DNA of 64,000 nucleotides from Eledone cirrhosa. Lineage: Eukaryota. Within the stretch, counting starts at the first letter, position 1, and every line of letters begins with the position of its first letter. Of this stretch, positions 1 to 64,000 are shown piece by piece. Under the pieces are notes generated by a model. That model had not been told where the DNA came from and did no database searches. It saw only the letters and a program-made list of their open reading frames with translations. Where the stretch lies: assembly GCA_964016885.1 (NCBI GenBank), contig OZ024741.1, positions 57,102,001 through 57,166,000 on the forward strand, written 5' to 3'. A program made the translations under genes and the position numbers.

Positions 1-400
1 AAATGAAAACACACACACACATAGAACAAACAACCAACCGGTAACATGTAAATAAACAAATAAATAAACGAATATAAACACACACAGACACCCGGATGTG
101 GCGCATGCGCAGACTGAGCACACAACACACACACAGAAACAAAATGGCGTAGGACAGAACAAAGGAGAGGCACAAAAACAAAGAAAAGAATCCCCAGTCA
201 CTGAAGAGGTCACATAATGTGTGACGAAAGAACTTTGAGAATATATAAACAACTATCTGGTTGTGGAACCAACCAACCAACCAGAAATTTATAAATTTAT
301 AAATTCCTAAATTTATAAATTTATTATAATAAATTGAAGTGAAAGCAACTGGTGCGTGTGTTTCTTATTGGCAACATGACCCTCCCAAAGTATAACAATA
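1..400 (+). mobile_element. PLE pseudo-LTR-like remnant carrying a hammerhead and ending in (TA)n
   Basis: HHR at 198-238. The terminus ATGACCCTCCCAAAGTATAACAATA-(TA)n is shared with the inverted-repeat element at 60982-61505. Confidence 0.55.
198..238 (+). ncRNA. Minimal type I hammerhead ribozyme (candidate)
   Basis: UCA-CUGAAGA-G-GUCACA(UAAUG)UGUGAC-GAAA-G(AA)CUU-UGA. Stem I 3 bp, stem II 6 bp, minimal stem III. Confidence 0.55.
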
Positions 401-482
401 TATATATATATATATGTTTCGAGGGGTAACCACAGTTAAATAAACTTACTCAAAACATTGATAGAGTATAGGCATCTTCATC

Positions 483-671
483 GGTGGGTTGGCAGTATCG
501 GTAGAGGATCGGACGCTATGCTTTGCAGCATAGAGTTACGGCCCTTTACGGTCTGCGTTCAAATCCCGCCGAGGTTAACTTTGCCTTTCATGCCTATAGG
601 TTCGATAAAATAAAGCACCAGTAATGCACTGGAATAATTGATGGCCTTGTGCCAAAAGTAGAAACAATTAT
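483..671 (+). mobile_element. tRNA-derived SINE, family A (MetaSINE-like core)
   Basis: A-box-like TGGCAGTATCGG, B-box GTTCAAATCC, core GCCTTTCAT...GATAAAATAAAG(T/C)ACCAG. More than 20 related copies occur in the window. Confidence 0.85.
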
Positions 672-1087
672 ATATAGAATGACAGAACAAGAACTGTTTC
701 ATTAATCAGTGGGATTGTTAGTTCTGATTAGTTATAAATGTCTCAGTTAGTAGTTGAGGGTGATGGTAAGGGGATCCTATCTAATGAAGCAAGTATCTAG
801 TGGTGGATGATGAGGAGGAAAGGGGGAGAAGTCACCTGATTAATGAGGGGAGGGAGCGGAGGAAAGAGAGTGAAAAAGGGGATGAGGAAGAAGAAATAAA
901 ATCAGGTGAAGTAGAGTGCTAGTGGTATGTGGGAGGGAAGGGGGTAGCCAAGTTTCTTTGAGTAGACAGAAAGAAGGATTCAAAAGAGAAAAGAGAATCT
1001 ATTTTATACATGCATGACTAGTTTTGGTCAAGTAAACAAGTGGGTAGGAAAACAAAAGTTCTTAGTGCTGAATTGTATGTGTTAACC

Positions 1088-1103
1088 ACACACACACACA
1101 CAC

Positions 1104-1154
<51 letters not shown>

Positions 1155-1183
1155 TATATAATATTTTTTTTTTTAAATGTTTA

Positions 1184-1248
<65 letters not shown>

Positions 1249-1252
1249 TATA
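1088..1252. repeat. Compound (CA)n/(TA)n/(TACA)n microsatellite
   Basis: Direct reading. Confidence 0.95.
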
Positions 1253-1330
1253 TATGGTGTCCCCCAAAACTGTATACATATATTTATTAGAATGCTGTTG
1301 AAGAGTGTATACATTTTTGGGGTCACCATG
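1253..1330. mobile_element. ~78-bp Tc1/mariner-type MITE
   Basis: TIRs ATGGTGTCCCCCAAAACTGTATACA / TGTATACATTTTTGGGGTCACCAT, flanked by TA. Confidence 0.65.
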
Positions 1331-1569
1331 TATAGAAAGAGGGAGAGAAAGAGAGAGTGAGGGAAAGAGTGAGAGAGATGGGGGGATTGAAATTGAATTG
1401 GGATTAGATTTTGCCGTATTTTAAATAAAGAAAATAGTCTATGCCTGCAGAAATCCTTTCTATGGTAATAATTCCATAGCTGGAGGCAAACACCAACTGT
1501 TTAACGAAAACTGGAATATCCTTTTAAGATTTACAATGTTTGTCACAAGTATGAAAATACACTGTTGAC

Positions 1570-1752
1570 AGGTGCAATGTGTCCGAACACGGAAGAGCCG
1601 AACTCCTACCATCATTGTCCCCCATCTCTCTCGCCCTCCCCATCTCTCTGTATTGTGAGCAAATGGGGTCCCACATGCTGGCAGACAGAATGGAGAAGGC
1701 GTTTCCTCGGAGGAGGGTAAAGGAGATACGCTGGAAGAGCCATTCCTTCTGG
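1570..1752. repeat. Dispersed repeat fragment, inverted homolog of 26335-26535 (unclassified TE)
   Basis: GTGTCCGAACACGG...GCTGGAAGAGCCATTCC matches the reverse complement of 26340-26527. Confidence 0.7.
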
Positions 1753-1879
1753 TATCCTCCAGTTTATGGAGGAGCTGATAACTTTGTTAGAACTCAATGC
1801 AGCCTTGAAGAGATGGTTCCAATGAGATCAGGCGGTGAATGCTATAGCTCTGTAGTAGGCTCTCATCGAAGATTCTACT

Positions 1880-1984
<105 letters not shown>

Positions 1985-2090
1985 GTGTGTGTGAGAGAGA
2001 GAGAGAGTGGGTCCTGGGTTCAGTACTGATGATTTCTTTTGAATGAAACAGTTCTAGTCCTGAAGAAGCTATTTCTATATTAAACATAAA

Positions 2091-2286
2091 GGCGGTGGAT
2101 TGGCTGTATCGGTAGAGCGTCGGACAACATACTTTACGGCATATAGTTACTGTTCTTTACGTTCTGAGTTCAAATCCCGCCCAGGTTAGCTTTACTTTTC
2201 ATCCTTACGGGGTCGATAAAATAAAGTACCAGTAATCGACTTTTCCCTCCCACAAAATTGTTTGCCTTGTGCCTAAATCAGAAATC
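2091..2286 (+). mobile_element. SINE family A with TSD
   Basis: TSD TCTATATTAAACAT on both sides. Inserted just 3' of a degenerate HHR (2036-2066). Confidence 0.85.
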
Positions 2287-2393
2287 TATATTAAACATGA
2301 TATATATAAAAGTCATAACAAAAATAACAAAACCAATGGCACAATACACGGAAGAAATATATTAGTTTAACGCTTGAAATAGCAGGAACAAAG

Positions 2394-2430
2394 TTAGCGT
2401 TTCGTTTCGGACAATAGTCCTTCATCAGAA
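2394..2430 (-). ncRNA. Degenerate minimal hammerhead (same family as 59769-59802)
   Basis: Reverse complement CUGAUGA-A-GGAC(UAUU)GUCC-GAAAC-GAAAC-GCUAA. GAAAC is duplicated and the cleavage site altered. Flanks are homologous to 59710-59800. Confidence 0.55.
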
Positions 2431-2765
2431 GATAGAGTTAGAAACAGAAGATAAATAGAAAGTAAAGAGTGAAGAGAGGAGGGAATGGGGAAATGCGAAA
2501 ACAAATTGGGGAGAAAAAAACACACGTGCATATTCAGTGGACCATATATATATATATATATATATGGATGGTGCAGTGCACCTTACTGCTGCATTAGTGC
2601 GGCAGAAACTTGAGTCCGGGAACCATTATAGGCACCCATTTTACGTGTGTTGTGTTGAAGCAAATAACTATGTGTATACTCTGGGAATGTATCTTACATT
2701 GCCCATGGTGTACGCTGAGATACAACCGGTACTGGCATTGATAAATATGCTGGGTCCGTCAACTC

Positions 2766-2816
<51 letters not shown>

Positions 2817-3034
2817 AAGAATTTCAATAGACTTTCGGCTGGGGAGAGGTATAATAACTGACCAATGAGGTGGGACCATATCCTTTGGACGCTAAAATTC
2901 GTTTATTCTTGCCCATATGATTCCAGTTCCTTTGAGGACTAACAACACACCCAGGAGCTGGACATATCGATGAATTAACAGGGTAGAACCCATTACAACA
3001 CCATGTTTTCCTGTTTTTTCTGCCTAAATTCTTA

Positions 3035-3087
3035 CTGCCTGATGAGGTCACAGCCAATAATGGCTGTCACTGAAATATATATAGCAG
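3035..3087 (+). ncRNA. Type I hammerhead ribozyme
   Basis: CUGC-CUGAUGA-GGUCACAGCCA(AUAA)UGGCUGUCACU-GAAA-U(AUAU)AUA|GCAG. Lies within a (TA)n-flanked insert at ~2816-3240. Confidence 0.8.
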
Positions 3088-4413
3088 CGAATTGGAATAA
3101 ACGAAGCCAACTTTAACATGTTTGACTTACACTTATTATTTTACATTACTCCGGAGTGAACAAACCAGCCTGCGAACTTCGTCGAGTGCTCTAACCTGCA
3201 TACTGAGGTGTCGGTGAACAACCAACACATACTCAAAATTTATATATATATATATATATGGTATGGTCCCGTAACTCCTGATAAAGTCGTTCTTGGGCAC
3301 ACGGTAAACAGCAGAGGCCACGTGTTGCCTCTCTCCGACAACTGGGGGTTTTCCCCTCGGAAAACCCCCGTTGATGGATGCGAAATCCGAAATATAAGGA
3401 CAATTAAATCACTTCCAAGGTAACTCTATCTCGTGTTATTATTTTTTACACTTTTCCTATGTTCCTTTACGCGCACTACGTCTCTTTCTACGCTTCCTCC
3501 TACATCTCTCTCTCTCTCTCTCTCATTACCATCTGATTCTGTTACCCGGAGATTTACCCACCTGCATTGTTGAGACTTCCAAAACGACCCTTTTTATTAT
3601 TCCACAATGCTTCAAGCAAACTTCAACACTCTCTTATATATATGCATGTATGTATTTATGTATGTTTGGGTATATATTCACCGTCGAAACCAAACCAAAG
3701 GAAGGACCCATCACACTGACATATTCATTCACATTTTCAATCTCATTTCCCACCTTGGAAATTCAAATTCCTTGATTCAAGTCGTTGTAAACGTATTTTT
3801 ATTGATTTCCATAACACCAATTTAGACTGTATAATTTTTTTTATTGTTTGTTTGTTTTTCTTTGCTGTGGAATATTTAAACACGGTTAAAAATGTTATTT
3901 TCTTCGCTGCTCTTAATGCAAATTACACAAATGGTGGTAATCTCTCGTTTAATGGAATGTGTGCTGTTTGGTGTGGAAAACAATGTTTTCTAAACCAATG
4001 AAATAATATATTTTAGTTCAAACGAAAATATTTTCTAAATAAATAGACCGAATGAAATAAATGAATTGAGTCTTCTACTTCTTCTTCTTTCTACCCCCCC
4101 CCCCCCACATCCTCATCATTCTTCTTCTTCTCAATGTTTTAAGATATATTTCTCAAATTATTAAATCGATTTAAGGAAACGGTAAAGGAAATTATTTAAA
4201 TTTATTGTAATATTCAGGAACACATCAGTGGCAAAGAGGAAAATTCACTAAAAACACTAACTGCATCCAGTATTAATAGCAACAGTAATAACAACAACAA
4301 TAACAGTAATGCCATGAGCATCAGCAGCAGCAACAGCAGCAACAACATCAGCAGCGACAATAACAACACCACAAGCAGCATCAACGACAATAACAGTAAC
4401 AGCAGCAAAAATA

Positions 4414-4763
4414 ATTATGATTTCTGATTTAGGCATAAGGTCAACAATTTTTTAGGGCAAGGGAAAGTTGATTAAATCGACCTCAGTGCATTACTGGTAC
4501 TTTATTTTATCGACCCCGTAATGATGAAAGACAAAGATAACTTCGGTGGGATTTTAATAATAATAATGGTTTCTACAAGGTCAACAATTTTGGGGGAGAG
4601 GGGAAAGTCGATTAAATCTACCCCCAGTGCGTTACTGGTACTTTATTTTATCGTCCCCGTAAGGAGGAGAGGCAACGCTAACCTTCGCAGGATTTGAACT
4701 CAGAACAAAAAGGGCCGTTGCAAAGTATGTTGTCAGACGCTTTAATGATACTACCAATCCACC
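4414..4763 (-). mobile_element. Two tandem SINE family A copies
   Basis: Reverse-complement core ACTGGTACTTTATTTTATCG occurs twice. Flanked by (CAA/CAG)n-rich tracts. Confidence 0.8.
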
Positions 4764-5127
4764 AATATCAACAAAAACAACAGCAAAAAGAACAACAGCA
4801 GCAACAGCAACAACAACAAATACAACAGCAACACCAACAAAAACAACGATAGATTCGAGTTATTTGTTAGCGCAATCATACTACTGTGATTTTATTAAAC
4901 TCATACAAAGGCATATAAGCAGAACAAAACATTAATTTTGCTTCACAAAATATATTGATATTTATTTAATTGTGCAATGAGAGAAAGAGGATTCCTGTTC
5001 GTTTCACTTCAGTGGCTGTATATAACAAAAACAAAAAAAATAATTAAATTAATATGGTTGATGTTAAAATTAAAGAAATGAATTTTTTATATTCTTATTA
5101 TTGCTTTCTATTATTAGCTTTAACTTA

Positions 5128-5545
5128 AGTGCCGTGGATTGGCAGATTCGGTAGAATGTTGGACATAGTTTACATATTGTTGCATATAGTTTACGTTCTG
5201 AGTTCAAATCCCGTCAGGGTTAGCTTTGCCTTTCATCCTTACGGGATCAACAAAATAAAGCACCAGTAATGCACTGAGGTCGATTTAATTGACTCTCGCC
5301 TCCCCAAAAATTGTTGGCCTTGTGCCTAAATCAGAAACCATTATTAGTTTTAACTCTAGGCTGGTAAACTAGAAGTATCAGTGGTACATCGGATAGCATG
5401 CTTATTCTGAGTTCGAATCCCCCCGAGGTCAACTTTGCCTTTCATCCTTTCCGGGTAGATAAAATAACAATGTAGCAGCACTGGCGTTGATATAATCGAC
5501 TTTCCTAAAAATGTGTGGCCTTTTGCCAATATCAGGAAGAATTAT
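5128..5545 (+). mobile_element. Two SINE family A copies bracketed and separated by TTATTAG(C/T)TTTAACT
   Basis: The motif recurs at ~5111, 5341 and 5542. Confidence 0.8.
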
Positions 5546-7144
5546 TAGTTTTAACTCTTATTAGTTTCAAAGATTAAAATCTTTGGAATCCTGACAATAA
5601 TTTCAAATGTAACGACAATGCCACAGTTTGGTCGGGGAGGGGAGAAGATTAATTCAACCTCATACTCGATTGGCATTTTATTTTGTCGACTCCGGAACTA
5701 TGGAAGGCAACGCTGACCTCGGCAGTATTTGAATTCACAATGTAAAGAACCAGAACAACGCATTTTATCCGACTTCCTAAGGATTCTGTTTCGCAATCAT
5801 GAGGTATCGTGTTAGATACTACTGCCTGGCTTCTGTACGACCATAGCTTCGGAGATCCAAGCATTGAGTCTGAGTCTGCACAGACACAAGAACTCGCATT
5901 TTGAGGAAATGATACTGTTGATTACTTCACTGGTACTTATTTTATTTGAGTACTTCACTGGTACTTATTTTATTTATCCTGAAAGGATAAAAATAAGCGA
6001 AATTGACTTTAGCAGAATGTGAAATCGGAATTGAAAGAATCGTAACAAAATACTTGCATCGCATTTTATCCGCCGCTCTATCGATTCTGCCAACCCATCG
6101 ACTAAACTATGTAATAATGTATGTTATCCAACCATCTTGCTTGGGGTCTACACCTGGGTTTCCTGTCGGTTGGTTTTGCCCGTAAAATCTGCCCAGCGAT
6201 TCTTTCTAGACATTCCAACCACATACGCGTTTGGATAAAGTAATGGTTTGTATAAGAGAAACCTTACATTGTTTATACTGATTACTGATACGTGGAAGTG
6301 GTTAAAGATAAAATGATATTTTAATCATGTATTTCTAGTGATAGCATGCCCCTCCCAAAGTATAAAAATTACTTAAATGTTCGGAATGTATGTACAAATG
6401 ACATGTAGAATTAAATATTTGTGTTACTTTGGAGAAATAATTATTTACAGAGTAAAGTAAACATCTTATAGCAACACATCTTATATAGGAAATACATTGT
6501 GTGTATGTTTGTGTGAGTATATGGTTGATTGTTTTAACACTCAACGTAATGTTTTATTGTTTGTTATAAGGAAACGGTGAAGTTGGATAATAATGGAATA
6601 ACCCACATTTATTGTACCTGCAACACAACTAATTGCATTGTTTTTGACTTCACCTTTATTTTCTTTTTTCTTGTAGTTAGGAAATGAAGATTTTTCAAAG
6701 ATTTATTTTTCATAAACATCTTGCGGTTCTTTTATTTCACCATAAAGGGAATCTGGCTCACACATTGACGTCATCTCACAATTAGCTTCCTCTTTTTTTT
6801 TTTACAAATTAATTACTTTTTAGTGCGTAATTATGTCGTTTGATATTAACGATGTTGGTGGTGGTGTAGCCTTATGGTGATGTAGCTGCAGATAACAAAG
6901 GTAGTAGGTAATTCTTGTATTGGTGGAGACGTTTATAGGAATAATAATGGCAGTTTTGATCGGAGTGTGTGATAGGGGGTCGCAATGAAAGCCATTGTTG
7001 GATGACGTAGATAGCAGATGTGAACTTATTGGTCATAACGTAACGAGGGAAGTTCTTAGGGAAACAGTATGTGTGAAAAAAAAAAAAGGTTTGTTGTGAA
7101 TAAATGAAATTTCATCATGTTGATTTAAAAAATAACATGCGCTG

Positions 7145-7485
7145 TAGATCGATTTGAATAAAATATAGATTTTTATTCTCGATTAACTCAAGTTCGCTTC
7201 ACTTATGCTGATAATACACTTGAAAAAATCTTGAACGTCACAAGATCAAATTCCTCCTTCTCTCCAAAATATAAGGTCTTTGTGCCACATTAACTCCTCT
7301 CATCACGAAGATTAAAAAATCTAGGTTATAGATCGATTCAAATAAAAATATAGATTTTTATTCCTGATTAACTCAAGTTCATTTCCCTTATGCTAAAGAT
7401 GCGCTTGAGAAAATCCTGAACGATACAAAATATTCAATTAAACCCCCCTCCAAATATAAGTCCTTTGTACCACGCTCACTTTCCT
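7145..7485. repeat. Diverged tandem duplication, unit ~185 bp
   Basis: TAGATCGATT..AATAAAA.ATAGATTTTTATTC..GATTAACTCAAGTTC starts at both 7145 and 7329. Confidence 0.75.
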
Positions 7486-10400
7486 TCTATTTTTTTTTTT
7501 TTTTAAGGATATTTGCGGGTGAAGTTTCGATTCCAGGTTGAAACATAATCATTTTATTTACGTCTTTAATGCGCTTTAGAAAACATAAACGTCACCACAC
7601 CACATTTGTTATTTTGTCAAAAAGAAACTTAATATTAGTACCAGTAATGCACTGGGTAATTGCTGGCTTTGTGCCTAAAGTAGAAACAATTATTTGTAAA
7701 ATGAGAGCGTCGGACAAAATCCTTTATGGCTCTACGTTCTGAGCTCAAAAACCCTTCGACGTCAACTTCGCCTTTCATCCTTCCGGGATTGATAAAATAA
7801 AGTACCAGATAAGCACTTGAATATAATCGATGTATCTCTCCTCGTTAAAAAAAAAAAATTGCTAGCCTTGTGTTAAAATTAGAGACCATTAAAAAAAAAA
7901 AAAAAAAATCCTTACGGGGTCGATAAAATAAAGTACCAGTAATTCACTGGATTAATTGCTGGCCTTGTGCCAAAAGTAGAAACAATTATTATTTGTAAAA
8001 TGTTGACGACTGTTGATGAGCCAGTACCAAGTTTTACGCAAGCGGATTTCATGAAATGGTTTCGACTATCTGTTGATTACAAATTTCTTCACAAACACCA
8101 TTAAAGCGGTGCCCCAGCCGGGTCGCAGCCTAATGACTGAAACAAATAAATGAATAGAAGAATAGGTATGTATAGACCTGTAACTCCTGGTGGAGTTGTA
8201 GAGGCGTGTCGTGATCATTTTAAACACAGAGGAGTCCATCACTGTGAATACAGCCGATTTCTTCCAGAGAAGAAGGGTGAGTGACAGAGAGGAAGTGATA
8301 AGGAGATATAGAGGAAGAATCGATCCTAATATTTAATGCACGCTTTTTAATAGAGCTCGAGAAAATGAAAGGCAAAGTTAACCTCTGCGGGATTTGAACT
8401 CAGAGAGCACAAACAACACCCACAAAATTCCATCCAACGTTATAACGACTCTGCAAATTCACCGTCTTTAAATAAAAGAATAAATCTTCTTCAAAATATG
8501 TGAACATCTCACAGTCATACCTCTCTCATCCGTTTAATGACTTCGTCAAATGAAACGCTCACAAACCTTATCAGAGCCTCTGCGGCTGGTGAGATACTGA
8601 TAGGAAGTTATCCTGTAAACAGAGAACTCACTCTAATAATTGTTTCTACTTTTGGCACAAGGCCAGCAATTAATTCAGTGTATTACTGGTGCTTTATTTT
8701 ATCGACCCCGTAAGAATAAAAGGCAAAGTTAACCTTGTCATGACTCACTCTAATAATGTCAACACAACAAACTTCTCTAAAACCACTCAAGGTGCAGCTG
8801 GTGGTGTTAAACTGGGGACGTGTTGTCTGTACCATTTAATAACAGCGGGAATTCCTCCAAATATCTTTCACACAGTCTCCGACTATCAAATTTCATTCAC
8901 AAGATTTAGCTCAAGCCAAGGCTATAGTAGAAAACATTTTCCAAAGGTGTCACACAGTGGAATCGAACACAAAATCATATTGTTTCGAAAGGAAATTCTT
9001 ATCCACACAGCTACGATTGATAATTTTTAGTATCACTACTAAACTATTCCAGTTGGTTTTAAAGAACCGTGTCTAATTTCTTCAGATGCATTAAATGACT
9101 CAAAGTCAAATTTTCGACTGTACAAGACGTTAGCCTATCACAGGTAACTTTCCCTGAACCTTTAGTACACATTTCTCAACAAATATAAATATAAGTATGT
9201 AGGCTAGCACAACAAACGTTTGCACAGAGTAGCCAACACACACCTGAAATGGATTTGAACCTGTGAATCGTACGCTGGTATTTCAATATCACATCCAATC
9301 GACAATTTTGTTTTGAAAATTCTGCTGCATGGCGTTTTGCTCGAGACGCCACGCAGCGGGATTGAACCAGGGATATAACTACTGTGAAGTGAACTTCTTA
9401 ACCATTCAGCCATGCTACGTCCAAGAAAGAAATGAATACTGTGTGGAAAATGTGGCGGTGAATTCTCCAATTTCGCGGCGATTTAACTAAATGTCTTACA
9501 GCAATTAGTTTCGCCCCTTTGCGTGCTGAATTCAAATCTTGCCAGGATCGATATAAGGAGTAATATCAATGAGGCTGATTCAATCGACTGTGCGTTTTCT
9601 CCACTACAAAATTTGGCTTCGTTCCTACTAAAAAGAAATCAATATTGTTCTTGAAATGTTTGCGTCATATATTTATTATACAGATGATTAGCGCACAGTG
9701 ATGGGTTAGAAAGACGAAAGAAAAAAAAGGTTATTTGGTACCAATTATATATACATAGCGGTGACACAAAGTCTCTCCTTCAATTGAATTAACTCATATC
9801 TTTTGTTTCCAAATGTAACTAAATACTAATTATGTTATTTTGTAACGATATTATAAATGAGCCTACTAGAACGAAATGTATTTAAATTATAAATGTATCT
9901 TGCCAACAGTTCGTTTCCTTAATATTAGTTTCAAATTTCAAATCGAAATACTTTAGAATAAGAATAATATTACATTCTTCATTGAAGTAAATTGTTATTT
10001 CTTTTGGATAGCCGCAGAAACTCTTCGATTTATGGGGAGAGTATAATGAGAAGCTGATACATTCACAATATCATTAGTAGAGAAGGTGAATGATTATACG
10101 GTTTGTGCACCGTATTTCTGCAATACAATTGCCGATAAAGCAACTGGAGATATTTGCATTAAAATTTAACTGTGTGAAAGAAATGGACGGGAGTGGGACA
10201 TGCATACGAGTATAGTTTCGTTTAACCCAGCTATTCACAAGCTGGGACTAGAAAAGGTAGCAGTGGGGGGCATGTTAGTTGAGTTCAACATTTCCATTAT
10301 TTTGTTAACTAGTTTAAGTATAAACGTGTCAAATGATTGTTAATAATCTGGGGTAAGCAGAGTCGTTAGGACGCTAAAGCTGCGGTTAAGTTAACTTTGT

Positions 10401-10554
10401 CTTTCATCCTTTGGTTGATAAAAAAAGTATTAGTTCAGTACTAGGGTCGATTCTCTCTCTGGAAGAAATCTGCTGTGTTCAGACCGTAGGAAGGATGGTC
10501 TCCATTCAAAAGTTACGGATACACACATATATATATATGTGTGTGTACATACAT

Positions 10555-11098
10555 AAACAAAATTAAAAACAAACAAGGAGGAAAATGTTGAGAAAGATGG
10601 CACTAAAAAATACTGGTGGGACCTGAAAATAAAAACTGCCAACAAATAAAACACAACCGGCCTGATATTGTTTGAGACCACACATTGAAAACGTTCTCTG
10701 TTGTAGAGATGAGCTGCCCACTTGATGTCAACGTTGTAAGAAAAATACAGGAGAAGGTCATCTATGGACCATTGATGAGAAGTTTGCAGATCCAGTATCC
10801 AAGATACTGGATCTGCAAACTTCTCATCAGTGGTCTTCATACCCATCATTATTGGAGCTACAGGTTATATACCAACCCGCTTGGACCAAAGTATGACTGA
10901 ACTTGGATTTGTGAACAAAGAGCACAGCTCCCTAATTCATAGACTACAAATGACACCTTCAAAATTTTCTAAACATTCTTGCGATGACAATTTCTTTTCT
11001 TTTACAACCTTACCATCAGGAAGGTGGCCGGTCAAAAATGTACTCGAAATGTACTAAAAAATATATTTTAAAATGTACTCGAAATTAAGAGAAAGAGA
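10555..11098 (+). mobile_element. 3' fragment of the Dong/R4-like element (same family as 46700-49846), degenerate
   Basis: VVEMSCPLDVNVVRKIQEK and IPIIIGATGYIPTRLDQSMTELGF match the C-terminus of 47568-49763. Same 3' UTR. Followed by (CATG/CATA)n. Confidence 0.9.
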
Positions 11099-11126
11099 AG
11101 CATGCATGCATGCATGCATACATACA

Positions 11127-11632
11127 TGATGGCTGCCGCCTCGTTATCGAGTATGGCCATTGCACGATATACCATTATTAATAATTATTAATTAATTCTA
11201 TTGTGCAATGCCTGTGCGTGAAGATATTTTTTAAAGTGAGGAAATACTGTGCACTGAGCCAATCCCACTCTCTGAGCGACAGTAGCTATAACCCGAAAAG
11301 AAGAAAAGATCAACATCATCGGTAACTACTGAGCCGCAGGTTTTACATCGGAGTTATCCCAGTTTCCTGATTTGCCTTCTCCTAGAAGAATGCCCTGACA
11401 AAGGCTCGGTGTCCTTCACTCCAAGTGGTTTAACCGCGTGGTACAGGTGTATATACATATTTACACACTTTGGGATTGTCATTGGTTTTGTTTTTTTGTC
11501 CTGCAGCGTGTCCAAAATCACCCTCCTCACCAAGTAAACTTGGTGGGGTTGCCGGTTTAGTCGCCGACGACCCGACCAGGTGACAGGTTGTACTGGGTTA
11601 CATCTTACCAGTAGCACTCAAGAGTGACCCGA
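11127..11632 (-). mobile_element. Diverged full-length copy of the (TACA)n-associated non-autonomous retroelement
   Basis: Both ends are homologous to 37048-37654. Flanked by (CATA)n. Confidence 0.75.
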
Positions 11633-11661
11633 CATACATACATACATACATACATACATAC

Positions 11662-12380
11662 ATGGTGGCTGCCAACTCGTTTTCGAGTACAGCCACTACT
11701 TTATATATATGTAGGAGAACCCCTACTAATGCGCTGAACGAGTGTGACTTTTTAGTCCAGCCAGCGACTTGAAAACTCTGGTACAAACACTACACTTGTG
11801 ACAATTATTGACATAGTGTTGGGCCCATGGTACCATGTGACGACAAGTGCAGAGAGATCTCCAGATACAAAGCATACATATATATATACATGGTGGCTGC
11901 CAACTCGTTTTCGAGTACGGCCACTACTTTATATCCATGTAGGAGAACCCCTACCAATGCGCTGAACAAGTGTGACTTTTTAGTCCAGCCAGCGACTTGA
12001 AAACTCTGGTACAAACACTATACTTGTGACAATTATTGACACATAGTGCTGGGCCCTTGGTACCATGTGACGACAAGTGCAGATAGATCTCCAGATATAA
12101 AGCAATGCCTGTGCCGTGAATCTTTTATAGTGAGCAAAGGCACTGCACAAAGCCAGTCCCACTCTCTTAACCAAGATTATACCTACCAAAAAGAAGAACA
12201 AGTCAACATCATGGTTGCAGGTGTTATATCAGAGTTTTCCTTCTCCTAGAATTCTGCCTTGACAAAGGCTAAGGGGTCATCTCTGCCGGTGATTTTGGAT
12301 GGCCATTGACTCTTAAGAGCTCCTTTGCCCTATGACAGGTTTTGTTTTTAGTCCTGCAGGATGTCCAAAGTCACCCTCTC
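11662..12380 (-). mobile_element. Two 5'-truncated copies of the same non-autonomous element (11662-11872, 11890-12380)
   Basis: Share the terminus ATGGTGGCTGCCAACTCGTTTTCGAGTAC, with variable opposite ends. Confidence 0.85.
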
Positions 12381-12950
12381 ATCCATCCATCCATACATAC
12401 ATACATACATGCAGGCAGGCAGGCAGGCAGGCGGTATTGAAATTACTCTCATTTTCCTCTCTTGTGTGTTATCTCGTCGTGTGACAATCTGAGAGGGGAG
12501 TAATCATAGTGGCGATAGGGTTATTGGCTGGGAAAGTTAATCCAAATGTAATGGGGTCTTGGTTGGGGAAAGGTTGGGAACAAAATACAAAAAGAGACGA
12601 AAAATAGAGTCAGAATAAAAAGATGAAAATAAATGAAAATCAAGAAAAATAAAGGGATGAAAAAAAAATGAAAAACAGGCAGACTAAAGAGATGAAAAAT
12701 ACAGGATGAAAAGATATGAAAATCAAGAAGAATAAAGGGATGAAAGAAATGAAAATACAGTTAGAAGCGTTAGTGTGATGAAACAGAAGGATGACTGGAG
12801 TAAAACAGTAACATCCTTTGTTTTCCTTCCAGTAGAAGAAAGATATGGTAGATGTTTCTATTTTCTACTGAATTCCTGCTGGGGATATTGTTGTTATTGC
12901 TATTTAGCCCCCATGTTCGCACTGATCGAGTAAACCATGACCATCGCACA

Positions 12951-13118
12951 GAGGGTCGGACACCATGCTTTGACGCATAGAGTTACGGCCCTTTATGGTC
13001 TGAGTTCAAATCCCATCGAGGTTAACTTTGCCTTTCATCCTTACGGGGTGGATAAAATAAAGTACCAGTAATGCACTGGGATAATTGCTGGCTTTGTGCC
13101 AAAAGTAGAAACAATTAT
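12951..13118 (+). mobile_element. SINE family A (5' slightly truncated)
   Basis: B-box, core and tail all match the family. Confidence 0.85.
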
Positions 13119-14376
13119 TTTAAACGACAGCATATCTATGGATACATTAGCCAATGGAACCTTTCTTATTTAAGACAGTAGAATCGAAGCAGATTTTTCT
13201 GCTATTTCTGCTTAAATCGAGCGACAATGGAAGAGTTTGAACATTGTAGAGATAATTTTTTTTGTTTTGCATGTAAAAAAAAAATCCAACTTAATTAAAC
13301 AAAAAAAAAACATCTTTCGGTAGTTTTTGTGACCTATCCTTAATATGGTTGAGTAGAAGATATTTCATTTAACCTTCAGAACTGAATCACACTGAGAGGT
13401 TCCTGATAAAGGAGCCAAAGAAACGATATTTCCAATATTCCCTTTGGTCTTCCTATTGCTGATACTGTCTCCTGGCAGAAAGAGGCAGGATTTGAACTCA
13501 TAACGTATAGAACCGGATAGGTTACCGACTCTGTAACAATTCTGTCAATCCACCAAGCTCGTGACTGTTATTTCATCGATCTTGAAAAGATGAAAGGAAG
13601 TGTTGACGCCAGCGGGATTTGAACTCGGAGCTCAAGGAGCCGGAACAAATACAGATGTATTTAATCCGATGCCATAACGGCTCTGCCAATTCGCCAGATA
13701 AACAGGAAATAATTATTGAGAACGGCACATAAAAGCAACAAAAACAACGAATAAATATATAGAAACTAATTAACAGATGCAATTCTATAGAAATGTCTTT
13801 TCTTTTAAATAATGGTAATGGTCTGTTTTAGTAAATTGAAACAGTGATAGAAAGGAATGGCGAATTGGATTGGAAATTCTTCAAATGTGCTGAACCTATT
13901 AATAAGTTTTAACGTCGAGTGACGGCTGTTCAGAAAAGATAAGCTTGTAGATTTCCTTAATTGTTGTAGCTGTTCACCTGTTTAGTTTGAAGAATGGGCA
14001 ATAATCGATACAAAGCTGGATGAGAAAATTCGATTATTGTAAATTATCTATGGCAATATTTGCAGCATTCCGTTTATTATCTTTTCAAAACTTCCAGCTG
14101 CAATGTACACATTGTTAACATAGAAGTGTTGTTCTCCAGTTAGGTGGCGAATTTGCAGAGTCGTTAGAGCGTCGGGGTTTGTTCCGGTTCTCTGAATTGT
14201 CAGTTCCAATTCCAGATAGGACAACTTTGCCTTTCATCCACGTTGGGTCAATAAGATAAAGTAACAGTATTGTACTGTGTATAATTATAATATGAGCTGA
14301 GCCATTAAAAGGTAAGTCTTGAACAAGGGCTCACCATAAGTCTTTTGATAGAATACAAACACTCGATCTTTTATCT

Positions 14377-14544
14377 TAGAGTTTCCCAAACTTTTTCAAA
14401 TGCGGAACTCCTTTTTGGTTCAGAAACTTTTGGGGGCACCCCAAAGTCCAATACTGTTATATGGTAGTTATATAAATATACTCCTCTACCTTTTTTAACG
14501 GAATCCCAGACACTCCTTTGCGGAACCCACTTTGGGAACCACTG
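14377..14544. mobile_element. hAT-type MITE
   Basis: TIR-like TAGAGTTTCCCAAA / TTTGGGAACCACTG. 8-bp TSD TTTTATCT/TTTTATCC. Confidence 0.7.
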
Positions 14545-15256
14545 TTTTATCCTATTTCTGTTGTCTAGGATATACTTAATGTTCCCACTTTGCTCTAATA
14601 ACTACGCTTAAGTAGAATCTTTCTTTTTATTACTGAACTCTATGAAACCTAAAAGACTCTCGGTCAGTCTAGTAAAACGTCTCACTTCCCCATTCATCTA
14701 AGTCTATCTGTTAATTTCTCCAACCTTTCTTCGAATAGTTCTTGTCCTATATTAAACCTTTCGCGACCTCATTTCTAAAGAAATACACTTTGTTTTAATT
14801 AATTAAAGTAGAATTTTGAAGAATTTACTAAAATAATTAATTATTTCATTACTAAGATAGTATCTGAACATCTGGTTCTTATATAAAATTATGTTAAAAT
14901 ATTATAATTTAAATGGGACTCTTTAAGATAGAACCAATGACGATTTTGGCCACGTTGGTATAAAAAGGGTTAAGCAGAACATGTATCTTCTCTTGCTTCT
15001 CTTTCACATTTTTCTGGCTAACATTCTTCTCTCAAATCGATGTCCCAGTCTTTGAAATCGAGTCCTTTGACATTTTCAGCTAATTCCCCATTAATATCCC
15101 CATCAGCTAATTCCCTCATTAATATCCTCATATGACTTATAAACCGTTTCCTCACGCACTCCACTTCTTTTTCCTATTCAAAATCAGCTTTTAGCCAACC
15201 ATCACCCAGCCATCGCTACATCCGCACCAATTGGATCACCTGGAACTATTTATTAA

Positions 15257-16657
15257 TGATTTCTAATTTAGGCACATCGCCAACGTTTTGGGGGGAGAAA
15301 AAGGGAAAATCGATTATATCGACACCAGTACTTGACTTATTTTATCGACACCAGAAGGTTGAAAAGCAAGGTTGATCACGGCAGGATTTGAACTCAGAAT
15401 GTAATTTTCCGGGAGATTCAATGTGACACAGTATGTGATAAATCTGGCTCTTTGAATTACGTTAAGAATACACGTGTCTGTGGAATGCTCAGCCACTTTC
15501 ACGTTATGATTGCAACGCGAACTTATTAACCCTTCGAGCATGCTGCGTCTAAAAATATCGTAATAATGATTTGGGGTTGGAGGGCAAAGTCAGTTAAGTT
15601 ATTTTCAGTACTTAACTGGTACTTTATCTTAGCGGAAGGATGAAAGGTAAAGTTAACCCCGGCAGGATTTGGACTCAGAACGTAAGGAGCTGAACAAATA
15701 CCGCATAGCATTTTCCCGACGCTCTAACGATTCTTTTACTCTACCACAATTACCTAATATTGTAATCTTGGTTTCTAATTTTGGCTCAAGGCCAGCATTT
15801 TTTCTTTTTTGTTGTTGTTGGGAGATTAAATCGATTCACCAGTTCTTTATTTTATCGACCCCCGAAGGATAAAAGGCAAAGTTAACATCTGCAGGATTTG
15901 AACTGAGAACGTGAAGAGATATAACTAAATGCTACAAAATATTTTATACGACGCTCTAATGATTCCTCCAATCCACCGCCCTACTAATATTGTAATAATT
16001 GTTTCTACTTTTGACACAAAGCCACCAATAACCCAGTACATTACTGGTACTTTATTTTATCGACCCCGTAAGGATGAAAGGCAAAGTTAACCTCAGCGGG
16101 ATTTGAACTCAGTCCGTAAAGGGACGTAGCTCCATGCTGGAAATCATGGTGTCCGACTCTCTACCGATACTGCCAATCCACCGCCCTATCTAATATTGTA
16201 ATAATGATTTCTAGTTTAGGAAGAAGACCAACAGATTTGGGAGAAGTGAAAGTCGATTAAATTGAATCCAGTGCGTTACTGGTACTTTATTTTATCGACC
16301 CCGTAAAGATGAAAGGCGAAAGCTAACCCCGGCAGGATTTGAACTCAGAATGTAAGGGGACGCAACTACATACCACAAAGAATGTCCGACGATCTTCCGG
16401 GACTGCCGATCAGCCGCCCTTACTAATATTGTAATGATTTGAAGGGAAAGTCGATTAAAACGACTCCAGTGCATTACTGGTACTTTGTTTTATCGACCCA
16501 GTAAAGATGAAAGGCTAACTTCGGCAGGATTTGAACTCAGAACGTAAAGAGACGTAACTATATGCTGCGAAGCATGTTGTCCAACTCTCTACTCAATCTG
16601 CTAATCAACCACTCTTATTAATATTGTAATAATTGTTTCTACTTTTGGCACAAGGCC
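15257..16657 (-). mobile_element. Head-to-tail array of ~6 SINE family A copies separated by CTAATATTGTAAT
   Basis: Spacer at ~15754, 15984, 16190, 16423 and 16618. Each unit has GGATTTG(A/G)ACT.AG and the core. Confidence 0.85.
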
Positions 16658-16908
16658 ATGAAAACCAAACTACGTGGTTGCTTGTTGAGAAAAGTCAGTT
16701 TGACGCTGGATTGTTGAGAAATATCTGTTTCTTTTGACAGGAAACAAGGCAAATTTATATTTTATTTTTCCTAGAGAAAATGGTGCAGTTGATTGAAGAG
16801 GGCGCCATTGTATTATTGATTCTCATTTAAATAGCCTTGGATATTTGAAAGTTAAAAATCGAAATTAAATCATAAATATATATTTCTAAACGTGGAGACA
16901 TTTAGTTT

Positions 16909-17180
16909 GGCACGTGGTTTTGTGATTAGGCATTCAGCTCACAATCGCATGGTTTTGAGTTCGATTCCTGACGGCGTGTTGTGACCTCAAGCAAGACACT
17001 CTATTTTATGTCACTCAAGTCCACTCAACTGGCATAAATGAGTTATATCTGTAATTCAAAGGGCCAGCTGAGTCACACATTGCGTCACGCTGAATCTCCC
17101 TGAGAATTAAGTAAAGGTGCGACGTGTTTGTAGAATGCTCAACCACTTGAACGTTAATTTCATGAGCTAGCTGTTCTGAA
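16909..17180 (+). mobile_element. tRNA-derived SINE, family B (CORE/V-like body)
   Basis: GAGTTCGATTCC B-box followed by GTGTTGTG.CCT..AGCAAGACACT...GTCCACTCA.CTGG. Confidence 0.7.
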
Positions 17181-17374
17181 CCGATGGTGTTGGGGTGGAC
17201 ATACAAATGTGGTAGTTAGACATTTAGTCTAGTACTGAATCGTTTCTAACAATTAACACATCTTTAACGTTTACAGGCATTATGATAGCATAGAAATATG
17301 CCTGAAGCTTCAGAGACTAACAATCAATTTCTTGCACAATTCCAGTTTAGACCGTATTATTTTTGCATTCACTA

Positions 17375-17597
17375 AGGGCGGTGGATTGGCAGTATCGGTA
17401 GAGGTTGGACGCCATGCTTTGCAGCATAGAGTTACGGCCCTTTATGATCTGAGTTCAAATCCCGCTGAGGTTAACTTTGTCTTTCATCCTTACGCGGTCG
17501 ATAAAATAAAGTACCAGTCACGCACTGGGGTTTATTTAATCGACTTTCCCCTCCCCCCCCAAATTGCAGGCCTTGTGCCTATATAAAAAAACATTAT
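17375..17597 (+). mobile_element. SINE family A, long subtype, with TSD ATTATTTTTGCATTCACT
   Basis: Full head, core and tail. The TSD is visible on both sides. Confidence 0.9.
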
Positions 17598-18300
17598 TTT
17601 TGCATTCACTGAAACCTGATATTGTTTTATCATTATCATTCCTCTCATTTTTAGTGTGTTTTTTTAAAGAATCGTTAAGGCGTCAGAGAAAGTATTTTAC
17701 TGTGTTTGGGTCGATAAAATAAAGTACGAATTAAATATTGGGGTCGATATAAGTAACTTTGCAACTTTCCCTCAGATTTCTTGCTTTGTGCCAACGTTAG
17801 AACAAATTGCTATCTTAGAAATGGTTTAACCTTTCTTCCTCGCCTTATTTTTTTTCATTTATCATTTATCATTACAGCTGCTATAGAGATTGGACAGACG
17901 TCTTCATTCTATGTTCACTATGTATACAGAAGAATGGAGTTTGATATGTCTTGTGTAAATCTATAGAATTAGCTACTACCGCTCGCCGCCGACATCAGAC
18001 TCCATGAAATATAAAGTAGAACTATAACCTGTTGCTCTGTTTTGCTTTTCTTACTTAAGTCCACTTTGTTTTCAATCTTGTGGTTATGATTTGCATTGCA
18101 CTGCAGTCTAATAACTGAACCAAATAAAATATAACCAGATATAATTTAATTTAATATATTTTAACTGTGGCATGTAAAAAGAATTATTGTTTGGTTGAGT
18201 GGAGAGAGGAACTAGGTGCTTCTTATGTATGATTGATTGGTGTTGCTATATTTGACATGCAGTTAAGATTGGGTCTCTACTCTTAGTATACGGATATACT

Positions 18301-18333
<33 letters not shown>

Positions 18334-18900
18334 CCAGGGAGTGTAACTTTGAGTTACTGTAGGTTCACCCGGGTGAGCACTCGATGTTTAGGTTCACTTC
18401 AGTGTCGAGGTGTAGAGCTATACAGAATGTATTATAGTTAAATAAGATAACAAGGACGATTTGTTACTCCTTCATTACGTTTATTGGTTGGTGACGCGCG
18501 TTTCGCCACTGACCAGCTCAAGGTTCGATCTGTATCGATCTGACCTGACTCTGTAATCCGCGGCTCATCAGACCCCTTGTAATGTTAATGGAAGAATGAA
18601 TACATGCTGTATGATAAAGTCAGAAGTTCCAATGGTGGTCAGTAAAGTTTGTTTTGATTGGTGGATTAGTTCATAGGGATGTTTTTGCCTGTAGTGTATG
18701 TGGGGTGGGGGGCTGTGTGTGAAAATGTTGTGGTGTCGATCGCAGATTGAAGTGGGTGGTAGTGTGGGGGTGCTGGCTGTCGGTAGACAGTTTAGTATGT
18801 AGATGTGGCTGATTTTTGTGTGAGGTGTGTGTGTTGTTTAAAAATGTCACCAACCAATAAACGTAATGAAGGAGTAACCAATCGTCCTTGTTATCTTATT

Positions 18901-18908
<8 letters not shown>
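18334..18908 (-). mobile_element. PLE pseudo-LTR remnant with short inverted copy, in (TA)n
   Basis: 18434-18495 is the inverted repeat of 18846-18908. HHR inside. (TA)n on both flanks. Confidence 0.8.
18490..18574 (-). ncRNA. Type I hammerhead with long stem II and palindromic stem III
   Basis: Reverse complement GGU-CUGAUGA-GCCGC...GUGGC-GAAA-C(GCGC)GUC|ACC. Confidence 0.85.
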
Positions 18909-18939
<31 letters not shown>

Positions 18940-18998
18940 AAGGTTTAGCAAATAATGAAAAAGTTTCAAAATAAATTTTGACTTTACCTACTATAGTT

Positions 18999-19081
18999 AC
19001 CTTTACCGATCGGTTTCGAATCCCAAAAATAAACGGAGACCATACGGCCTTCGTTGCAAAGAAAGATTCTCGTCAGAAGGT
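18999..19081 (-). ncRNA. Type I hammerhead (mirror copy)
   Basis: Reverse complement of 19163-19245. Confidence 0.85.
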
Positions 19082-19162
19082 TCTTTTCATTCGAAGAATA
19101 TAAAATTCCTGAATTTAAATTACGAACTAGCGCTATCAAAACTGTTCCTTCGAATGAAAAGA

Positions 19163-19245
19163 ACCTTCTGACGAGAATCTTTCTTTGCAACGAAGACCGT
19201 ATGGTCTCCGTTTATTTTTGGGATTCGAAACCGATCGGTAAAGGT
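19163..19245 (+). ncRNA. Type I hammerhead ribozyme
   Basis: ACCUU-CUGACGA-GAAUCUU...GGGAUUC-GAAA-CC(GAUC)GGUA|AAGGU. Confidence 0.9.
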
Positions 19246-19417
19246 AACTATAGTAGGTAAAGTCAAAATTTATTTTGAAACTTTTTCATTATTTGCTAAA
19301 CCTTGTTTATATTTGTTCTGGCTCGTTAATTTATTAACCTGCCATTGAACCACACTGGCATTTGGTTGGACAATACATGCGTACCTTAGCGCCTTGTGCG
19401 TGAAGGAACACATATCC

Positions 19418-19477
<60 letters not shown>

Positions 19478-19550
19478 AGGAGATTCCAACCAGAATGGTT
19501 GCATTTTTTAAGGGTATGTCAATATTTATTTATAAAACTAACCTATATTA

Positions 19551-19616
19551 TATTTTATCTGATGAAAGCCCACCATAGTTTGCTCTGGTGGCCCTTGAAA
19601 TATGTATAATGAAATA
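19551..19616 (+). ncRNA. Type I hammerhead ribozyme
   Basis: UAUUUUAU-CUGAUGA-AAGCCCACCA...UGGUGGCCCUU-GAAA-U(AUGU)AUA|AUGAAAUA. Related to 23177-23243. Confidence 0.8.
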
Positions 19617-20151
19617 AATATGGTTTTATAAATATAGTTTCCATTTGTTAATATATTGTATATACAGTCGAGTCCGCTTAAGAGTATACCCTCGGGAATG
19701 GAAAATAGTATACTCTTAACCGGACTATACTCTTAACCGGACTAAGTAAAAATATTCCATAGTATTATTATTTTGAGTCTTTCAATGATTAAAAATCGCT
19801 TTATTATCTTTTAAAATGCATTTATGAGTAAAAAAAAAATGAAAGTTACACCAAAAAATTCAACAAGAATTATTGCAAATTATAGATAAATTAAGCAATA
19901 TTTCAACATATTGGTATGCAATTTTTATTTCTTAAAAATAGTCCAAAATGCTTTTTTGCACTCGATTGCTCGCAATGTTTTTTTCAATCAAAACCTCGAT
20001 CTCAGACAGAGTATAATTTTCAAAATTTTCAAACGATTGCATCATATAGTCAACAAAGCATTTATTCCTTCTTTTCCAGAGATCTAAAATATTGATAAAT
20101 GATTAAAGTTATGTTAGGTACCTGTGGACATTCATATTATAAATATAAAAA

Positions 20152-20336
20152 TAATTATCTCTACTTTAGGCACAAGGCCAGCAAATACCCAGTGCATTAC
20201 TGGTACTTTATTTTATCGACCCCGTAAGGATGAAAGGCAAAGTCAACCTCGGCGGGATTTGAACTCAGATCGTAAAGGGACGTAACTATGCTGGAAAGCA
20301 TGGCGTCCGACCCTCTACTGATACTGCCAATCCACC
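20152..20336 (-). mobile_element. SINE family A inserted in the Tigger element
   Basis: Full reverse-complement SINE. It supplies the spurious C-terminus of ORF 20197-20625. Confidence 0.9.
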
Positions 20337-21667
20337 TAACCTTTCTAGTTAATTCGGTTTCAATATAATCTACTTCTTCCTCCTCTTCTATGATCATGCG
20401 CTCGTTTTGAACTTCCAAACATATTTCAGCATCAGTTAAATCACCATAGCACGGCTCGTTGACATCACAATCGATGAATTCGAGTTCCAATTGAGGAATA
20501 TTGGCATCATCACTTTCAATTAATAGTACATCGTTCAACTCGGCTTCAATTTCATTGTGAAAACCCACTTTTTTGAAGCAATTGACAATCGTCGTGGGTT
20601 TGAGAAGAAAAAGAGAGCACTTCAATATTTACAAAGACAAAAGAACATGAACAGATTTTTCAAATTCAGTTAGGCTCTTCCCATTTTCTATTGCCACCAA
20701 TAACTTTCGCACAATTTGTGTACGATAATGCACTTTCACAGCACGTATTATCCCCTTATCAAGGGGCTGAATTAATGAGGTCGTATTTGGAGGTAAAAAT
20801 ACGATTTTTACGTTTTCAAAATGATTTTCAATTTTATGACAGCTTGCATTGTCTGCAAAAAATGACTTTTCGTTTTTGGCCACGCATTTTTTTGTCAAAT
20901 TGTGCAATAATTTCCAGCCAAATGTTTTTCGTCATCCAAGCTTTTGAATTACTGTAATATGGTAGAGGTGCTTTTTTATTCAGCATACAACGAAGTCGTT
21001 GAAATTTTCCGATGACAAACGCGTGTTTTTCAGTTCCATCGGAATTGACAGCTAAGAGAATGGTGAGTGTCTTTTGCGGTTTTTCTACCCGTTGGATTTG
21101 TTCCGGAGACAGCTAGTGTACCAGATGGAAGTGCTTTAAAACAAAGACCAGATTTATCGAAATTATACACATCCTTTGGTGAATAGCCGTCAATTTCCTT
21201 GGTATAAATTGTTTCTATCCAATGTTTGGCACTTAAGTGATCAGCGACAGCTCTTTCACCATGCACTTTCATGAATTTTATATTTTCACGCTTTTTAAGT
21301 CTCTCTAACCAACCATGAGATGGTTCAAAATCGGGAATTTCCAAAGTTTGTGCAAATATGTTTGCCTTTTCAAGCATCATAGAGCCGTTGAACGGAACAT
21401 TTTGACTTCTCATTTGGTGAAACCATTTTATGAGTGCATCTTCCAATCCTTGATGATCAACTGATCTTCTACGTTTTGCATCCAAATTCACATTTGATAG
21501 AGCTAATTTTCGATATTTTTTCTCGTTTTTTTTTTAAATTCTGGAGATGGCTGCTTGACTGCAATTGAATTTATTTGACAATTCATTTTGTGACTTGGCA
21601 GATTTCAATTCATCCAAAATAGCAATTTTTTGAGTAATAGATAAAGCAGAGCGTTTCAAAGATATTT
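20337..21667 (-). pseudogene. Tigger/pogo (CENP-B-like) transposase, frameshifted
   Basis: HTH KRSALSITQKIAILD. CENP-B-type HTH LEDALIKWFHQMR...SHGWLERLKKR. DDE_1 motifs VYNFDKSGL, DNASCH, FLPPNTTSLIQPLDKGIIRAVKVHYR. Confidence 0.9.
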
Positions 21668-22813
21668 TTATGTTACTTTACCGTATTCAGTGACGTGGTT
21701 AGTGGGTCTGATCGGATCGCTTAAAAGGACTGTTATCGCATACGGTCTGATCGGATCTGAGGATAGCCCCTAAAAGGACTGTGTCACATACGGTAAGGAT
21801 GAACAGACGAAGGAAGAAGTTGAACAGACGAGCAAGGCGAGAGATGTAGTTTTCGGTCAACTATTTTCATATATAAAGCGACCATACAGAGGTACAAGGC
21901 GTGTGTGAGTGACAAGTGTGTCAGAGGAGAGGAACAACGATACGCGAGCTGACCCTGCCAAAGGTCGACTGTGTTTGGAACTACTCTATTTATACAAAAA
22001 TATTCGTTTGATGTTTAGCCCCTGCGTAGGCGTTTTATTTTGGTGGCTTAAGGGTTGTTTGTTTCATGGTAGCTAAGCAGAAAGATAGTTATTTATTTCA
22101 CAGATGTTATTTCCGGTGGCTGTACATACTCTTATTCGGACTAAATTATATAGAAAATATATAAACAGGAATTGATTATGCTACACTCTTATGCGAACTA
22201 TACTCTTATCCGATATACTCTTAACTGGACCCATGCACCGTACAAAACATAGTACATAAATTTGGGAATTGATTATGCTATACTCTTAAGCGAACTATAC
22301 TCTTATCCGATATACTCTTAAGTGGACTCGACTGTATATATATATATATATTATATTTTATTACATATATTTACCACTGCGATTCTGTGTTTTTTTCTCT
22401 CTCTCTCTTACTGCTCCCCCAGTCTCTCTGTTTCTCCCCCTCTGTCATGTCAGTTAACTCTTCCTCACACTTTCACTCACTCACTGTTTCTCTTCTCTTC
22501 ATTTCATCCTGTACACCACGAAGGCTATTTTTCTCTCTTCTCACATGGCCAGAGTTCGTGTCAGGTCTGTTTTCTAAAAGCGCTCATATATTCACCTAGC
22601 TTATGCTAAACAGAATAATTTTGAAGCTTGTTTCTTTCCCCTACGGTTAGCTATACTCTGTGTTTATTCTCCTGTCTCACTCGCTTTACGCGTTTCAATT
22701 GTCCTAATAACTTATTTTGGTTATTATTGCACCGACGTGAGGTATATGATTTTTAATGCAATGAAATATCGATGATCGTCGGCAAATCACTGATGAGGGA
22801 CTCATTTTATTAC

Positions 22814-22875
<62 letters not shown>

Positions 22876-23011
22876 GGTTAAACAAGGTTCAATGAATAAA
22901 TCAATGAATAAAGTTTCACAATAGATTAGAAGCACTCAACAGTTTGGTTTTCCGGAGTTATTAATATTAATTCAAAATATTAACAAATATAGACATTCAT
23001 GTGATCAAGTA

Positions 23012-23078
23012 TATTTTATTATACATATTTCAGAGGTACTTAGCTATTTTCAACAGTACGTCCTCATCAGATAAAATA
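23012..23078 (-). ncRNA. Type I hammerhead (mirror copy)
   Basis: Reverse complement of 23177-23243. Confidence 0.75.
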
Positions 23079-23176
23079 AGTTGATGCTCGACATACCTTG
23101 ACTATGTTGATGGTTAAAATTCTGTCATGGCAGTATTTTAACCATCAACATAGTCAAGGTATGTCAAGCATCAACT

Positions 23177-23243
23177 TATTTTATCTGATGAGGACGTACT
23201 GTTGAAAATAGCTAAGTACCTCTGAAATATGTATAATAAAATA
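23177..23243 (+). ncRNA. Type I hammerhead ribozyme
   Basis: UAUUUUAU-CUGAUGA-GGACGUAC...GUACCUCU-GAAA-U(AUGU)AUA|AUAAAAUA. Confidence 0.78.
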
Positions 23244-23284
23244 GACTTGATCACATGAATGTCTATATTTGTTAATAATTTGAA

Positions 23285-23287
<3 letters not shown>

Positions 23288-23321
<34 letters not shown>

Positions 23322-23331
23322 TATATATATA

Positions 23332-23398
<67 letters not shown>

Positions 23399-23410
23399 TA
23401 TATATATATA

Positions 23411-23469
<59 letters not shown>

Positions 23470-23481
23470 TATATATATATA

Positions 23482-23550
<69 letters not shown>
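23288..23550. repeat. Long interrupted (TA)n microsatellite
   Basis: Direct reading. Contains a repeated TCTTATA..TCTA interruption. Confidence 0.95.
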
Positions 23551-23553
<3 letters not shown>

Positions 23554-23698
23554 ATAAAAACACTTGAGTGCATTAGAGTCAAACACACTCGTCGCATTAG
23601 AGAAATGACAGTACAAGAGATAGCTCAATGTTATCAAACAGAGCCGAAAAAATTATATAAATCAACAAAGAAGCCTTTAATACATTAAAAATCTTTAT

Positions 23699-23743
23699 TC
23701 GTTGACAGTGTTTCGTCCCAGTAATTAGGACTCTTCAGAGCAA
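23699..23743 (-). ncRNA. Minimal hammerhead (mirror copy)
   Basis: Reverse complement UUGCU-CUGAAGA-GUCCUA(AUUAC)UGGGAC-GAAA-C(ACU)GUC|AACGA. Confidence 0.75.
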
Positions 23744-24233
23744 GGAAAAGACAAAAAATATCAACGGCTATTCACCCCTAGTTGGAGTGTATCTTATTGT
23801 CTCCTTGACTAACTAATAGTTTAATTTTAGTCTTCTACATCTACGGTTAATGAACTTCATTTTTTCTACACTTAATCTTTGCCTTATTGAATATATATAT
23901 TATATCTTTATGTTCCTTCTTGTCCTCCATAGTTTTACTTCTTTCTGTTCCTTTTTGTCCACCATAGTTTTTATTGGAATCTTTACTTTGGATAATGTCA
24001 GTCGTCATAACAGAAATTAAATATATATTCGATGAATGTATTCGCTCGTTTATTGGAATATCTTAATTTCTATCGGCATTAGTGATTTAAACTTTGTTCC
24101 AAATGGAGTGTACCATAATGTTTATTTAACTTTTAATAAATTAATTAAAATTAAAAAGGGTTTCGATTCAGTTATTTGACTTTGAATAATTGTATCATTA
24201 ATTTTCACCTAACAGATTGTTGTGCCTACGCGT

Positions 24234-24264
<31 letters not shown>

Positions 24265-25319
24265 GTTTTGCTATGATTTGTTACTTCTGTCTGTCTTTCC
24301 TATCTTTTGTCACTTGTGTCGATGAATATATTGAGTAAATATGATTTAAATCTTTCTCCCTTGCAATTATATGTTTGGTGTTGAAATATTAATATGTAAT
24401 ATTATATTGCTGTATGTATTTGAATTGCCTATATCTCTATACATCTTATCGTATATTTGCTATGCGCTCATTTATTTTTACTTTATTTTATCGGTATTTA
24501 TCGGTAAATATTTACCTGTTATATTTCATTATTTATTGTCTATTATATATTCTTTACCATATATATATTTTTTTACCATACTTTATTTTATTTTATGGTA
24601 TTATTTTTTACCCTGTGGTATACGTTATGTTTTTATACATGTTATGTTGACTTTGCATGTACGTTGGAAGTATTTATGTTCTTTAATGTCAATATTTTCT
24701 TTGATTTTAGTATTGTTTAATCACACCGTCAGGGTGATTATTCTATTGTAGTGCATATATATATATATATATTTGTGTTAATATGTGTACGTGTAAATGT
24801 GTATATGTGTGTGTATGAGTGTGTGTGTATATATATATATTAAATTTTATTTCTGTATTATATTATATATTGCATTGTATTGTATATTATATTATATTTT
24901 TTATATCTTATTTCTCGGATTATATTATTGTGTTGTATTTCGAGTATTGGACATATATTGTACTTTTAACGTGGCTATTTTAATGTTTGCTTGCTCTCTT
25001 GCCCTATAGTTTTATGTACCAATGTACCCTATTAGGTTTGACACATCTTTCCTGGATAATTTTCCGAAATATCCTTCTTTACATATTATCGGCTGTGTTA
25101 TAAATTTTTATAAATTTTTACCCATTAGTAATTAAGTGCCCTTTCTTAGTCACCTGAAATCTAAATATGTCGCAACATCCTAGACCTTGCCTCCTTATCC
25201 TGCTTTTATATTACCTGCATATTATATCTTATAATCTAACATTTAAATTTCTATTTTTCTATTTCTCTATTCTTCTGAATTTTGGCTTGTTCTAGCCGTT
25301 GATATTTTTTGTCTTTTCC

Positions 25320-25364
25320 TTGCTCTGAAGAGTCCTAATTACTGAGACGAAACACTGTCAGCGA
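25320..25364 (+). ncRNA. Minimal hammerhead ribozyme
   Basis: UUGCU-CUGAAGA-GUC...GAC-GAAA-C(ACU)GUC|AGCGA. Confidence 0.8.
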
Positions 25365-25403
25365 ATAAAGATTTTTAATGTATTAAAGGCTTCTTTGTTG
25401 ATT

Positions 25404-25456
<53 letters not shown>

Positions 25457-25745
25457 TGTGTATGTGTGTAAGTCAAGATATGAATACAGACAACGAAAAG
25501 AACTAGTGCTGAGGGAAAAACTGAAAATCGAGCAAGACAGATAAATAGAAACATCCTTTTTTCGTCAACCATCCGCTGGGTTTCACTACGATTTCGGTTT
25601 TTATATGGTTAGTATCGTTTGTTCTAGTATAACACCAGCCAATAGAAATTAGTTGTTAGAGATTAAAGTGCAACAGAATAAGACAGATCATACCATATCA
25701 CAAGATACAATTTTATCTTTCGATTAACAAGGAAAACGAATCATA

Positions 25746-25971
25746 ATGTCCTAGTGGTAAGGGTGTTGGACTTACGATCACAATGTCATGGGTTCGATTT
25801 CTGGGCTGTGTTGCGTGTTATGTTCTTGAGAAAAACACTTCATTTCACATTGCTCCAGTATACCCAGCTGAAAATGAGTACCAACAATAACTGGGGGTTT
25901 AACCATGCGATGGTCTAGCGTCCTGTCCAGGGGGGAGCCTTGTACTCTCAGTCGCTTGAAATAGACTTTAG
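25746..25971 (+). mobile_element. SINE family B
   Basis: CCTAGTGGTAAGGG head, GGTTCGATTTC box, TTGCTCCAGT..ACCCAGCTG body. Homologous to 39158-39430. Confidence 0.75.
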
Positions 25972-26129
25972 ATATATTTCAAAGATAATAGAAGGCGGAT
26001 TCCAAATATTCTTTTAATATTGGAAAAATCACAATACGTATTTCTATGGCCTGCTTACACCATGAGGTCATTTCTTATAACTAGCAACACCACCAGGCGT
26101 AAATTACAAAGATTGAGCAATCAATTACA

Positions 26130-26625
26130 GGTCTGCGGCGAACACAAACAGAGACGGCATACCATTCAGTGTTACTGCTATAACGAACCGCCTCCGAATG
26201 CTGCACACTCGGAAATGTAAGCATTGTACGTTCTTAGACGCGACCAAGGAGGGTAGAGGTTGTTTGGCGGCGACAAAAATTCTACTCTCCTCAGATAATG
26301 CTACGCTATTAATCAGAACCATTTGTGAGCCTCGCGAGAAGGAATGACTCTTCCAGCGCATCTCCCTTGCCATCCTCCGGGGAAACGCCTTCTCCATTCT
26401 GTCCGCCGGAGGTGTGGGGCGGCCAGCACGTGGGACCCCATTTGCTCACAATACAGAGAGGTGGGGAGGGCGAGAGAGATGGAGGCGATGACAGTGGGAG
26501 TTCGGCTTCTCCGTGTTCGGACACATTGTACCTGTCATGTGGATCATTTGATAATTTCATTTTACTTATTTGTCTGCCGCTCAAACAGGCCAGGGGTGCT
26601 AAATATTGTGGCAGAATCGCTTAAA
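26130..26625. repeat. GC-richer dispersed repeat (unclassified TE), homologous to 1570-1752
   Basis: Shares ~180 bp with 1570-1752 in the opposite orientation. Confidence 0.55.
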
Positions 26626-26917
26626 GGGGATAAATGATACAAATTTAAAAGATTGTAAAAATGACAAACCAGAGATATATAATTATAACGGTAAAAAAAT
26701 TATTAAAGTAAAAAAAAAAATTGAAGATTATAAAGAGTTATGAAAAGTATGAAAAGTATAAGGTTACGAAAAGTGGATAATTATCATAATTCTAATGTAA
26801 GTGATTAGTTAAAAGTAAGCAATTAATTAATGGGTAAGTAAACTTATTCGTGTGCATATGAGTGCTTGTATTGCGAAAGAACTTCAATGATATGGCGTTC
26901 CCACGAGACTAACGTAA

Positions 26918-27288
26918 CAGTCCTCTCGAGTCCAGCAGAATACGTGAGAGGATTCCTGCGACCGACTATATTCGATATTCGCGGTTCCCGTTATTCGCGG
27001 GATTTTCCTCAGAACATAACTAATAATTGTTCGTGGAAACCACGGCATATTCGTAGAATCGTAAATATCTTCCGTGATTTTTTTAAGGCTTTTTTTCGTG
27101 ACAATATATATTTTTCACGTTTTTTAACGCTAAATGATTAATAACAATATACCGTATTTGCCGGCCTATATTTTACGCTATGTTTTAACGTTTATAGGCA
27201 TTTTTATGGACCACGTCCAATATTCGCGGTTTTTCTGTCTTCGCTGTACTGTAGAAACGTAACCCCCGCGAATACTGGGGGACTACTG
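26918..27288. mobile_element. Tigger-derived MITE (degenerate)
   Basis: Right end AACCCCCGCGAATACTGGGGGACTACTG-TA. Repeated internal ATTCGCGG motifs. Left end uncertain. Confidence 0.55.
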
Positions 27289-28343
27289 TATTGAAAAAAA
27301 GGGAAATTTTTCGAACGTTATGTTCAATTTATTCTAAGCGCTCAAGGGTAAAGGAATAGATCCCGGCATCCAGCAGGTAACTCACCCAGGTGGTGTAACA
27401 GATACCTGAGAAGAAGAAGAAGGCGGCGGCGACGACGACGACGACGAAGAAGAAGATAATGATTAACATTTGTGGTACGATAGAATATATACACTTATAA
27501 TAAAGGTTAGAGGTAAATAAATTACATAGAGGGAATAATTATAATAATTATAGTAGATAATTATAATTACAGTATAGTTGATAATTATAATTATAGTATA
27601 GTTGATAATAATAAGTATAGCATAGCAGATAATTATAATTATACTACAGTGGATAATTATAATTATAGTATAGTTGTAATAAATGTAAGTCAATAGTTGA
27701 AAATGATTAATTGACGAAGTCGGTAGTTGATATTGGGTCGTGTCATATCAAAGATTATCAATTATATATGGAATATAATATAAAAGGTATAATATAAAAT
27801 ATAAAATAAATCAAGGTATCAATCTAAAGTATATGCCATAATATACAATATATAATATATACTACCTAGAGTAGGTATTGTAATACAAATGGATAATAAA
27901 GAGGAATTATATAAGGTAAATAAATTATGAAGAGCGGATGATTATAATGAATAATAAATGTGGGTAATTAGTTGAAGAGAGTAAGTGATTAGGTAATGAT
28001 ATGGAGTCCATATGAAAACAAATGATATCAGGAATTTACAAATTATATATGAAATATAAAATAAAATATTATGTAAGCTATAAGACGATAAACAAAATAT
28101 GTTTTCGCTCTAACATGATTCATGAGTGAATAATGATAATATTGCTATAATGATAATTTCTCTTAGCTTCCGCTGGAACAAAAGGGTGATGTGATCATCT
28201 AGAAAACACACATGGTGTTAATGAGGCTGCTTGCTTTCAAACAAACTGAATATTAATAATATTATTATTATAATATGATTATAATAATATTATTATTCAC
28301 TGACGAATACATATAAGATGATACATAACACCAAAATATGAAA

Positions 28344-28508
28344 TAGTCATGGGCAAACTGCGACACACGAGCCGCATGCGGCCCGTTTGGCCTTCTGAAT
28401 GGCACGCCTAATTCCAAAATTGCCTTGAATTTTTTTGGTAGTGCGGCCCGCCATATGATAAGCCACACCCTATGCGGCCCACTGCACGTAAAGAGTTGCC
28501 CATGTCTG
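28344..28508. mobile_element. hAT (Charlie-like) MITE
   Basis: TAGTCATGGGCAAACT / AGTTGCCCATGTCTG, with internal TGCGGCCC repeats. Confidence 0.75.
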
Positions 28509-29259
28509 GTATAAAACATAAAAGTTATAAAAAGACTATATAATATCAAGTAGATACATCGAGACAACATAGAGGGGACATATAATTTACAAACTATATA
28601 TAAAATACAATATAGAAAAAAATATAATGTACTCTCAAGTCTTGAATAACCCCCCCCCCCCCCCCTCCTCCTTTTCGCTTATTAAATTTTGCTATTCTAT
28701 CTCCGGCAAAATTTCATTGTAAATGATTCATATTGATACAACAGCTGGAGAATCTAATAATAATTTTTATTTTACGTTAGAAAACCTTATATATGACCAA
28801 AAAAAGAACATTACAAGAAATCCCATATTTACGAACGTACGATTACCGATTTCCTAAACACCCGTTTTTTCCACACCCTCACAACTCCACTTATAAGATT
28901 TAAGCAAATGCCCCCCTCCAGCTTATTCCATCCCACCCATTATTATATGGGACAGAAGAGTAAAACATACTACAAATACCTGGTAGATAACACCAAAGCA
29001 TAAAGGTATAAAACATATTATGTATAGTCATATAGCATCACTAAGCTGCATCAGGACAACACAAAGGACCCATCTAATATCTCGTTGATTCATAAAGACA
29101 CTTGTAGTCGTGTACGATCGGGTTGATGCTTTTAGGCAAAATCTAGTCAGGCAGGTCACTTTGGCCCAGGGTGGGGGTTCATCTTATCATATTTGTCGGT
29201 GTCAATACATTTTATAGTATTCGAGAGAAACTTTCCAGAGAGAAATTAATTCATGTCTA

Positions 29260-31991
29260 AACATTTCTCTCACGGAACGATATAAAGCAAGAATCTATAT
29301 ATATAATATTAAATAAAGAGAAATCAAATAATGAAATATTCGTGCTATTGGTGAAATTGAATGAATATTTAAAACGAGTAGAAACCCCTACATTTTGGCA
29401 TATCAACGTCTGTTTATATGTCCTGGCAACGACAGTGAAACATAATCTTGGTGATAACAGATATATTAACAAAACCAAAACACCACAAAAAAATGCCATA
29501 TTACAAAAGTATAATAAAAAGATTGTTGACCTACAGAGAAATATAGGATATGCGCAAACAAAAACAAACAAAAACCTACACTCCTCACCAACAAATAGTG
29601 AAAAATAAAATGAAACGAAGTTTGGAGACAGTACAACCAGAACTCTTCAATACAGGCTGATCCCCCCTCAAACAGGAATTGAGAGCTGTCAGCGAGAAAC
29701 TTCGTAACCAGAAGAGGGTAGATGAAAGAAAAATAATTAATAAAAGATTCAGCCGAAACCAAGCATCAGTTTTTAGAGATATGAAGGGCAAAGTAATAAA
29801 TATTACTGAGGCCCCATCCCAGAAAGACATAGATTCCTGTTGGAGAAAAATATGGGGGGAAAAGAAGAATTTCAACCAAGATGTAGTATGGCTAAAAGAA
29901 ATCCAAAAGAACTATTGTTCCTACACTACAACAAAAACATACAGTTCAATGAGGATACCCTTGAGACTGTGATAGGAAAACTCCAAGATAAGAAAACACC
30001 AAGAAGAGACTTGATTGTCGGCTACCAGTACAAAAAAAATGATATTCTATCCGATGCATCTTATCAACCTCTACCAGCAAGCTCTCAAGGGATATACACA
30101 TATACATGGGTTGTATTTTCACTAATAAAATAAAAGATCGTAGGGGTATATTTCAAAGAGTCAGTCTCTCTGTGTTTCTTTTTATTTTGTCATTAAACCA
30201 CTTGTCCTTTCTGCTCAAGAAATGTGAAGGATACATAATTGGCTCACAGGAGGAGAGAGATACAAACCTAACCCATAGCTTCTTTGTAGATGACTTGAAG
30301 CTATGTGCCAAGAACATTAATAGGATGAAGAAAAAAACGTTGGCCTGGTTACGACGTTCTCGAAGGATATATGAATGGAGTTTGGCTAGGATAAATGTTC
30401 GTATATGATTATAAAGCGGGGAAAAATTACAACCCAGTCTAGCAACATTTTTATTAATAGCTTAACTGTTTCACCAACATCTGAATATTACACCCGATTA
30501 ACAAAAATATAGTCATCTGAAATCTCTGCGCATAATAAAACAGTGACTCAAAATGTGTTTGCTGTGCCTGTCCTAACACCAACGCTTGGAATACTCGATT
30601 GGACGATAGATGAAATCAGAGCTGTCGATGATAAAACACGGAAATCTGCGTACCAATAGTGACGTAGACCGCCTCTACCTGAAACGTAAACATGGAGACA
30701 ACGGCATAACATCAATCCAGACAGCATTTGAGTGTCGCATCATATCCGTTCCATGAGCATCTACGAACCACCAAGTTTAGGGGCCCATCTATTGAGCAAG
30801 ACTGTCTACATGAGACAGATAAGATCATGAGAGTTGGGAAGGAGCTCCTTGAGAAATACTCCCTGCATGATATTCAAAAAGTCACGTATTGAATTCATGG
30901 ATCAAAAAGTGCATACTTATCAGTGTAATCTTTCATGGATATGTTGCCAGGAGGTTCCACAGTGAGAGTAATATAGATAAGCACAGTAGTCTATCTTGGT
31001 CCAACGGCTGCTATATTAGCTCTCAATTTGAAGGATATGCTATTGCAATCCAAGATCAGGAAATCAATACAAATTATCTGATTCCCAAAAGAGATAGGGG
31101 TGCAGGCAAACAGCTAGGTGTGACAAAAAATGCAGATTCAGCAGAATTAGCATCGAAAATGTCATCACGGTACTGTCTACCTATGAGGCATGATGTAGTG
31201 GCCAAAACACTGTACAATGCAATCCGTAGAAAAGATAGTCCCGATAATAAACACATTAAATGTTACAGCAATGTGGAAGACATACACACGCATAATATGA
31301 AAGAATACTGGTGGAATGTTCCAGTCAAAACCCCGATAAAATGCTAACACAACAAGCCAGATGTAGTGATATGGGACAGGGAAAAGAAGGCATGCACAGT
31401 AGTGGAAGTCAGCTACCCAGCAGATGCCAATATAATATCAAAGATTAGCCAAAAGGGCAATACCTATGCAGAACTAATGAGAAAACTGCAGATACTGAAC
31501 CCTGACTATACCTTCAGATTTATGCCTGTGATTATTGGGGCACTGGGATATGTTAGTAACTGCCTCAATACAAATCTTGAGAAGCTAGGCTTCACAGAAA
31601 CAGAAAGAACACAACTGGTTAGGAAATTACAAGTACGATCCATTAATGGAACAGTAAAAATATGTAAAACATTCCAAATATTCTGCATGTAATAACAGCA
31701 TGTACACACGTACAGATACGAAACATATACACATGCAAACATATAACACAAAACATACAGACCCACACATACAATATCATCCATACCTGCACACACACAA
31801 ACAAACAAACACACATACACACATACGCATGCAGACATATTCACCTAGTAGATGTCTCAATTCCAATGAAAGAATCTTGTGTGTATGTTAGAAACCATAT
31901 CTCCCCCCTCACTCTCTCTCTTTCTCTCCTTCTCTCTCCTCCCTCTCTCTTTCTCTCTTGGAAAACATTTATAAAATAATGAAACCAGAAA
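29260..31991 (+). mobile_element. Degenerate Dong/R4-like RLE non-LTR retrotransposon, family 2
   Basis: Fragments RRGIFQ..SLSVFLFILSLN, HSFFVDDLKL, AIQDQEINT, MRHDVVAK, KPD.VIWD..K.C.VVEVS, PVIIGALG. Many frameshifts. Confidence 0.88.
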
Positions 31992-32006
31992 AACATATAT
32001 ACATAC

Positions 32007-32488
32007 ATGTTGGCTGCCAACTCGTTTTCGAGTACGGCCACTACTTTATATCCATGTAGGAGAACCCCTACCGATGCGCTGAACGAGTGTGACTTTTTAG
32101 TCTAGCCAGCGACTTGAAAACTCTGGTACAAACACTACACTTGTGACAATTATTGACACATAATGCTGGGCCCATGGTACCATGTGACGACAAGTGCAGA
32201 GAGATCTCCAGATATAAAGCAATGCCTGCGCCGTGAAGCTTTTATAGTGAGCAAAGGCACTGCACAAAGCCAGTCCCACTCTCTTAACCAAGATGATATT
32301 TACCAAAAAGAAGAACAAGTCAACATCATTGGATACCATCAGGGTTGCAGGTGTTATATCAGAGTTTTCCTTCTCCTAGAATTCTGCCTTGACAAAGGCT
32401 AAGGGGTCATCTCTTTCCCGGTGATTTTGGATGGCCATTGACTCTTAAGAGCTCCTTTGCCCTTTGACATGTTTTATTTTTAGTCCTG
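32007..32488 (-). mobile_element. 5'-truncated copy of the (TACA)n-associated non-autonomous element
   Basis: Near-identical to 37048-37528. Confidence 0.85.
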
Positions 32489-32670
32489 CATACATACATA
32501 CATAAATATATACATGCATACATAAATATATACATACATAAATACATATATACATACATATATACATCCGTACATACATACTATACCATACATACATACA
32601 TACATACATACATACATACATACATACATACATACATACATACATACATACATGATACATACATACATAC

Positions 32671-35295
32671 ATTGCAGGAGATTTTAACGGACACGTAGGT
32701 AAACACTGCGACGGCTTCAATAGAGTACATGGAGGCCATGGAGTTGACACAAGGAATGAGGAAGGATTCAGACTTCTAGAATTCTGCGACGCCAATGACA
32801 TGTCGATATGTAACACAAACTTTAAAAAACCCGACAACCACCTGATCACCTATAGATCAGGGGAGCACTCTAGTCAGTTAGATTTTATCCTCATCAGAGG
32901 ACGTGACAGATGGACGGTCGTAAACACAAAAGCCTTCCCTAGTGAGGAATGTACATCCCAACATAGCTTAGTTGTCAGCGACCTCACGGTCAGAACTAGA
33001 CGAACCCAGAAACAGAGGCCAACCTGGAGAAGAAAGATCTGGAAGCTGAAAGTCCCCTCAACCAGTAACAGATTTAAAGATATTTTACTCAACGCCTACG
33101 ACAGTAAAGAAGAACAGATAGAGACATTTAACGTAGAAGAGAACTGGGAGTTCCTAAAAAATAACTTACTAGAGGCGACGGATGAGGTTTGTGGCTGGAG
33201 TAAGACCTCAAGCAGGAGGAGAGTGACTTGGTGGTGGAACAATAAGGTAGATGAAGCAGTCAAGGCCAAGAGACAGGCATGGAAAGAATGGAAGAACGGG
33301 GGGAGCAGGGTACATTACATAGAGACCAAGAGGGAAGCTAGGCGACAAGTATACTTAGCTAGGAGGGAAGCAGAGGATAGAAAATTCAAGCATGTTTTAC
33401 AACGTGAGGACCAGAAACAGGAGGTATTCAAGATTGCGAGGCAGTATGTCAGAGATAGTTGTGATGTCATTGGAGAGAAGTGTATCCGGAATGATAAAGG
33501 TGAGCTTGCCCTCACAAGTGCTGAGAAGAAAGATGCATGGAAGAGTCATTATGATAGATTACTAAATGAGGAGAATGCATGGGAAGAAGAGACCCTACCC
33601 CATGTAGACCCTATAGAGGGACCAGCAGTACAAGTCAGCGGCAGCGTAGTAAGTAAGGCAATCAGAGATATGAAGATAGGGAAGGCAACCGGTCCATCGG
33701 GTATAGCTGCCGAGATGCTGAAGGCATCTGGGTCTGTAGGTCACACTATAACCACACGTATCGTTAACCAGGTAATACTAGAAGGGGTCATACCAAAAGA
33801 TTGGTGCAGTAGCATCATTGTCAACTGCTACAAAGGTAAAGGCGATGCACTAGATAGAGGAAACTATAGAGGTATAAAGTTGATGGACCAGGTCATGAAA
33901 GTAACAGAAAGAGTTATAGCACAGCTGATTAGGGACCGGGTGAATATAGACGAGATGCAATTTGGGTTTGTACCAGGGAGAGGCACCACTGATGCCCTCT
34001 TCCTTGTGAGGCAATTACAGGAAAAGTACCTAGCTAAAAGTAAGCCACTCTACTTGGCATTTGTCGACCTTGAGAAAGCCTTTGACAGAGTTCCACGTGC
34101 AGTAATCTGGTGGGCTCTTAGAAAACTAGGAGTAGATGAATGGCTTGTGAAAGCGGTACAAGCCATGTATAGGGGAGCAGTCAGCAAAGTTAGGATTAGC
34201 AATGAGTATAGCGAGGAATTTAGCGTACAGGTTGGGGTCCACCAGGGCTCTGTTCTTAGCCCTCTCCTGTTCATCATAGTCCTGCAGGCAATAACGGAGG
34301 AGTTTAAGACCGGATGTCCATGGGAACTCCTGTATGCTGATGACCTCGCACTCATAGCTGAATCTATGGTAGAACTAGAGAATAAATTCCAAACCTGGAA
34401 GCAGGGACTAGAGAGAAAGGGCCTCAAAGTCAACATGACAAAGACTAAGGTCCTTGTAAGTAGACGAGAAAACAGAACCCAGATCCCCTCAGGGAAATGG
34501 CCTTGCTCAGTATGTAGGAAAGGTGTAGGTAGGAACTCCATTCTCTTCCCCAAATGCAAACAATGGGTACACAAGAGATGTAGCGGGATCTCAGGAAGCT
34601 TAATTAAGAATGTAGGATTCACATGCAGCAGCTGTGCTGAAACAGCAAGCAAACAGCCACAGGAAACAAGTACCACCAATCTCTGGGAGGGCCCTGTAGA
34701 AACAGTAGACAGCTTCTGCTACCTAGGTGACCGAATTAGCAACGGAGGTGGGTGCTCAGAAAATACAATAACTAGGGTAAGAACGGGATGGAAGAGGTTT
34801 AGGGAACTACTACCACTGCTAGCTGCAAAAGGCTTCTCCCTCAGAATGAAAGGCAGACTGTATGATGTGTGTATCCGAACAGCGATGTTGCATGGTAGTG
34901 AGACCTGGGCGCTGAAGGTGGAAGACTTACGTAGATTAGAGAGAAACGAAGCCTGCATGCTCCGATGGATGTGTAACAGTAATATACGTGAACGACAAAG
35001 CATAAAGGAATTGAGAGAGAGACTGAGCATAAGAGGAATCAAATGCTGCGTGCAGGAGAGGCGGTTACGCTGGTATGGACATGTGATGCGTATGAAGGAT
35101 GACAGCTGCATAAAAAGGTGCAGAGCACTAGAAGTTGATGGAAACCGCGGAGTGGGGAGACCCAAGATGACTTGGAATGAGGTGATAAAAGCCGACCTTA
35201 CCCAACTACACCTCTCAAAGTCAATGACACACGACCGTGACTTCTGGCGTCACGCAGTAATACAGGGTACCCGACCTCCCATGGGTACATGCTGA
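32671..35295 (+). CDS. RTE ORF: partial AP endonuclease, reverse transcriptase and PHD-like zinc finger
   Basis: SQLDFIL, SQHSLVV, NYRGIKL, QFGF, FVDLEKAFD, GVHQGSVLSP, LLYADD, C-x2-C...WVHKRC...C-x2-C, FCYLG, RRLRWYGHV. The frame is open from 32671 and has no native start. Confidence 0.93.
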   Translation: MAGDFNGHVGKHCDGFNRVHGGHGVDTRNEEGFRLLEFCDANDMSICNTNFKKPDNHLITYRSGEHSSQLDFILIRGRDRWTVVNTKAFPSEECTSQHSLVVSDLTVRTRRTQKQRPTWRRKIWKLKVPSTSNRFKDILLNAYDSKEEQIETFNVEENWEFLKNNLLEATDEVCGWSKTSSRRRVTWWWNNKVDEAVKAKRQAWKEWKNGGSRVHYIETKREARRQVYLARREAEDRKFKHVLQREDQKQEVFKIARQYVRDSCDVIGEKCIRNDKGELALTSAEKKDAWKSHYDRLLNEENAWEEETLPHVDPIEGPAVQVSGSVVSKAIRDMKIGKATGPSGIAAEMLKASGSVGHTITTRIVNQVILEGVIPKDWCSSIIVNCYKGKGDALDRGNYRGIKLMDQVMKVTERVIAQLIRDRVNIDEMQFGFVPGRGTTDALFLVRQLQEKYLAKSKPLYLAFVDLEKAFDRVPRAVIWWALRKLGVDEWLVKAVQAMYRGAVSKVRISNEYSEEFSVQVGVHQGSVLSPLLFIIVLQAITEEFKTGCPWELLYADDLALIAESMVELENKFQTWKQGLERKGLKVNMTKTKVLVSRRENRTQIPSGKWPCSVCRKGVGRNSILFPKCKQWVHKRCSGISGSLIKNVGFTCSSCAETASKQPQETSTTNLWEGPVETVDSFCYLGDRISNGGGCSENTITRVRTGWKRFRELLPLLAAKGFSLRMKGRLYDVCIRTAMLHGSETWALKVEDLRRLERNEACMLRWMCNSNIRERQSIKELRERLSIRGIKCCVQERRLRWYGHVMRMKDDSCIKRCRALEVDGNRGVGRPKMTWNEVIKADLTQLHLSKSMTHDRDFWRHAVIQGTRPPMGTC

Positions 35296-35592
35296 AGCAT
35301 ATAAACAATATGCCCCCCCCCCCCACCGCAAGGTGGTCGTGGAGGTGTCACGGCAAAAATCACCCAGCCCACATTGTAAAGTGGACGTGTAGGCGCCACG
35401 AAAAAGCACACAGCACTCACTGTAAATGAGGTTGGTGTTAGGAAGGGCATCCAGCTGTAGAAATCAAGCCAGACCAGTTCCTGTATGAGCAAGGCATGGT
35501 CAGCCGACCAGACACTGCACACAACAGGACAACCCGTCTAACCCATGCTAGCGTGGAAGAACGGACGTAAAACGGTGATGATGATGATGATG
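32671..35592 (+). mobile_element. RTE-clade LINE, 5'-truncated, with (GAT)n tail, inserted in (TACA)n
   Basis: Starts mid-endonuclease (IAGDFNGHVG). The 3' UTR ends GGACGTAAAACG(GAT)n. (TACA)n on both sides. Confidence 0.95.
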
Positions 35593-35658
35593 ATACATAC
35601 ATACATACATACATACATACATACATACATACATACATACATACATACATACATACAT

Positions 35659-36502
35659 AGTTACGAAAACACAACTAGTTAGGAAATTACAAGTACAATC
35701 CATTAATGGAACAGTAAAAATATGTAAAACATTCCAAAAATCTGGCATCTAATAACTGCATATACACATGCACACATACAATAACATCCATATCTACACA
35801 TGCATGCATACATACATATCTACCTAGTTGATGTTGTGTAAATTCCAATGAGAGAGTCTTGTGTCTATGTTAGAAACTGACTCTCTCTCTATTGGTAAAA
35901 CTTTGTGAAATTATAAAACCAGAAGAACATACATACATACATACATACATACATACATACATACATACATACATACATACATACATACATACATACATAC
36001 ATACATACAGCAATGTGGAAGACATCCATGTACATAATATGAAAGAGTACTGGTGGAATGTTCCAGTAAAAACCCCAATAAAATGCAGGCATAACAGACC
36101 AGATATTATGATATGTGACAGGGAGAAGAAAGCATGCACAGTAGTGGAAATTAGTGGCCACCAGATGCCAATATAATATCAAAGATTAGTGAAAAGGAGA
36201 ATATTTATGCAGAACTGATGAGAAATCTGCAGATACTCCACCCTGATTACACCTTCAGATTTATGCACTGGGGTATGTTAGTAACTGCCTCAATACAAAT
36301 CTTGAGAAGCTAGACTTCATGCACACATACAACTCAAAACATCCACATCCACACATACAATAACATCCTTATCTACACATGCATACATACATATCTACCT
36401 AGTTGATGTTGTGTAAGTTCCAATGAGAGAGTCTTGTTTCTATGTTAGAAACCGACTCTCTCTCTATTGGTAAAACTTTGTGAAATTATAAAACCAGAAG
36501 AA
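35659..36502 (+). mobile_element. Two 3' fragments of Dong/R4-like family 2 (35659-35928, 36007-36502) separated by (TACA)n
   Basis: Match 31265-31990. Both end ATAAAACCAGAAGAA-(CATA)n. Confidence 0.88.
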
Positions 36503-36516
36503 CATACATACATACA

Positions 36517-36882
36517 TGGTGGCTGCCAACTCGTTTTCGAGTACGGCCACTACTTTATATCCATGTAGGAGAACCCCTACCGATGCGCTGAACGAGTGTG
36601 ACTTTTTAGTCCAGCCAGCGACTTGAAAACTCTGTAACAAACACTACACTTGTGACAATTATTGACACATAGTGCTGGGCCCATGGTACCATGTGACGAC
36701 AAGTGCAGAGAGATCTCCAGATATAAAGCAATGCCTGTGCTGTGAAGCTTTTATAGTGAACAAAGGCACTGCACAAAGCCAGTCCCACTCTCTTAGCCAA
36801 GATAATATTTACCAAAAAGAAGAACAAGTCAACATCATTGGATACCATCAGAGTTGCAGGTGTTATATCAGAGTTTTCCTTC
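36517..36882 (-). mobile_element. 5'-truncated copy of the (TACA)n-associated element
   Basis: Same shared terminus. Truncated at GAGTTTTCCTTC. Confidence 0.85.
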
Positions 36883-37047
36883 ATACATACATACATACAT
36901 ACATACATACATACATACATACATACATACATACATACATGCATGCATGCATGCATACATACATACATACATACATACATACATACATACATACATACAT
37001 ACATACATACATACATACATACATACATACATACATACATACATACA

Positions 37048-37654
37048 TGGTGGCTGCCAACTCGTTTTCGAGTACGGCCACTACTTTATATCCATGTAGG
37101 AGAACCCCTACCGATGCGCTGAACGAGTGTGACTTTTTAGTCCAGCCAGCGACTTGAAAACTCTGGTACAAACACTACACTTGTGACAATTATTGACACA
37201 TAGTGCTGGGCCCATGGTACCATGTGACGACAAGTGCAGAGAGATCTCCAGATATAAAGCAATGCCTGTGCCGTGAAGCTTTTATAGTGAGCAAAGGCAC
37301 TGCACAAAACCAGTCCCACTCTCTTAACCAAGATGATATTTACCAAAAAGAAGAACAAGTCAACATCATTGAATACCATCAGGGTTGCAGGTGTTATATC
37401 AGAGTTTTCCTTCTCCTAGAATTCTGCCTTGACAAAGGCTAAGGGGTCATCTCTCCCTGTGATTTTGGATGGCTATTGACTCTTAAGAGCCCTTTCGCCC
37501 TTTGACAGGTTTTGTTTTTAGTCCTGCAGGATGTCCAAAGCCACCCTCCTCACCAAGAAACCTTGGTGGGGTTGCCAGTTTAGTCGCCAACGACCCGACC
37601 ATGAGACAGGTTGTACTGGGATACATGTTACCAGTAGCACCAACTGGTGACCTG
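37048..37654 (-). mobile_element. Full-length ~607-bp non-autonomous retroelement, probably a bipartite RTE derivative with (GTAT)n tail
   Basis: No ORF. The reverse complement contains GCCTTTGTCAAGGCAGAATTCTAGGAGAAGGAAAACTCTGA, resembling RTE 5' UTRs. Six copies share the 3' end. Confidence 0.7.
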
Positions 37655-38029
37655 ACATACATACATACATACATACATACATACATACATACATACATAC
37701 ATACATACATACATACATACATACATACATACATACATACATACATGGACGCTATCTAACTTCACATTGTTAATGAGTAAGAATATGAATGAAGCAGCTT
37801 GTCAAACTACCTTCTTATCAAAATCATAAATATATATATATTGAAGATGACGTGTCACATATAAACCAAATGTGACATTGTAAATCTCAGAAGAATCTAA
37901 AATGCTAAACGTTGAACATAATGAATTCGTAAACAATTTACTAGAACGTATTGAGTGTAATACAGGGTGGAGTCTCTCCGTCTCTTGTAATACGAAGGCA
38001 GACTTGTCAACTCTCCCCGCCCGACGGGG

Positions 38030-38460
38030 AGATCTCCCACCCACTTTGGGATGAGTGAGAGATGTCTTCTCTTGTGAAAATGGGTATAGCTTTCATTATG
38101 TATTGGCAGTATCGGTAGAGAGTCGGACACCATGCTTTGAAGCATAGAGTTACGTCCCTTTATGATCTGAGTTCAAATCCTGCCGAGGTTAACTTTGCCT
38201 TTCATCCTTACGGGGTCGATAAAATAAAGTACCAGTAATACACTGGGTATTTGCTGGCCTTGTGCCAAAAGTAGAAACAATTATGTAAAATCTCCCCATT
38301 TCGCCTCACCCACTTTGAGGTGTGTGAGAGATGTTTTCTCTTGTGAAAATGGGTATAGCTCTCATTTTGTAAAATCTCCCCATTTCGCCTCATTTCTCCC
38401 CGTTTTAGGGCATTTGTTTTCATGGTACTCCTCGTTTGGGTTTTTGGAAGTTGGTAGGTC
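38030..38460. repeat. Unclassified dispersed repeat, locally duplicated and SINE-interrupted (SINE A at 38102-38284, TSD TTATGTA); further copy at 40789-40945
   Basis: CACCCACTTTG.G.TG.GTGAGAGATGT.TTCTCTTGTGAAAATGGGTATAG occurs three times. Confidence 0.75.
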
Positions 38461-38686
38461 TGCAAAAGACGTGTATGATTCTTACATTTCCTTATGCAGT
38501 CTTGTGAGCGGGGTAGAATGAAAGTTTATGGATTACGTTTGATAGAGTTCGTGGATAGCTTTGGAATTCTTGTTAGATATATTTACGTTCAAGTTAAGAC
38601 AACTGACGGTCTTAGTTACATATATTATTGTTGAGAATGTTATTGTTGAGGCTGTGACTTTCGAACATACCATGTCTTAAATGTGA

Positions 38687-39975
38687 AGGTACGTGGCTGA
38701 GTGGTGTGGGTGTTATCTCACGGTTATGAGGCCATGATTTCGATTTCCAACAGTGTTCTGCCCTTAAGCAAGACACTTTATTTCACGTTGCTCCAGTCCA
38801 CTCAGCTGGCAAGAATTAGTTGTACTTGTAATTCAATGGGCCAGTCTTGTCACATAATGTGTCACGCTGGATCTTCCTGAGATTTGTATTAAAGGAATAT
38901 TTGTCTGTAGTATGGTGTTGGTAGGGCCGAGGTTAGCATTAAGCCAACTAAGGCGCACACACAGCGAAGCATATAACTGAACCTTAAAGGATCACAGTTT
39001 TATACAAATTTGTATAATTTTCCCGCTTAGCAGCGTAGAGGAAATATCCAAAGCGATGGAAAAGGTTCTGTGGTGTCATAATCCGTCACATGATTTAGCA
39101 TGGGTGGCTATATATTGTGTAGTAGTAAACACAAGCTTAGTAATTTTCTTAGTATGGAGGCGCGTGTCCTAGTGGTAAGGGTGTTGGACTTACTATCATA
39201 AGGTCGTAAGTTCAATTCCTGGGCTGCGTTGCGTGTTGTGTTCTTGAGCAAAACACTTCATTTCATGTTGCTCCAGTATACTCAGTTGAAAATAGCAATA
39301 GCTGGGGGTTTAACGCTGCGATGGACTGGCGTCATATCCAGGGGAAAGTTTTGTACTCTCAGTCGCTTCACGCCACGAAAGTGGGATACACACCGGCCTA
39401 ACGAGCCTTCTGGCTTGAGACAGACTTTAGAGTAGGTCAGATCAAGAAGTATCAAAAACTAGGTTCATCAGCTTACCAAACTTTAAGTGGAAACTATTTT
39501 ATTTTGAAGAATGGGACGCATAACTGGGAGGATGGGTGCACATTGTAGGGCCAGCCGGGGTAGGAGGCTAAATACCCAGACGCCGTCCTTGGTTGTTAGT
39601 TTAATTTCTTCTCTATTTGTAATATGGTTCCATCTCAGAGCATTCTGAGCCTTTGACTAACTTACGTTTATTGTTTTGTTTTTTTACTCAATAAACATTT
39701 TAACAATAAAGTTTCATAGATTGATGGTTAAGGTGTTGAGCTCGCGATCATAAGGTCATTGACTCAATTACAAGACTGTGTGATGCATTATGTCTTCGAG
39801 CAAGTTACGTCATTTCATATTACTCTCCAGTTCACCCAGCTGAAAATTAGTACCAGTGATAACTAGAGGTTAGTCCTGTCACAAACTGGCTTCGTGTTCG
39901 GACGAGATGGAGGTGGGGTTATTCTTGTAGTTTCAGTCATTTAATGCCCCATGAAACCGAGTTAAGCTAGGGCTT
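38687..39975 (+). mobile_element. Three SINE family B copies (38687-38910, 39158-39430, 39720-39975)
   Basis: tRNA-like heads plus the AGCAA(G/A)ACACT / CTCCAGT.CAC.CAGCTG body. Confidence 0.7.
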
Positions 39976-41456
39976 TGTCTAATCTGTGCAAGCATGGGGG
40001 AAAAAACGAAAACAATAATTCACACACAGAAGCTTCTGATTCGATTATGTGCTGATTACACGAAATGATGTAAAAACGATATCATCCAAAGATGTAGAAT
40101 AAAGAATTTAATTTTATCTAATCTTATCAATTTATATAAAATATACATGGTTTTATTAAATATGTTGTTTACAATTAAAATATAAACGGAAAGGTGAAGA
40201 GGAAGGAGAGAGAAAAAAGGAAGTCATTCGATTCTCTCTTTTGCTAAACAAAAGGAACTGCCAAAACTTTCGATTCCTATTTTCTAGCTATCAGCTACTA
40301 GCTAATCCACACTGAAGAATTATTCGAGAGAAAATTTTGGTGGCAGTCACGTCAGATATTTAATATCTTCCTGAATCACGATTTCCAGGTTTTACACTAT
40401 TTTAACTTGAATTTTGCTTAAAGGTGAAAGTAAATATAATCACAATAAAATAACAACAAATGGCACATTTTTGGCAAGGTAAAATTTTTAAGCAGGAATT
40501 TAAGTGTTTTCAGGGTTTTTTATTTTTTTATTTATTATATATCTTTGTAGATATTAAGTTTCCATAGTTTGCAATAAATTACCCTTTTTATATTTAAATA
40601 AAATGTGACTTTGTTCCTGTAACTATTTTTGGTGAGTTTTTTTCTTCTTTGACTTATAATGCAGAATTGTTAGGGTGTCGGTGGAGTAAAAATGCCTCGT
40701 TGTTTGTTTCGGCTTTCTGCGCTGTGAGATCAAATTCCGCTGAGGTCAGCTTTACCTTTCATTCTTTCGAGGTGTCAATTCTTCCTTTATCTCCCACCCA
40801 CTTTGAGGTGGGTGAGAGATGTCTTCTCTTGTGAAAATGGGTATAGTTTTCATTATGTAAAATCTCCTCATTTTGCCTTTCTCCCCGTTTTGGCACACTT
40901 TTTTTCATGGTACTCCTCCTTTGGGTTTTTAGAGGTTGGCAGGTTTGGTGTGTCAATCAATTATACTAAGGCAAAAAATTCCTGTTGACGTTATCTTTGC
41001 CTTTCACCCTTCGGGAGTCGACAAAATAAAGTACCTGTGAAGTTGTTGGATGTACGTCAGCTCTGATGATGAATGTTCCAGTTGTTCGAACAACGAAGGA
41101 ACCTGCTAAAGAAATTAATATGTTAACGTGAATATGGCTGAGCGTTCCATAGACACGTGCCCTATTAACGTAATTTTCAGGGAGATTCAGCGTGACATAG
41201 TGTGCGAAAAGGGCAGCCTTTTGAATTACAGGTGCAACTCATTTCTGCCAGCTGATTATACTAGAGCCACATGAAATAACTGTCGGGAAAAGAACTCACG
41301 ACTTTACGATCGTGAACCGAACACTTTAACTAGTAAGTCACGGACCTTTACAGTAACAACAGGCAGGTACTGGAAGAAAAGAGCCGCCGCCGAAGCCAGC
41401 TTTGCCTTTACATCCTTTCGGTGTTGATAAAATACATTATTGTTGCGTTGATGGAG

Positions 41457-41900
41457 GGCGGTGATTGGCAGTATCGGTAGAGGGTCGTACGCCATGCTTT
41501 GACTCATAGAGTTATGGCCCTTTCCATTCCGAGCTCAAATCCCGCCGAGGTTAACTTTGCCTTTCATCCTTACGGCGTCGGTAAAATAAACTACCTGAAA
41601 TGCACTGGGATAATTGGTGCCAAAAGTAGAAATAATTATTGTTGCGTTGATGTCATCGAATACTGGAAAGCATTTGGTGCAAATTCGCAAGGCCTTGAGC
41701 TTGATCCAGGTAGTACGTCGTGTCCTTGAGCAAGACACTTTATTTCACGTTCCTCCAGTTCACTCATCCTGCAAAAATGAGTTGAACCTGTAATTCGAAG
41801 GTACAGTCTTAACACATATCATGACATGCTGATTTGGGAATTACTTTCAGGGTGCACGTGTCGATGGAAAACTCAGCCTCTTACATATTAACTTACAAAC
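41457..41900 (+). mobile_element. SINE family A (41457-41641) followed by SINE family B
   Basis: Family motifs as above. Confidence 0.8.
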
Positions 41901-42052
41901 TGGACGTTCAGTTAGACATCGTAAAAACTGACGAAGAATCTATCATCATCATCATCATCATAATGTATCACGTGTCTGCAGAATACTTAGTTCACGTACA
42001 CGTTAATCTCGGCCTCAAACTCCGGCACTGCCCCTGTAACGCGGAGGAGAGG

Positions 42053-43785
42053 AATTTCAATTTCAATTTCAATTTAGTCATCTTCCTTGACGCCCCACAG
42101 AAAAAAGAACACTCTTCCCTCTGTTCATCATACGTGTCGTCAGCTCTTGTGTGTTGACCTCCTGTTCATCATACGTGTCGTCAGCTCTTGTGTGTTGGCC
42201 GCCTGTTCATCATACGTGTCGTCAGCTCTTGTGTGTTGGCCGCCTGTTCATCATACGTGTCGTCAGCTCTTGTGTGTTGGTCGCCTGTTCATCATACGTG
42301 TCATCAGCTCTTGTGTGTTGGCCTCCTGTTCATCATACGTGTCATCAGCTCTTGTGTGTTGGCCTCCTGTTCATCATACGTGTCATCAGCTCTTGTGTGT
42401 TGGCCTCCTGTTCATCATACGTGTCATCAGCTCTTGTGTGTTGGCCGCCTGTTCATCATACGTGTCGTCAGCTCTTGTGTGTTGGCCTCCTGTTCATCAG
42501 ACGTGTCATCAGCTCTTGTGTGTTGGCCGCCTGTTCATCATACGTGTCGTCAGCTCTTGTGTGTTGGCCGCCTGTTCATCATACGTGTCGTCAGCTCTTG
42601 TGTGTTGGCCGCCTGTTCATCATACGTGTCATCAGCTCTCGTGTGTTGGCCTCCTGTTCATCAGACGTGTCATCAGCTCTTGTGTGTTGGCCGCCTGTTC
42701 ATCATACGTGTCATCAGCTCTCGTGTGTTGGCCTCCTGTTCATCAGACGTGTCATCAGCTCTTGTGTGTTGGCCGCCTGTTCATCATACGTGTCGTCAGC
42801 TCTTGTGTGTTGGCCGCCTGTTCATCATACGTGTCATCAGCTCTTGTGTGTTGGCCGCCTGTTCATCATACGTGTCATCAGCTCTCGTGTGTTGGCCTCC
42901 TGTTCATCAGACGTGTCATCAGCTCTTGTGTGTTGGCCGCCTGTTCATCATACGTGTCGTCAGCTCTTGTGTGTTGGCCGCCTGTTCATCATACGTGTCA
43001 TCAGCTCTTGTGTGTTGGCCGCCTGTTCATCATACGTGTCATCAGCTCTTGTGTGTTGGCCGCCTGTTCATCATACGTGTCATCAGCTCTTGTGTGTTGG
43101 CCGCCTGTTCATCATACGTGTCGTCAGCTCTTGTGTGTTGGCCGCCTGTTCATCATACGTGTCATCAGCTCTTGTGTGTTGGCCGCCTGTTCATCATACG
43201 TGTCATCAGCTCTTGTGTGTTGGCCTCCTGTTCATCATACGTGTCGTCAGCTCTTGTGTGTTGGCCGCCTGTTCATCATACGTGTCGTTAGCTCTTGTGT
43301 GTTGGCCGCCTGTTCATCATACGTGTCGTCAGCTCTTGTGTGTTGGCCGCCTGTTCATCATACGTGTCATCAGCTCTTGTGTGTTGGCCGCCTGTTCATC
43401 ATACGTGTCATCGGCTCTTGTGCGTTGGCCGCTCCAGTGTCTCTCAGTAGAGTGTTGATATAGGTGACGTTTCTCTTGCTTCGATGTGTTCTTCCTTCTG
43501 TTGGCTTCCAGAACATCAGCTTGCTTGTGATTTTCTCATCATAAAGTATGCAGTGGCCAGTGAGTCCCATTCTCCGTTTTATATCTTCAGAAACCTTCGG
43601 GAGATCTTTATAAAGCTAGTTTGTTGTATGTTCCTGTCATGACGTATTTGTTGCCATATGCAGAATGTGTATGTAGCATTTATCAAATACTGTCTTCAGT
43701 GCTTCCGCGATTGTTCAAATTTCTGATCCGTATAACAAAACTGATTCTACTGTTGCGGTGAGAAGTCTTATTTTGATATTCCTTG
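42053..43785 (-). mobile_element. 3' fragment of a degenerate RTE-like LINE hosting the minisatellite
   Basis: Reverse-strand translation ATVESVLLYGSE...GLTGHC...KLMFWKP..GR..R....TYINTL.RDTG. (TTGAAA)n tail at ~42053-42074. Confidence 0.8.
42121..43432. repeat. 41-bp minisatellite, ~32 copies
   Basis: Unit CTGTTCATCATACGTGTC(A/G)TCAGCTCTTGTGTGTTGGCC(G/T)C. No spacers. Confidence 0.97.
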
Positions 43786-44160
43786 ATAGCGCCGAAATCC
43801 ATATTTTACTCATCTTGTTGCAAGGATTGCAAGGGGAGGAAGATAGACAAATACCAGGACTTGACTGACTGCTTCATTTTCGTGCTGGTCACCGTTGAGA
43901 CCTCTGGTGCTCTCGGTCTCCGAAATGACGTTGTCCTCTGCAAAATAGGCATGAGTGCATCCAGCCTCAGGAAGGAGCCCCGTGAGGTGGAATGGTTAAC
44001 ACAGAAAATAGGGTGGCTGTTCTCCGCGGTGTTGCCTTTGCCATTTTGTCCGCGAGGAACAGCTGAAATATACCGCCTAGACTGGAGTGTAGAGTCTGCT
44101 GCTCCCTCACCGCTTTATCTTACTTTCATTATTTAATTTTTTTTCTCTCTTTTCTTTTTC
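43786..44160 (+). mobile_element. CRE-like RLE retrotransposon 3' fragment
   Basis: RKIDKYQDL...VTVETSGALG......KIG......EPREVEWLTQKI, then a T-rich UTR. Confidence 0.7.
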
Positions 44161-44896
44161 ATTACAAACATTATATAACCCAAATGAAATGTGTAGAATA
44201 ACATTTATTCTTTACCTACTCAACAAAGGTTCTTACATAAAATTATGATACAAAGTTTTTTTCTAGATAAATATAAATATTTTAATAATTCACAAGTTAA
44301 ACTTTCAGTTAAACGATCGAACAACAGCTGAGTGTTTCATCGCCGAAAGCAATGGAAGATCAATCACACTAACGTAACCTTGAAGACACATTCTTTCTTT
44401 CACTTTTCTTCCTTTTTTCTTTCTTTTTTCTTCCTTTTTTCTTTCGTTTTCCTTTCTTTCTTTTTTCTTCCTTTTTTCTTTCCCTTTTCTTTCTTTCGTT
44501 CGTTCGTTCGTTCTTTCTTTCTTTCGTTCGTTCGTTCGTTCTTTCTTTCTTTCTTTCTTTCTTTCTGTCTTTTATAAATCAAATACGAAAGAAAATACGA
44601 TACAATAAAATGCAGGTCTAAATAATCAGGTGAGAACATCCCCCAGCTGTGAATAAGTTAATCATTAGATCCTTCACTAAAGAACACTGCTAACAGACAC
44701 CTTTAGTCCAACCAATGTATTGGAGTGCATTGAGAGGTGAGGATGAGGCCCAGGTGGGATGGGGTAGGGTGTGGAACTAGTCTGCTGTCTGATAGTCAAT
44801 CTGTATGTCAATATATCGATTCAGCTTAGAGTACGATCGATAATACTTGTCTATCTATCCGTTTTGGCACTGCTGCATGGTGTGTGGATATCAAAA

Positions 44897-46360
<1,464 letters not shown>

Positions 46361-46699
46361 CCCATAACCACCACGAAAGTAATTGGATGCCTGTCCCACA
46401 ACGACAACGTATCTTTTAGCCTTGAAACTTTTCTTTGAAGTCGATTCTTCACCTGAACCCAGCACCACCAACCTTCTCCGTCAAGGTGAACTTATCCATA
46501 AATTCTCAACTGCTTCTCCGTCTCCGATGTGCTCTGTAAACTAACTATATTTTCTGTTCGTGTGCGTGAGCATGAGTGTGGGTATACATACACACATACA
46601 TACATATATACATACATGCATGCATACATACATACATACATACATACATACATACATACATACATACATACATACATACATACATACATACATACATAC

Positions 46700-49600
46700 A
46701 TGACTCTACTGAACAAACAGTGCACCAAAAACTTGTGAAGACCCTACAAGTGATATGGAACGATATGTTTCAAGAGATACACAGCCTTAATGTGAGTGAC
46801 AGACCATACAACACCAGAGTCAGTAAAGAACCCACTAAATTGGAATTGGAAGCGGTGAACGAAATAGCTGGCAATTATCTGAAGGCTATACGATCTAAAG
46901 GTGTAGAAACGACATTTGAAACGCTTAATGTTTTGTTATATGTTTCAGCTGTCACATTGCTATCATATAACACACATCTAAAACCACGCAATCAAGATAC
47001 AAACAGAAAGCCTGAACCAGCGTGGATGCGAAATTTAAAAACCGAAATTTTGTCCCTGAGACGAAGTATCTCACACATCGCAGTCGTTATGAAATGCAAC
47101 ATAGAGAGCAACTTCACACGACACCAGGAAGACCTAAAGAAAAAGTTAGAGAGACGATTTGGAGATACAAAATTTAAAACTTTGAACTCTAAATTACACC
47201 AGTTGAAACAACAACTCACAGCTACAACAGAAAGACTAAAATATAAGTCAACAGCACATAAACGACAAGTGCTAAATAGATTGTTTGCCAGAGATCCTAA
47301 ATCAGTTTATCGCAGCTTCGGTGGCAAAAGCTCAATCCCTGTAAACGACACCCCTTCAAAAGAACAGGTTGAGAGCTACTGGAGATCTGTATGGGAAACG
47401 GATGACGGATTCAACAGACAAGCTAATTGGCTAAAAGAACTGGAACAGGACTACTGCCAACATGTCCAGACAAAACAATATGACATAGATGGGTCAATAC
47501 TGGAAACAGCTCTACAGAAAATGTCGAATAGGAAATCACAGGCCCAGACCTCATTACAGGATACTGGTTGAAGAATTTCACTTTCTATCGGCAAGATCTC
47601 ATACGGCTGTTTACAGAAACCATTAAGGGCACACAAGAACTGCCCAGATGGTTATCAACTGCCACTACTCTCCTCATTCCCAAAAATAGCCAAACCACCC
47701 TTGCTAAAAATTACCGCCCAATTGCCTGCCAAAACATCATGTATAAATTATATACTGGGTGCCTTAACCTGTTCTTACAGGATCACTGTGCTACCAACAA
47801 CATCATAACACCTGAGCAAGCTGGTGGAAAGAGGGAGGTGTGGGGTTGCATAGATCACCTACTAACTAACAAAATGATTCAGGAAAAAACAACAAAGAAT
47901 CGCAGAAACATGACTGTCGTGTGGCTGGACTATCAAAAAGCATTTGATAGTGTACCTCATGGGTGGATTATTAAGGCTTTACTGTTAGCTAGAGTCCCAC
48001 AACCATTGGTAGCTGCTGTTGAACGCCTGACCAAGAACTGGTACACCAATTTGATCCTTAGAGGTGAGAAGGAGCAGGTTAAGACTGATAGGATACATTA
48101 CCAGAAGGGCATCTTTCAGGGTGATAGCTTGTCAGTGCTACTCTTCGTTCTCTCACTGAATCCACTATCTTACCTACTCAGGAAACAAGGTCGACAAAGA
48201 AGTGGGCCCAGAAGTATCTCCCATCTTTTCTTTGTTGATGACCTGAAGTTGTATGGGCCAAATATCAATGACATCAAGAAACAATTGGACCTCATTACAC
48301 AATTTTCAACCGACATCAAAATGAAATTTGGTGAGTCCAAGTGTGCATATTTGGCAGTAAAACGTGGAAGAGCTGTGCCCTCCTCTAGAAATCTAGAGAT
48401 GAACGGCCTGACAATACAACCTCTACAGTCAGGTGACAACTACAGATATCTTGGACAGGATGAGAATGTCAGATATGATGGACCCATAAATAAGGAGAGA
48501 ACCAGAACTGAATACCTCAGAAGAGTAAAGAAAATATGGTCATCAGAACTGTCAGCATACAACAAATACATTGCCCACAATACTTATGCTGTACCAATTC
48601 TAACGCCAACATTTGGCCTACTGAACTGGTCATTGCAAGAACTAAGTGAGATGGATGTTAGAACTCGAAAACTTCTCAGTGTTACTGGCAACTTTAACAT
48701 CAATGGTGATGTGGATAGGCTATACTTCTCACGCAAGGAAGGTGGCCGGGGTCTAAAATCAATATTAACAACATATGAAACCCGGATAGTAACACTGAAG
48801 CAACACCTTCAACAGAGGAAAAAGGTTGGCAACCATCTTGCCCAGGTTTATGAGCATGAAAAAAGAAATATCATTAGAATAGCGACTGATCTGGAGGAGA
48901 GATATGGAATAAAGCCTGATATAAATCTCTCACCCAGAGAAATCGGAATATCCTATTCAATGTTCAAACAAGATAAGAAAATTGACCAATTTACAGAAAA
49001 AGTTGTGCGTGGATACTTGAGGCGTAAAACACAGACCATAGAGGGGATAAACCACTCAAAAAGCCTGGCATGGAGTTCCGACAAGTTTATGACATCACAC
49101 CTTGAGGGATATCTCTATGCAATACAGGAACAAGAACTCCCTACCAAATATCTGCTGCACAAAAGAGGAGGGCCAGCAGCTGACAATAAATGTAGGCTAT
49201 GTAAAACAAAGATCGAGGATGTAAGCCACATTATTGCCAGCTGCGAAAGAATGTCATCTCGCTACTACCTCCCCATGAGACACGATGGGATAGCTAGAAC
49301 CATCTGGAACGCACTTCGGAAAACAAAATTAACAACAAACGAGGAAGAATATATTGAGAGAGATGGCACTAAGGAATACTGGTGGAACCTGAAAATAAAA
49401 ACTGCCACCAAATTAAAGCACAACCGGCCTGATATTGTTGTTTGGGACCACCCATTGAAAACGTGTTCTGTTGTGGAGATCAGCTGCCCACTTGATGTAA
49501 ACGTTGTCAGAAAAATACAGGAGAAGGAGGACATCTACGGACCATTGATGAGGAGTTTACAAATCCAGTATCCAAGATACACCTTTAGCTTCATACCCAT

Positions 49601-49763
49601 CATTATTGGTGCTACGGGTTATATACCAACCCGCTTGGACCAAAGTATGACTGAACTTGGATTTGCGGACAAAAAGCGCAGCTCCCTAATTCATAGTCTG
49701 CAAATGGCTGCGATAGCTGGCACCTTCAAAATTTGCAAAACATTCTTGCGATTCAAGGGATGA
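46700..49763 (+). pseudogene. RT-RLE ORF broken by one apparent 1-bp deletion near 47539
   Basis: NYRPIAC, WLDYQKAFDSVPH, GIFQGDSLS, HLFFVDDLKL, YRYLG, CRLC..EDVSHIIASC, RHD, HNRPDIVVWD, VVEISCP. Restoring one C gives KSPGPDLITGYW. Confidence 0.9.
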
Positions 49764-49846
49764 CAATTTCTTTTCTTTTACAACCTTGCCACCAGGAAGG
49801 TGGCCGGTCAAAAAAATATACTCGAAATTAAGAGAAAGAGAAAATA
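46700..49846 (+). mobile_element. Dong/R4-like RLE non-LTR retrotransposon, family 1, 5'-truncated, in (TACA)n
   Basis: RT, CCHC and PD-(D/E)xK-type endonuclease. Short 3' UTR. (CATA)n on both sides. Confidence 0.93.
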
Positions 49847-49920
49847 ACATACATACATACATACATACATACATACATACATACATACATACATACATAC
49901 ATACATACATACATACATAC

Positions 49921-50349
49921 ATACTCCACCCTAACTATACCTTCAGATTTATACCTGTGATTATTGGAGCACTGGGATATGTTAGTAACTGCTCAATACA
50001 CATTTTGAGAAACAGAAAGAACACAACTAGTTAGGAAATTACAAGTAGAATCCATTAATGGAACAGTAAAAATATGTAAAACATTCCAAAAATTCTGCAT
50101 CTAATAACTGCATGTACATATGTACCGATATAAAGCATATACACATGTACACATACAACTCAAAACATCCACATCCACATACACAATAACATCCATACCT
50201 GCACACACATGTATGCAGACATGCATAAATATCTACCTAGTTAATGTTGTGTAAATTCCAATGAGAGAGTCTTGTGTCTATGTTAGAAACCGACTCTCTC
50301 TCTCTCTATTGGCAAAAATGTATAAAATTATAAAATCAGAAGAACAGAC
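49921..50349 (+). mobile_element. 3' fragment of Dong/R4-like family 2
   Basis: YTFRFIPVIIGALGYV, with a 3' UTR matching 31490-31990. Confidence 0.88.
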
Positions 50350-50356
50350 ATATATA

Positions 50357-50429
<73 letters not shown>

Positions 50430-51270
50430 TCAAACCTTGCCCTGGAAATACGTCTTCCTTCTTGCTCTCGTGGTATAAGCAGATTGCACCAAGCCGCAAC
50501 TGAGAGAAAGCAGACCATCCGCCGACTTCGTAATAAGAAGACCCCCTCCATGCTTGCTATCAGGAACGTGCCTGGGGTTCTTCACTCTGAAGAGAAGTGC
50601 ATCTCAGGAGATGGAGAGAATACTTTATCGATCCGCCAGATCCGGTCTAAATGGGTGTAGGATCAATCAGCTAGAATTTGCAGAGTGGGAATCAAGTGCA
50701 GATTTGAGGCTGCAGCCGACGTAACTACCCTCTTCCCATTTGAAGGAGGTAAATACCTTATCTGAGAGGTCACATGCTGTGACTCGTTCTCCGCCTCCAG
50801 CTTAGTCGCTTCGGCCACAAACTCCGGTACCACTTCCTACAATGCAGAGGACAAGAAGACAAGCAAATACTGGGGCTTGTCCGGCCGCTTCCTCTTCGCA
50901 TCGGGACCTCAGGTGACCTTGGACCCAATACTGCCGAACTCCTCCGTAAAATCGGTACGTTAATAGTCCGTCTGAAGAAGGAGGCCCGTGAGTTATGGTG
51001 GCTGTTGCAACGAGTATCACTGGCCATTGTCCGCGGAAATGTCTTGCAGTTTTGTCCGCTAAGCTCAGTCGAAACACCCTATGCATAGCGCCTGTCACCC
51101 CACCCCACCCTAACTTCTTACGTGACGTAATAGTTCTTGCTTTTTCTCTCCTTTTACTCTCAATTATGGCATTTATAGTCCTTTCCTGTACTTTCCTATA
51201 CAGCCAGATCTACCCTTCTTTACCCTCCCCCTCTTTTCATTACTTAATTTTGTTTTATGTTTTATTTTAA
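50430..51270 (+). mobile_element. CRE-like RLE retrotransposon 3' fragment (degenerate)
   Basis: Manual translation across frameshifts: TTLFPFEGGKYLI.EVTCCDSF, AEDKKTSKYWGL, TSGDLGPNTAELLRKIG, WLLQRVSLAIVRGN. Confidence 0.78.
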
Positions 51271-51399
51271 ATATTTCCATCATTGGATAACTTTTTTGTA
51301 AAATATAGTTGACATAATATGATTATGTATAATTGATTAAATAAAATATTTCGTAAGTCTGAAATTTAATTAACTAAATATGAAAATTAACTAGCAGCA

Positions 51400-51622
51400 T
51401 TAGCGTTAATTTAAAATAAAATAAAAAAGGACTGTAAAATAGGAAAATATACAGTAAAAAAGAGAAAAAGAAAAAAACGGAAAAGGGAGGGAATGGCAAG
51501 GACTCTATTGTCACAGAAGAATGGGGAGAGGGAAGACAAGTGGGCTCTGTGCCTAGGGCGCGGCGGTAAAGAGGCTGCGCCCCGTGGACAGGACCGCAAA
51601 AACATTCCCGCGGAAAAGGTAG
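51400..51622 (-). mobile_element. Short 3' end of a related CRE-like element, tail-to-tail with 50430-51270
   Basis: Reverse complement TCCGCGGGAATGTTTTTGCGGTCCTGTCC...CCCTAGGCACAGAGCC resembles 51030-51092. Confidence 0.55.
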
Positions 51623-52497
51623 ATTATAATACAAAATAAACAAAAGTAATTTAATACATTTTCTTTCAAAAATACTTATTATAGCTACACAGTTTCGAAA
51701 TGGCTAAGAGAAATCCAGGTACAAATTCAGGTACAAAAATGTATTTCACTCGCTTCCTGTCAAAGTAACTTGATAGTGTTTGCTAGCAGCGGAACCCTGA
51801 TCAAAGCGGTCGGTATCCACTGTCTATAGACCCGATCATACAGCCTATCTCCACTAGTACAACCCCTCTACTATCTCCCACAACAACGATAATATATAAC
51901 AAAACAACAACAAAGACTGCAACACCACCAACAACAAGAGAAATCGAAACCTCTCCATCACCACTTCTGTCACTACCACAGAAATAGTTGACAAAGCAAC
52001 TTATACCGAGCCGACGAAATTCAGTTCAAATACAATAACAGTTTCAGAGAGAAAATTGAGAATTTCAGGGAAAATTTCCCTATCTTAGATCAAAACAACA
52101 TGTCCACTACCACCAATAACAGCATCGCTCGCATTACTACAATCACCGCTACCAATACCAACTCTGCTACCACCATTAGCACCACCAACACCTCAGTGGC
52201 GGCTGTAACTGACAACAGCAACAACAATAAAAGTATTCTGAAGACTTGCTCCTTTGCAGGGGATGCAAAATCGTTTGAGCTAGTATCCGTGGAAATGAAC
52301 ATACAGACCTGAAAGAGGCCAGGAAAAGCTGTCCACACAGATGACAGAAAAGCTACACTTTCCGTATTACCACAACTACTCGAGGAAACGACCGAGAGAA
52401 CCGTGATACACCGATGTTTACAAATCTCGTGTCGCAGAAAAATAGAAGAAAGCCTCAAGCCAGCATGGCATTACATTGGTTTTGTAACACAAGCAAG

Positions 52498-52618
52498 ATA
52501 ATTGTTTCTACTTTTGACATAAGGCCAGCAATTGTTCCAGTGTATTACTGGTACTTTATTTTATCGACTCCGTAAGGATGAAAGGCAAAGTTAACCTCGG
52601 CGGGATTTGAACTCAGAC
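52498..52618 (-). mobile_element. SINE family A, 3' half
   Basis: Core and tail present. Confidence 0.85.
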
Positions 52619-53072
52619 CAAGATAATATGGGTGCATGAGAGTCGATTTCCACATGGAAGCTCTGAGAAAAATACACTGCCATCCCATGCAAGAGTGAAG
52701 AATTCGTCCTCTTTCCCACATATTTAAACTAAAGTGTCGTAAAAGAAAATATTTTTGAAGAGCCACCAGAGCTGGATTTCGGGTCAGTGGTCAGTTCTTA
52801 GAGAATAGAAGTTGTTAGGAATCAAAAAGTTCTGGAAAGAAAATTGGGCTGGAATCAGATTGGAGATCCCCATCCATGAAAACCAGAAACTTTAGACAAA
52901 ATACTCTATCTAATCGATATAAAACATAGTCAGCAACTGCATTGTAATTGAGAGCAGAAAAGTCAGATGTCACACGTGAGGAAGTAAAAGCCACCTGAAG
53001 GTCAATGAAAACTTGCGCTGCTGTCAACAACATAACCACAACATCAACAACAGCTACTACAAATTCAACAAC

Positions 53073-53153
<81 letters not shown>

Positions 53154-53157
<4 letters not shown>

Positions 53158-53352
53158 AGAGTCAGGACCCCAACGGCTGAGCTCCGGCCGTTTCGACAAC
53201 TAAATCCGAACAGTTCGGATCTAGCTGTCGAAACGTCTGGAGCTCAGCCGTTGGGGTCCTGACTCTTTTCATATTACCCACTCTACTACTCTACGTATTG
53301 ACTACTCTGGTGCGTTGTGATCCACCTGGTATCTTACCACACCCTCTTTGTT
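53154..53352. mobile_element. Fold-back PLE remnant (family of 62241-64000): 117-bp hairpin plus tail
   Basis: 53154-53270 is self-complementary. The tail matches the reverse complement of 62241-62325. Only the 3' half of the HHR is present. Confidence 0.85.
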
Positions 53353-53415
<63 letters not shown>

Positions 53416-53464
53416 CATTGCTAATTTTGTCCCTCATATCAAGAATTTGAAGACAATTCATTTT

Positions 53465-53536
53465 CACCTGACGAGATCAGTGATAATCCATCATGGCTTC
53501 ACGATCAATCAATCTCTTATTGAAACATGTGTCGTA
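53465..53536 (+). ncRNA. Hammerhead ribozyme (partly degenerate)
   Basis: CAC-CUGACGA-GAUCAGUGAU...AUCUCUUAUU-GAAA-C(AUGU)GUC|GUA. Lies in a (TA)n-flanked insert at 53418-53587. Confidence 0.6.
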
Positions 53537-53582
53537 ATTAAAATGATTGGAAATTTTACCTTGCCTTCGGATTTTCATTTTG

Positions 53583-53622
<40 letters not shown>

Positions 53623-53985
53623 TCTATTTAGGTTTAATCGATACATATTAAATATATATCGATTGTGTTTCTCAATAAAATAGCTCCATGAACATTAGTT
53701 CAGAGCATCAATTATACAAGTTTAAACGATATATATAAAGAGGGTATATATAAACTGAGAACTTCTAATATTTTCTCCATACATACAGAGTAAATGATAT
53801 GTAAGTAAATATATTTACTTCAAGGTGGTAACGAACTTATATTTCCTTATACACATCTGTTTCATAAAACTCAAAGAAGGAAGCAAATCATCGATCTAAG
53901 TAATCATTTATCAATCACCAATAATCGATTTTGGTAATAAGCTTCTTAAAACCTGGATGTTAATCTTCAGTAAGGTTAGGCCTTC

Positions 53986-54036
<51 letters not shown>

Positions 54037-54079
54037 TATATATATATATGTATATATATGTATATATGTGTGTGTATAT

Positions 54080-54198
<119 letters not shown>

Positions 54199-54253
54199 AA
54201 TCAGGAAAGAAGGTTTACATGGTTTGCTATACAAAAAAGTTTTTAATCACATA

Positions 54254-54359
54254 GCTTACATTTGTTTCACTGAACTGGTATGTCTAGAGATCGCTATCCG
54301 CTTAATTTTGCGTTACTCGATCGCCAATACAGAATTATAACCAGTCAGATCTTCGGAGC
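54254..54359 (-). ncRNA. Hammerhead variant with CCGAAGA core and long stem II
   Basis: Reverse complement GCU-CCGAAGA-U-CUGACUGGU...ACCAGUUCAG-U-GAAA-C(AAAU)GUA|AGC. Confidence 0.65.
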
Positions 54360-55205
54360 ATGCGAGAATGAAGAAAATACACAGGCAAGAAAAGAAAAGA
54401 AAATATGGAGTAGTTATGGCATTCAATTAGAACAATAACAACAATTACAACAATGCTATCAATAAACTATTTAAGGAGACCCTGACATTACTTAGGTGGG
54501 GGGTATATAATGTATCTAATGTTACGGCGTGAAAACCAGCTGTCATAAGGCAAAAAGTATCGTAGTGTGTATCAATTTTAAATTATAAAGATAAGCTAGT
54601 TTTTACAGTCTTTCTCTTCATCTTCAACAGTATACATGAGTGGGACCACTGTCAAAGCTCAATAGTTGTAGAGTTAATACAGAGGTTAACGAATTAATAT
54701 ACGCATATATCTACGCACACACACATACACATACACACATATATATATATAAATATATATACACATATATGTGTACATAGACACATACATACACATCAAT
54801 ATACACTCGTACAAAAATATACATACATGCAAAGAGAAAAGCGTGCTAATTGTAATATGGCAAAAAGAAGGTAAAGTAACATTGTAGTAGTGAAATGAGA
54901 AAAACTAGGATCTAGGATCAAATGATTGCAGCAGCTGAGAAGGAGTAAAATTGTTGGTAGATGAGGTACTTACAGACAATTGTGTGGTATAGACTTGTGA
55001 AGGAAATAGTATACTTAATGAATATATTTCTGTGGGTAGTAGGTATCTTACTCATCACTGTAACTTCAACTACCACCACCACCACTACTATTATCAGCAA
55101 TCGTATTCTGAACTTATTTTTTTACTTATTTTTTACATTTTTATCATCTTCATTCTAACTTCTTTATTATTATCTTATCTTTTATTATTGATGTATTGTT
55201 TGTTG

Positions 55206-55394
55206 GGTGGATTGGCAGTATCGGTAGAGGGTCGGATGCCTTGCTTTGACGCATAGAGTTACGGCCCTTGCCATTCTGAGTTCAAATCCCGCCGAGGTTA
55301 ACTTTGCCTTTCGTCCTTACGGGGTCGATAAAATAAAGTACCAGTAATGTACTGAGTAATTGCTGGCCTTGTGCCAATAGTAGAAACAATTATT
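55206..55394 (+). mobile_element. SINE family A
   Basis: Full copy with TSD-like TTATTGATGT..ATTGTTT. Confidence 0.88.
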
Positions 55395-55461
55395 GATGTT
55401 ATTGTTTTGATTCTCCGATCAATAAATATCTATAAATACCAATGCCATGTGTTAAACCCTC

Positions 55462-55576
55462 CAGTATTCTGATGATTTGATCAGAGACACACACTGTATT
55501 TAAGGTCGACTGACGCAACTTTGAATGATTAGCGGCCTTTAGACTCACCTGATCAATGAAACAATTGTTAATACTG
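55462..55576 (+). ncRNA. Type I hammerhead with U·U-closed long stem II
   Basis: CAGUAUU-CUGAUGA-U-UUGAUCAG...CUGAUCAA-U-GAAA-C(AAUU)GUU|AAUACUG. Confidence 0.85.
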
Positions 55577-55737
55577 TAAATAAAACCCTTTTTGTACAGC
55601 CGACCATGTTATTCTTCACTCTTTCACTACTATATATATATATATATCACTCGATATGCAAATTAGGCTGCTCAGCCGTTAATATGCATAAGGAAAGTAT
55701 ATACTTTCAGACGTTCAATCATCTGGCAGGAAGGTAT

Positions 55738-55780
55738 ACGTTGCTGACGATAGCTTATAAGCTTGAAACTAGTACAGCGT
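55738..55780 (+). ncRNA. Minimal hammerhead
   Basis: ACGUUG-CUGACGA-U-AGCU(UAUA)AGCU-U-GAAA-C(UA)GUA|CAGCGU. Confidence 0.8.
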
Positions 55781-56369
55781 TCCTTTGGCTGATCTCAAAT
55801 CACGGAATCTCACAGAGGAGATAACAAAGGAAGACAATAAATGGAGGAATGCTATGTTGAAAAAGTTGTGTCTAACTCTTGCAAGCATGGAAGTGTGTAC
55901 ATATAATGATGGTGACGATGATTACAGAGACACAACCTAAACACTAATTAATTATATTCAACAGTTTAGGCTTAAGGAATGTGTAATATATTGCACATTT
56001 TTTTTTAAAGAAAAAACTGATGTGACCTTATTTGCATTGAGTGGAAATTTTTATCATTCATAATCTAGACAATCTAGAAAATTTAGTAACATTCATTTTT
56101 GTGGTAAAATTAATAGTAGATAAGCCTCTATAGTGCAAAATCATAGCCAGTGAGGTGCTTTGGAATATAATTTAATAAAGATTCTTACATGAAATTATGA
56201 GGAAAAGCTCTTGAATAAATATAAGCACTTTAAAACAAACAGTTTTGTATCATAGAACCAGGGACGGTTTCAGGAGTTTGGGTTCTCAAAATGATTATTT
56301 TTAACATGGCTCTTCATAATCTAGTCAATTTGGGAAAATAAGTAACATTATTGTGGTATAATTAATATT

Positions 56370-56685
56370 GACAGGGGTATCAGTTTAATTGACGTTGCTG
56401 CCAAAACCTTCGCAATTCTTCTACTGAAGAGGTTGAAGGCCATCCGTGATGTCCGTACCCGTCCTTCTCAGGATGACATCGTGTTGATGGACGCTAACGG
56501 GACAGATGTACAAGGTGCTCTCGAAATGGTGCACACTGCAGCCGCTGCTGTTGGTCTACGAATCAATGCCGCCAAGTCGAAAGTCATGACGTCACTGGTC
56601 TCGCCTGATGCCTGGCAGCCAATATCTCTCGAGGGTGTGGACCTGGAGGCTGTGGAGTGCTTCGTTTACCTGGGCTCAACAGTGG
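56370..56685 (+). pseudogene. Internally deleted RTE-like RT fragment
   Basis: RGISLIDVAAK..., DDIVL, VGLRINAAKSKVM, VECFVYLGS. Confidence 0.8.
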
Positions 56686-57006
56686 TTATATGGTTATTAG
56701 CATGTATATGTTAGTGTTTACACATGTGTGTGCATAAGCTTGTATGACTGTCTGTATCTATGTATGTATATATCAAATGGGAAGGGAGATATATATCCAG
56801 AGCTTTTGGTAGTTGGACGAGAAGAGGTGGTTATGGCAGAGAGTTAAGAGGGTTAAATATCTACAGCTTGTATTAGAAAGTTTCGGATGGGAAGAGGTGA
56901 TGTGTAGTGGTCAGTGCTGTAGTCACTGGTGACCAGAGAGAAGGAGTGCATGGTGGGGTGGACATGTTAAAGTGTGTTCTAGCTTGGTAGTAGATGTGCA
57001 TGTATG

Positions 57007-57070
<64 letters not shown>

Positions 57071-57121
57071 GAATAAGGAAAAGCGAAGTAGTTTCAGATG
57101 TTCAAGTCCTTTAATAATAAT

Positions 57122-57195
57122 GCTGTGATATATATTTCAGTGACGACACTGGCCACACTGTTCTGTGTGCGAGTGTCGTGTCATCATCAGACAGC
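57122..57195 (-). ncRNA. Type I hammerhead ribozyme
   Basis: Reverse complement GCUGU-CUGAUGA-UGAC-ACGACACU...AGUGUCGU-CACU-GAAA-U(AUAU)AUC|ACAGC. Confidence 0.8.
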
Positions 57196-57777
57196 TTGTT
57201 ACATAATAAGGTTATGTTTCCGAGGCAATCCAAATTGGATCGACAAGGGAACGGATGGATTGCGTGTTCTTGGGTTTTTCATCCGCTCCCTTGTGAGTAC
57301 CAATTCACCCCCACCGGCCTGCGCAAGCGCATGTCCGAAGGAAGTTGACCATTCTCCACCGCAGACTTCAACGAAATTTGCTTAGTCAGTTCACCCTCTC
57401 AACCAAAACAATGGCCCACCAATGCCTGTACCATATTTTACTGCTACCCATCACGGCTGTGGCAGTCAGCCGAGAGCCAGAGGGGATGGGAGAGTGTTAG
57501 TTTTTACAGGTCATAATACTACCCCTCACTAAGCGTTGATGGTACGACTGACCATCACCTTATTAGGGAAAATAAACTTATTTCTAATATTTGATTTAGG
57601 ATTTTAATTTTTATTTCTAACTCTCACTCTTAACTTCCAACGTAAAACCAAGATACCTAGAATAAGTTTATTTACATAACTAAATATACATATATACACA
57701 TACACGCACGTGTACACACACACACACACATATACATATGTCCGTATATATACCCCTCCGTTCACACATACATGCAT

Positions 57778-57827
<50 letters not shown>

Positions 57828-57828
<1 letters not shown>

Positions 57829-57967
57829 ACGAAGGAAATGTGGTAAGGAAGCAGATGGACCATAACGCACCAAAGTACTCAGTACTTAGGGTAGTAGAGT
57901 GGGTAATAGGAACAAGTATGAACCCGACGGCAAAGCTCAAGCCGTTTCGACGGCTAATTCTGGACTA
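57828..57967 (-). mobile_element. 3' end of PLE (family of 62241-64000) in (TA)n
   Basis: Aligns to 62241-62380. Confidence 0.88.
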
Positions 57968-57969
57968 TA

Positions 57970-58001
<32 letters not shown>

Positions 58002-58017
58002 GTTTTAATATAGATGA

Positions 58018-58066
58018 GATTCTACAGGACTAGAACTGTTTCATTCTTTAGAAATCATCAGGAATC
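58018..58066 (-). ncRNA. Type I hammerhead (U·U-closed stem II)
   Basis: Reverse complement GAUUC-CUGAUGA-U-UUC(UAAA)GAA-U-GAAA-CAG(UUCUAGUC)CUGUA|GAAUC. Confidence 0.8.
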
Positions 58067-58070
58067 TGCT

Positions 58071-58120
58071 GATTTCCTGATGATTTCTAAAGAATGAAAC
58101 AGTTCTAGTCCTGTAGAATC
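58071..58120 (+). ncRNA. Type I hammerhead (mirror copy)
   Basis: Same motif on the + strand, with one extra U in stem I. Confidence 0.75.
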
Positions 58121-58204
58121 TCATCTATATTAAAACTTTTATACTCTGCAATGTATTGAGTACCTTACTTACTGTGGTTACCTCCGATTCAACCCGGAAT
58201 AACG

Positions 58205-58237
<33 letters not shown>

Positions 58238-58260
58238 GTATATATATATATATGTGTGTG

Positions 58261-58294
<34 letters not shown>

Positions 58295-58420
58295 TATATT
58301 TGTGTGTGTTGTTTCCTTAAGCAAGACACTTTATTTCATATATATATGTATATATATATATGTATATATATACATGTATATATATATATGTATGTATATA
58401 TATATGTATATATATATGTG

Positions 58421-58488
<68 letters not shown>

Positions 58489-58491
<3 letters not shown>

Positions 58492-58795
58492 TTTCCTTGA
58501 GCAAGACACATTATTTCACATTGCTCCAGTTTACTCAGCTGTAGAAATGAGATGATAGGACTGGGGTCCTTATCATTCCACTGCAAAGTGGTCGTGTAGG
58601 TGCCACGGCAAAAAAGCACCCAGCCCACACTGTAAAGTGGACGTGTAGGCGCCATGGAAAAAAAGCACCCACCACTCACTGTAAATGAGGTTGGTGTTAG
58701 GAAGGGCATCTAGCTGTAGAAATCAAGCCAGAATCAGTTCCCGTCCCACCCTTGCAAGCAGGGAAAAGCGAACGTAAAATGATGATGATGATGAT
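58489..58795 (+). mobile_element. SINE family B body fused to an RTE 3' UTR with (GAT)n tail
   Basis: 58578-58732 aligns to RTE UTR 35323-35472. Confidence 0.8.
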
Positions 58796-58892
58796 ATATA
58801 TATATAAACTATAATAAAGTAAGGAGTGCGGGACTGCATACGGTTTATTTCTTTTAATCCAGTTAGTAAAATAAGCTGGATTACTTTGAATA

Positions 58893-59281
58893 AATAATTG
58901 TTTCTACTTTTGGCACAAGGCCAGCAATTATCCCAGTGTATTACTGGTACTTTATTTTATCGACCCGGTAAGGATGAAAGGCAAAGTTAACCTCGGCGGG
59001 ATTTGAAATCAGATCATAAAGGGCCGTAACTTTTTGCTGCAAAGCATGGCGTCCGACCCTCTACCGATACTGCCAATCCACTGCCCTTTGAATAAATAAT
59101 TGTTTCTACTTTAGGCACAAGGCCAGCAATTACCCAGTGCATTACTGGTACTTTATTTTATCGACCCCGTAAGGATGAAAGGCAAAGTCAACCTCGGCGG
59201 GATTTGAACTCAGATCGTAAAGGGACGTAACTATGCTGGAAAGCATGGCGTCCGACCCTCTATCGATACTGCCAATCCACC
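58893..59281 (-). mobile_element. Two tandem young SINE family A copies
   Basis: Full-length copies. TSD CTTTGAATAAAT around the first. Confidence 0.9.
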
Positions 59282-59768
59282 ATAAATAATGAATGAATAT
59301 TACATAATTTATCTGCTAAATTTTGTAGCTGTTGATTAAATATATTTTATTGGTTATTTACAGATTCACTTTTTTAAAATTTTCAAATATCAACACTTCC
59401 AGTTAGCGATCGCTTAAATAAACATTCATATATTTCCATCACTAATTTTTTTCTAATGCAGTTTATATAAAATATCGTCTTTTTGTAATGTATCATGGAT
59501 TACGTTACTGATTACATAAGAGAGTGTAACGCAGTCTTCGTTCAATTTCTGTGTATATTGTCAATTATGTTTTATTTGATGTATCATATCTACATGCATA
59601 TATACTTGTGTATAATATCAATATACACACTACACATGGTAGTAGAAAACCACCCGAAGGGTGATTTTTCTGCTAGTGTATGTAAAAAGTAAACAGAAAT
59701 AAAACAATTGGTACAGTATATGGAAGGAATATATATTAGTATAAAGCTTGCAATAGCAGGAAGAGAGT

Positions 59769-59802
59769 CTTAACGTTTCGGGCACTAGTCCTTCATCAGA
59801 AG
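59769..59802 (-). ncRNA. Minimal hammerhead with loopless palindromic stem III
   Basis: Reverse complement CUU-CUGAUGA-A-GGAC(UAGU)GCCC-GAAACGUU|AAG. Confidence 0.7.
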
Positions 59803-60028
59803 AAAGAATGAGAAATTAGAAAGATTGTAGGAACGGGCAGGGCGGAATCAGAAAACATGTCTTTAGAGAAAAATAACAGGACCATTTATGTTTCCATTTC
59901 TTGGAAAACTGACGATGCTGGCGTTTTGTGTATGATATATATATATTTAGAAAAGCGCATCTACCTGAAATGGGAAAAAAAAACGTTTTGTATATAGAGC
60001 TATGTGTGTGCGTATGCATGTGTGTCTC

Positions 60029-60109
<81 letters not shown>

Positions 60110-60524
60110 GTACGCCTGTACGAAGCTAAGAGGATATTTGTGTGTATATGTAAGTAAAATAAGTGTGTGTGTGCTTGTAAGTACAAAGCTGTGAGCAAAA
60201 GTATGTTAATAAAAGGGAGTGTGTGTGTATACAGAGCTGTGAAAGGAAAAGGAGGTGTGTGTGCATATTTTGTTTGCCTGTATCAGCTGTAAGTGTTTCT
60301 GACCATAAATGAGCCATAGGAATTAAAAACGATAAATGGAAAAAATGAAACGAAATTTCATTTCTCACTCTTAGTACGGCTGTTACTTAAATATAAGTAT
60401 GTACACGTACATACATATATGTATACAGACGTACAGTAGTATGTATATATATATACATACATGCACACATATATATATATGTACGTATATACTTTCAGAC
60501 GTTCCATCTGGCAGGAAGGTATAC

Positions 60525-60563
60525 GGTGCTGACGATAGCTAATAAGCTTGAAACTAGTACATC
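60525..60563 (+). ncRNA. Minimal hammerhead (family of 55738-55780)
   Basis: GGUG-CUGACGA-U-AGCU(AAUA)AGCU-U-GAAA-C(UA)GUA|CAUC. Confidence 0.78.
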
Positions 60564-60761
60564 ATTCCTTTGTCAGTGTTGAACAAACGAGCAACGATGG
60601 TTGCTAAACACTGTACGGCTTAATTCGGGATGTTTGTTTACAAACACACCGAGCATTATAATAAATGTTCGGTAAATCCATACGTACATATATATGTGTG
60701 TGCATGTATATATATATATATATATATACTACTGTACGTCTGTATACATATATGTATGTAC

Positions 60762-60844
<83 letters not shown>

Positions 60845-60847
<3 letters not shown>

Positions 60848-60928
60848 ACATGTTCAAGACCTCGACGGCAGAGCTCAAACCGTTTCGACGGTTATTTCTG
60901 GACCTGGTTCCTTTCCACACTTCCTTCG

Positions 60929-60930
<2 letters not shown>
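60845..60930. mobile_element. Rearranged mini-remnant of the 62241 PLE family in (TA)n
   Basis: A minus-strand half-HHR joined to the plus-strand tail CTGGTTCCTT.CCACA.TTCCTTCGTT. Confidence 0.75.
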
Positions 60931-60970
<40 letters not shown>

Positions 60971-60981
60971 TATATATATAT

Positions 60982-61505
60982 AGTTTTGCGAGGTTTTTAA
61001 TATGAAATCGTGTGTCGAAACAAATATTGTTATACTTGGGGAGGGTCATATTTGTGTAATATTGCCAGAATTAATAACAGAACACACTCACTGTTTGGTT
61101 GGTTTTCGCTTTTCGCTTCTGTGTCTTTTATATCGGTAATCTAATTTATTTGGTCCTCAATGTTGCCATTGACTGACCAACGGTTAAAAATAATACAAAT
61201 ACAGTATAGACACAAACACATATATATAGTTTATCAAAGTTCTTTCGTTGCACATCTGCAACATCGTCAGTGGTGCTATTGTTTCCTCCCGTTGCATTGT
61301 ATTTTCTACGCCATCTTTGGTCAGTCAATATTTTCTACGCCAACCGTTGGTCAGTCAATGGCAACATTGAGGACCGATATAAAAGATTACCGATATAAAA
61401 GACACAGAAGCGAAAAGCGAAAACCAACCAAACAGTGAGTGTGCTCTGTTATTAATTCTGGCAATATTACACAAATATGACCCTCCCCAAGTATAACAAT
61501 ATATA
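60982..61505. mobile_element. Inverted-repeat element in (TA)n (arms ~61024-61185 / 61343-61502), PLE-like
   Basis: Long inverted arms with a one-sided tail. Terminus shared with 376-400. No complete HHR seen. Confidence 0.7.
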
Positions 61506-62188
61506 TATTAATGTTTGCTTTCCCTGCTAGCAACGGTTGGGTGGGTCTACATAAGTCAGTTCTGAAGCAGAGCTACTGATCTCCCTGACAGACCAGAAAT
61601 CTGTCGTCTCGCTTATGTACGGTTTCACGTTTTACCGAGTGCAGAGGAGAGGTTGTAATGTCTTTGACACAACTGAACAGTCCTCACGACTCTTTGTTTG
61701 GCAGGTTTTCTCCAGCCTTTCTCCAGCCTCTCCTGTCACCAACCATTTTACAAGGTGGACTGAGTGCGTCTATCGTGTTAATCACCAACTTTAGGTAGGT
61801 TGACATGTCTTTGACGCTGCGGAATATTCTTCCCGGGCTTTTGTTTGGTAGTAATAATAAGTTTTTATGCTTTGATAATAATGATGATGATAATGAATTT
61901 TCAGGTTTTGAAGATGATTAAAGGTTTTATTACAAACTTCTTATTGTGTTTTTATGTATGATAGTCGTGCTAGTAGCTTGTTCTCCTATAACATGTTTTC
62001 TACTACTGCTAAGCTGGTTTTGTTTCTGTAGTAAAGTTTTCCTATTGTATACACGAATGTTATTTTCATTGTAAACGACTATTCTTCTTGTCTTTACATT
62101 CAACAGAAAGATAGAGAGAGAAAGACGAGTAGATAGATGGACTGGTGGGAAAATAGATAAGTAAAAAGACAAAAAGTTGGAGAGGCGG

Positions 62189-62242
<54 letters not shown>

Positions 62243-62333
62243 CGAAGGAAATGTGGTAAGGAACCAGGTGGACCATAACGCACCAAAGTACTCAATACTT
62301 GAGGTAGTAGAGTGGGTAATAGGAACCAGTAAG

Positions 62334-62427
62334 ACCCCGACAGCTGAGCTCAAGCCGTTTCGACGGCTAATTCTGGACTAAATGAAAATTTATCCTGGTA
62401 TTTAAATAGCCGATCTTCTCAAGGGGT
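62334..62427 (-). ncRNA. Type I hammerhead with U3-A8 core (UUGAGAA)
   Basis: Reverse complement ACCCC-UUGAGAA-GA(U)CGGCUA...UAGCCGUC-GAAA-CGGCU(UGAGCUC)AGCUGUC|GGGGU. Confidence 0.8.
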
Positions 62428-63533
62428 AATTCCATATATGGTCAAAGTGATTGTCAAAAATCAGTAGTAATTCTGTGCTTGCAAATTAGTAGGGGAGATG
62501 GTGGCTAAACCTGCCAGTAGGAGAAAGAGGGGAGGGGGTGGAGTAGACCCAATCAAGCGTTGGTAGTGCCAGCTACAGCTGGGCATGAGGTCAAAGAAGA
62601 TACAGGGGAGGGGAGGGGGAGTAATTCGGAACGGTAGGTAGAACAATGGGGGGTAGAAATAGGAAAGAAAAAATACTGAGAGTGAAGAAAAGCAAATAAG
62701 TGTAAAGAAAAAAGTAAAGTAAATTAAATTCAACGACCTAGGTGTCAGGCTATTGTTAGGCGAGAATAAAATAAAGAAAGAAAGAAAGAAGTAAATAAAT
62801 AAATAAATAAATAAATAAGGAAATAAGTAAGAGAACTAGGTGGGGCGGATAAGGCAAGGACCCTTTTAAGAGGTATAAGTACGTAAATGATACGGTGACG
62901 GGTCAACAAAAGGGGCCAAAATACTAAAGAGACTACCACGAAATAAACAATAAAGGTTTCCATCCCGGGCCAGCAACGACCCAGTGCAGCAAAGTGAACT
63001 TGTACGAGATAATAATTCTGAGTCCCGAGAAAAATATATACTAATGCTAACTCTAAAAGATCTAAAACAAGCTACATGAAAGTTCGTACGAAATAAAGGT
63101 AGAATACGGAGAAATAAATTCAGAATCCACCCCGCCCAGAAGAAAAGCGAAGCAAGAAATACTGAAACGAAAAAATAAGGCATAAGTGCCACTAAGAAAT
63201 ATAGAGGGCACAGAGAATAGTGGGAGCGGTCGGAAAAAGGGGGAAAGTATCCGGGGTCTAAGCCAACTGCTATAAAGGGCGGAGACCGCCAAATCTATCA
63301 AAGACATGGGGAGGGGGGGGGGGGGTACTAAGGCTACATGGGGCCAAAGGGCAGCCTCGGGTGGGCGAGAAAAGACGCCGACAAAGGAGAAGAGCTGGGG
63401 TAGAAGGACAAAGGAGAGAGGGGGGAAGGAAATAAAGGAAGCGATAAAAGAATACAAAGAAGATCTTACGTCTTACTTGGCAAGCAGGGGTTACCCATTG
63501 CAAAATCGGCAACTGGGGTGTTATAGCCCTAGT

Positions 63534-63998
63534 CTACCCCCCCGGGTCATTATGGGGTTTGAGGGCGAGGTAAGTCCTACGCAATCTATGTTTACATGCA
63601 GTAACCAGTTCATCTTTCTTGTTTAGGAGTTGGTCCGTCGAAAACAGCATTTGTAAAGTTTCCTCCGAGCATAAATTGCACGGACGGCGTCCTCCCGTGT
63701 AAGAATTGGCTCTGGACAGTAATCTCCAAGTGAGATCATAGGTGATGTTGTTGTCCTTGAGGTCCCATATGTGGCCCGAAAGTGTAGTGGCGTGACGCCG
63801 GGCCGGGTTTCGGAAGGTATGTCTATGTTGGTATAGCCGGGTCTTGAAGTCACATGCGGTAAGTCCTATATAGGCTTTGTTGGAGGTATCCGTCCTCACG
63901 TTGCACTGGTAGATCACATTACGGTCTCTGCATCTATTGTCGAGTGGGCAAATAGATCTATCCGGGCAGTTACACCTCCTGGTCGGTTCTCCACTGCT
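63534..63998 (-). CDS. PLE GIY-YIG endonuclease (partial, runs off the window)
   Basis: CNCPDRSICPLDNRC linker (CxCx5Cx5C), NVIYQ...YIGLT..FKTRLYQH...LSGHIW.LK...CNLCSEE...LLNK. Confidence 0.9.
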   Translation of the reverse strand, partial: SSGEPTRRCNCPDRSICPLDNRCRDRNVIYQCNVRTDTSNKAYIGLTACDFKTRLYQHRHTFRNPARRHATTLSGHIWDLKDNNITYDLTWRLLSRANSYTGGRRPCNLCSEETLQMLFSTDQLLNKKDELVTACKHRLRRTYLALKPHNDPGG

Positions 63999-64000
63999 AA

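Follow-up and report, generated by a model that had tools for sequence, protein, structure and literature searches.

The 3′ end of a Hydra-clade Penelope-like element (PLE) of Eledone cirrhosa carries a hammerhead ribozyme with a U3-A8 core and abuts a (TA)n repeat, and the ends of its genomic copies suggest that the element RNA starts within loop II of the upstream hammerhead, so that the 5′ copy would be half a ribozyme and only the downstream copy, whole, would be likely to cleave itself after GUC. On balance we consider this reading, drawn from comparison of genomic sequences, to be probable. It was built from a 64,000-nt stretch (the window, G000:C2:57102001-57166000), from copies retrieved across the genome, and from the contigs of three runs; from these contigs only depth, variants and joints were taken, and those of run X1 are independent of the assembly copies. 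The features of the window are collected in Table 1.

Table 1. Features of the PLE 3′ end and of related remnants in the window (distances with a sign are counted from the predicted cut)
Feature	Position	Strand	Remark
Head-to-head short-arm pair, oldest large subfamily	53154..53356	+	5′ ends -41 and -40
Short insertion, older sister subfamily	57827..57967	-	5′ end -41/-42, long tail
Short insertion, older sister subfamily	60845..60931	-	5′ end -40, joined to inverted tail piece
(TA)n target repeat	62191..62240	.	
80-nt tail to long-arm 3′ end (+99/+100)	62240..62318	-	likely second RT start site
3′ end of short (inverted) arms, about +19/+20	62319..62320	-	likely first RT start site
Complete type I hammerhead fold (stems I, II, III)	62334..62427	-	stem covariation, descriptor match
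Stem I	62427-62423 with 62338-62334	-	5 bp
Core U3-U4-G5-A6-G7-A8-A9 (UUGAGAA)	62416..62422	-	
Stem II	62415-62407 with 62369-62362	-	8 bp, one bulged U
Conserved YAGT motif, loop II	62375..62385	-	A at 62379 (-41) likely RNA start (putative role)
G12-A13-A14	62361-62359	-	
Stem III	62358-62353 with 62345-62340	-	6 bp, one G-U
Predicted cleavage bond after GUC	62338..62339	-	C17 = 62339, G1.1 = 62338
Pyrimidine-rich 3′ untranslated region	62428..63533	-	1.1 kb
3′ end of RT-endonuclease ORF	63534..64000	-	last 154 aa + stop, Hydra-type endonuclease region
CxCx5Cx5C linker (Hydra-type CxCx5C)	63930..63974	-	

A complete type I hammerhead follows the endonuclease ORF

The hammerhead at 62427-62334 is real as a fold. 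Three stems surround the core, the structure is open at stem I, and G12-A13-A14 and a U-H cleavage site are present; loop II measures 37 nt, and the 7-nt loop of stem III contains a GAGCUC palindrome. The core lies 1,111 nt beyond the stop codon of the endonuclease ORF on the same strand, matching the approximately 1.1 kb past a GIY-YIG stop given in an earlier note on this DNA, and stems, descriptor search and covariation likewise bear out that note's complete hammerhead with a UUGAGAA core, 5-, 8- and 6-bp stems and a GUC site. By RNA folding, the hammerhead is the minimum-energy fold of this copy, with an energy no better than that of shuffles (z 0.41; z -0.78 in a second run). The type I descriptor yielded three matches in the window, namely this hammerhead and a pair of another family, and 0 matches in 30 locally shuffled windows, while an Rfam search of 44000-64000 gave no hammerhead among the 150 matches listed, which were microsatellite-driven.

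Covariation was assessed on 70 natural copies chosen from 108 distinct ones, plus the window copy. Across the 70 copies, 83% of the stem cells paired compared with 24-49% in slid controls, and changes on both sides of a pair were found in 56 cells versus 33 in shuffles, with 0 of 500 shuffles as high. One stem II pair, for example, reads G-C in 42, A-U in 17 and G-U in 7 copies, counts of a kind that relatedness inflates; the covariation is seen across subfamilies. Two other registers of the core were ruled out. The one with G8-A9 taken from the GA that follows the core fails because other subfamilies have C or U in place of this A, and the one lacking position 7 because the G concerned varies across copies. 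Stems II and III also share CGGCU/AGCCG (62340-62415), so that the 3′ strand of the former and the 5′ strand of the latter are able to pair; such pairing would hide GAAA and is predicted for an RNA without the 5′ half.

The element has the motifs of a Hydra-clade PLE

By its ORF motifs and a by-eye match to published rows, the element is a Hydra-clade PLE. The ORF at the window end runs on into G000:C2 as one arm of an inverted, 5′-truncated pair, then breaks past the window end and is followed by the inverted second arm with its own whole hammerhead. These arms are 99.8% identical and cover only ORF residues 537-717 and 316-717, thus the window copy is young but not autonomous. The earlier note had called the element here autonomous; the window copy lacks the first 315 residues, and the intact copy is instead L012 (G000:C2:78635001-78645000), in which a 723-aa ORF runs from the first ATG. 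L012 is arranged as an inverted repeat, a direct repeat with hammerhead, tail, the 723-aa ORF, 3′ UTR, hammerhead, tail and (TA)n, i.e. an element with direct and inverted pseudo-LTRs that has the tail on one arm only. Its single ORF joins a reverse transcriptase (RT) to a C-terminal GIY-YIG endonuclease, in agreement with the note's claim that the hammerhead is physically part of a PLE with a C-terminal endonuclease.

The L012 ORF displays RWR, DKT, CxCx5Cx5C (CNCPDRSIC), CNLC before the conserved E and CKH after the conserved N, and has neither a Cys pair (CxxC) inside the GIY-YIG core nor the CCHH motif. Among the 120 database relatives listed of 2,016, RW[KR] was found in 113, DK[TS] in 114, CxCx5C in 115 and the inner Cys pair in none. 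The Hydra clade is described as having RWK, DKT, CxCx5C, CxxC and CxH around E and N, and (TA)n targeting, and the Nematis clade as having a CX2-5CxxC linker with the CCHH motif and two Cys inside the GIY-YIG core (PMC8557442); the L012 ORF was matched by eye to the Hydra rows in the supplement of that paper, while the C-x-CxxC linker and two inner Cys of the Nematis endonucleases in the published alignment are absent from it. The CxCx5Cx5C linker noticed earlier is indeed present, and it is of Hydra type, so the Nematis-like assignment that came with it did not stand. Pfam and PDB searches gave no match for the element ORF, and the Pfam GIY-YIG profile matched 2 of 50 aligned proteins at E 0.006, a weak profile support.

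A second Hydra-type family, with 53% protein identity, lies just past the window end as an inverted pair (L011 6600-10000, L125 1-2200), and both of its arms hold a hammerhead-like fold with the core CAGAAGA, A being at position 4. Near-identical pieces of the element were also seen in a second organism, e.g. with 5 differences in 302 bases between contigs of run X5 and L012. A 122-aa frame in the window at 56346-56714 (+) presumably resembles a non-LTR reverse transcriptase fragment.

U3-A8 is the norm and C3-A8 a frequent mismatch

The element is very abundant, an 18-mer of the hammerhead 3′ half having 63,606 matches in the genome. With one flank set, 3,315 genome matches were U3-A8, 1,162 were C3-A8 and 3 were C3-G8. 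U3-A8 is thereby the norm across copies, a point that the earlier note had left to be checked; its reading of U3-A8 as a compensatory change fits these 3,315 matches and does not fit the 1,162 that carry the C3-A8 mismatch. With the core left free, hand counts on the first 100 of 4,708 matches gave 79 U3-A8, 18 C3-A8 and 3 other, and those on the first 100 of 3,270 matches with a second flank type gave 62 U3-A8, 16 C3-A8, 4 U3-G8 and 18 other. Position 7 among these 62 was C in 23, A in 22, U in 13 and G in 4. In the core-free patterns U4-G5-A6 and A9 were thus kept while position 7 took all four bases, the pattern expected of a hammerhead under selection. The run X1 contigs agreed in having U3>C in 27% of depth and a variable position 7, with no A8>G at the 3% threshold.

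In complete copies of the oldest large subfamily, that of the 53154 remnant, UUGAUAA was read at 21 of 25 retrieved loci, and a few very old relics have C3-G8 or U3-G8. Four near-identical U3-G8 relics (L198-L201, G000:C440) are spaced about 26.5 kb apart and probably go back to a single old insertion that lies within a tandem segmental repeat. A canonical C3-G8 subfamily among the recent families was ruled out, there being 13 genome-wide matches, most of them scattered in a C3-A8 background.

The U3-A8 pair is already published for a Penelope-like hammerhead (PMC4209133) and for other natural hammerheads (PMC3088659), the latter paper also giving it as active in vitro with reference to another work. 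In a mutational scan of a different hammerhead, all single and double core mutants had low activity except the G-C swap (PMC9901934). Our literature search for the U3-A8 hammerhead matched PMC4209133 alone and that for the C3U plus G8A double change found nothing relevant, and earlier reports of either may exist.

A prolific lineage carries the mismatched core

The C3-A8 copies have common diagnostic flanks, occur on both arms of single insertions, and encode ORFs 89-96% identical to the young family. Fixed differences between the two comprised 68 synonymous and 16 non-synonymous changes in 514 codons (pN/pS 0.06), against 47 synonymous and 77 non-synonymous private changes, indicating that the C3-A8 lineage was protein-coding and active; on this codon pattern, its ORF was under purifying selection. 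Long-arm tail matches numbered 9,799 for the C3-A8-type tail versus 5,588 for the youngest U3-A8 family. In 12 of the 12 complete copies that were typed, this tail type is coupled with C3, and 7 of 10 sampled loci running through to the core read C3-A8. Because the lineage spread so widely, a perfect 3-8 pair is seemingly not needed for cleavage, or cleavage is not needed for mobility.

Within-subfamily distances were 0.22 for relics, 0.15 for old, 0.09 for intermediate, 0.05 for C3-A8 and 0.02-0.03 for recent copies, with a few rows misbinned. Two trees, one keeping 50 of 63 rows and the other built on 126 rows and 148 columns with some loci entered twice, placed the C3-A8 copies between older and younger U3-A8 groups, with unsettled bootstraps and weak rooting; the second Hydra family was tried as a root of the ORF tree and dropped as too distant. 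From these weakly rooted trees, the core likely passed from C3-G8 to U3-A8, then to C3-A8 and back to U3-A8.

Insertion ends cluster in loop II and at the predicted cut

Insertion ends were surveyed on the first 100 matches each of the young-family and C3-A8-type tail patterns, amounting to 200 loci and 333 arms, all within the first 70 Mb of one contig (C1), and positions were counted from the predicted cut, with 0 as the first base after GUC (G1.1). An insertion typically consists of two head-to-head arms that end +20 and +100 past the cut site, both in (TA)n, and both arm junctions have TAT in common with the target. At about +100 in (TA)n end 196 of the 200 sampled long arms, and 133 of 178 truncated long arms are accompanied by an adjoining inverted short arm; in full-length copies the 80-nt tail continues into the ORF side.

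At the other side, 219 of 333 arm 5′ ends fell at -47 to -35, with peaks at -41 (44), -40 (38), -35 (24) and -44 (22), while the next 33 nt (-80 to -48) received only 2, i.e. there is a hard outer edge, which we place at -45 (62383). A further 22 arms ran through and 57 ended at -34 to -3. The run X1 contigs showed the same depth step at -45 to -36, and the same outer edge was found in the oldest subfamily, whose loop differs. The loop-II A at -41, not required by any search pattern, occurs in all 70 aligned copies, and a T stands two bases past it in 69 of 70, the rest of the loop being variable; this YAGT motif resembles an invertebrate initiator.

An extra G at a cDNA end marks a copied cap. 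At junctions with extra bases, arms ending on the -41 A had an untemplated G next in 12 of 18 cases (binomial 0.004 at one third). Of 13 arms ending at -40, 10 had an additional C, which re-priming probably supplied, showing that such end-base counts can be artefacts; the cap-G support is likewise a small count, in which some G's may come from re-priming. The literature search yielded no source for the cap-G signature.

Exactly at position 0 ended 10 of 333 arms, compared with 1.8 per position (Poisson 2e-5). Both arms end at G1.1 in four loci (L264, L265, L356 and L312), with 1-6 extra bases between them. By lineage, cut-site ends were found in 3 loci at 0 and 3 at -1 of 100 with the C3-A8-type tail, and in 3 of 100 of the young U3-A8 family. 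The sole two full-length starts seen (L012 and L058) extend upstream of -41, so a template jump or a read-through RNA is needed for them. In L362, synthesis jumped template at -38 in loop II, resumed in the 5′ leader at about +165 and then made a second pass through the tail and the half-ribozyme, indicating that an RNA with the tail-to-ORF junction serves as template.

Remnants and neighbouring hammerhead families

The remnants at 53154, 57828 and 60845 had been described in the earlier note as orphan ribozyme remnants tied to an autonomous element. They are 82-92% identical, with 5′ ends at -40 to -42, and turned out to be short primary insertions of older sister subfamilies and not ribozymes in decay. 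At least five hammerhead-bearing families were seen in or beside the window. At 18937-19310 lies a head-to-head pair of another family, with (TA)n on its left and canonical CUGACGA type I hammerheads in its arms (cores near 19076 (-) and 19168 (+)). An inverted-arm insertion at about 61020-61500 contains, by eye, a minimal hammerhead at 61230-61275 (-) with CUGACGA, a 6-bp stem II and a 2-bp stem III, to which a CUGAAGA copy at L011 6370-6415 is related. A further inverted pair adjoining (TA)n, with a CUGAAGA hammerhead-like core, was observed at L125 3620-3850.

A possible route from loop II to the short palindromic insertions

A capped RNA would begin at the loop-II A (-41) and comprise, in order, the half-ribozyme, tail, ORF, 3′ UTR, whole ribozyme and tail. 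Its 5′ copy would lack the 5′ strand of stem I, the core and the 5′ strand of stem II, and is predicted to form a competing GAAA hairpin. The RT-endonuclease would nick both (TA)n strands and prime internally on the RNA, at +20 and +100. On the 5′ copy, synthesis so primed would run off after about 60 and 140 nt and give head-to-head cDNAs, the presumptive source of the abundant short palindromic stubs, and priming on the uncut 3′ copy would give the long copies. If the ribozyme cuts off the tail-bearing piece, priming on that piece would produce arms ending at G1.1. For the arms with the C3-A8-type tail that end at 0, either the mismatched core still cuts, or it is cut in trans, or these arms are not cleavage products; ends at 0 are equally frequent in the C3-A8 lineage and the young U3-A8 family, which fits stalling as well as cleavage. 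The pieces are in part matched by published work: in vitro, the protein of another PLE cuts both strands of its target and extends them, starting at two internal sites of the RNA between which the tail lies, and its hammerhead cuts only when the protein is present and can be dispensed with for insertion (PMC11167929), and an internal promoter is known in the D. virilis Penelope (PMC2377424).

More tentatively, the parts may form one scheme, possible though on the doubtful side, in which a start site inside the element's own hammerhead disarms the 5′ copy and leaves the 3′ copy to cut, the 41-nt terminal repeat could let the run-off cDNA jump to the 3′ end, the stubs are a fossil record of this process, some of them made from the cleaved product, and the core went from U3-A8 to C3-A8 and back.

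Alternative readings of the ends and of the core

Alternatively, RT stalling on a long RNA that stays uncut could account for the clustered ends of the same Hydra element. The ends at -41 would then lie where the enzyme meets the apical hairpin of stem II or a bound protein, and those at 0 where it meets the foot of stem III; the hammerhead would be slow or inactive and retained as a scaffold for folding or protein binding. Folding does predict an apical hairpin in loop II whose 3′ strand lies near -38 to -45. The C3-A8 lineage, for its part, multiplied while its ORF stayed intact and constrained, and its arms have ends at 0 as well; in vitro, moreover, PLE hammerhead mutants insert unimpaired (PMC11167929). 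Stalling would not be expected to produce so sharp an outer edge, beyond which the adjoining 33 nt hold 2 of 333 arms, nor the same edge in the oldest subfamily despite its different loop, nor the extra G at ends, nor pairs of arms that both stop on G1.1 in place of the unpaired C17. The fixation of U4, G5, A6 and A9 beside a varying N7 is what catalysis would demand. We regard stalling as a serious but rather unlikely account, and quite improbable is another, that the loop-II YAG is a 3′ splice or trans-splice acceptor by which the hammerhead 5′ half is removed from the mRNA. A pyrimidine run does precede the YAG at -43 to -40, and the intron of the D. virilis Penelope ends at helix I of its hammerhead (PMC4209133), but the ends, most frequent at -41 and -40 and extending to -45, take in the AG, and only 13 of 333 arms end at -39, with no constant leader joined there. 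A start of the RNA in loop II with cleavage of the downstream copy is the reading that we retain.

Hardly credible, in turn, is the combination closest to the earlier note, in which an autonomous Nematis-clade element acquired U3-A8 as a strictly compensatory change. It is in keeping with a C-terminal endonuclease with a Cys linker, with U3-A8 as the majority state and with the C3-G8 of the oldest relics; against it stand the missing inner Cys pair in the ORF and in 120 of 120 listed relatives together with their DK[TS] and CxCx5C motifs, the many C3-A8 matches, and the truncation of the window copy.

Discussion

The element resembles the C-terminal endonuclease-bearing elements of the Hydra clade (Craig et al. 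2021, PMC8557442) in its RWK-like, DKT, CxCx5C, CxxC and CxH motifs without CCHH, in a single ORF of about 720 aa, in (TA)n targeting, and in a hammerhead near the 3′ end. The 26 hammerheads of that clade in File S2 are all C3-G8 with short stems and loops, a uniformity that is partly by construction as they were found by descriptor, whereas here the core is U3-A8 or C3-A8, with an 8-bp stem II, a 37-nt loop and a 6-bp stem III. The 3′ UTR of 1.1 kb, the unit of 3.5 kb and the tail of 80 nt also contrast with the published tail norm of 30-40 bp (PMC8557442).

A U3-A8 core in a Penelope-like terminal repeat, together with a long stem II, is shared with Cercyon of Schistosoma mansoni (Cervera and De la Pena 2014, PMC4209133), a species in which U3-A8 minimal hammerheads gave about 1,300 matches, mostly as single copies. 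Cercyon hammerheads have no stem III and need dimers, whereas the 6-bp stem III here would permit folding as a monomer, as in the fungal and protist hammerheads of the same paper, whose available text contains no C3-A8 lineage or insertion-end analysis. Since U3-A8 is published in S. mansoni and all 26 Hydra rows are C3-G8, the U3-A8 core is new for the Hydra clade only.

Poseidon of Anolis carolinensis (Frangieh et al. 2024, PMC11167929) is similar in that the RT starts at two internal sites, which mark off the tail and have a hammerhead just upstream of them, and in that it targets AT-rich DNA, of which both strands are cut and extended. Poseidon, however, has a C3-G8 core and adjacent start sites inside the ORF, and RNA-seq in the accessible part of that study gave no reads that begin or stop at the hammerhead site; here the likely start sites are 80 nt apart and upstream of the ATG, TAT is common to element and target, and some of the genomic arms stop at the cut site. 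Like the D. virilis Penelope (Schostak et al. 2008, PMC2377424), whose internal promoter is TATA-less, the element may have its promoter within the terminal repeat; in Penelope, an intron ending at the hammerhead lies downstream of the RNA start, whereas the start proposed here falls within loop II, beyond the first half of the core. Neither bioRxiv 10.64898/2026.07.22.740005 nor PMC6765202, as far as their accessible text goes, altered our reading of the element. A start site inside a ribozyme, insertion ends at the cut site and a mismatch lineage were not met in the reports found, and earlier ones may exist; the insertion-end record, which likely points to an RNA start inside the hammerhead and a cut at the predicted site, is a new lead.

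The U3-A8 core taken alone is ordinary. If the proposed scheme is true, the 41-nt repeat from start to cut would play a part close to that of the R region and strong-stop DNA in LTR elements, and tens of thousands of short palindromic stubs would record that step. The role of the hammerhead in endonuclease-bearing PLEs has been stated to be unclear (PMC8557442), and this family offers a large natural record that bears on it, with ends at the predicted cut, a sharp likely start in loop II and a lineage that spread widely with a mismatched core pair. Two questions thereby become testable with short RNAs, namely whether such ribozymes cut in vivo and whether the cutting matters for the mobility of the element.
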